Assembly (NCBI RefSeq): GCF_009914755.1
Contig: NC_060935.1
DNA: 64,000 bases
Strand: one strand, 5' to 3'
Source: the human T2T-CHM13v2.0 reference genome, Homo sapiens
Numbering within the stretch: the first letter of the stretch is position 1; the number at the start of each line of letters is the position of its first letter. Positions 1 to 64,000 of the stretch are shown here, piece after piece. A program made the position numbers and the translations under genes. The notes below the pieces were generated by a model. The model saw only the letters and a program-made list of their open reading frames with translations. It was not told the DNA's origin and searched no databases.

Positions 1-151
1 GAGGGAAGGTGGTAGGTAAAGGAGCGGAAGGAAGAGGTGGGGAAAGAGGGAAGGAGAGAAGGGAAGGAGGGAAGAGAAAGAAGGAAGAAAAGGAAAGCAT
101 GGCCCGGCTAGAGACAAAGCCAGAGGTGATCAGGTCAGCAGCAGGAGAGGC

Positions 152-266
152 TCAGAAGGGAGCCTCTCGGGAAGTGCAGGCAGCCATGAGGGCTCGTTTC
201 AGCTGCTCATAGGTGACGAACATCACCACGTTCCAGGAACCCAAGCGGAGAAAGGAGGGCATGAAC
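152..266 (-). CDS. UCP2: UCP2 exon 8, coding part (…FMPSFLRLG…[11 protein letters not shown])
   Basis: AG acceptor at 267-268; TGA at 152-154; translation matches the UCP2 C-terminus. Coding exons sum to 126+211+195+102+181+115=930 nt (309 aa + stop). Confidence 0.98.
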
Positions 267-635
267 CTAGAGGAGAAAAATCACAGGTCATGGGGGCACC
301 TCCACCTCCCACTTCCCTCACTGGGCCTGGTATTCAATCCAACCCAGTTGCTCTGTCCCAAAGGAGGCTGGGAGGACTCAATGAACTGAGCTCACAGCTG
401 CTTGGCTATAAGCATGAATTCCCTTTGAGTCTCCATTTAACACCTAATAAACAGTGATGGTAGCAATTCTGGGAGGAAGGAATTAAGGGGATAGGTGAAT
501 GCTGGTGAAATGCCAGGACCAGGATCAGAAATAGTCACACTTGGCTGCTACTCACTTCCAGGTGGTTCTCTCCCACCCACAATAGACATGCATAGCCAAG
601 AGGCCTGAACTGGGTGGGGAGGACCAGAGGCTCAC

Positions 636-816
636 CCTTTGTAGAAGGCTCGGGGCCCCTCCTTCTGGAGCATGGTAAGGGCACAGTGGCCAGCGCTACT
701 GTACTGGCCCAGGGCAGAGTTCATGTATCTCGTCTTGACCACGTCTACAGGGGAGGCGATGACAGTGGTGCAGAAGCCTGCCCCAAAGGCAGAAGTGAAG
801 TGGCAAGGGAGGTCAT
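636..816 (-). CDS. UCP2: UCP2 exon 7
   Basis: [33 protein letters not shown]…FYKG, third mitochondrial carrier motif; AG at 817-818, GT at 634-635; 181 nt. Confidence 0.98.
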
Positions 817-925
817 CTGCCAAGGAGGAGCAGGCAAGGCAGTCAAGATCTTCACCCATCATTCCAGAAGGCAGGAGAATTACTTAAGTAGCTACGAGTT
901 TTCATGATTTTAAAGAGACAGAGAG

Positions 926-1530
926 GCTGGGCACAATGTCTCATGCCTGTAATCCAGGACTTCTTTTGGAGGCCGAGGTGGGTGGATCACTTGAGCCCAG
1001 GAGTTCAAGACCAGACTGGGTAACATGGCAAAAACCCTGTCTCTACAAAATACAAAAATTAGCCAGGCACAGTGTGCATGCCTGTAGTCAGCCCCAGCTA
1101 CTCAGGAGGCTGAGGTGGGAGGATTGCTTGAGTCAGGGAGGTCGAGGCTGCAATGAGCCATTAATCACCCCACTGCACTCCAGCCTGGGCAACCGAGCAA
1201 GACCCTGTCTCAAAAAACAAACAAGAGGATGGGGCGCAGAGGCTCACACCTGTAATCCCAGCACATTGGGAGGCCAAGGTGGGCAGATCACTTGAGGCCA
1301 GGAGTTCGAGACCAGCCTGGCTAACATGGTGAAACTCCATCTCTACTAAAAATACAAAAATTAGCCAGTGTGCTGGTGCACACCTGTCATCCCAGCTACT
1401 CGGGAGGCTGAGGCACAAGAATCGCTTGAACCCAGGAGGAGAAGGTTGCAGTGAGCTGAGATTACACGGGTAACAGAGTGAGACTCTATCTCAAAAAAAA
1501 CAAAAAACAAACAAACAAAAAAACAAAAAC
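926..1530 (+). mobile_element. Two tandem Alu elements in UCP2 intron 6
   Basis: Alu consensus motifs with A-rich tails. Confidence 0.9.
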
Positions 1531-1785
1531 AGACAGGGACTCCAGCTGAGACATCTTCTGAGGACCTGAAAGAGTCATTTTGCCAATCTAGCCTCAGTTC
1601 CTCAATGTGCAAAGTGGGAGCTTCATCCCAATTGGCTTCAATATGGCAAGTAAGAGATATCTTACTCTCCCTGCAAAGGGCAAATAGGATGAAAAGATGT
1701 GGTCTTCTGGTGTCAGCTAGACCCCCGCACCTGCTCCTGGCATGGGGGAAGGGTGAGACCCAGCACCGTCTACCTCATGACTCAC

Positions 1786-1887
1786 CTGTCATGAGGTTGG
1801 CTTTCAGGAGGGCATCCTTGATGAGGTCATAGGTCACCAGCTCAGCACAGTTGACAATGGCATTACGAGCAACATTGGGAGAGGTCC
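1786..1887 (-). CDS. UCP2: UCP2 exon 6
   Basis: [34 protein letters not shown]; AG/GT boundaries; 102 nt. Confidence 0.98.
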
Positions 1888-1967
1888 CTGTAGGAGGAGG
1901 AAGATCCTGGGTGAGACCAGAGTATCGGGGAGGAGGAAAAGGGGAAGGGAAAACAACTGGTACACAC

Positions 1968-2162
1968 CTTTCCAGAGGCCCCGGAACCCTTCCTCTCGGG
2001 CAATGGTCTTGTAGGCATTGACGGTGCTTTGGTATCTCCGACCACCTCCAGCCCGGGCCTGAGCTTGGAATCGGACCTTTACCACATCCGTGGGCTGGGC
2101 CACAGCCACAGCCAGGGCACCTGTGGTGCTGCCTGCTAGGAGGCGGCTCCCAATGCTGGCAT
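1968..2162 (-). CDS. UCP2: UCP2 exon 5
   Basis: …[46 protein letters not shown]; 195 nt; followed by an 80-bp intron. Confidence 0.98.
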
Positions 2163-3030
2163 CTGTGGGCGAGCCATGGGGTCAGTGGCCAGCGGGCTTG
2201 CACTCATTTTCTACCTCATCTCTCCTCACCAAAACCACCCTGTCACTGTCATCTCCTGCTTTTGGGAATAGAATCCAGAAGCTTTTGGCCTTCTACAAGC
2301 TCTTGCTGTAAGAACTCCTCACATCAAACAAAATATCCCTATGAATATCTACTTCTTGCTAGGGACATAGCAAGGGCTAAGACCAAAATGAAACTTGGTG
2401 CTTTCTTTCATAAAACATTTTCATTTACCTGCTCAACAGCCCTGAGAAATCACAATCATTTCCATCTGACAAATGTGAAAACCAAGGCTCAGAGAGAAGT
2501 GGCTTTCTGAGGACTGGGATTCCTAAGACTTGGGATCTCAGGTCAGCTTTACTTCTTCCTGCCATGTGATCTGGGAAAGACAACCTTTTGTCTGGGGCTC
2601 TGTTTCGTCATGTGTAAAATGGAGGGTTGGCATGGCATACTAAGGAGGTGAAAGGGAAGAACGCTGGCCTTAGAGACGAGTGTCCTGGCTCTCTACTGTG
2701 TGTTTTCTGGCTCTCTACTGTGTGCCCCTGGCCAAGTCCCCACTCTACCCACTGCCTTCCCACCTCAGTCTCTTCTTCTATAACACTGGGATGATACTAC
2801 CTACTCCCAAGGTGGTGTTGAAGACTGTGATGGGATGACGCCCTGCTCAGAGCCTGGTATAGCCCAGGTGCTTAGGAACTATGTGGAGGACCAGGGCCCC
2901 TTCCAGTTCTCTGTTCCCCTGATCTTCCTAGGGATCGTGGGGCCTAAAAAACTATATGGCTGAATGAACTAAGATCAATCATCACTGAGAAAAAAGGGCC
3001 AAGGGGCCTACACCCTTGCTCCATACTCAC

Positions 3031-3241
3031 GCTCAGAGCCCTTGGTGTAGAACTGTTTGACAGAATCATACAGGCCGATGCGGACAGAGGCAAAGCTCAT
3101 TTGGCGCTGCAGGCCGGCAACCAGCCCATTGTAGAGGCTTCGGGGGCCCTCAGTACGCACCATGGTCAGAATGGTGCCCATCACACCGCGGTACTGGGCG
3201 CTGGCTGTAGCGCGCACTGGCCCCTGACTTTCTCCTTGGAT
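3031..3241 (-). CDS. UCP2: UCP2 exon 4 (codon 55 = GCC, Ala55 allele)
   Basis: [19 protein letters not shown]…[10 protein letters not shown]; 211 nt; AG/GT boundaries. Confidence 0.98.
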
Positions 3242-3397
3242 CTGCAAGGCCAAGACAGGGTAGCTACAGGGATAAGCATGTTGCCCTTCCCACCTCCAGT
3301 CATCTCGATGCTCCAAACACTGGCCCTTGAGGGGTCTGTGTCTTTGGGGAGGGAACAGAGTAGACACCATCAAGACTCCCAGGCTTCATCCCCTCAC

Positions 3398-3523
3398 CTG
3401 TAACCGGACTTTAGCAGTATCCAGAGGAAAGGTGATGAGATCTGCGATGCAGGCAGCTGTGCCAGCCCCAAGAAACTTCACAGTGGCAGTAGGGGGCACA
3501 TCTGTGGCCTTGAACCCAACCAT
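3398..3523 (-). CDS. UCP2: UCP2 exon 3, coding part (whole exon 3398-3622)
   Basis: ATG at 3523-3521 in strong context (ATCATGG); [42 protein letters not shown]; acceptor AG at 3623-3624. Confidence 0.98.
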
Positions 3524-4409
3524 GATGCTGATTTCCTGCTACGTCCCAGGAGATGGAGAAAAACTGGAGACAGGGGCACCTTTAATCAGCAACAAGACGA
3601 GATAGAGGAACTCTGCCGGAATCTAAGCCAAGAGGAGAAAAGCCCCATTAGCCACAATGTCCCCAGGCCCTCCCTGCTCACCATCCCCAAACTCACCTTC
3701 CCTAATAGAACCAAGTCCCTCAGCAAGACTCCAAGTGGCCTCATGAGGGAAAACCGATGTGAGCTCGAGAGGCACTCAGTTAGGTGCTGGTGAAGCAATT
3801 CCTGCTCAAGCAGTCAATACTTCATGAAGGGCTCCCTCCCTTTCACTGCAGGGAGAGTCTGGATCAGAGCTCTCCTAGCGCTGCCTCATAAACAGCCACT
3901 GGACCAGCCCTTTGTCTGCTGTATGCAGAGATTTCACTGATGATGCCCACATTCCTGCTTCTGTGGTTCATCTGGAGAGCTGACAGAAGTAGAGAAAAGT
4001 TTCACCCAGACTAAGACCCAACAGGCACAGACCCATAGGCTTATGTTCTGGATGTCTAAGCAGGAATGGTTGCTACAGGTCTGGAACTTAAGTCAAGAAG
4101 AAAAGGTACAAGATGACTAATTCAATCCCTTCCCAGACCATCAGTCTAATTCTCTCCTCCAGCTCTCACACAGCTTAGGATCTCTAGAGTCATTGTTTTA
4201 GCAAGACTGCTTTGCTGGGCAGTGGTTCACTGAGATGCAGGAGATAGTATCTACTCTAGAGGAGGCTTACTGTTGGGCACAGGGGGTGGATGGGCAGATG
4301 ATTCAAGCTGCATTTGGGGCTTACAGGACATACTCTCAAAATGCAAAGGAGGGAACAACTAATGCCATTGGGAGAGAAGGAAGAGTGGGTGATCAGAAAA
4401 GACTTCTTG

Positions 4410-4990
4410 GGCTGGGTGTGGTGGCTCACGCCTGTAAACCCAGCACTTTGGGAGGCTGAGGCGGGCGAATCACCTGAGGTCAGGAGTTTGAGACCAGCTT
4501 GGCCAACATGGCAAAACCCCATCTCCGCTAAAAATACAAAAATGAGCTGGGTGTGTTGGCACACGCCTGTATTCCCAACTACTTAGGAGGCTGAGGCAGG
4601 AGAATCACTTGAACCCAGGAGGTGGAGGTTGCAGTAGCTGAGATCGTGCCACTGCACTCCAGCCTAGGCGACAGAGCAAGACTCTGTTTCAAAAAACAGA
4701 CAAACAAACAAAAAAAAACCTAGCACTTTGGGAGGCAGAGGTGGGAGGACTGCTTGAACCCAGGAGTTCAAGACCAGCCAGGGCAACATAATGAGACCCT
4801 GTCTAAAAAATATAAATAAAAATAAATTAGCTGGACATGGTGGTGCAGGCCTATAGTCCCAGCTACTTGGGACGATTGCTTGAGCCCAGGAGGTTGAGGC
4901 TGCAGTGAGCTGTGATTGTGCCACTGTGCTCCAGTCTGGGTGAGAGAGTGAGACCTTGTCTCAAAAAAAAAAAAAACAAACCCCAAAAAA
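4410..4990 (+). mobile_element. Two tandem Alu elements in UCP2 intron 2
   Basis: Alu consensus motifs and tails. Confidence 0.9.
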
Positions 4991-6620
4991 CCTAAGGACT
5001 TCTTAGATAAGGTAACATTTAGCTAGGTGATTTTGGGGGCTGAGAGTAAACTCTGGGGCATTAGACTCCTCCTGGCCTACCATGTGATGCAGAGAAAACT
5101 GCTCTCCTTTTTGTTTGGGCCAGTTTCCTTTCCTCCAACTTAGGGGGATCCGCACTTACACCACAAGACAGGCAGGGATGAGGGGTCCAGGTCAGAGCTG
5201 TGAAGAGTGATAAAGTAAACCAAAAGCCCCATTTTGTTCTGAGTTGGAACCACACCCTCCTCCACTGCCCCAGGAGGAAGTGAGCCCAGCACCCTAGTGG
5301 GGGAGGGTGACCTGCTTCTTCCCCTGAGCTTATTTCTTTGACTTCATTGGAGCAGCTGCTTTGAGCCCCGCCTGACTGCCTTTGTTGCTGGGGCTCAGGT
5401 GAAAGGGCTGGCTGGTGAAGGGAGTCAGCTGTGAACACAGAGACCCATGGAAACAAACAGCTCACCCAGCTTCCTCTTGGGCTTCTCACTCCAGGTGGCT
5501 GGGGCAAGCAGGGAAATGAAGATACTCACCATAGCAACTACACTGGGACCTATAGAACAGGGCCTGACCTTATTCCTGTTTCCCTCCAGCTTGCCCACGA
5601 GGCTCAGTGAAGACTGGTGCTCAAATGACAGATTGGGTTGATGAAGGTGCCCTCGGACTCCCCAGATTCCCTGCTCTGACACCCCCTTCCCCCAGGAGGT
5701 GCTCCACAACTTTCCCCACCCCAACGCCCAGGGCACTGTATTAGCTCAATCCTCAGAGCAGCCCTGCAAGGTGGCTGCCCTTATTTCCATGTGAGATGAG
5801 TAAGAGCCACACTTACAGGCACCAAAGCTGGTAGTATTTGCTTTGCACTGCTGCCCAGCTCCTCAGTTCGTTCTTGCTGTTTTATCAGCCCCAGGCACAG
5901 ACAGGGCCTTTCACAAGGAAAGTTCTCACAGGCTGATTAAACAGTACTGAGAAGGCTCAGGCAAATGGTATCCCTTCTCTGGGCATCAGAGATATGATGA
6001 CATGAGTCTGTCACATTCCTGACCTTGAGCTGGGTTGCAGGATGTTGTGAAGGCCAGAGAAGAATAAGACCCAGCTGCTGCCCAAAGACAAGTGCACAGA
6101 GGTTCAGCTGCCATATTCTGAATGTTGCCTTGGGCTTGCCAAGTCAGGTCCTTCAGAGGGTGGGTAAGATGGCCCTACTAACAGCAATTAAAATGCAGGA
6201 CTAGAAATAGTTAATCCTATTTTACAGTCCCCAGCAAATAACCAGTTTCAGAGCCGGGCTGATTACCAATCTCGGTTTCAGGGATAGTCAAAAGCTAGCA
6301 TCAATATGAAGTTAGAACAATAGGTTCCTGTCCTAGCTCTTCTGCTGGCTCCCGGGATGACTTGGGGCCAATCACTGTTACACGTGGGCCTCAGTTTTCT
6401 CCTTTATAAAATGGGGACCAAGATCCTTGGCTTGTCCGAGTCAGCTGAAGGGCCAGAATGAGAGCGGGGAGGTGTGAGAGTGCTCTGTGAACTGGAAAGA
6501 GCCACTTCACTGTCGGGGGTGGGGATGGTAATTATTTTTGTTAATGCCCTGCTGACTCCTGCCCCTAGACCACAGGGTTAGGAGGCAGCAAGAGACCTCT
6601 TCCTTGGACTGGACTCTTAC

Positions 6621-6777
6621 CCGGCTTTGTAAGGTCTCACGGTGAGGCCTCCAAGATCAAGCTTCTCTAAAGGTGTCCCGTTCTTCAAAGCTGCCAGTGG
6701 CTATCATGGCCCGATCCCCTTGGTTTTCCATAGAAAATGGGTGGGAGACGAAACACCTAATGGTCATACTATGTGTC
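6621..6777 (-). other. UCP2: UCP2 exon 2 (5' UTR exon)
   Basis: CAG acceptor at 6778-6780, GTAAG donor starting at 6620; contains the uORF. Confidence 0.9.
6657..6767 (-). CDS. UCP2 36-aa upstream ORF (MTIRCFVSHPFSMENQGDRAMIATGSFEERDTFREA*)
   Basis: Translated by hand: 36 codons + TGA, three in-frame ATGs; matches the established inhibitory UCP2 uORF. Confidence 0.92.
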   Translation of the reverse strand: MTIRCFVSHPFSMENQGDRAMIATGSFEERDTFREA

Positions 6778-7449
6778 CTGTGGGTGAGCAAAGGCAGAGA
6801 GTTTAGAAAGGGCCACCTGCCCCAAGACACACAAGCCCACCCAATCCATGCCTTGGAGGGGGATGGGGAACAGGGCCCAGGGACTGGTTAAGTGCACACA
6901 CTGGAAAGGGGAAAAGCAGGGCGGAAAATGAACCTAGGTACACTCCCCACCCCCACCCCACCTGCTTAATATCACAAATTGGTTCTCATCCAGACTTCTG
7001 CTTTTGTAACACTCAGTACTCTATATAAGCACCCCCTAGCACAGTCATCAGACTTTGGTGAGTGGGAGAGTTGTGAGGGGGTCACGATGGGACAGAGACT
7101 CTCCGGGAATTGGCTAGGTCCCAGGTCGGGCTGTGAGGAGGTTGGAAGGGCTGGGAGCCGGCCCTGCAGAGGCCAGATTGAGCAGCTCAAAGCCCACTAG
7201 AAAAAGCCCCCAAGCCCTGGGAAAGGCGGTGCAGGAACACTGCCTGGAGCTGCCTGGTAAGGGAGAGGTCATTGTGGTCATCGCTGATGGTCCCCATCCA
7301 AGGCAGGGCTCGGCATCGTGGTGGAAAGGAGGGAGTGAAAAGGTGGAGGCTCAAACGACAGCCAACTGAACGGGAGAGGGAAAGAACAAAAGGGACTAAG
7401 AAAAAGAGAGAAGAGAAATAAAGAACCAAGGACAGAAAGGATTAGCACA

Positions 7450-8015
<566 letters not shown>

Positions 8016-8853
8016 TTAAGCCTCGGGGGCGGGGCCCGGGGTGGGGCCTGCGGGGCGGGGCCGGGCCTGCCAGCTCCTACTTGGGTGCGGAGACCCTGGA
8101 GCAGCCGCCTTTCCGCGGGGACCGCCCCGCCTAGGGTTCTCTCCATGACTTTCTCCACTCCCGTTTCCGTGCGTCCCATCACCGCGTTTACTCCTTCGTT
8201 CCCCGAGATGGTCACTCCCTTGCCACTCCCCGCCTCTGCCTCACACTCTCTCGGGCCGCCAACCTCTGTGAGGATGGCAAGACTGACCGCCAGAAACAAG
8301 TCTTGTCCAGTCACACACCTCTTGCCTTCCCAGCCAGGACGGTTTCTAACAGCGTCCAGCGGGGCCGTGTCTTAAGTGCACTTCCTCTTTTATGGGCCCA
8401 GCCCCCCTACGCTGGGCAAACTACCCACCCTCCTGCGAGCGAGCGCGCGGCTGGCTCCTGCAGGGCGGGACTGGGGCCTCGCGACCGGCCTCGCTGTCGA
8501 TTGGTTACAGCCGCCGCGTTGTCGGGGGAAGGAACCAATCAGAACTGCAGCAACAGGTGGCCCGGCAACCGACAACAGCCGTTGGGCTCGGCTGGGGTTC
8601 GCGCCTTCTCCCCCGGTGGAGCGGCCTGGCGTTTAGGGACCAGGGACACTAAAGGCCCCGGCGGGGCGGGAGCACCCAGCGTGACCTCACGCTCCTACAC
8701 ACAGACAAGCAAACGGGCCGGCCCCCGCACGTGACAAGGCAGAGCCGGGCCCAGGCCAGCTGCCTGTCCAGCCCTGGGATGAGAAAAGGCGTCAGGAGAT
8801 GGACCGGGCCTGGTTCGCCTTTAATTGGCTGACCCGTCCTGTGGGGGTAACTG

Positions 8854-8859
8854 ACGCGT
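8854..8859 (-). promoter_or_regulatory. UCP2 -866G/A site (position 8855), G allele, MluI site ACGCGT intact
   Basis: Context GGGGTAACTGA[C]GCGTGAACAGCC recognised from memory of the known SNP. Confidence 0.75.
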
Positions 8860-9199
8860 GAACAGCCAACAATTGGGCCCTCTGGCCGGGACAAACACGT
8901 GCGTTTGGGGAGTAGAAGAAGGCTGGTATTAACCTCCATTTTACAATGAGGAAACGGAGTCCCAAAGACGTTCAGTCATCTTCCTGATATTCACACACTT
9001 ACACCCTGGTCAGGCCGGCGCCATATGTGTTTTCACCAGCAGAAGGGACTGCCAGGGAACAGCTGAGGGGACCAGAGCTGGGATGGGCCTGGATAATTAT
9101 AGCGGAAAGAAAAACACGCCGAGCGCATGGTCCTGGCAGAAGCAGCGTGGAAACAGAAGTCAAGGCAGATTATTTCTGCCATGAGGAGATCTTGCCATG

Positions 9200-9310
9200 T
9201 AGGAAAAAAGAAAGAAAGAGAGGAAAGAAAGACAGAGAGAGAGAGAGGAAAGACAGAAAGACAAGAAAGAAAGAGAAAGAAAGAAAAGAAAAAAAAAAAG
9301 AAAAGATAAA
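9200..9310 (+). repeat. GA-rich polypurine low-complexity tract
   Basis: About 110 bp almost purely A/G. Confidence 0.9.
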
Positions 9311-9649
9311 GTTTTTTTGTGGCACTGTGAGTCTCCCTCCGCCAGGTTCTCTAGCTTTTGCGCTGAGCTCTGTCTGGCTGTGCATTCCGGAGAGGCTCGG
9401 CAAATTTGCTGTGAGATTGCTGAGCAACAGCAGAACAGATGCAAAGGCCTGCAGACCAAAAATTGTCCCCCTGGCTGTCCAAACAGGGAAGAATCTGGAT
9501 TCCAGAAACTATATACTTATTATCCTTGGCAAAAGAGACTGTTAAAAGTGTGGACGCTGAAAAAGGGAAGTGGAGATCAACAGGACGCAGCATGAAGTCC
9601 TTAAGAAGTCCTCTTTGAAAAAGAAGATGTGTTTAGGGTTTAAACTATT

Positions 9650-15618
<5,969 letters not shown>

Positions 15619-16421
15619 TTAAGAACACTAACAATAATTTGCATGCAATACATACAGTTCCCTAAATACAATAGATGAATTATTTTATAAACACATCTTA
15701 TTTTTGTTTATGGAGAATCTGCTAATAAACACATTTTCTATTCAATGTATTATGTATGTATGAACGGGAAGTAACCTTAAACATTTTAAATACTGGAAAT
15801 AAACAAAAGAATTATAAGCGAAGTAATACAAAGTGCCTCGTGTTTTTATCCTGGAGCCAACCTGTAGAAATCGCAGGTTATTAAGAGAACTTTGAAAAAT
15901 ATTGTTTTGAATATTGAAAATCACGTGTTTTGGGGAAGGAGAGAATTAACAGCCTTTCTTTGCCTTAAAATACTTTACATTTTATGTAATTGCAATTGGA
16001 ATGAAGCAGCTCCTAAAGTAGTCAGCATTTGGGTCAGGGAAATTGAGCACAGGAGCAAACTGCTGTTTGTTTTCTCAACTCCTTCACAATGCTCAGCTGA
16101 AGAGGTTCCCACTTAAAAGAGCTGCTGAAGTCATTTCTATTTTAGAAGGGTAGTATGAATGAGTTTTTCTATGTGTTAACTAGAATTTATGGTAATTTGT
16201 AAAATGTTTTTCCATTTTTAAACTTAAGAGTCTTTTATGTCCACCCACGAAGCAGCAGTCACTGCTAGGGGTCTTAGGCTAACATCTGCCACCCCACCAG
16301 TCTGCATGGCCCATAAGCAGGTGTGGAGAGGACCAGAGTTCACCTGTCAGCAGCACCACGGAATCAACTGTCCAGCCTTTCTGCCATTAATTACCACAGA
16401 TGTGGTCTTTTTCCTGATATT

Positions 16422-17328
16422 CTATTCCCACCGGAGGCTTTTTATTAAGACCTTGTACCTGTGAACGCATTTGGGGCACAACATATTGTCTTCAAGTTAT
16501 GGGGTGGAAAATTGGAGGCAGGAAGCAAAAAGAGTGCACTCACTCTCCCTTCTTGCTTTTCTGGAACCCAGCCTTGTCCAGCATGAAACTGGAGGTGAAG
16601 CCAACCATCTGTGTCTGCAGGGAGTCTTCTCCCATGGACACTAGCCACCTGACACCATGGGCCTCATGTGGAGATCCCACTGCTTCTGGTGCCTTCTCCC
16701 TGGCTGCATTTCTGGCCCAGGAGGCCAGCGAAGCTTCTGGGGCAGAAGTTGTCACCACAACTGTATTAACTCCCTCAAGGAGAGCAGCAGACTCTTCTAG
16801 GTCAGGCAACCCCTCCCCAGGGGGAAGAGCTACTTTAGGAGGATGTGTCTCCTCAGGGCTTTTCGGGGTAATTTCCCCTTTGTCCACCTTTGATTGTTTT
16901 GGTAATGATTTCCGGATTCTGGCCTCTTTTGCTGTGCTAGGAAAATTCTTTTGATTTGGATAGGCAAAGGCACACAGGAGCTTATTTCTGGCACCAAAGG
17001 CCTGTGTGGCTTTGCCTTTAATTATAGACACCAGGCCCACAGAATGTCCCGGTGAAGCCGATTAACAGGTTGCGGTTTAGAGGGTAATGAAGGGATTAGT
17101 ATCTTCTTCTGAGGTTTGGGGTTGTCCCTATACTCTGCTGCCTTCTTTGGGCAGAGCGCTTTTTCACCTTTAGCAGAAATTTGTCCTTTGGTTCCCTTTG
17201 CTGATGTTCCTGGCAAAGCAATTGTGTTTGGTTGATTAGAAGCCTGCTGATCCTCTTCCCTCGACTTCTCTGAGGAGGTCCACTCCCTGCCTTTTGCCTT
17301 CTCCATACTCAGAGAAGAAGCAGAGCTT
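16422..17328 (-). pseudogene. Processed pseudogene of DPPA4 (CDS homology; 3' UTR may extend toward ~14450)
   Basis: Intronless, frameshifted segments match DPPA4: SASSLSMEKAKGREWTSSEKSREEDQQASNQPN, LCAFAYPNQKNFPSTAKEARIRKSL, VHGRRLPADTDGWLHLQFHAGQGWVPEKQEGRVSALFLLP, KVLIKSLRWE* (TAG at 16422-16424). Confidence 0.92.
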
Positions 17329-17619
17329 GGTCCAAAAATTCTCAAATCAGAGTGAAGGTATGCAGTAACCATTGCTACCAAGATGGAAACAAATTCTATT
17401 TTTCCATAAAGAGTCTATGAAAAGAAGCCGGGCACAGTGGCTCACACCTATAGTCCCAGCTACTCAGGAGACTGAGGCAGGAGGATTACTTGAGCCCAGG
17501 AGTTTGAGTTTAGTCTGGACCACATAGTGAGACCCCACATCTCTAAAAAAGTTTTAAAAAATTCTGTGAAAAGAAAAACCCAAAGTGAGCAGCAGACTTA
17601 CATATAAACATTGTTTAAA

Positions 17620-18390
<771 letters not shown>

Positions 18391-18403
18391 AATGGGGAGA
18401 AAA

Positions 18404-19444
<1,041 letters not shown>

Positions 19445-20110
19445 TTATAAGATGTCAGTGAATCTTCATAGTCTGAGTTGAGACCTTCTAAAACAAGCTT
19501 AAGGTATGCTGATTTGCATACCTTTGACAAGGTTTAACTGACATATAATTTATAAATATCCACAGGAATTTTTAATGTTCCATCATATCATTTCTCAATA
19601 CTGGATGTTCATTATTTTATACTTTTGCTACTTTAAATACCAAGAAGCCTTTTCACAGGAAGAATAAAATCTCCATTATCCTCCAGAGTGTAGGTAACAA
19701 AATATAAAATTAAACCAGATATACGTTTGACAAACTAACACTGAAAATCACCAATATTCATAATGACATTACATTAACAGTTATCATAAAGTCTATAAAG
19801 TTTATCCTTAGATTTATAAAAAAATGCAGATTGTCTCAAGGTAAAAAATATAGTAAGTGCTTTTTGCTAAAAAGCTCTTTGTTGAATTAGGATGTGTTAT
19901 AATGATCAAGACACCAGACAATACTAAATGTTACCCAAACTACAACACAACACACTTTGAACATAATTTAAGCCTAAATTATTCTGCACCAGCAGGATTC
20001 TTTTTAGTGCCTGGCAGTATAAAGCTTTATAAAAGCTTTATAAAAGCTTTTTTCTTAAAGGTATTTAAGAAAAAAGACACAAAGTGTGAATAACAAGTTA
20101 TGTGAAAAAA

Positions 20111-21330
20111 TTAATACCAATGAAGATTAGCAGAGAGAAGTGAGGAAGGTGACCATCTCTCCATTCTGATAAGATGCCATCTCTACACATTACATTCTTT
20201 TCAAGAAGTAGAACTTAAGATTTAGGTAAAGAAAACTGGAAAAACCAGCCTGAATGTGAATATCTAGTGTTAAAGCAACTTCCTAGAATGAGTGAATAAA
20301 GTTAAGAACATATATAGTTTTCTACTGGAAAGTAAGAGTTTTTGAAGGCTTTCTTTTCTGCAAGGTTTGTAGTGTGACTGTTTTCCTACAAACTCATTGA
20401 ATTCAGAGCTAAACAGTGGAATTACAAGCATAGCTCAAGAGGAACCCAGTCTGTTTCTGTTGTAGCAACCTAAGATTTCTGTTATGTTGTTGAATCTGTG
20501 GTTGCTTCCTCAATGACCATTTCAAATGACTCTGTCCTCTCATCTGCTCAAAGCAGGAAGTCAAATCAGGTTTTCCTTTTTCATCAGAAGCATCACCACA
20601 CTTTCTGTTTGCGTTGATGAGATGGTACAGCATAGTGACATATCCACAGAAATCCTGCAAATCCACTTTGCTCCTTAATATTTTCAATGCTTTATGGGCA
20701 CCCATACGACACAAGCAAACCCTCCTTGTGGTTTTATTTTATCAAATGGAAAAGATTTCTCTCATCCCATCATTCAACATTGTAAGCACATGTGAAGCAT
20801 GAATTACTTCAAGGATCATAACTCCAAGACATAATAATAATATAGCAAGAATAACAATGGTGAAATATATCTTGACAGTTTTTGAGATCTTGTACCTTTG
20901 GAAAGTAAAAGAAACGGGGATATGACTTCTGGGGATGACTTCTGGATAACTGGTCTAATATGCTGAGGAGCTCTACTCTGATGGATTTGGATTCATTGGT
21001 GAGAGGAGCCATGAAACAAGCAATATACAATTCTTGTTTAGAACTCTGCTGCAAGTCACAGGTTCCAAATCAAGAAGGCTTTCACAGTGTAAGATACTGA
21101 GAAGAAAACCACAGTTGGGTTGTTTTGGTTGTGTGACCACATCACTGAGACACAGACACAGTGTTGTGCTTTTCAGAGTAAGTGCCTGATCAAAATTTCT
21201 CTCTATTCTGTACTTCTTTTTCACCAGTGTTTTGAACGTTTTGTAGGTCTTTAAAAAAGTTGTCCAGACGCTCATATGAAAATTTGCAAACTTTTGGTGA
21301 AAGATTTCCCATCATTAAACCAGCAAGAGT
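20111..21330 (-). pseudogene. Old, 5'-truncated processed pseudogene of FAM91A1 (C-terminal half of the CDS)
   Basis: Degenerate intronless matches: [113 protein letters not shown]; many stops and frameshifts. Confidence 0.85.
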
Positions 21331-22530
21331 AGCCAGGCATGGTGGCTAGCACCTGTAATCCCAATGACTTGGGCAGCTGAGGTGGGAGGATCACTTGAGT
21401 CCAGAAATTCAAGACCAGCCTAGGCAACAAAGCGAGCCCCTGTCTCTATAAAAAATTTTAAAATTAGCTGGGCCTGGTGGCAGGTGCCTGTAGTCCCAGC
21501 TACTTGAGAGGCTGAGGCAGGAAAATTGCTTGGGCCCAGGAGTCTGGAGGCTGCAGTGAACCGTGATCACGCCACTGCACTCCAGCCTGGGTAACAGTGA
21601 TACCCTGTCTTAAAAAAAAAATCTGTTTACAGACTGAAGCAACCCTCCCGCCTTAGCCTCCTAAAGTGCTGGGATTACAGGCATGAGCCACCACTCCCAG
21701 CCTAAAGTAAACTTTTATTGAAGTAAAACACATATAAAACAGTGCACAAATCCTAAGTATACAGCATGAATAACTTTTATAAAGCAAACATCCCTGTATA
21801 ATGAGCACACATGAGGAAACATTACTAACACCCAGAAGTGATCCTTTGTGTCTACCATCAGTCACTATTCACCCAAAGAATAACCAGTATCCTGATTTTT
21901 AACACCAAATATTTGTTTTACCTGTTCTTAAACATTATATAAATGGAATGATACTATATGTACTATTTTGTATCTTTCACTCAACGCTATGTGAGATTCA
22001 TCCAAGTTACATAAAATTGTAGTTCTTTAATTTTCATTCAAAAATAGGCAGAGGCCTTAAATAGACATTTCTCCAAAGAAGATATGCAGATGGCCAATAA
22101 CCACACGAAAAGAGCCATAGCATCACTAATCATTAATCAAAATCACAATGAGAGACCACCTTACACCCATTAGGATGGCTACTATCAAAAACCAGAAAAT
22201 AAGTGTTGAAGAGGATGTGGAGAAACAAACCCTTATACACTGCAGCTGGGAATGAGAATGGTCCAGCTGCTATGGAAAACAGTATGATGGTCCCTCAAAA
22301 AATTAAATATAGAATTACCCATACCAAGTGATTCCATGATTCCACTTTGCACTTTGGGTATATACCTAAAAAAATGGAAAGGAGGTTTCTTTTTTTTTTT
22401 TTTTTTTTTGAGACAGAGTCACGCTCTGTCGCCCAGCTGGAGTGCAGTGGTGCGATCTCAGCTCACTGTGAGCTCCACCTCCTGGGTTCAAGCAATCAAG
22501 CGATTTTCCTGCCTCAGTCTCCCCAGTAGA
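21330..22530. mobile_element. Alu (21330-21620,+), L1 fragments (~21700-22380) and partial Alus
   Basis: L1 ORF2-end motifs (AGACATTTCTCCAAAGAAGATAT…, GAGGATGTGGAGAAA) and Alu motifs. Confidence 0.8.
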
Positions 22531-23414
22531 TCTTTAAGTCTGCAACCCAGACATACTGACAGCTGACAATCCCTTGGATGTACCTTGAATGTTTTTATCT
22601 TGTTTCTGGGCCTTTGCACGAACCATTCCCTTTGCCTAGGATGACTTTCACTTCACTTTCTTTACCTGCATAACACCTACTTGACCTTTAGGTGTCTTCC
22701 TCCAAGAAGCTTCCTGGCCCCCCAACCACGTCAGATGTCCCTTATCTGTGTACCTGCTCTTGGGTGCTTTGTATACATCTCTATTTGTAGCTTTGATCAC
22801 CCAGTATGGTGACTGATGGTTTGCAGTTTGTCTTTCCTGCCCCACCATCCTCCACCCCAGTGAGCTCCTTGAGGACAGGACTGGTCTTGTTCACCCCAGC
22901 ACCTAACATAACATATGGCTTACAATGTATGTACAATGAATATTTTCATTCATGTAGCACACTGTGCTTTTCAAAGTGCCCTGAAACAAACTCATCTACA
23001 GAGCTATAATAATATTTCCTTACTTAACATTCATTCCTTCTGAATAAAATATTCTTTTAAAAAATATTACCATTACTTAGAACATTTATGTGAATTATCC
23101 ATTATGTCACAAATGGGACTGAGTCAGGACTCTAACTATCTTATTTCTGCCTGACGTAGTAGAAGAGTTTGAGAAAAAGCAGATTTCTTTTGAATCACTT
23201 GACTGGAGGTGGTGTCTCTAGGAGTGTGGTGGGGAAATGGATGCACAGAACTTAGAAACTGGCCTCAGCTGGTAATCTGACCTTCTCATGAATTCACATC
23301 CCTGGTTTCCTGGAAGCATAAATTGAGGCCAGCGTTGAAAAGGTGTTCACACCGTAGCCTGGGAGAAACTGTCTCTCAGTCCTTGGAATCACAGAACTAA
23401 AGAGCTTCAGGTCA

Positions 23415-23750
<336 letters not shown>

Positions 23751-24110
23751 GTGGAGAAAGAGATCTAGTATTTTGGCCTAGAAACCTCACAAGACTCACC
23801 AATCTCGTTTTTCTTTCTCCAAAAGGCTAGACTTGGCAGTTAGTAGGCTCCTGATCCCAGTCAAAATATCTCTTAGAATATTTTATCCTCCCTTTCTCAG
23901 AATCATCACCTGAATAGCATCCTCTGGGTAGGTGGTGTGTTAATATTGCCATATGGAAATTCATGGAAGATATAGTTCCTGGCCCTAGAAACTTACAAAC
24001 TGAGACCAGGAGTTTGAGAGTGATTTGCACATGTCAGTCAAGTCAAAAGAAAGAGAAACTCTTTTTTCTTTTTTCGTTTTTGTTTTTTGAGATGGGGTCT
24101 CACTCTGTCA

Positions 24111-24696
<586 letters not shown>

Positions 24697-25642
24697 TGAT
24701 CCGCCCGCCTCGGCCTCCCAAAGGCGTGAGCCACTGCACCAACCGGAAACTTTTCAAAATATGGGTTTTATTTGAAAACCAAGCCAGACATTAAATCAAA
24801 ATAATTTTTTTTTGCTTTTGTATGAACTCTCCAGTTTGTATACATAGATGATCTCAAGTTATAATTTAAATTTAGGAAAGTGCTGAGGATGAATAGATAT
24901 TTGCTTTTTCCCAGGGTCTGGAGGGGTAGGAGCAGGGAAGCAGGGAAATGACATTACCGAGTGCCTCCTGTATGCCAACGATTTTTTGTTTGTTTTGTTT
25001 CAGAGAAGGAGTTATGCTCTGTTGCCAAGGCTGGAGTGCAGTCATTATTCACAGGTGCAGTCATGGCTCACTGCAGCCCTGAACTCCTGGGCTCAAGCAG
25101 TCCTCTCGCTTAAGCCTCCCAGGTAGCAGGTGCACACCACATGTCTGCTTTCCAAGGAGTTTTAGGTCAACCCTCACAACAAGCCTGTGAAGCAGCGATT
25201 GTTATTCCCACTTCTCTGGTAGCACACCAAGGTGCAAGGATTCCCTGTGGCTAGGTGGTTAGTAAGGTAGAATGGGGTGAGGTTTGAACCCAGTCCTGAC
25301 AATCATCAGAGCTACGCAAGGCTGCCAAGAAGTAGAAAAAGATAGTGGCATTTTGGGTCCCCATTATCAATTCGAAAAATGTACAGTCTTAAGCTTGGAA
25401 GTCGGTCGTCTGGTTCAACCCTGCCTTTTGCAGAAGCAGGAGCTGGAACCCTAAAAAAATAAAGCTACTTGCCTGCAATTAAACAGGGTGAGAGGGGGCA
25501 GATGAAGTGTAGGCATGTGGGGCTGGATCTGGCCCTGCCCTGACACATAGAAAGCCTGAAATAGAAGTGAGAAAGGAAAATTCCAAGAAAGAAAAGGCAG
25601 AGAAGTGGCTGTTCTTACTCCCACACCTAAGGTGTGAATTCT

Positions 25643-25648
25643 TTTATT
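25643..25648 (-). terminator. UCP3L polyadenylation signal AATAAA (3' UTR ~25620-26741)
   Basis: tttatt on + strand about 1.1 kb past the UCP3 stop. Confidence 0.7.
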
Positions 25649-26741
25649 GAGTCATAATAATTTCCCGAGAATTCCGAGTCCTGCTACTTTAGGTTCTTGC
25701 CCAGGAATCCACCTCTTTTCCCCCAAGCCCAACAATCCTTTGAGGTACTCATGATTGAGCGCGTGGTGGGGGGGGGTGGGGAAGAGGCTGCATGGGGGTG
25801 GGGCTCCTGTGGCTTCACGTCATCCACTGTCACCTCTGGTCCCCAAGTCTCTGGATCCTTTGGTCTCACCTCTAGACAACCGTATCTTTCAAACCTTCTT
25901 CCCTGGCAACTCCTCTCTGTCCCGACAAAATCTCTCCCAAGGCATTGTCCTTGTAGTTAGATTTACACAGAGCTTTTGCTTTTATAAAGTGCGTTCATGC
26001 CCAGCTTCTCACTTGCATGTCATAGCACCCCTGGTGAGGTGGACAGGGAAGGGATGGCTCCCTCCATTTTGTAGGAAAGTGGGGGCTGCCCTCTTGATTC
26101 TTCAGTGTCGTCAGGGAATATTTACGAGCCCCAGCCTCACATGGGCCCAGCAGGGCTTCTTTAGCACAGGCTCTAGTTTTTTCTCTTGTTCCTTGGGTTT
26201 CCTAGAATCCCAAAGGACTCTCTGTGGCAGACATATTACAAATAGGCTGATGATGCATGTGTGATGGTGCAGCTGCAGTCGCCAGCTCTGTGTTGCTGGG
26301 TGGCATCCCTCCAGGCTCCGTGGCTGATCTCCCACTCCATTGTGGGCCCCTCCTGTCCCGTGCTTGCCATCCTTCCTGCTTATCATTCATTATCTAACCA
26401 GATTTCACGGGGATACACGTCTCCAACCTTCCATTTTGTCCAAATGGATCTATCTTGGTTTATTTTCTCTTGCCTAAATATTAGGCATGCCTAATGGGTT
26501 TCAAAAATTAATATAATTTATTTTCCATCTTGTCAGTGCAAAACAAAGGTGTTCTTGAGGCATGGCAGTGAAGACCAGAATCCCTCCTCCTCTTCTACTT
26601 CTGTTTCTTGAATCAGCAACAAGTAAACAACAGTTCTGTAAACATGTGTGGGTCTGTGTCCATGTGTGCGTGGATGCACCGTTTTCTTCCATTCTTAACT
26701 GGTTTCGGACACGTTAGCTACCAGTGGCCTTCTTGTCTTGT

Positions 26742-26856
26742 TCAAAACGGTGATTCCCGTAACATCTGGACTTTCATCAGGGCCCGTTTCAGCTGCTCAT
26801 AGGTTACGAACATCACCACGTTCCAGGATCCCAAACGCAAAAAGGAGGGTGTAAAT
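26742..26856 (-). CDS. UCP3: UCP3 exon 7, coding part (UCP3L C-terminus …VQMLRESPF*)
   Basis: AG at 26857-26858; TGA at 26742-26744; coding exons sum to 126+211+204+102+181+115=939 nt (312 aa + stop). Confidence 0.98.
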
Positions 26857-29156
26857 CTGATAAGAAAAACAACCAACACATCAGGTGGAGTGCTAGGGGA
26901 CCACAACAGATGCGTGTGCTCTCCCGGGACACAGTGGTAGTGCCAGAGGATCCAGACTTCTGTTCATCACAAGCATTTTCTGAATCCTTTCAGTCTCTCT
27001 CTCTCTTTTTTTTTTCTGCTAAGGGGATTTAGGCAGAAGTCGGAGTAAGGAAAAGAAAAAAAAACTCACGTTTTGAGACGGGTTACTGTGTTAGGCAGCG
27101 AATTCTCACAGTTCTATAAGGCAGCCATGTTGCTGCCAGGCTCTTTTTCACAAACTGAGGCCCAGGGAGGTTAAGAGCTCAACCAAAGACCCGCGGCTAG
27201 TAAGTGTCAGAGGTGCGGTTCTAACTCCACCCTGCTGCTGGGTGTTTCTGGGCTCAGTTACACCCCGGGTGGCCAGCCCTAACATGGCCCCCTGCCAGGA
27301 CATGGAGAAGCTTGGGCTTTGCAGGGTGAATACAGTGTGGCACCAGATTTAGCTCTTCTCCAGAGAGGCTGGCTGTGCTGTGATGGCATAGCACAGTGTC
27401 CCCACCTCAGCTGTGGCTCACCAACTCAGGGAGAAGCCCACGAGCTGGCCCCTGCCCCTCTCTCAGCCTGTCCCTCCACTAACCACCTCCTGGGCCCGTT
27501 TGCTCCCACCAGACTCAGCTAGTCACATTCCCTGACGATGCCAGGCCCTCTTCCCTCCATGCCTTTGCTCCTCTTGCTCCCTCTGCCTGGACTGTCCCCT
27601 CCTCTCCTCCTTCCCTGGCTGGTTGCTCTTTGCTCTGGAGGACTCAGTTTGGGCACTGTGACCTCATGCCATGGGTTTTCTTGACTCTTGTGGGGACGAT
27701 AGTACTGTGACAACAAATGTAAACTCTGGAGTCAGACCTGGGTTCAAATCCAAGCTCTCCCAGTTTCTAGCTTTACAATCTGGACACATCACTTAATCTT
27801 TCTAAGCCTCAGTTTCCTTATCTGTAAAATGAGGAAAATAACAGTATCTGCCTTGTGGAGTTAGTCGTGCAGATTAGGTGAGTTAATGTTGGACAGCACT
27901 CAGCACAGGGCCCAGCATCAATACATGCTCAGTAAATACCACCAACTTATCTGCTGCTCTTTGAGGGAGGCATAACCCAGGGCCTGGCACCTACAAGATG
28001 CTCCAGAAATGTTGGACAAGTGAAAGCAGTAACTGAGACAAGTGGCTACAGCTGAAGACTGTAATGATAGAGGCACTTTTTGGAAGAACAGTCTGTCAAT
28101 TGCAGTATAGTTTTATTACGTCATTCCCAGGCTTGAGAACCTATAGCAGCTCTTGTTCACTTGTTGGGTCCATTCTAACACTGGGCACCAAAAAACTCTC
28201 TGTTGAAGACATCAGCAGTGGGAGGTGAAAGGGCCAAGCTAAGAGCTTACCAGTAGGATAAACAACATTGTTGGGTGTGGTGTCTGACGGTCAGGGTTTG
28301 AGCCATGGCTCCACCATTTTAACCTGTGATCTTGGATAAGTTACTTAACTTTTCTGACACTCAGTCTTTTCCTTAGTTAATGTGGACAATACTACCCAGT
28401 TCAAGGGGCTGTTGGGATAACGTGTGTAAAGTGCTCAGCACGAGGCCTAATATAGAGTGACTTAGCTATTGTGATAATCATAAACAACCTGCATTATCGA
28501 GTGCTCACTTTGTGTGAGGGACTGTGGGAGATAAAAGATGTCTGAGCCACTTTTGCTGTCAGGAACTTGCTCTTTGCATGAGGAATAATTTAAGCTTACA
28601 AATACTATAATACAAGGCAGGAGGTGATAAATACCATAAAAATGGTATCAAATGGCATTGCAGAAGTTCCCAGGGAGGAGGAAAAATTTACACCTGAGAG
28701 TGTTAGGGAGGAGGTGGCATTTGAACTCGTCTTGAAGGATGGCTAAAATTGACAGCCTGTAGATGATGAGGCATTCCACGCAGAGGGAGCAGTAAGTGCA
28801 AGAAAACGTGGAGCGTGTGGAGACAGTGAGGAAGGCACTGGCCATGGTCAGTGTGGTGCTCAATGGCCATGGCAGGAGGTCCAGGAGGTCTCAGGATTGC
28901 TAACTTCCTCTGGAGACAGGCAGTACTTTTACCTATTCCTGGAGTGTTTGTTCTCAGTCAGGCTTCCCTAACCCTCCCCATCAGGTATGGTTCACTTTTT
29001 TTCTTTTACTTGCATGGTTTTTTAAACTTCTTCTTTGTGGCATTTACATCTGTACTCTTCACCGCTACATCCCAGGTTGACCCACGGTAGCCACATTCGA
29101 AAAGAAAGAAGCCCCTGTTCTCTGGGAGGGAGTGCTGGAGGCAGGAGGAGGCTCAC

Positions 29157-29337
29157 CCCTTGTAGAAGGCTGTGGGGCCCTCCTGGGCCACCATCTTTAT
29201 CATACAGTCGAGGGGGCTGAAGTACTGGCCTGGAGGTGAGTTCATATACCGGGTCTTCACCACGTCCACCGGGGAGGCCACCACTGTGGCACAGAAGCCG
29301 GCTCCAAAGGCAGAGACAAAGTGGCAGGGGAAGTTGT
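29157..29337 (-). CDS. UCP3: UCP3 exon 6; read-through of the donor gives GGG TGA (29153-29155) = UCP3S, 275 aa
   Basis: [33 protein letters not shown]…FYKG; 181 nt; donor GT intact. Confidence 0.98.
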
Positions 29338-29813
29338 CTGCAGAGGAAGGACAAGCAAATATCAAGGAGTGCATTTGTGTTCTGTCCATATGTATGCACT
29401 GTTTGTCCCCAACTCAACCGTGAACTCCCTGAGCATAGGACAGTATTTTCCATATCTCTCACAGTGCCCTGGGCTAAGCTCTTGGTAAGTACTGGCAAAC
29501 TAGGCCTGGGCTGACCCAGAGGTGGGAGGTCATGCAGGCTGTTTGAGGAAACTGAAGTCGGAGAAGGTGAGAGACCCCTGCTTAAAGCTATATAGTGAGA
29601 GGTGGTGCTGGGACTGGAACCCAAGTCTCCAGCCTCCCAGCCCAGGGGTCTTTCCTGCTTGTCACCACAATGTACCTGGCACTTTTTACTAGGCACTGCT
29701 TCTCTCTCTGCTCCTTCTAAAACCCAGTTGCCTCTGGGTGGTGCCCACTCCACGGAGTTCTGGGTTCCCTCCCTGCTGAGGGAGAGCTGCCTGCCTGGAG
29801 CCCAGGGCCTCAC

Positions 29814-29915
29814 CAGTGAGCAGGTGGTAGTCCAGCAGCTTCTCCTTGAGGATGTCGTAGGTCACCACCTCAGCACAGTTGACGATAGCATTCCTCATGA
29901 TGTTGGGCAAAGTTC
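29814..29915 (-). CDS. UCP3: UCP3 exon 5
   Basis: [34 protein letters not shown]; 102 nt. Confidence 0.98.
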
Positions 29916-31059
29916 CTGTTAGGAAGGCGGTGGGGAGGGATGTGAAATGGGTGGGGAGGGAGGAATGGGAAATGGGAGAAATGGATGCCCTGGCTGCAAG
30001 GCCACAGGCCCCAGTTTTGGGGCCATAGTGCCCCATTCCAATGGTCTCAGCCAGAGGATCCCACCCCAGCTGAGCAGATTCCACATTTTCCTTTCTAGGG
30101 TTAACAACTCTCAGATTATCCATGTTTTCCTCAGAGACAGAGAACAGAGAGGCCCACTTGTGTTCATTTGGCCACATTTGGAGGGTGATCTGCAATAGCT
30201 GTCAAAATTAAAATATGCTTCCTGGAGACCCAGCTGCAGCCAGAAAAGAAAGTCATTCAGCGAGAGGCTGAGCTCTTGGAACAGTGACAGAATGTGGTGC
30301 CAGCAGGGCCCTAGGAAACTGTCAGGATCAAACCCCTGGTTTCACAGGTAAGGGGACAAGCTCTGAAGGGTGCCCAACAAGTGAGTGAAGAGCCCCAACT
30401 TAAGAGGTGTCCTGCCCTTAAACTTCACTGGGTCAGTTTCTTCTGCAAACGTTCCTGCAACCTCTGGTTCACATGCGGAGAGAGTCCTGCATTCATCGCA
30501 GTGGCTGCCATGTGGACACATAGGGAGCCCTCCAGCTTTGCTCCCAAGGAAGCGCTTCCTCGTTGCATCTCCCTGCGCCCACTCCTCACAGCTGTGCTTT
30601 TCTGATGCTCCTCTTTTTCCTCCGGACCCTGCTTGAGGGCCCCTCCCCTTCCGTCTCCACACACCTAGAGCCTGTTCAGTCTTCCAGGCCCAGCTTAGGT
30701 GTCACCTTCTCTGCAGAGCCCGCCTCTGGAGCTCCACCTCTGGGGCAACCCCTGCCACATCCTGCCTGTGGTGTAGCTGCATCTTATCTCCTCTGCTGTC
30801 CTCATGCTCTGGGCGTGTGAAGGTGTCTTAAGTTCATTTCTGGCTCCCTCACATCAACCTGCACATGGCAAAGGGCTGGTAAAATGAACTGAGTTTGAGG
30901 GGCTGTGGCAGGTCAGTGAAGTATCTTTGGTTGTGATGTTCTTTCAGAATCACTGGAACACGCCATGCTGGGAGTCCCCTCCTTACTGGGGTCCCTGCCC
31001 CAGCCTGAGGGGAGGGAAAGCTCTGCCTAAGACCGCCTGCGTCCAGAGTCCAGACCTAC

Positions 31060-31263
31060 CTTTCCACAGGCCCCTGACTCCTTCCTCCCTGGCGATGGTT
31101 CTGTAGGCGTCCATAGTCCCGCTGTATTTTCTGTCGCTCCTGGATGGCCCGAGGTGTATGCTGGCCTGAAATCGGACCTTCACCACATCTGTGGGCTGGG
31201 CACAGGTCACCGCCATGGCTCCTGTGGTGCAGCCGGCCAAAATCCGGGTAGTGAGGCTGGAGT
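31060..31263 (-). CDS. UCP3: UCP3 exon 4
   Basis: …[59 protein letters not shown]; 204 nt. Confidence 0.98.
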
Positions 31264-31498
31264 CTGGGAGGGGCAGAGAGAGTGGGCCAGTGTCCCCTAC
31301 TAAGCAGCATTCTGGGACATGCTGTTCTCTGCGGGGCTGCCCCTGCAGCTTCCTTGATGTCCACTCAGAGCCTCCTCATAAGCGTCCGGTACCAGCTTCC
31401 CCCCGCCCCTGGCTCTGCCTCTGAGTCTAGACTTCCCTGGTCTCTTGACCCACACACTTTCAGCCACCCCTTTGGTGTTCAGGGACCTGGTCACTCAC

Positions 31499-31709
31499 TG
31501 TCCGCGCCTTTGGGGGTGTACACCTGCTTGACGGAGTCATAGAGGCCGATGCGGATGGAGGCGAAGCTCATCTGGCGCTGCAGGCCGGCCACCAGCCCAT
31601 TGTAGGGGCTGCAGGGACCCTCAGTCCGCACCATGGTCAGGATGGTGCCCAGCACGCCACGGTACTGCACGAGCCGGGCCGTCTGGACCGCCTGGTTCTC
31701 CCCCTGGAT
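31499..31709 (-). CDS. UCP3: UCP3 exon 3
   Basis: [18 protein letters not shown]…[11 protein letters not shown]; 211 nt. Confidence 0.98.
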
Positions 31710-32246
31710 CTGAGGGACAATAGCAGGGGGTGAGGACTCAGATGGGAAGGCAAGAAGGGGCTGCGTGCACAGGAACCCTGCTGGGGCTGGGCCTGCCTGG
31801 GCTGGGCCTGAGAACAACCATGCTGGTCACAGTAGAAATCACTGGTGTCTGCGCAGCATTTTACCATTCACAAAGCAGTATTATACACATGGCTTGGTGT
31901 TTGATCCTCAGAGTAAATCAGAGGGACAGATTGTTTTTCCCATTTTATAAGTGCTTCGTGGCTTGCCCAAGGTCACACAGTTAATTCCTTACTTTTACCT
32001 CACACTGCATGCTTTACAAAGTAGGGCCTAGCCCATAAAGGGCCCTGTCACATCATGCAAAGAATTTAGATTTTTTTGTCCTGGTGGATGGTGATGGGAG
32101 GAGGCAAGGAAGGGTCCTAAGCAGTGGAGTGAGAGTCTTTGTCAGGGTTCTGAGGAAGGGCATGTGGGCACACGTCATGGGGGATATGGGAGAGAACTAG
32201 CCCCTCCTTCCATGTGATCAATGACCCTTGGCCAAAGGGCACCTAC

Positions 32247-32372
32247 CTGCAGGCGGACCTTGGCTGTGTCCAGTGGAAAGGTAACGAGGTCAGCAAAACA
32301 GGCTGCTGTGCCTGCCCCCAGGAACTTCACAGCCATGGTGGGAGGCACGTCTGAAGGCTTCAGTCCAACCAT
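32247..32372 (-). CDS. UCP3: UCP3 exon 2, coding part (whole exon ~32247-32467)
   Basis: [42 protein letters not shown]; 126 nt; acceptor CTCCTGCAG ending at 32468. Confidence 0.98.
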
Positions 32373-32767
32373 AGTCCTGGAAGGCTCTGCCCAGTCCCTT
32401 TAGGGCCGAGAGGAGGTCCAAGGAGAGAGGCTGCTCCACAGCCCTGGGCTTCAGTGCAGCGGTGGGGCTGCAGGAGACAGGCCAGAGAAGGCTGATGGAG
32501 TGATGTCTGGCCTGGCTCCCAGGAACTCTTCCTTACCCAGGAGGGGCTTTAGAAAGGGAGAAGCCTGGGTGGTGCCATACTTAAGCTGCATGAATTTGGC
32601 CTATAAAAACAGGTCACGTTCCTATCCCTTGAATTTTGCAATCCTCCTCCTGACCCTCTCCCTCCCCTCCTTACCAGGGGTAGGCAGAGCTGATAGTGGT
32701 ACCTGCACTGTATACATGAGGAAACCGAGGCTCAGGCATCTGTTCTCCCCAATATCAAACTGCCTCC

Positions 32768-33000
32768 TTTTTTTTTTTGAGACAGGGTCTCACTCTGTTA
32801 CCTGGGCTGGAGTGCAGTGGTGCAATCCAGGCTCACTGCAGCCTTGACCTCTTGGACTCAAGTGACCCTCCCACCTTCAGCCTCCCGAGTAGCTGGGACT
32901 ACAGGTGTGCATCACCATACCCAGCTAATTTTTTATTTTTTGTAGAGATGGGGGTCTCTCTATGTTGCCTATTCTGGTCTTGAACTCTTGGCCTCAGCGT
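32768..33000 (-). mobile_element. Partial Alu in UCP3 intron 1
   Basis: Antisense Alu motifs. Confidence 0.85.
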
Positions 33001-33589
33001 GATCACTTGACAAGAGGGGCAGTTCTTAGCCACTCATGGAAAATGGAATGGATGGACACAGACTCAGGTCAAAAGCCCACCTTGGGGCTCTAGAACTTTC
33101 AGTAGTCAAGCTGCGGGAGGAGGGAAAGCCACAGTGGTGGGCACAGGTAGGAGGTGCCTTGAGGCCAGCACTCCCCAATCTTCTTCCCAATTCACTCCAG
33201 ACTCTCCTAGACCCCTAGCAGCCGGCAGCCTTTTGCCACTGGCCAGTGGAGGAAGAAGTCAAAAGTGGAACCCTCATTACTGTAGCTCTGCTGGGGCTCC
33301 TGAGGGATGGGATGTTCTAGTCAGCATGGTCCATTAATGTTTGCTGGTTGCTTCTTGCACCAGATACCGTGCTGAGGGCTTTACAGACACTGACTGATTT
33401 GATCCCTTCATAAGGCTACAAGTAGTTGCTATTATTATTCTCATTTCGTAAACCAGGGACCTGAGGCTTCCAGGGCTTTTGCTAGTCATACAGCTGAAGT
33501 GCTGGAGCTGAGATTGGTGCCCACGTTTGTCTGACATCTGAAGCTGCGCCTGTTTCACTGCCCAGAGAGTCTCAGACTTCAGGGAGAGC

Positions 33590-33712
33590 CAAGGATCCCT
33601 TGAGCTGCTTGTTTACAGAGCAGATTCTCAGCTCTCAGCCCCAGAGATCCTGATTTAGGTCTGGGGTGGGGCCTAGGAATCTGCATTAGGAAAACTCCCT
33701 GTGGTAGCTCTG
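33590..33712. mobile_element. MER5-like DNA transposon remnant
   Basis: GCAGATTC…GGTCTGGGGTGGGGCCTAGGAATCTGCATT internal palindromic core. Confidence 0.6.
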
Positions 33713-34307
33713 AAGCAGGGGAAGAGGACCCCATTTTGAGACATCCTACCCAACACCAGTTGCCTCCCCAACTCCAACCCACCCTCCCGGCAAAGCCTTC
33801 ACAGCAGCCCACTGAAGAAGCCGTCTGGGCAGAGACCATGGGCTCTGTAAAGCTCCCAGCAAATGACCTGGACCACGCCTCAGGTCAGAAGTGCCCCTGT
33901 CATCCCTACTCAGGAAGAGGGCCCCAGGGTCCTCATGGAAAGAGAGGGATTTATGCTCTGGAGGAATCGCAGAGATTCTGGGGCAGGCAAAGAAGAAAGC
34001 CACTTCCTGTCTATGGGGATTTGCAAAATCCCACCAGAGGCAGCCAGCAAGGCAAAGGGGGTGTGAGTCTTGAGTGAGTGACACGGGTGTTGGGTTCAAG
34101 CCCCAGCCCTGCCACAGTACCCTCATCAAGGCCACAGCTCCCTTTTCATAAGGTGGCGGCTGGACTGAATCTCTATCAGGTCTGACAAGCTGCAGCTAGT
34201 GAGCCCTGACTGCTCGGGGCTGCTCTCTGAAAGCCTCCAATGAAAGGGAGAACAAGGAGAAGGGAGAGGGAGAGGGGAAGGGATGAGGGAGGAGAAAGGG
34301 GTCTTAC

Positions 34308-34415
34308 CTGTGAGTCCTGCCACGGCAGGGGCAGCACAGGGGCTCCCTAGGGCTCCATCCCAGGAGGTGGCAGCAGGGATTGGATGGCCCCTCCTTGTCA
34401 TTCACTGTTGTCTCT
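34308..34415 (-). other. UCP3: UCP3 exon 1 (non-coding); TSS approximate
   Basis: CAG|GTAAG donor starting at 34307; TATAA about 25-30 bp upstream of the inferred TSS. Confidence 0.8.
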
Positions 34416-34439
34416 GCTGCTTCTGGCTTGGCACTGGTC

Positions 34440-34466
34440 TTATACACACGGGCTGACCTGAAACCT
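34440..34466 (-). promoter_or_regulatory. UCP3 core promoter: TATAA (34440-34444), -55C/T site (34450, C allele), DR1 element AGGTTT-C-AGGTCA (34454-34466)
   Basis: Motifs read directly; consistent with the described proximal nuclear-receptor element of human UCP3. Confidence 0.82.
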
Positions 34467-34824
34467 TATCCTAGAGAAGTTGGTTGACAGCCTGATCACT
34501 TGACAAGAGGCTGGCTGGTGAGGGCAGTGAGGTGAGAGGGGAGGTGAGTGAGTTCCAGATCTGGTTCAGTCCTCTTGACTTGGGGTGCTTTAATATAGCT
34601 CCTTTAAGCTGTGGACGCTTCCTTGGTGACAAGGGTGTATGGGGGGGTGGACCTGCTGCCACTTTTGAGTCCAAAGGTCAAGGCCTCCCACGATAGGCTG
34701 GGCACAGCTCTCCCAGGTCTCTTAATAATAATGTCATTTCTTTGTGCCTACTATGTGCTAAATATTTTACATACATTACTACTATTTTCCACAATCCTAT
34801 GAGATAGGTACTATTAGGATTCTA

Positions 34825-35370
34825 TTTTTTTTACTTTTTTTTTTTGTAATTTAAAATTTTTTAGTAGAGACGAGGTCTTGCTGTGTTCCCCAGGCTGGTC
34901 TTGAACTCCTGGGCTTAAGTGATCCTCCTGCCTCAGTCTGGCAAAGTGCTGGGATTATAGGTGTGAGCCACTGCACCCGACCTAATTTTTTTTTTTTAAA
35001 TTACAGATTTATTGATATAGAATTCACATACCGTACAATTCATCTGTTTCAAGTGCACAATTCAAATGGTTTTTAGTATATTCTGAGTGGCACAACCATC
35101 AACACAATCTATTTTAGAACATTTTCATCACCCTCTCACCCTGGAAAAACTCCATACACATTGGTAGTCACCTCCCTTCCCCCGCTCCCCAGCCTCAGGC
35201 AACCACTAATCAATCTACTTTCTGTCTCTATAAATTTGCCTGTTCTGAACACTTCCTAGAAATGGAATCATCCAATATGTGCTTGTTTGTGACTGGCTTC
35301 TTTCACTTAGTATAGTAATGCTTTCAAAATTCATCCATGTTGGAGCCTGTATCAGTATTTCGTTTCTTTT
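34825..35370 (-). mobile_element. Alu monomer (34825-34985) followed by an L1M 3' fragment upstream of the UCP3 promoter
   Basis: Antisense Alu and L1 3' UTR motifs. Confidence 0.8.
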
Positions 35371-37433
35371 TAGTGCTGGGGATCCTAAAATCTTACCACT
35401 TATTTTACTGAGGAGGAAATGGAATCTCAGGGAAGTCATGTAGCCAGCACGTGGCGGGGCCTGACTCCAGCCTGTAAACTGTAAGGCATTTTGGGCTTAT
35501 CTACTGTGACCACCATTCTCTCCAACATGACACTTGGAGGCTTTAGCATGGACACTGCTGGAGCCAAGGGAGCTGGGACCTGGTGGAAGGGTGCCCCACA
35601 GAAGCTACTGGAGGCTCCATCTGTGGGCACTCAGAGTAAGGGCTGGGCACAGCTGAATCGGGCCCCAGGTGATGGGGGAAGGGGAGAAGAAGAAGAGAAG
35701 GGAGGGGAGGAGTGAGAAGCAGAAGGGAGGGAAGGAAAGGGAGTTAACTGGGTAGGGCAGAGGAGGAGTAGGCAGAAGTCTTTTCTGGACTGGGGCACAG
35801 AGCCAGCGTCACAGGGCAGGTGGTCAGAAGCATGGATGTTCAAGTGCAAAGCTTGGGCTGTACCTGTCCTCTTCCTTGGACCAGGCCCTGACCTTAATGT
35901 CAGCAGAATAAGCAGCTGCATTAGTGTTAAGAGGGAAGTGGCTGTCAGGGCTGCTGAGATTAGGAAGGCTCAGGAAGTAGGTTCTGAGCTCCATCTGTAA
36001 TTGCTAGTCTAGAGGTGATGCAGTAAATTGCAGGGAGTCTGTGGGGGAAGAATAGAGTAGAAGCCCAAACCAGGAGGCAGCAGGCTCTGGAGAAACCTAG
36101 TGGGAGGGAGGGCCAGGCTCTCTTTAGCTTGGGAGCTTGAGGGCAGGGCCAGGTCTGCCTGCTTTGGCTCCATGTCCTGAGGCCAGCCCATGCTAGAAGT
36201 CCGAAGGCTGCCTGCTCTGGGTTGGGATGCAACCAGCCTAGGGATCAGAAACACCTATTCACAGGTCTCTGTGGAGGGAGGGCTCAAAGGGAAGAGAGGC
36301 AGCCACTGGCTCGTTCTGGTGGTGGGAACACCTATCTCATGCCTTAATCCATGCCACACGCCTGGTCAAGTCATTTATCTCGGAGTTGGCACTGGGAGAT
36401 AGATTCAACTTCCGGGGATAAGATATTGATAAATAACACACTGTTTTGAAGTGGAGGTGGGAGGTCTCCACCCTCAGGGTCCTTTTGTGTTATCAGAGGC
36501 TGCTCTCAGCCTGGGGTAGGAGTGTGTCCTCCTGACCCCGATCAGGTTGTCTGCGGGAGCTGGAGTGGGATTTGGAGGAATATTCTTTACCTGGGGCTTT
36601 CCCCCTCAGGCCTGGGCCCTGACTGCCCCTCTTTAGGTCCCCTGGGCCCCAAGGGAAGTGGGGCCCTGGGCCTTGAATGCTCTGTGCTGGTGACTTGAGA
36701 GGGAGGCTGGCCTCTGTGGTGCTGGGGAGGGGTGGGCTGGCAGGCGTCGGAGCAGAGATAAATAGAAGCGGGAGGGCTTGTCACCAAGAAGGCAGCACCC
36801 ACTCCTTCCTTGAGGTTCCCGCATCATTTTGCACCCTCTGAGGCCCAGGAGTGCTCTGCCTGCCCCAGTGGCTGCATGCTTGCCTCTCTACTGGTTTGCT
36901 CCCGAAAGTCAGGAGAGTGGGTGGGGCTGACATTTCCTAAGCTTCCACCATGTGCCAAAAGTAGGCGAAGCACTTTCACAAATGTCATCTCATTTGATCT
37001 TCCTCACAACCCCATGAAGCTGGGGTGATTATCTCTGTTTTACAGACGAGGCCACAGAGGCTCAGACGCAGTGAGACTGGTCTCTATCTCCAGCTGCACA
37101 CTGCTCACAGGCTTTCCTGGCTCTCTCTCTATAGCTGTCCACAGCCTGGGCCAATTCTCTGTGCTCACCCCAAGACCTGTCTCTTCTAGGAAGCCTTCCC
37201 TGACTGCCCCAGCCCACATGGTCTTTCTCCATGAAGTCCCTAAATTCAGAGCACTTATTGGCTGTACCTTGTTTTGATTACTGAAAGCAGTAGCCTTGCA
37301 ATACCTCTGGGATTTCTTGTGTGGTTAATCACTTCCTAACTACACAAACAGAGGCAAAACACTGAACTTACAGAAACTCTAGATATCATAATATCTAGAG
37401 TTAGAGAGCTGTTTTGAGGACTGAGTGAAGTGA

Positions 37434-37810
<377 letters not shown>

Positions 37811-38066
37811 TCCATGGCCCTTTTCTTGTCCTCCCCACGGGGCTTTGTCTGATGGATTTCAAGCATCAGCAAAGGAAATACTGGGTGTCACTGTCATCTG
37901 GACCAACCTGATTCTGGAGGAGCCAGAAGTCTCATGGTGATTGATCTTCGTCTGCGTGGGGTGTATGGTTGTTAATCTTTCTCTCTGGCAGTTAGGGCAC
38001 ACACGAATTCCTAGCATCCCCACTCCAGCGAAACACTTGTGCACAGATTACAAACACCAATATGAT

Positions 38067-38072
38067 TTTATT
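38067..38072 (-). terminator. C2CD3 long-isoform polyadenylation signal AATAAA
   Basis: tttatt on + strand ~650 nt after the stop; GT-rich sequence downstream on the minus strand. Confidence 0.75.
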
Positions 38073-38714
38073 CAAACACAGGCAAGAACAATGACCTTCA
38101 GAGCTGGGTAAAAATAATAAGTTAAAAGCATGGTTAGAATTTTAGACAATCAGATAAAAAGTTTGAAGGAAGTGATTTCCCCTTCCTCTCCTAATTGATT
38201 AATTCAACACAGCATAAAAATAATTTGTATCTATAAAATATCCTTGTTCCCACACAAATGAACTGGAGGTGGCCCTAGGATTTCCTTGACTATGCACAAT
38301 GCACACAATCTACATGTCCCTCCTCCCCAACTTTTAAGGCAAAAATGGTCCTGCATCTTCAGGCAGAGGGTGGGCTCATGCCAGCAGTCAGCTGTGTCAA
38401 GGACACTGGGGGGCGTTTCTCCACCGAAAGATGCCTGCTTGGGTCCCACTTGGGCGCGGATTCCATTTTATTTCTAGCCTTTGCCTCACCACAGAAAAAA
38501 GGAGCTGAAATTCTGGCAAGTGGACACTGGACTGGTTTGGGGCACTCCTCCAGTCTGGGCTGACCGGGTCTCTTGAGGCATCCGTGGCCTAGGCAAGTGG
38601 TGGTTTCAGGACTGTGACAGCCCTGAAGGAGCCAGACCTGGTGCCTCCTGCAAGCTGGACAAAGCTGACGGAGGGTGGGCAGGTGTCTCCTTCCCCCCAG
38701 CCCCTCAGGCTGCG

Positions 38715-38855
38715 TCAGTCTTTCTGGGAGTACTGAGAAGAAAATATCCGTGCAATCCTGAGAGTTTCTTCCTCAGGCAGGTTGAGGGGGAGCGAGTTAG
38801 GTCTGGGGCGACAAGGCCTTTGGGAGAGAGCTCCCCTGGTGGCTTCGCTCTTGTC
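38715..38855 (-). CDS. C2CD3: C2CD3 last exon, coding part (DKSEATRGALSQRPCRPRPNSLPLNLPEEETLRIARIFSSQYSQKD*)
   Basis: Pyrimidine tract + CAG acceptor at 38856-38858, phase 0; TGA at 38715-38717; recognised C2CD3 C-terminus. Confidence 0.9.
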   Translation of the reverse strand, partial: DKSEATRGALSQRPCRPRPNSLPLNLPEEETLRIARIFSSQYSQKD

Positions 38856-39849
38856 CTGGAGAGGAAGAAGTCAGCTAGGTTACCACTGAGGATATGGCAC
38901 CACCAATGGATGACGCTGGTTTCTCTCATCTTTTGGTCCTTTGGTTAATATTTATGTAGAGCTGCCTGGTTTACAAAGCGCTTTACGTACCTTATCTTGC
39001 TTGACCCTTACCTCAACCCCATATGGGGGGTATATCATTCTCCCCATGTCGTGGATAAGGAAACTACATTCAGGTGGAATAAACTCAAGGTCCCACAGCT
39101 CTGAGTAGCAGAGCTGGGACGTGAACCCCAGCCCTGACTCTTTCTGTGCCTCTGGAGAAGGAGGCAGCGTCACCTCCAGGATAGGTTTGAATCCTCATCC
39201 CTTCTCCTGTTGCATGGCTTTAGACAAGTCATTTGTCCTCTGGGTTTAGTCCCATGTGTGATGCTGGGAACATATCCAACTCTCAGGGAGATGGCGGTGA
39301 ATAATACACTCTCTGTTTGGCCCTTTGGAGCTCCTGGAGTTGCCAGGTGACATAAAGCACCTACCTACTGCTTGGCTACCAAACTTTGATCTCTCTGACT
39401 CTGGCTGACAGGGCATCACTAATTCCGCCTTTAAGGTACTTAAACCTGTGGGCTATGGTATCATGGTCCTCTGGACTCCTCTAACTCATTTTTCTTTCTT
39501 TTTTCTTACTCCATGTCAGGCTCCTGTGCTGAAGGAGCTCAAAGCTATACAGGAAAGCCATCCCAGACAGCTGGCTGAGAGCAAGGCCCTGGGGAAGAAG
39601 TGGGGGCCTGATAGGGGAGGGGGCAGTTCTGAAAGGAGATGGGAGCAGCCTCCACAGGCAAACCTGGCTGACTTCATGGCATGCAGCTTGCTCTTCCCTG
39701 TCATCAAGTCCCATGAGCTGAGGCTGTCATAAGCTGAAGGACTATTGAGAGCACACTGTACCACTTCCTGGGCACTGAGAAGAAGCTTGGTGGAGACCCT
39801 AGAGACTGGGACCACCTACCCCCTGCAGTTCTGCTCATGAGAAACTGAG

Positions 39850-39897
39850 GCCCAGCGAGAGTTGCGCCCAGCGAGAGTTGCGCCCAGCGAGAGTTGC
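39850..39897 (+). repeat. Perfect 16-bp tandem repeat x3 (GCCCAGCGAGAGTTGC)
   Basis: Read directly. Confidence 0.95.
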
Positions 39898-41119
39898 TTC
39901 TGGCATCAGTAACATTCAGTTATTCTTTCTTTCATGTCTTCAATCTTTTTTAATACCTACTTGAGAGGGGCGCAGAAATAAACAGAACTCCGTTTTAGGC
40001 TTTCTCAGCTCAGAGTTAAGCCCTGGAGGCAGAGAGATCTGCCTAAAGAATTAGAATTGCCAGAATGAGATAAGGGGAGTGGAGTCAGGCATCCCTGATC
40101 TACTGCCTGGATGTCAGTTTCCCACCCATGAAATAGAAGTGTGGATGGGAAACCTTGAGGGTCCCTGCCAGTCTAGAATTCTAAGTGCCAAGGGAATGTC
40201 TACAATCTGGGAAGCTCTCAGTGCTATGAGCCCACAGGCAGCCTTTCCTTATAACCAAGAGCAAAGTGATACTAGGGCTGGGCTGCACAGCAGAGACTAG
40301 AAGATCTATCTCCCTGCCTTCTAGGCAGGTCTAGGCTAGAAGGGAAGAAGGAAACCCACTTTTTGCTGGTGTTTGCAGTTCTTCCTTCCAAAATACAGGA
40401 AGCACCTGCACTGCATGATGCCTCAGACCAGGGGAGGCCAGTGGCCAGCCTCTGCCTGTTGCTCTCCCACTTCCACACTGGGTGCTCCTGCAGGGCACGG
40501 CCTGGGTCTGAGGCTTGGGATCCCAGCGAGGCCAGTTCCAAGACAGGAGCCTGGGAGCTGCTAGACCAGTGTGGGTGGGACCAGGCCAGGGTAACCACAG
40601 GTTTAAATTGGGTGGGGAGGAGACTCTTTGTAGTAAGCTTCTCATTCATTCATTCTAGAACCAGTGGTTGTTGTCCTACCATATGCCAGGTCTTTAGTTA
40701 AGTTAAACTCTCTCAGGCTCTATGTAGCACTTTAAGCTTGTGTATATCTTTCTCTACTCCCAAGATCCAAGATGGCTGTTTCCTGAGCTATTTGGGATTT
40801 AGGATGACACAAGTCCCATTCCTGACCCCCAGCTGTACTGCAGGTAGATTTTCTGGGTCATCAGTTGTATCTTACCTTCCATTTCTTTCTCTGCTACTCT
40901 GAAGGGGAAGTAGGGAGATGTTTGTTTTATGAGCCAGATGGGAAAACAGGCCTTAGAGCATAGTATTCTATCTCAAATCCTAAAACCAGGCATTTGTTTC
41001 CCCATTTTCTAGAAGAGATGTCTTCTCTGTTTTAGAGAGACTTAGATGAGTCTTGTTCTCCATGGCTGGAAGGGCCAACTACCTCAGTTCATGAAATGAC
41101 CATAAAAAGACCTCTGTTG

Positions 41120-41415
41120 GGCTGGGTAGCTCACGTCTGTAACCCCAGCACTTTGGGAGGCCAAGGCAGGGGGATCGCATGAGTCTAGGAGTTTGTGACC
41201 AGCTTGGTCAACATAGGGAAACCCTGTCTCAAAAAAAAAAAAAAAGGAAAAAAAAAATTAGCAGGGTGTAGTGGTGCACACCTGTGGTCCCAGCTACTCA
41301 GGAGGCTGTGGTGGGAGGATCGCTTGAGCCCAAGAATTCAAGGCTGCAGTAAGCCATGATCATGCTACTGCACTCCAACCTGGGTGACAGAGGAAGACCC
41401 TGTCTCAAAACAAAA
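41120..41415 (+). mobile_element. Alu (old, J-like)
   Basis: Diverged consensus dimer. Confidence 0.85.
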
Positions 41416-44400
41416 CACCTCTGTTGGTGACTCATCAAACTTTTCAGGAGCCTAAGATCTAATCAACTTGATCAACTCTTATGGACAACAGGCAGACGTG
41501 GTTCCTGTTGTCATAGGGCTGCTCAGCTAGAGAGAAGACAGACAATGAGCTACCCAACAATCACAGAGATGAAGCTTAGAGCTTGTGAGCACTGAGAAAA
41601 TAGCAATTAGTAACAGCTGAGAAAGTCTGGGGCGGCTTCACAGGAGGTGGGCTCCAAGATGGGCAAGGTCTCAACAGAAGCTGGCTGTCAGGTGAGGTCT
41701 TTCATTAGAGGGAACAGCATGAGCACAGACCTACACCTACTGGCTGGGCCATATCTGCCCTGGAGCTGAATCGTGTGTGGCACCAACCTTCCAGCACTGA
41801 TACCCTAACCCAATGACCTAGGGGGCCTTATCTGCAAGGCCCAGGCCCAGGAATCAGAACAAGGACAAGGACAGGGCTTGGCTCTGTGTACAGGGCAGGG
41901 GCGGGGTGTGGAAGGACAGAGAACTCACACTCAGCAGCATTTTGCTTTTGTTGACCTCAATAGGGTTTAGAAACCATCTTGACTAGTAGTGAAGATTCTT
42001 CCTTCATCAGGACTGCTACCCTAACACACAACCCTGGTGGGGTTGGCCAGAGGCGAAATTGGCCAGAGCAGGGATACCCTCAAATGTATCATCCATTCCT
42101 CTGAAATACTCCTACACTTCTGGCTGTAGACCTGAGGGCACAAGAAAGTTGTCAGCAGAACATGGGCTTTGTGGGAGGCATCAACCTTCCTGGGGAGGCA
42201 GGAGGAACACACATGGAAGCAGGATCGTCGTAGCTGGAGGGGCTGCAGGTGCCTTGGAGTCTAGACAGCGGGTGTCATCCATGGGGTGAAGTCCCTGGAG
42301 CAGGAACTTAAACATGAAGGTGGAATGTGAACAGACAATGAAGAGAGAGGGTATGCCACGTGGAGGTGCAGGTTTTGTGAGGAAGGAATTTTCTTTGCTA
42401 GGAAAGTGGTGGGGGTGGATAGGCTGAGCTGCAGGTATGGAGAACAGCCAAGACAAACCTATTACTAGAAGAGGGGTTGATGCTGGTTGAGGAAGTTCCA
42501 GAATGTCTGGGGGGAATTTGATCTTATTCTTCTTGGACTTCAGCGAGCTGATCTGTAAGGGCCTTCCCAGGGAACAGGGATGGGGTATTTGACGACTGTA
42601 CTAGGCTGAAGGACAGAACTGGCTTTCCTGTGGACCGGGTGTCAAGCACGGCAGTAGGCCAGGGGCTTTCAGGCTGCCCCATTAAATCCTACCTCATCCA
42701 TACATGGGACCTGTTCCTTTCTGAGTACCTGGACACCCAGGTCATGAACATGATAGGCCTCTCTGATAATAGATGTGTCTTAAAAGAGCCTTCAATGCTA
42801 AAGATCAGACTTTGCTGGGGAGAAAATGGAGCACGTGGAAGGTGTAAGGAGTGGTTTGGAAAGAAAATGTGGGGCTTCCTGAGGCTCTTCAAATTGAGTG
42901 GCTAACCCTGCATAAGGAGCTGGTTCTAGTCCTGGCTCTACCACTTCTTAGCCAAGCGGTGTTGGGCAACCCACCTTCTCTTTGGGCCTTGGTTTGTGCA
43001 TCTGAATGGGATCAGGATGAGCAGATAATGCAAGAGGAGGCACTCTATAAACCACGGGCTTATCCCGGCCCTTGGCTCCTTCTCTGGTCTGCTCCCTGTG
43101 ATGCAGACTCTTCTCCAAAAGCTCTCTCAGGAGGGCCTGGCCCTCTTCTTTGGCCTGGAACATGATCTGATCCCAGCCACTGTGTTCTAGGTTCTCTTCA
43201 CTCCAGCCCCCAGATGGATTCCTCGAACAGGCCACATGCTCCCAGGGGTTGGTGGGTACAGGTGCCCCCACTTACCCCTGCTTCCAAGTATCTGAGGGAC
43301 TTTCTCAGAGGACAGGCAATGGAGTGCAGTGGAAGGGACACTGGTCTGTGGCCCAACCTAACTGTCTCACTCACTCAAGACCAAGATGCTTTCTCACTCT
43401 GGGTCTCTCTGGGTCTTAGCTTCACTGTCAAGTGGATCTAAGAACTTCTGTTTGGTCTTCTTATCCAGGTCTATGCTGGGTTCAAATAAAATTCAGATAT
43501 GGCCGAGGTTCTGACCAGGTATAATATCTTACAAAACACAGAGGCTAAGATGGAGCTAGAGCCAATACCAGCTGCAGACCCAAGAGCAAAATGAAGCCTT
43601 GCTGTTCTCAGACCCCATCCCTGGCAAAGGGTCAGGCCCCAAAAGTCCTGAGTAGAGCTGGGGTACAGGATCTCCTGTACTGAGGTAAGCAGTGCTAGAC
43701 CAGGCAAGTTCTCCCCGCCCCACTGTCTTCCCCCCTTCTTTGGTAACAGTGAGCCTCTGGTCTGGGATGAGGGCTAAAGTTCTGTTCTTTTCCACAGTAG
43801 CCCCTTTAAGTGACATAAACATTGACTCAGGAGCTGAAAACTGAAAGTAAACAGCCGCCTGGGTCTGGCTGGCTAGGTGGACCTGCCAATGGATTGCTGC
43901 ATCAGAGGCCGAGTGAGGGCTCAATATAGCTGCCTGCCTTGCTCAACTTTCACCCCTTTGGCTGGCTGCCTTTCCCTGGGGTGGCTCTCAGAGTCTGGCC
44001 TGGACTAGAACTTCCTTGATACTACAGAGAGCAGCAAACTCAGCAGCCACAAGTAGGAGCAGAGGGGAAGTGAGGACAAGGCACTTAGACTAGAGGCCCA
44101 GCCCTGAGAGGCAAATCCCAAATCTGACCTGCTCAGCCCGGCTGCCGCATGGCTCTGGTCTCATGCTCTGAGCTCACCCTCCATGCCTAAATTAGAGGTC
44201 TGGTCATGTGGTTCTTATTACCGATATGCTCCCTCCGTGCCACACCCCACCTGATGCCACCCTCTCCTTACTCCAAGAAGCCTTCCCGGACAGGCCCATT
44301 CTACAGGGCCTACGTCACTCCCTCACCCTGGGCCTTAGTCTATGCTACGAAGGGGCCTGACTAGGGCAAGACTCCTCAACCCTTTTTTTTGTTTGTTTTT

Positions 44401-44917
44401 TTAAACAGGGCCTGGTTCAAAAGATGATCCTCAATCTTCTGAACCCAAGCTCTGCCAGAGAGAGGGCTCCAAAGTCCAGGTTTTGAGAGGGAAGGGTTAA
44501 AAGTTATACTCTTACAAGAAGAGCTCCTGGCTCCTCCTGGACTCTGGCCTCAGAGTGGCTCAGGCAACCTGAGACTAGCACCTGCCCAGCAGACCTATGA
44601 GCCCCTTCCTAAAAAGTGTCTGCCAACTTGCAGTCTGGGCCAGGGTGGCGCCAGCCAATTTTGGCTGTTTCTCCTGACCTCTATACACCCGTGGCCAAGT
44701 TGCTTATCTTCTAAAAGCTCTGTATGGCCTTTATCAGAGATACTTTGACCTTTAGGTCTCTCTTAGGCTCTGCAGAAAGCTAGGGACTTGGTGGTTTAAT
44801 GAAATGAGGCAATAGGTCAGGACCTCTTGCCCCAAGAGGGGCAGCTCAGCCGTCAGGCCTGGACCACAGGCTGAGAAGAAACCCAGGATCAGTAAGTTCC
44901 CTCAGGCCCCCTACTGA

Positions 44918-45181
<264 letters not shown>

Positions 45182-46149
45182 TAGACATGTTGCTGAGGAC
45201 CTCAGAAAGTCATAAGCAGAGACAGGACAAAAAAATCAGGCTTGCTGGCACCTCGATCCTTAGTGATGTCTGAAGTGCTGTGGTCTGGCTGAGTACAAGT
45301 GAGAACATCGGGTGGGAGTGGGTGGAAAACTCAAGGTTTTAAGGGTACCCTCATGCCTGGCCTTGTCTCATACTTTCTGCCTCCTACACTCACTCCTTAT
45401 GAATAACAGTGTCTGGCCCGATGCCTGTGGTTAATCCAGGGGCCCATTCATGATGTGGGCAGAGCGTGGGCTTAACACAGGAAGGCACAGAGCAAGACAA
45501 GGCTCACCTCATGGTAAAGAAGTGCCATGTGGACAGGGCAGGGAGGCCAAGGCTCAGAAGACAGGCTGCTTCTTGTCCTTTGCTTCTAATTCCTATCTTG
45601 TTTCAGTCCAGGCCCATCTCTTCCCATTTCTGACCATGTCTCTAGCACACAGTGCTTGTACCTTCTGCTGTCCAACTTCTGTTGATTCTAAGGTTTCTTC
45701 TTTTCAGATCCACAGCATGAAAAGCCTTTCCTTTATCTTTGTTGAATTCAACTTAAGCCACCCCACATGGCTCTGTCTTTCTTTTCCTATACTCATTCCC
45801 TTTGCTTTACTTCAGTGCTAATATAGGCAAATGTCATTTGAGGAAATGAGTGGTTTGGAGTCCAGTGCGTTTCCAAGAACTGCGAGCTCCCTAAAGGCAG
45901 GGTCCACAGCATGAGGGTCCTAGCTCTTTCAGCATGACAGGCAGTTGGCAGGAGTTGGAGGAACTTAGATATAAGGCTGGCTCCCCAGGGAACTGTGAGT
46001 TCCCCGAGGGAAGCTCCTGTCTTCTGCACCTAGCTCAGGACTGTGGCTTTGCACATTTGTTAAAAGATGCAAATTTCAAGTCTGAGGTCAAAACTATCTT
46101 CCTACTTTCTGGCCTGCCTATCCTCAGGCCCAGCTCTAGTTCTCCTATT

Positions 46150-47900
<1,751 letters not shown>

Positions 47901-49429
47901 AGAAGACACAGTCTGAGGAAGACAACATGTAAAGCAAATTACTGCCGTTCTCATCGTCAACCTCTCTCCTCCCCTGTATGGAAGTTGATAAAACTAGTTT
48001 GTCCATCAGCAGCTGAGCAAGCAGAATCACAAAAAACTTTTAACAAAATCAGGAAGCTGTCCCAGTAAAGAGTTACTTCATCACAAGAGGGAAGAGAAAG
48101 CAGGGGCAGCGGAACTTGATTGATTTATAATGAATTTGGAACTGCAAATGGATCGCTGTGCTGCAGTCCTGCTAAACCAGCCATCGTTCTCACCCCTTTT
48201 CTTTTTGCAGAGGCGACAGCCAGAAGTTGAAGTAGCATGGGGTGGGAATTATGGGCTGGCCCCTATACTCTACCTGTGTGGCACTCGTTATTCTACAGTA
48301 CAACCACCCTGTGAGGCCTGATAACCCCATTTGACAGATGAGAAAGCAGACTCAGAAAAGTCCAAAGATCTGACGAATGTCATACAGGCTCCTGTATCCA
48401 CTCTACTGTGGGAGGAGGGAGGGGAAATCTGTTTCACAGATGCTTCCAGTGGAGACTGGGAGGTTCCTTGGCTCAGGTATATCATTTCAGTGTGGAGTGA
48501 AAGATCAGGTCTTGTCTTCGATCATGTGGGGAAACCAGGGCAATCAATCCAGCAATTACGAGCCCTCTCCTGTTTCAGGGATGGGCTGTTAGCCCTGACC
48601 CGGAAGCAGATCAGCTTTAGTATAGCAGTCCTAGGACAGTGGTTGAGAAGAGCCCTGCAGCCTCTCAAAGTGCTCCTCTTCAGTTGTGAGGGCCAAGGCT
48701 GGCCTTAGGAGGAGGCAGAAGAGGTGGAATTCTCAAATGTGGATACAGGACAGGGCTCCTGCCCTTGCCTCACTCCCTCTCACTTAGAGCTGCTGACTGT
48801 GCCTGAAGCATCACTGAGAAAACAGGAACTTCCATCAACTTGAAACCCTACCACCAATCTCTAATCCTGTCTGCTTTAGCACCCATCTTCTCTGCCTTCC
48901 TTCATGATATTGGGTGAGTTTTCTTTTTCCTCTCAAAAGGCCAATACCTCCATGTGTGCTCTAAATCCCACACCCTTTCTTTTCCCCCTCTCCTTTTTCT
49001 CTCCCACTCCTGTGTCTTCCCCTTCTCCCTTTCTCTATGGGATCATTGCATTAGCACATAGAAAGCTGCAGCCTTCCCATATTAAAAAACAAAAACAACC
49101 TCCCTTGGTCTCGCATGCCACTCCAGCCACTGTCCTATTTCTCTGCTCCATATTCACAGCCTAATTTGTGGAAGGAGTTGGTGTCTCCATCTTGTTATCA
49201 TTCAATCACTGTATAATTTTAATGACATATGATTATGTGATTTCATACCAATGAATACCAATGAATCTATGTAACAACAGTAAATCATGAAGCACAAGAA
49301 AATGAACATCTGTAAACCCACAACCCAATCTAAGAATCGAAACATCTCTAATACTGTTGAACAGATCTTTATGTTCCTCCTCCCCTATCCCATTCCCCTG
49401 CTTCTATCCCATTCCCTACCTCCACAACT

Positions 49430-49850
49430 ATGAACACTGTAATCAAACTGTTGAAAACTAGAGATAAAGAGAAAATCAAACAAGAAGTGAATAAAGGTCA
49501 TGTTACATCCAGTGCAAGAACAATCAGAACAATGCTTCTTATAAGAAACAATGGAGGACAGAAGACAGTGGAAAGGTATCTCTAAAATGCTAAAAGAAAC
49601 AACAAAAATTCAAGTTAGAATTCTATATCCAGTAGAAAAAAAATCTTTCAAAAATAAAGATATTTTCAGACAATTGAAGCTGGATAACCAGTTACCAGTA
49701 GGTCCACACTATGTGAAATTCCAAAGAAGTTTTTCAGGCTGAAGGGAAATGGTCCCAGCCAGAAATCAGGATGTGAAGAAGAAATGCAGAACAACAGCAA
49801 TAGTAAGTATGTGGGTAAACAGAAAAGACTATTTTTGTCTCAAGTTCTTC
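49430..49850 (+). mobile_element. L1 ORF1 fragment
   Basis: MEDRRQWKGISKMLKE…RILYP resembles the L1 ORF1p motif ARRQW…RILYP. Confidence 0.75.
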
Positions 49851-50177
49851 AAAGTGAGGCCTTTTTAATAAAGGCCACAAGATGATGGTGCTCCTGCTCA
49901 AATAATATTTCAAAATTAAATCTAAAATAAGTATAAGAAAATCAGTTGATGTTGTGATTTATCCCATGGTAATGATTTCAATCTTTTTAAAAAATGTAAT
50001 TCTTAAAAATGTTTTCCTCTTAAATTTTGGTATCTCTACTTGCTAGTGTCCTAAATACATACATGATCTTATTTCTTAGGCCATCCAGTGCTGGCTGGCA
50101 GCCAGCCAGGAGCGTAAGATTCTGAGAAAATGTGCTGCAATAACCCATCAAGTAGTGAGAGAGGCCCATCACTAGCC

Positions 50178-50268
50178 AGGATGACTAACCTCCCTGGGTT
50201 TCCTGGATCCTGGGTTCCAGTGCTAAAACTGCATCAGTTCTGGGCTAACCATGATGACTGGTCATCCG
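50178..50268. mobile_element. Short hAT-type MITE remnant (MER81/MER94-like)
   Basis: Imperfect terminal inverted repeats GGATGACTA…TGGTCATCC. Confidence 0.45.
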
Positions 50269-50470
50269 AACCAGGACCCAGAATAAGGTTCTAAGGACAT
50301 AAGTGGCTCTGAGAGCAGCAAACAATGGAATGTTGTTAAGGGCAACAAAGAAAAAAGGCTGAAAAGTATTATCTTCTCAAAAGTAGACTTGCTCTTTAAT
50401 TGAAGTAGAAATTCTTATTTCTCCCTCTCCCATACTTTGTATCTAGTATTTAATAGACCAAAGACATACA

Positions 50471-50780
50471 TCAGGATACTTCTGGACTGGCCCCATTTTT
50501 CATTAATGTGGCCTCTGGGAAAGCATATAAAATGTATACATGTTAAAATCCAACTGGCTAGAAAAATGTACCATAAGTCAAATGTCATGATTTTCAGGTG
50601 GTGTAACAGAAGAGCATAGAGTTGTGAGTGCGAAGTTTAGATTCAGGCTGGGCGTGGTGGCTCACGCCTGTAATCCCAGCACTTTGGGAGGCTGAGGCAG
50701 GCGGATCACAAGGTCAAGAGATTGAGACCATCCTGGCCAACATGGTGAAACCCTGTCTGTCTACTAAAAATACAAAAATG
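50471..50780 (+). repeat. Dispersed duplicate of 51832-52148 (unique flank plus left Alu arm)
   Basis: Direct alignment by eye; high identity with one 11-bp indel. Confidence 0.93.
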
Positions 50781-52017
50781 CTCCTGGGAGTAAAAATATT
50801 TAGTATTTTTACTAAAAATACTAAAAATGCCCCTAGGAGTTGGCATATTTCAAAGGCAAAAACACAAAAGCAGGAACAGCAATTCTGCTTGGAAGGTGAG
50901 GGATGGCCATTCAAAGCGGCCCAGAGACCTTTCCTGTGGGGCATGACTCGCTGACAGTTCATCCAAGACTCAGAGAGGCCTGAAGGCTTGTCTAATGTCA
51001 CACAGGGACTTGTATCCACTATACTGTGGGAGTAGGGAGGATACGAGGGCTGGAGGGAAAGGGAGCTAAGAGGGCCTGCTTTTTTCCTCTAGGGTAATTC
51101 TCACCATCATCCTATTAGGTATGAATTATTAGCCTGACATTACTTTTAAGGAAAGTGTGTCTCGGGAAGGTTGAGTCACTTGCCTAAGATCACTTACTAG
51201 CAGATTCAGTATTTCACTCCATGGATGTCTTGCTCCAAAGCCTGGACACAGCCCTATGACCCCAGCATAAATGTGATGGGTGTGTGTGGGAAATGCAAGG
51301 GAAAGCACAGAGAGGAAGGAGATGAGCTGGTGACCACAAACCGGAGTAGTAAGAAAGGCCACAAAACTGCAGATCTTCCTGGACAGGACTGACACTTCTC
51401 CTCCCCTACGAGAGGATTTACAAACCTGATAAAAACTGAGATGTAGCCTGGGCAACACAGTGAGACCCCGTCTCTAAGAAGAAAAAAATTAGCTGGTTGT
51501 GGTGGTGCACACCTGTGGTCCTAGCTACTCGAGAGGCTGAGGCAGAGGATCACTTGAACCCAGGAGTTTGCGGGTGCAGGGAGCTGTGATCACGCCACTG
51601 CACTCCAGTCTGGGCAACAGTGTGAGACCCTGTCTCAAGGAAAAAAAAAAACAACCAACAGAGATATGTGGGAACTTAAGATTAATTCCTGTGCCAAATA
51701 AAATGAGACATCTTGAAATGGTGCTGAGGAGGTTGGAAGAGGATGGGGAAAGGAAACTAGTAAGAGGATCAGGCATCTGATGCTTCTCTTTAGGATTGTA
51801 TCCCAGGACTATAACTTTAGGACTACAACTCTCAGGATACTTCTGTACTGACCCCATTTTTCATTAATGTGGCCTCTGGGAAAGCATATAAAATGTATAC
51901 ATGTTAACTGCTAAGTAAAATCTAACTGGCTAGGAAAATGTACCATAAGTCAAATGTCATGATTTTCAGGTGGTGTAATAGAAGAACAGAGAGTTGTGAG
52001 TCAGAAGTTTAGATTCA

Positions 52018-52740
<723 letters not shown>

Positions 52741-53616
52741 TTTCCTCATTTTAAATAGGCATAATGATAGTATATTCCTCATCAGATTGCTAAATTTAAT
52801 TAGTTAATACAAAGTACTTGGAACAGTGCCTGGTACATGCTAAGCACCACCATAACTACCATCTTTAACACAGCCTCCTCAGAGAGACCCTGTTCTTTAT
52901 CACAGCACCTGGTACTCATCTCATCAGTCTATAAATATTTTATTTTTTGCTCATTATTTGTGCTCCATGAAGATAGGGAATTTGTCTGTCTTATTTACTA
53001 CTATATGCTCAGTATCCAGCATGACACCTGATACAGGGTAGGTACTCAAAAGCAGTTATTATTAAGCAGTTATTATTATTGTTTATTTTCTTGGTACTTG
53101 CAAGAAAGTTCAGGTGCTCTGCCAAGGCAGAAAAGAGGAGATGTGGGATTTGTACCAGAGTTCCAACCACCTACTTCAGCTGAATGAATAGTTATGAGGT
53201 GTTTTGTAAATGGCAAATAGTTGTACGACTGATATTATTCTCCTCATCCAGATCTTACTGTTGTACTCCCGTAAGGTTGCATCTCCGCTCCTATCTACCT
53301 GCTTGGTGGGGACTCCCACAGCACTCAATACACATTTCTTAGCTGCCTCTTGCTTTCATGCTTCTGCACAGCTTTTTTCTTCCCCATGTCAGTCTTGGCT
53401 GACAATGCCCTGCTCTTGCATATTTGCTCTTCCTCACTTTTCCTGAGCTCCCTGCCCACTGCTGGGCCCACAGAATATGCTCAGTACAAACTTGAGGAGT
53501 GACCCCTGCTGCAGCCTTTCCAGGAAGATGACCTGGGGCAGCTCTGCATTCTGTGCACACTTCTGTGGAAGAGATGATGACTCTATAGAAGAAAGGTCAG
53601 TTGGCCATTCTCTTAC

Positions 53617-53728
53617 CTGATCTGTTGTGGCTGCTGGTGGCAAAGTTGCTGAGAGTGAAAGCATCCGCAGGGAAGCCTCCAACTGCTGGGGAGGCAAAAA
53701 GAAGTTGGGCACCACAATGGGCCCTGGG
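53617..53728 (-). CDS. C2CD3: C2CD3 penultimate exon (PGPIVVPNFFLPPQQLEASLRMLSLSATLPPAATTDQ)
   Basis: 112 nt; TAG acceptor preceded by a U12 branch point; CAG|GTAAG donor. Confidence 0.9.
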
Positions 53729-55084
53729 CTACAATGGTAGTTAAGGGACAAAAATACCTAGAAGTCCACCCCTCTTGCAGTGGAGGCCAGCATCTCCACT
53801 GACCATTCACTCTGCCCCCACTCATGTTTTTCCCTCAACTATTCTTGTCCATAAATTCTTTGCTCAGCTGGCTCCCTCTGACTGGAAGGCTTGCCCACTC
53901 CTAACACATATAAGTTTTTTATGGATCAGTTCAAATCCGGCCTCCTCTAGGAAGCTTTCTCTTAATCTTAGCCCCACAGTGATCCCTCCTTCCTCACATC
54001 CTAGAGCAGTCTGCAACACAGGAGAATGCTTAATTATTTAGTCTGATATGATTATTTTCCTCAATCTTCCCTAAATTTCTCAATGGCACAGACAGTTTCC
54101 TTCTGTTACCTCTACTTCCTGAAAGCCCCTCAGGAGGCTGGCAGGTAGCAGGCGTTGAATGATTCTTGCCTAAGGGCCTGCTAGTTAGAAAAAGACCTAT
54201 TAGAAGTCAGTCAGGGGATGTGGGGATTGGGATGTGGCTCCAGGGGGCAGTGCCTTAGGCTGCATTTAGGTGCCCTGCACTGAAGGAGGGCCTGCTTGCC
54301 TATTTTCTCTGCTCACATTCAGAAATGAGAGCTCTGCATCAGGGGCTGTCCATGACGGGACATGTCCTCATGTCAGGGACCAGTACAGCTGGTCCAATCT
54401 GGATGTGAGCCCTAGAAGGCAGGTACTGTTATCTTGCACTTCTCCTCCGTATCTTCTTGAGGTGCTCAGTGCTGTGTTGAGAATATGGTGTTCTACAGGT
54501 ATTTTTTGAATCAAATCACTGATTCAGTTTAGTTGAACTCTGAAGGGGGTAAAGAGGGGACTATTTTGATGTTCCAATTTTTTGTTTCTGTTTAATAAGT
54601 ATGGTTCTCACTCCAATTTGCTTACCACATTTCCTATTTTATCGTCGTTCTTCTACATTAGACTCTAAACTTCAAGAAGGCAGAGATGATCTGTCTTTCA
54701 TAACCATATTCCTGTCACCTAGCATAGTACCTGGGAGACAGTAAGTACTCAATAAATATCTTGTGAATGAATGAAATGCATTGATTTCTTGCTTTGGTTC
54801 AAGTCCCTGATTTTTCTGTAGAGAGGTGGGGGAGGAATGGAGATCCCGAAGGGAAAGACCCTTTGACTCCAGGCCTTCTGCAGAGGCCCAGGTGAGGTAG
54901 GATCTATTTGCTGTTGCTGAAACTGCTGGGGACTGCCAGACAGCCAGCTGATGCTGTGGGGAAGAAAGAACTTTGCTGTGAGGTGTCAGGGCTGGCTCTG
55001 AAGCATGGAAGTCTCTTTCCCAGCCCATTGCCTCATGTGTGCTTTAGGGTCCTGCTCCAACAGGCACTTTCTCCCACCAACTTT

Positions 55085-55385
55085 TATTTTGTTATGTTTT
55101 TTGAAACAGGGTCTCACTCCCATTGTTCAGGCTGGAGTGCAGTGGCGTGATCATGGCACACTGCAGCCTTGACCTTCTGGGCTCAGGTAATTCTTCCACT
55201 TCAGCCTGCAGAGTAGCTGGGATTACAGGCACATGCCACCATGCCTGGCTAATTTTTGTATTTTTAGTAGAGATGGAATTTTGCCATGTTACCCAGGCTG
55301 GTCTTGAACTCCTGACCTCAAGTGATCCTCCCACCTTGGCCTCCCAAAATGCTGGGATTACAGGTGTGAACCACTATGTCTGGCC
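55085..55385 (-). mobile_element. Alu
   Basis: Consensus dimer. Confidence 0.88.
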
Positions 55386-57906
55386 TCATGAACTTTAAAT
55401 TCCTGTTCCTCAGTTCATAAAAATGTTCAAGTTTCCCATTTAGGGAAACAAACAAACAACCCCCTGACCTTGCATTGTCTTCTAGTTACCACCCAGCTCT
55501 CTGTCACTTACTAGATGGATAACTTCAGGAAAGTTCACTTTTTGTGCCGCAATTTCTCCATTTTTAAATGTATTAGTACTTATTGTTTTAAGGATTAAAT
55601 GAATTTATATATGTAAAGTGCCTAGAATGGTGCCTCGATAAATGTCAGCTATTCTTATCTCCTCAGTTTATGTGAAAAAGTTGTCTGTTCTCACTGTCCT
55701 CACCATTAGCTGCTTTGACTAATGAAGTCTGGCTTCCATTCCCACCACTGTAAGGTCCTCCTTAACACTAAAACCAGTGATACATGTCAGCCACATTCTC
55801 CCGGACCTGTGTGCAGCGTCAGTGCTGACCACGACGTCCTGAAACTCTGCAGCATCTGCTCCTACGGCACCTCTCTCTCCGCTGCTTCTCCCACCTCCTG
55901 ACCAGCTCTCCTCATCTCCTTTGTGGGCATGCCCTGTCCTGCTTCTCTTTGCACACTGGAGATGCTCAGAGTCTGCCTCTGTGTGTTTGGTTCCCCCTTC
56001 CCAGGCTCTTCTTGCTGCCCTCATCGACTCCCAGAGATGCCTACCTTTATGGCTGAGCTCAGCCCTCAACTTCACTCCTCCTGGATGTCCTACAGGCACA
56101 TGCCCCAAACGGCAATCTGCATCGTCTCCCAAACCTGTCTATGTGCTGTTTCCTATCCAGTAAATGATATCACCTGCCGGGTAACTTGTGACAGAAACCT
56201 CTAATTACACTTTCTATTTCCTTTGTCTCATCCCCTGCCCCTCTATCTAATCCTCTCAGATCTGTTCCCCTCGTCTTCATCATAAAGCAGTCTATACTTC
56301 AGGTCAGACTTTCTTCATCTCTTGTTATTATTGCAAGTGTCCTAACTAGCCTCCTTGTTTCTAGTCTTCCCTTACTTAACCTGCTCTCTACAAGGCACTG
56401 GGTGACTTCTTTTCTCATATGTACATCTGACCATACCACACTCTTGCTTAACAGTGAACACTATTCATGTACCAGGTATTGTGCTAGGCAGTTTACATGA
56501 TTATTTTCATTTTCATTTTCACAACAACCCAGTAAGTACTATTATCACCTCCATTTTACAGATGAGGAAAGTGAAGTTTCTTTGCTTTAGAATAGAGTCC
56601 AAGTACCTCAGCCAGGTATAGAAGTCCTTTAAGATCCAGGCCTTGCCTCACCTCGCACCATCCCCTCATCCCTGGACTCTAGCCACAGTGAACTACTGCC
56701 CACAGGCAGCCTCCTTCACCCAGCGAGGCCTCTGCACACACAGTTTGTCCTGACTAGAACTTTTCCTTGTCTCTATTGCACAATGCCTATTCATCTTTAA
56801 GGCCTGGCTCTCCTGTCTCTCTTACTGGGATGGCTCCAAGTAGAGTTAGGGCAGCTCCCTCCTCATGGTCCCTCGCGTTCTGTCCACATCTCATCACAGT
56901 ACTTGGCACAATAAACTGTCAGTATCTATCTACTTGACTGTCTCCTATCTCATAATGGGAACTTCTCGAGGTAAGGTCTCATTCAAATCTGTCCTTGGCA
57001 CCCAGCACAGGGCCTGGCACGATTTATTTTTGAAAGAATAGTCAGGAAGGCCTAAGTTAAAGCAGCACTTAGGGTCTGGGCACATGTGGCATCTCCTCCA
57101 TCGGCCATATTCTGAGCACAATTAATACTGACTGCAAAGGCAGCAACATTAGGGGCCAGGATCCAGGATGGGCAAGGCCAGGGAGAACTGCACACAAGGA
57201 GGTCTATTTTCAAAGCTCAGCCTCCAGCCATTGCATGCTTTAATCCTTTCCTGAGCCCACTCTCCCACCCCTAGGTTTTTCTCTGATCTGCATCAAGAAT
57301 CATACTGTGTGGTGTGTACAAATGTTTCCACTCATTTGGTTTTCTCAACAATGTTGTGAAACTGTGATAGTTCAATCCAATCTACATTTACCAATCCCTT
57401 CTCTGTGTAGTGCTAGGTCCTGAGGATGCAGAAAAAGACAAGGTCCCTGACCTGGGGAGCTTATAATTTGGTGGGTAAGGGATTTCCGCCTCCATTTTAC
57501 AGGTGAAGAAACGTGCACATAAAGATTAAACTATATGTCTATAATCACAAAAATAATTTTGTGGGTCTAGAAGGGTCAAAGTCAGGCTCCCTGACTTCTA
57601 GTAGAGGAAGATCTCTAGTCTAGTAAAGCAGCCTGCTTCACCTGCCAGCCGTACAATATTCCCTGCTTGTTGGGATAGCAGGTGAGCTGATCTGATCAGC
57701 TGGTTAGGCTACAGGTGTGAAGGCTGTAGATGGTCCTAAGTGGTTTCCTTTCCCCATAACATGCCAGTCTGTGTTTAAAAGGAAGGAGTGGGGAATGTCA
57801 GGTGCCCCCTGTTCCCATCAACAGTACCTTACTGGGGACTTGGGAAAGTCCATCTCCATGGTGCCTGTTTAGCTCCATCACTTCCTTTTTTAAAAAAATT
57901 TAATCT

Positions 57907-58195
57907 GGCCAGGCGTGGTGGCTCAAATGCTCTAACTGCAGCATTTTGGGAGGGTGAGGCAGGAGGATTGCTTGAGGCCAGGAGTTTGAGACCAGCCTGG
58001 GTGACACAGCAAGACCCCAACTCTTAAAAAAAATTAGCTGGGTGTGATGCTGCATACCTGTAGTTCTAGCTACTTGCAAGGCTGAGGTGGGAGGATCACC
58101 TGAGTATAAGAATCTGAGGCTGCAGTGAGGTATGGTAATAACCTTGTACTCCAGCTTGGGTGACAGAATAACCTGTCTCTTAAAAAAAAAAAAAG
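57907..58195 (+). mobile_element. Alu (old)
   Basis: Diverged dimer with A tail. Confidence 0.85.
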
Positions 58196-58668
58196 GCAAG
58201 TCACAATAACTGAGCATCAGTTTCCTTATATATGCAAAATAGGGATGATACCTACCTAAAAGACTTGTGATGACTGAATGAAAAATGTACATAAAGTGCT
58301 CAATGGCAGTGATTTTCTTTCCTCTTTCTCTAGACCCTCTGCTTCTCTTTCAACTGATAAATAGTCTCATTCCTTAGATCCCAAGCCTTGCCTTCAGGTG
58401 GTAAAATACCCAACAGATGAATTGGATAAATCAGGGTAGGCTAGGCTAATGTGCTACGAATGCCTAAACCCAGTTCAAGGCATTATGTTTCTGAGGGCTG
58501 GTGTTAATGGTAAAACTGTAGCACCTGTCATGCAGGTGGGGTCTTCTGAAGGAATGGTCTTTCCATGCCCCCTAGTGCATTCCATGAGGGTGGCCACTTG
58601 CTCACACTCACACTAGGCTAGTCTAAGTACCTGCATCCAAACCACTTGTGGGAAATGCCAAAGGATAC

Positions 58669-59596
58669 AGCAGGAGGCTCTGCTTTGTGGACGTCTCTGA
58701 TCCAGTTGTCACCTGCCTCTGCCTGATGTCAGAGGAGTCGATGGGTGGTCCCTTATGGTTTTCCCTTCTGCTCTGGGAGGCTAGATTTAGCGGCAACTTC
58801 TTGAAGCTATCAGCAGAGTCACCGAGCTCACTGGTGGCAGCTTCATTCTCAGCTGGGGCCTCTGACTTGGGCTCCTTGTTCTGATCTGTCTGTGGTGAGC
58901 TCCATCCAACAAACGTGCTGCTCTGTTGAGCTCCTGAGAGTGTTGGGCATGGGATGGGCTGAGGGTTGGCTGAGGCAGACTCGCCACCAACCCTGGCCTT
59001 AGAGGCCTCACACTCACAAGCAACAAGACTTTGGCTAGGAGAACCCTGCCTAGGCAGGTGGGGGTTGACAGCCCTTTCTGGGCTGGAGAGAAAGCTACTT
59101 TTGACCATAAGCTCCTCTCTGCAGAAAGGCCCTGGAGAAGGACAAGAGGGGCCTTCCCTCTGCACCTCGTCAGGCTGAGGGCTGATGACCTCACTTGTGT
59201 CTGATATGACACTAGACCAAGGGCTAGTTTTGTCTGTCACCGTGGTGATCTCATTTAAGGTCCTGGGCTCAATGATGTCTTCTTCATAGTCCTCATCACT
59301 GTAGGCTGGGCCTGCCTCAGTGTCTTCACTGCTCTGCATCCTTGTAATGGGTACTGCATGCCTCAGGGACTCATGGAGCATTCTTCCTCCATTTGAAGTC
59401 TCTTCGAGAGGAGGGGGTGATGGGGAATCTGTGCCTTTATCTGGAGCTCTTACCAATGGCTCATCTGGCATTGTGCATCGTTCTTGCAGTGCTTCTGTGT
59501 CCTGAGCATCTGGGAGGGTGGTGGCCTTGTTGCTTCTACTCCTGGCTCGGTGAGAACTCAAAGCTGCTTGCGAATCCCTGGTGATAGTCTGCAGAT
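58669..59596 (-). CDS. C2CD3: C2CD3 large exon (928 nt; low-complexity S/P/E-rich region)
   Basis: Core of the 338-aa ORF (DLQTITRDSQAALSS…ETSTKQSLL); CAG acceptor at 59597-59599; phase fits both neighbours. Confidence 0.92.
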
Positions 59597-59754
59597 CTGA
59601 ACAGCAACACATATCACTCTTATTACAAGGTAGGGCCACAGACCCCTCAAATTTCCCACACTAGCCTTTAGCTTCAGAAGCACTATGGCAATCAGACTCT
59701 GAACAAACCATAAAGAAAATTAGTCCACCCAAGATTCAGTGAGACTATATTCAA

Positions 59755-59926
59755 GGCGGTACAATTTTTAGTACTTTATTCTAATATCAGAGGACCAGAA
59801 TCTAATCTATAGTTGTGGATACATCTGTGGAAATGCTTTCAGAGACTATCTGCTCATGCTCAGGAATCGTTGGGAGCTGGGAGTCCTGGTGGGCATGTTC
59901 ATGCTTCCAGTTACTTCAGTAACTAC
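59755..59926 (-). CDS. C2CD3: C2CD3 alternative terminal exon of the short isoform (…ITG-S-Y*, TGA 59916-59918; AATAAA 59775-59780)
   Basis: TAG acceptor at 59927-59929, phase-compatible with the upstream exon, immediate stop and canonical poly(A) signal; 390 aa shorter than the long form. Confidence 0.72.
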
Positions 59927-61177
59927 CTATATTAAAAATCAAAATGAGAATCCACTTATTTACCTATTTGATGACAGTTATTAAAACTACCTATTTTACT
60001 TCGAAAATAAAAGCAAGGAAATATCTATCACCCATATGATAAGGCAGGGAAGATTTACACAGAAAATAGAAGCAGCAAGGTATGTTGGAAAGAGCATAGG
60101 CTTTGGAGCCGGTCAATCTTGGGTTCGAATCTCTGTTGTCACTTGTTAACTTTGTGATCATAAGCAAACCATCCTCTCTGAGCCTATTGATCTGTACAGT
60201 GTAATCAACACCACCCACTTCATAAGGTTACAGTAGAGAATACACGAAAGAAATGGGCATACACTGTGTGGTGAATATATAACCACTTAATAAACAGAAG
60301 CTACTAGTCATCTCAAATTATTTTTGGGATGGAATGGGAGTGAATCAATTAATAAATAGACCCAGTAAATGATACATGTTTGCAAGATTATTTGAGAGGA
60401 GAAAATTAGGAACTGAAGGCAAATTTGATTCCTGGGGAATAGGGGTCACATCTCCCTCACAGCACCTAACAGAGGGCTCACTCTACAGGAGGTGCTGGCT
60501 GTTTAATATTATACACTGATGATTTTCAGGCCTCAAAGGAATGGGTAGATAGACGAAAATGAAACATTACTACCTGTAAATAGGAATAGGCATGGGGAAG
60601 CATGTTTAGTTAATCCTAATCCTTTGGCCTGAACATGCTTTCTGTCTCAGAGCAGTCTTCTTGCTTTTTATAAACTTGCCCAGCCTTCAAGGCCATGTTC
60701 TATTGGATCTCCTCCAGGAGGCCTTCCCAGATTCACGAGTTAAATAAGATTGCTACATGGCTTTGTTCTATAAGGAAGCACTTAAGAATATGACACTGTG
60801 TAATTGTATGTTTACCCCATCAGACTGTGAGCTTCTCAGGGCATGAACCATATGTCTGAATCATGTTGTATCTCTAGGGCCTAGCCTAGCATATAGCTCT
60901 GGCTTAAAAAAAACCCCACTCAGTAACTCTCTCAAGTTTCACTCATATCCATTTGTCTGATGGCTTTGTAAAAACAGCATACTGAGGCATAATGGAGCAT
61001 AATGGAGGCAGGGGCAGGCTTTTGCTGTTTTTTTTTTTTGAATGGTTTCCCTGATCTAATCATCTTTCTCTTTTTAAATTCATTCTCCTTGTGAAAACCA
61101 GTTCTCATTCAGTTGTCTGCTTGCTGAGAACTTTCCATTTCTTCCAGGATAAACATTAGGCCCCACAGCTTCAATTC

Positions 61178-61478
61178 TTTTTTTTTTGTTTGTTTTGAGT
61201 CAGAGTCTTACTCTGTTGTCCAGGCCGGGGTGCAGTGGAACAATCTCGGCTCACTGCAACCTCTGCCCCTGCATTCAAGCGATTCTCGTGTCTCAGACTC
61301 CCAAGTAGCTGGGATTATAGGTGCGCACCACCTCGTCCAGCTAAATTTTGTGTTTTTAGTAGAGATGGGGTTTTGCCATGTTGGCCAGGCTGGTTTTGAA
61401 CTCCTAACCTTAAGTGATCCACTCACCCTGGCCTCCCAAAGTGCTGGGATTACAGGTGTGAGCCACCGTGCCTGGCCA
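61178..61478 (-). mobile_element. Alu
   Basis: Consensus dimer. Confidence 0.88.
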
Positions 61479-61979
61479 CAATTCCCTTCTCTCTCCTCTT
61501 TTAATATGCCCCTTTAGAAAGATTCCCCTATTTGTTTCCACCTCTACTCCAAACAAGCCTTCATCTGTTTTGCTGTCATACTTTCTTTGTGAGAGGATTT
61601 TTCTTTGGTTGACTATAGAATATAAGCTTGATGAAGGGAGATAATGCCTGTCATATCCACCACTGTATCTTCCTGGGACAAATAACAGAATAGTGCCTGG
61701 CACAGATGGTGCTCAATAAACACTTGACTGAAAATATCCAAGCAAGTGGAAGTCAAACACAGAGCATTTATCTGAGGCCATGGATACCAACAGGTTAGGT
61801 ATCTGGAAGAAGAAGACAGAAAGAAGGTTTGTACTTAGTGTTAATCAAGGTGTTTTTCTCTCCTGTTAGACAAAGAAAATTGAACTTCTTCATCCCTGTG
61901 TAGAATCTACACATTTCGCTCAAGCAAAAACAAGTGAGGGCTGAAGATGCTGATCTAGTTGATTTCCCAGTGTTCCCTG

Positions 61980-62390
61980 AAGCTTGCTTGATAAAGATTT
62001 CTAGGTCATGACCCTGGATCCTGATTCAGAAGGATGGAGTAGGACCCAGGAATCTCTATTTCACAGTAAGTGCCCCGGGTGATTCTTATGCTCAGGCAGG
62101 TTTGCCAATATTTGCTCTAGAGCAGTCTCAGTCTTGTCTACACACTAGAATTACCTGGGGAGTTAGAAACAATACTGATGCCTGGGTTCCACCTCAGAGA
62201 TTCTGTTGACCTACAGTACAGCCTGGGCATGGGGTTTTTTAAAAGTCCCTCAATAATTCCAATATGCAGCTAAAGTGAGAACCACTGCTCCAAAGGGGTT
62301 TTTCAAAGGGTGGACTATGAATCGCTAACATCCAGAATCATCTAGGGTGCTTGTTAAAAGTGCAGACTTCTGGGCTTTCATAATTAGAAT
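61980..62390. mobile_element. Cluster of MER5-like DNA transposon remnants
   Basis: Repeated AGCAGT…/AGAATCA(C/T)CT…GG…TTGTTAAAA…GCAGA/GAGAACCACTGCTC motifs. Confidence 0.6.
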
Positions 62391-62795
62391 TTTAAATATG
62401 TTTATTGTTCATTATTTTCTCAGAGAGTGGCACAAGTTCAAGAATTGCTATTGAGGAACCACTCATCTAATCTACCCCACTCTTTTCTTGGCTGGGGAAA
62501 CTGAAGTCTAAGAAGGGAAAGGACACGTTCAGAGTCAGACTCTAAGTCTGTACCAGAAGCCCATCAAGGACCTGGGTCAGTCCAGTGCTCTTTCCATTGC
62601 CCCATGTTGCTGTGCCATACTATTATGTCCCTCCTTTTCAAACGCAAGATGGTTAAAAAAAAAAAAAAAGGAAGAGGGTGAAAACAATTGGTCTCTATTT
62701 GTCATAGGGGCTTGTCCGAAGGAACACATTCAAATGCTTTTTGAATTAGCACCTAGTGACCATAACATCTCAACAAGAAAGGATCTGAGTCATAC

Positions 62796-63016
62796 CTGTG
62801 ATTAAGGAGCTGACTTGCAACACCAGGTTACTGGATTTCTCCAGGATACACTGGCTCCCAGGGTCTAGGCTGCTGGCACCTGGCCCAAGATGGTCCCTAC
62901 AGCTCTCCTGGTGCTGTGAGATGGCCGTTTGAGTCTGAGGGCTGAGGGGTAGGAAAGGCTTGGTGAGCTTCTGGCGGAAGTACCTCTGAATCTGATCAAG
63001 CTCACTCAGATTCTTC
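62796..63016 (-). CDS. C2CD3: C2CD3 internal exon ([24 protein letters not shown]…[10 protein letters not shown])
   Basis: 221 nt; polypyrimidine tract + TAG acceptor, CAG|GTATG donor; the gene continues beyond the window. Confidence 0.9.
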
Positions 63017-64000
63017 CTATAAACAAAAGGGGGAGAAGAAGACAAAGGGGTAATTCATGGAGATTATGAACATCTCTTATGTCCCCTGGACACTACCGCT
63101 TGAGCCAAAGCCTTAATACCTCTCACTTGGTCTATTAATATACTAAGTCCCTCTCTCTCCAATCCACCAACTCATCCTTCACTCCTCTGACTACAATCCT
63201 GCTGCTGGGGGCAACTTTCTCCCCCTTTTGTCTGTCTAATGCGATTCCTCATCTGATGTCCAGCAAAAATGCCACTTCCTCAGAAAGGAACCATTCTTGA
63301 CCACCATTCCAGTCCTTATTTCTGTTTACTTTGACAGAATAAAGCCCTACTCTGCGCTAACACTGTCCTTTGCTACCTCATAACCATTCCTGATCCTTCA
63401 GGCAAGCAACTTCTAAAAAGCCTTCCCTAAATTGGTTTAGGGGCTCCTCTTCTGTGCTCCATAGTTCTTTCTGCACTCTTCCATCACATCACTCATTTAT
63501 TTAACACCTATTTCCCCTGATGTACGGTCAGCTCTGGGCTGATTCCTTTACATCTACTGCACCCAGCATAGTGCTTGGCACAAAACAAAAGAATGCTGGA
63601 TGGATAAAAGGACATAAATAAGTGATTTTAAAAATCTGTTTAAAAGCCTTTAATAGGGCCACATTCTCACCATTCTCCAATAAGAAATCACACCAACCTT
63701 CACTTGCATAGGATTTTATGTTTATGCTTTTAAACATATTATCTTGTTTAATTTTCAGCTAATCATATGAGATCAGTAATTATAAATAAGCAACTTGAGT
63801 TTCAGAGAAGTTAAGTGACTTGTCCAGAGCAGGGAGCAGTATGTAGCTACTCAGAATCTGGGACTCCAAGTCATGCTTTTTCCATATGAGATGGACTCTG
63901 TTCCAGCTGGGTTCGTTCCTTCCTCATACTTCTGCTGATACTGGAACCCCAGTTCAAGCAACTCCCTGCTCTGTTTCTATTCCAGTCAGCTTTTAAGGTT

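What the first reader, a model, noticed from the sequence alone, without database searches (positions are those of the whole stretch)
53723..58668. C2CD3 U12 minor intron with an offset, frame-preserving U2-type splice pair (twintron-like)
Seen: the penultimate C2CD3 intron has a perfect U12 donor GTATCCTTT (58668-58660) and a U12 branch point TCCCTTAAC (53748-53740) just before TAG|C (exon start 53728). A U2-like donor GCAG|GTACTT lies 38 nt into the intron (exon end 58631). A second acceptor CCCAG|GG lies 5 nt into the downstream exon (start 53723). Using both alternative sites adds a net 33 nt with no stop, changing …SLLL-P-GPIVV to …SLLL-YPLAFPTSGLDA-GPIVV. Either mixed combination (+38 or -5) frameshifts. 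Established: U12 consensus sequences, U2/U12 twintrons in other genes, and ciliopathy-like phenotypes from minor-spliceosome defects; C2CD3 is a centriolar ciliopathy gene. Inference: this may be a built-in major-spliceosome bypass that keeps the C2CD3 C-terminus when minor splicing is limiting. The alternative acceptor has a weak pyrimidine tract, and frame preservation alone has about a 1-in-3 chance.
Basis: partly seen in the sequence, partly recalled or inferred. Interest (0 to 1): 0.8.

Follow-up and report, generated by a model that had tools for sequence, protein, structure and literature searches.

The report
Known C2CD3 minor intron, incidental sites
The second-to-last C2CD3 intron is a well-catalogued minor-spliceosome intron, and the nearby in-frame pair of ordinary splice sites looks like a weak, poorly conserved chance arrangement, not a built-in backup route.

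Summary
The intron 53729-58668 (- strand) has a perfect U12 donor and a CCTTAAC branch site 11-12 nt before TAG. A CAG|GTACTT lies 38 nt in and a CCCAG|G 5 nt into the next exon; using both adds a stop-free 33 nt.

The U12 intron is already catalogued, is conserved in mouse, and is retained when the minor spliceosome is impaired. The bypass idea is not supported.
- **Strength:** the alternative donor is weaker than 14 of 15 annotated donors in the window. The alternative acceptor tract is poorer than 13 of 15.
- **Competition:** a much stronger acceptor-like site lies 43 nt into the exon.
- **Chance:** such a pair arises at about 2.5-8.5% of random positions.
- **Conservation:** only 7 of 28 mammal-like read-through ORFs stay open to the equivalent site, with different spacing.
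- **Transcripts:** 0 of 94 database proteins carry the junction, and no published list names it.

One patient dataset flags an up-regulated alternative donor in this intron, without coordinates. U12/U2 site switching is a known phenomenon. Low interest.

The parts
53729..58668 (-). C2CD3 second-to-last intron, U12-type, GT-AG subtype (4940 nt in this assembly)
   Evidence: Sequence at both ends. Listed as a minor intron in the Olthof 2019, Cologne 2019 and de Wolf 2021 supplements.
58660..58668 (-). U12 5' splice site GTATCCTTT
   Evidence: It is the only RTATCCTTT in the window. All 43 read-through ORFs from other amniotes encode L-Y-P-[LSF] here.
53740..53748 (-). U12 branch-point sequence TCCCTTAAC
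   Evidence: One of 3 CCTTAAC copies in the window. Published branch-site score 87.9; mouse has TATTCCTTAACT.
53729..53731 (-). U12 acceptor TAG; the exon starts at 53728
   Evidence: and the hub annotation.
58631..58668 (-). 38-nt stop-free stretch that would be added to the upstream exon if the alternative donor were used
   Evidence: The in-frame TAG follows two codons after the alternative GT. The unspliced ORF is P0096.
58625..58633 (-). Candidate U2-type donor CAG|GTACTT (GT at 58630-58629)
   Evidence: 7 of 9 consensus matches, lacking +4A and +5G. U1 duplex -7.1 kcal/mol, top 5.4% of 6464 GTs; 14 of 15 annotated donors are stronger.
53723..53728 (-). Candidate U2-type acceptor CCCAG|G (AG at 53725-53724; the exon would start at 53723)
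   Evidence: 12 of 19 pyrimidines upstream, interrupted by the U12 TAG; 13 of 15 annotated acceptors are richer. Panda and camel gene models imply the same AG in those species.
53686..53704 (-). Stronger acceptor-like sequence inside the downstream exon (CTTCTTTTTGCCTCCCCAG|CAG, offsets +43/+46)
   Evidence: 16 of 19 pyrimidines. It lies in the conserved VPNFFLPPQQ codons. Paired with the +38 donor it shifts the frame.
58709..58715 (-). Donor-like CAG|GTGACA inside the upstream exon (offset -44)
   Evidence: 7/9, -8.1 kcal/mol. With the +43 or +46 acceptor it gives an in-frame loss of 87 or 90 nt.
58603..58614 (-). Further donor-like sites AGT|GTGAGT (+57) and AGT|GTGAGC (+63) in a GTGTGAG repeat
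   Evidence: They lie beyond the in-frame TAG, so their use would include a stop.
53617..53728 (-). Second-to-last coding exon, which starts the conserved C-terminal 83 residues
58669..59596 (-). Large upstream coding exon
   Evidence: and the hub annotation.

Best explanation
This is an ordinary, conserved and already catalogued U12-type (GT-AG) intron of C2CD3. U11/U12 recognise GTATCCTTT and CCTTAAC, and splicing joins 58669 to 53728.

The GT 38 nt inside and the AG 5 nt beyond are incidental weak U2-type sites of the kind found near many introns. Their frame-preserving, stop-free combination in human is a lineage-specific accident, not a selected bypass.

When minor splicing is limiting, the main outcome is intron retention. 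That gives a stop after 14 extra codons. Cryptic U2-type use, if any, is minor. It is as likely to pair the +38 donor with the shared TAG or with the stronger +43 acceptor, and both of those shift the frame.

What is shown and what is inferred:
- **Shown:** the sequence signals, the retention in published datasets, and the conservation pattern in translated read-through ORFs.
- **Inferred:** which cryptic sites the major spliceosome would choose.
For: **Identity of the intron**
- The U12 signals sit at the annotated borders.
- It is catalogued with published scores of 98.7 (donor) and 87.9 (branch site), and is conserved in mouse.
- Retention rises in several settings:
  - Taybi-Linder syndrome (TALS) patient cells.
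  - The patient-sample retention table of Olthof 2021, where the intron is listed.
  - ZRSR2-mutant MDS: log2FC 3.13, adjusted p 2.8e-20, PSI 0.046 to 0.303, with no alternative-site flag.
  - DDX59 knockout.

**Weak alternative sites, with competitors**
- Chance rate is 2.5-8.5% per intron. With about 700 human minor introns (722 per the abstract), that predicts roughly 17-60 such cases by chance.
- Several other in-frame pairs exist at the same intron.

**Conservation, from 28 mammal-like read-through ORFs**
- 15 stop after 8-14 codons.
- 5 are in another frame.
- 1 has lost the Gly codon that would hold the GT.
- 7 remain open to an in-frame D/G-A-G motif. In the six rodent-like ORFs that match cleanly (P0059, P0060, P0066, P0072, P0074, P0075) the extension is 21 codons (about 65 nt); five of these are among the seven, and P0074 is the one that lost the Gly codon. 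P0051 has 18 codons (about 56 nt); I did not work out the spacing in P0070. Human has 38 nt.

**No record of the junction**
- The hub annotation has no such exon border.
- 0 of 94 database proteins carry it. The canonical spliced ORF P0067 (63 contigs) and the unspliced ORF P0096 (31 contigs) are both present.
- C2CD3 is absent from these lists:
  - The alternative-splicing tables of Olthof 2021.
  - The non-retention events in the searched Cologne 2019 files.
  - The main text, including Table 1, of Janice 2013.
  - The supplements of Norppa 2021 and the ZCRB1 paper.
Against: - De Wolf 2021 Dataset EV3 marks 'AD' (Whippet alternative donor, Pr>0.9, |dPSI|>0.1) as up-regulated within this U12 intron in CENATAC-mutant patient lymphoblasts. 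Retention there is unchanged (adjusted p 0.88). So some alternative donor inside the intron is used. The +38 site is the nearest plausible candidate, but no coordinates are given.
- A chance rate of 2.5% for one intron is not large.
- Three U1-like sites (>=7/9) lie within +/-60 nt of the U12 donor. Only 0.35% of random windows have that many.
- The L-D-A-G motif that holds the alternative GT recurs in translation in human, a rodent-like group and P0051, despite indels between it and the donor. This hints at some constraint on that element.
- The negative evidence is limited:
  - Protein clusters at 90% identity could hide an 11-residue insertion isoform.
  - Full-length proteins over 2000 aa were not searchable.
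  - One Cologne file and one de Wolf file were not searched.
  - I had no junction database and no vertebrate DNA.
Confidence: 0.75

Rival explanations
1. The +38 donor is a real, low-level alternative or cryptic U2-type 5' splice site, but it is non-productive. It pairs mostly with the shared U12 TAG (+38 nt) or with the strong exon-internal acceptor (+43/+46). Either way the frame shifts and the conserved C-terminal 83 residues are replaced. The result is splicing noise or a loss-of-function by-product, not a rescue.
For: - 'AD up within intron' in the CENATAC-mutant patient dataset, with no acceptor event flagged in the 100-nt flank.
- In Cologne 2019, 10 of 21 U12/U2 switching events used a U2 donor with the U12 acceptor, and only 4 used both U2 sites.
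- The +43 acceptor has 16/19 pyrimidines against 12/19 for +5.
- All frameshifted products stop in the last exon, so they would escape nonsense-mediated decay and could accumulate.
Against: - No coordinates exist for the flagged donor. It could be +57, +63 or deeper in the intron.
- A Whippet donor node can also gain signal from unspliced reads (my inference).
- No alternative-site flag appears in the CENATAC-depleted HeLa or ZRSR2 datasets, nor in the Olthof 2021 tables.
Confidence: 0.3
2. The +38 donor and +5 acceptor form an evolved in-frame major-spliceosome bypass. It keeps the C2CD3 C-terminus, with 12 residues replacing one proline, when minor splicing is limiting.
For: - The pair is frame-preserving and stop-free in human, with a chance rate of about 2.5%.
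- If both spliceosomes used the CCTTAAC branch site, TAG at 12 nt suits U12 and CAG at 17 nt suits U2 better. This is an inference from recalled rules on branch-to-AG distance.
- The AG at +5 is implied in panda and camel gene models.
- The same frame stays open in a rodent-like group and in P0051.
- An alternative donor is flagged once.
- Precedent: the CCDC84/CENATAC switch raises the coding isoform in Taybi-Linder patient cells.
Against: - Both sites are weak and a stronger competing acceptor exists.
- 15 of 28 mammal-like ORFs carry a stop in the extension, and the spacing varies (38, 56 and 65 nt).
- The junction residue differs: human P-G-P against P-E-P in other mammals, including a New World monkey.
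- When this intron is strongly retained (ZRSR2-mutant MDS) no alternative site is flagged.
- There is no annotated or database isoform (hub table).
Confidence: 0.07
3. The conserved element GGATGCAG|GT acts as a cis-regulator of the U12 donor and not as a splice site. It could form an 8-bp hairpin with CUGUAUCC that masks the U12 5' splice site. Alternatively it could act as a U1-binding site that influences definition of this region.
For: - A predicted 8-bp stem pairs 58670-58663 with 58638-58631.
- The L-D-A-G translation recurs in several mammal-like ORFs, and the first 9 intron codons (Y-P-L-x-F-P-T-S) are as conserved as the neighbouring exon.
- U1-like sites cluster near the donor.
Against: - The fold is not significant. 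Locally it is -14 kcal/mol with z -1.35, and 22 of 200 shuffles fold as well. In the 131-nt context z is +0.56.
- No nucleotide alignment was available to test covariation.
- P0069- and P0050-type ORFs imply changes that would weaken the stem (inferred from translation).
Confidence: 0.06

Closest known systems
U12/U2 splice-site switching in human minor introns (Cologne et al. 2019, PMC6800510; e.g. CCDC84/CENATAC intron 5)
   Same: U2-type sites lie close to a U12 intron and could be used instead of the U12 sites. The idea that the major spliceosome can yield the coding isoform when minor splicing is weak is already stated there.
   Different: Those 21 events in 16 genes rest on reads. In the searched supplement files C2CD3 appears only as a retention event. 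At CCDC84 both donors are reported as highly conserved. Here the extension is open in only 7 of 28 mammal-like ORFs.
Nested U2/U12 twintrons (Drosophila prospero; SRSF10; the 18 human cases of Janice et al. 2013, PMC3564746)
   Same: Two intron types overlap at one locus, giving alternative isoforms.
   Different: Twintrons are nested, with one intron inside the other, and have transcript support and vertebrate conservation. Here the candidate U2 intron is offset: its donor lies inside and its acceptor outside the U12 intron. It has no transcript support, and C2CD3 is not in the main text of Janice 2013.
Opportunistic cryptic U2-type splice-site activation next to U12 introns under minor-spliceosome defects (Turunen 2008, de Wolf 2021, Norppa & Frilander 2021 and Olthof 2021, as reviewed in PMC8329584)
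   Same: Retention plus occasional use of nearby weak U2-type sites. About half of such events are in frame (47% in Olthof 2021). The review itself poses the problem of telling regulation from opportunism.
   Different: None in kind. This is the class I file the candidate under, with usage still unproven for the specific junction.
Interlocked U12/U2 arrangements (MAPK8/9 exons 6a/6b, TMEM87A/B)
   Same: Partially overlapping, not nested, U12 and U2 introns.
   Different: Those involve mutually exclusive exons and tissue-specific annotated isoforms. Here there are only small shifts at both ends of a single intron.

Membership tests
U12-type (minor) intron, GT-AG subtype | 5' splice site /RTATCCTT at the exon-intron border | tested here: met
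   GTATCCTTT at 58668-58660, the only match in the window. Published donor score 98.7.
U12-type (minor) intron, GT-AG subtype | Branch-point sequence TCCTTAAC-like, about 10-15 nt from the 3' splice site | tested here: met
   TCCCTTAAC at 53748-53740. The branch adenosines lie 12-13 nt from the last intron base. Published branch-site score 87.9. The distance rule is recalled.
U12-type (minor) intron, GT-AG subtype | Dependence on minor-spliceosome components | tested here: met
   Taken from published datasets, not from my own experiment. Retention rises in TALS cells, ZRSR2-mutant MDS and DDX59 knockout.
U12-type (minor) intron, GT-AG subtype | Conservation of the U12 signals in orthologues | tested here: met
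   Mouse 5' site and branch site are listed as conserved. 28 of 28 mammal-like and 15 of 15 sauropsid-like read-through ORFs encode Y-P-[LSF] after the exon end, which is the translation of GTATCCTT.
U2/U12 twintron or U12/U2 splice-site switching intron | U2-type GT and AG close to the U12 sites | tested here: met
   CAG|GTACTT at +38 and CCCAG|G at +5. Both are weak.
U2/U12 twintron or U12/U2 splice-site switching intron | Transcript evidence for the U2-type junction | tested here: inconclusive
   - No annotated exon border (hub table).
- 0 of 94 database proteins.
- Absent from the published event lists searched.
- One 'AD up within intron' flag without coordinates.
- No junction database was available.
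U2/U12 twintron or U12/U2 splice-site switching intron | Nested arrangement (one intron inside the other, or one shared site) | tested here: not met
   The donor lies 38 nt inside the U12 intron and the acceptor 5 nt outside it. It is offset or interlocked at most, as defined.
U2/U12 twintron or U12/U2 splice-site switching intron | Evolutionary conservation of the U2-type sites and of the reading frame | tested here: not met
   Tested at the level of translated read-through ORFs only. 7 of 28 stay open to the equivalent motif, 15 of 28 stop earlier, and the spacing is 38, 56 or 65 nt. The AG at +5 is implied in two gene models. Nucleotide-level conservation was not testable.
U2/U12 twintron or U12/U2 splice-site switching intron | Shift towards U2 sites when minor splicing is impaired | tested here: inconclusive
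   No alternative-site flag in ZRSR2-mutant MDS or CENATAC-depleted HeLa cells. An 'AD' flag appears in CENATAC-mutant patient cells. Only retention is listed in TALS and in the Olthof 2021 datasets.

The most novel reading that the evidence does not exclude
The human lineage created a working in-frame U2-type route across this U12 intron. A roughly 27-nt loss between T-S-G and L-D-A-G brought an older conserved GGATGCAG|GT element to 38 nt from the donor, with an open frame. The major spliceosome uses the next AG (CAG, 17 nt from the shared CCTTAAC branch site). The junction 58631-to-53723 therefore preserves the conserved C-terminal 83 residues and rises when minor splicing is limiting. That would buffer C2CD3, and so centriole and cilium function, in minor-spliceosome disorders. 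The 'AD' flag in CENATAC-mutant cells would be its first trace.
Probability: 0.07. Interest if true: 0.5.

Novelty: already known. Interest (0 to 1): 0.17.

Why it matters
C2CD3 is a centriolar ciliopathy gene, linked to oral-facial-digital syndrome type XIV and listed with Joubert and Jeune syndromes. Minor-spliceosome disorders show ciliary features. An in-frame major-spliceosome route would therefore bear on how much C2CD3 function survives in those patients.

On present evidence the intron behaves like any other minor intron: it is retained when the machinery fails. The nearby sites are of the opportunistic kind the field already knows. The practical value of this check is a short, specific list of junctions to look up, plus a warning. 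Gene predictors replace this U12 intron by surrogate U2-like in-frame pairs, as in the panda and camel models. That shows how easily such pairs arise.

Tried and rejected
- **RNA families:** an Rfam scan of the whole intron and its flanks gave no family at the gathering score.
- **Protein searches for the alternative isoform:**
  - 'longer' (563-2000 aa), 'near' (176-562 aa) and 'shorter' on the last 50 residues gave 94 proteins, none with the +38/+5 junction.
  - Limits: clusters at 90% identity can hide an 11-residue insertion, and proteins over 2000 aa were out of range.
- **Literature:**
  - Main-text searches for C2CD3 with 'minor intron', 'U12-type', 'U12', and a six-term set found no paper describing an alternative U2-type junction in C2CD3. 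These searches do not cover supplements or subscription journals.
  - Supplement term searches in Norppa & Frilander 2021 and the ZCRB1 paper found no C2CD3.
  - Supplementary look-ups are now exhausted. File 3 of Cologne 2019 and file 9 of de Wolf 2021 could not be searched and may bear on the claim.
  - The RBM10 paper reports C2cd3 splicing changes in mouse without details.
- **RNA structure:** a hairpin between the U12 donor and the alternative donor region is predicted but is not significant.
- **Genome-wide null:** I considered a null over all human U12 introns and dropped it, because no human genome or vertebrate DNA collection is available to the tools.
- **Splice-site scoring:** the MaxEntScan and SpliceAI models are not on the machine. 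I used consensus matches, a U1-duplex energy without enforced register, and pyrimidine counts. These are crude.

Full report
**1. Observation**

All coordinates are on the - strand.
- The upstream exon ends at 58669 and the intron opens with GTATCCTTT (58668-58660).
- TCCCTTAAC lies at 53748-53740. TAG ends at 53729 and the next exon starts at 53728.
- CAG|GTACTT has its GT at 58630-58629, 38 nt into the intron.
- CCCAG|GG has its AG at 53725-53724, 5 nt into the exon.

Translation confirms the frame. The canonical junction reads L-P-G-P. Using both alternative sites replaces the proline with twelve residues and adds a stop-free net 33 nt. Either site alone shifts the frame.

**2. What the intron is**

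It is a bona fide U12-type GT-AG intron, and it is already known.
- RTATCCTTT occurs once in the 64-kb window, at this exon border. One of three CCTTAAC copies lies at the proper distance from the annotated acceptor.
- The Olthof 2019 supplement lists the intron for human and mouse ('Both'), with donor score 98.7 and branch-site score 87.9 (supplement passages).
- Cologne 2019 lists it among U12 introns, with retention events in Taybi-Linder syndrome (TALS) cells (dPSI 0.014, 0.0106 and 0.30) (supplement passages; file 3 not searched).
- The Olthof 2021 supplement lists it in a patient retention table.
- De Wolf 2021 gives strong retention in ZRSR2-mutant MDS: log2FC 3.13, adjusted p 2.8e-20, PSI 0.046 to 0.303.
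- The DDX59 knockout study reports retention of the C2CD3 U12 intron (passages).
- C2CD3 is named as a minor-intron gene linked to Joubert and Jeune syndromes.

**3. Strength of the alternative sites, and chance**

*Donor.* It matches 7 of 9 consensus positions but lacks +4A and +5G. Its U1-duplex energy is -7.1 kcal/mol. That is in the top 5.4% of the 6464 GTs in the window, but 14 of the 15 annotated U2-type donors here are stronger.

*Acceptor.* It has 12 of 19 pyrimidines upstream, interrupted by the U12 TAG. Of 15 annotated acceptors, 13 are richer.

*Chance rate.* I drew 200,000 random position pairs from the window. I asked for a donor with >=7/9 matches within 60 nt, an AG within 12 nt, frame preservation and no stop.
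- This occurred at 2.5% of pairs, and at 8.5% with a >=6/9 donor.
- None of the 15 other annotated introns in the window shows such a pair.
- With about 700 human minor introns (722 per the abstract), roughly 17-60 such cases are expected by chance alone.

*Other in-frame pairs at this same intron*:
- +23/+5
- -44/+43
- -44/+46

**4. Competing sites and consequences**
- The best U2-like acceptor in the neighbourhood is not the +5 AG. It is CTTCTTTTTGCCTCCCCAG|CAG, 43-46 nt into the exon, with 16 of 19 pyrimidines. It sits in the conserved VPNFFLPPQQ codons.
- Pairing the +38 donor with that site, or with the shared TAG, shifts the frame.
- All frameshifted products terminate in the last exon. 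They would escape nonsense-mediated decay and lack the conserved C-terminal 83 residues.
- Retention gives a stop 14 codons past the exon end.

**5. Transcript evidence**

*Against use of the junction:*
- The hub's annotation has no exon border at 58631 or 53723.
- Three protein searches returned 94 database proteins. None joins the 38-nt extension to the next exon.
- The database does hold the canonical spliced human-type ORF (P0067, 63 contigs) and the unspliced ORF (P0096, 31 contigs).
- C2CD3 is absent from the alternative-splicing tables of Olthof 2021 and from the non-retention events of the searched Cologne files.
- C2CD3 is also absent from the main text of Janice 2013 and from two further supplements.
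- Four main-text searches found no description of such a junction.

*For use of some alternative donor:*
- De Wolf 2021 Dataset EV3 marks 'AD' under 'AS up within intron' for this intron in CENATAC-mutant patient lymphoblasts. The same row shows no flank event and unchanged retention (method).
- No coordinates are given, so the +38 site is only the nearest candidate.
- The same paper's CENATAC-depletion and ZRSR2 tables carry no alternative-site flag for this intron.

**6. Conservation**

No vertebrate DNA was available. However, the protein database holds 43 ORFs from other amniotes that run through the exon-intron border. They give the intron start in translation.
- All 28 mammal-like and all 15 sauropsid-like ORFs encode Y-P-[LSF] after the exon end. 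That is the translation of GTATCCTT, so the U12 donor is conserved.
- Of the 28 mammal-like ORFs:
  - 15 stop after 8-14 codons.
  - 5 continue in another frame.
  - 1 has lost the glycine codon that would hold the GT.
  - 7 stay open to an in-frame [LV]-[DG]-A-G motif.
- In the six rodent-like ORFs that match cleanly (P0059, P0060, P0066, P0072, P0074, P0075) the extension is 21 codons (about 65 nt). Five of these are among the seven open ORFs; P0074 is the one that lost the glycine codon. P0051 has 18 codons (about 56 nt). I did not work out the spacing in P0070. Human has 12 codons (38 nt).
- The stop-free extension and its spacing are therefore not conserved.
- The junction residue also differs. 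It is P-E-P in other mammals, including a New World monkey, and P-G-P in human.
- The AG at +5 is implied in panda and camel. Their gene models (P0058, P0010) use it with surrogate GT sites to bridge the U12 intron in frame. These are annotation artefacts, and they show how readily in-frame U2-like pairs can be found here.

**7. Mechanism and rivals**

| Reading | Probability |
|---|---|
| Ordinary conserved minor intron; the nearby U2-type sites are incidental; limiting minor splicing gives retention, with at most minor and mostly frameshifting cryptic use | 0.75 |
| The +38 donor is really used at low level, but non-productively | 0.3 (overlaps with the first) |
| An evolved in-frame bypass | 0.07 |
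| The conserved GGATGCAG|GT element regulates the U12 donor through an 8-bp hairpin or U1 binding | 0.06 |

The predicted hairpin is not significant. Locally z is -1.35 and 22 of 200 shuffles fold as well. In the 131-nt context z is +0.56.

One mechanistic idea favours the bypass. A shared CCTTAAC branch site would give TAG at 12 nt for U12 and CAG at 17 nt for U2. This rests on recalled rules about branch-to-AG distance and was not tested.

**8. Comparison with what is known**
- The concept is established. Cologne 2019 describes 'U12/U2 splice site switching': 21 events in 16 genes, 4 of them using both U2 sites. It includes CCDC84, where the U2 route raises the coding isoform in patients.
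- The Akinyi & Frilander review covers nested, shared-site and interlocked arrangements. It also poses the problem of separating regulation from opportunistic cryptic activation.
- The C2CD3 candidate is not nested. It fails the conservation test and lacks transcript proof, so I do not file it as a twintron or as a switching intron.
- It fits the class of opportunistic cryptic sites beside a minor intron.

**9. Verdict**

The intron is already known. The alternative pair is real in the sequence but is probably incidental. Interest is low (0.17).

What remains open is cheap to settle. A junction-database look-up and the coordinates of the flagged alternative donor would do it.

**10. Limits**
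- I had no junction database, no vertebrate nucleotide alignments and no calibrated splice-site models.
- Protein clusters at 90% identity may hide an insertion isoform.

Noticed in passing
window 53686-53704 (- strand), inside the exon 53617-53728: A near-textbook U2-type acceptor (CTTCTTTTTGCCTCCCCAG|CAG; 16 of 19 pyrimidines; tandem CAGCAG) lies 43-46 nt into the coding exon, in the conserved VPNFFLPPQQ codons. With the exon-internal donor-like site at -44 it would give an in-frame loss of 87 or 90 nt.
   Followed up: partly
window 58608-58728 (- strand), +/-60 nt around the U12 donor: Three U1-like sites with >=7/9 consensus matches (-44, +38, +57) lie within +/-60 nt of the U12 donor. Only 0.35% of random 121-nt windows in this sequence have three or more. 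This is a post-hoc observation of unknown meaning.
   Followed up: partly
window 58642-58668 (- strand); proteins P0042-P0075: In translation the first nine intron codons (Y-P-L-x-F-P-T-S-[SG]) are about as conserved across 28 mammal-like read-through ORFs as the adjoining coding exon. That extends well beyond the 9-nt U12 donor consensus. After that point the sequences diverge by indels and stops.
   Followed up: partly
window 58631-58645 (- strand) versus P0059, P0066, P0072, P0075: Human lacks about nine codons (about 27 nt) that rodent-like ORFs have between T-S-G and L-D-A-G. This indel sets the human 38-nt spacing.
   Followed up: no
window 53720-53728 (- strand); P0003, P0067 versus P0004, P0006-P0008, P0052, P0062, P0064, P0079: The residue after the junction proline is Gly in human (P-G-P) but Glu in the other mammals seen, including a New World monkey (Saguinus, P0064), and Asp or Glu in birds and reptiles.
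   Followed up: no
P0058 (giant panda model) and P0010 (wild camel model): Both deposited gene models bridge this U12 intron with surrogate U2-like GT-AG pairs that keep the frame. In panda the junction reads ...Y-P-L-V-F-P-T-K-P-I-V-V. The models use the +5-equivalent AG. They are likely annotation artefacts at a minor intron.
   Followed up: partly
window 58631-58670 (- strand): A predicted 8-bp stem pairs CUGUAUCC (the last two exon bases plus the U12 donor) with GGAUGCAG, immediately upstream of the alternative GT. Locally it is -14 kcal/mol with z -1.35, which is not significant.
   Followed up: partly
PMC5270529 (mouse): RBM10 depletion is reported to change C2cd3 splicing in mouse cells. 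The passages I saw do not name the event.
   Followed up: no
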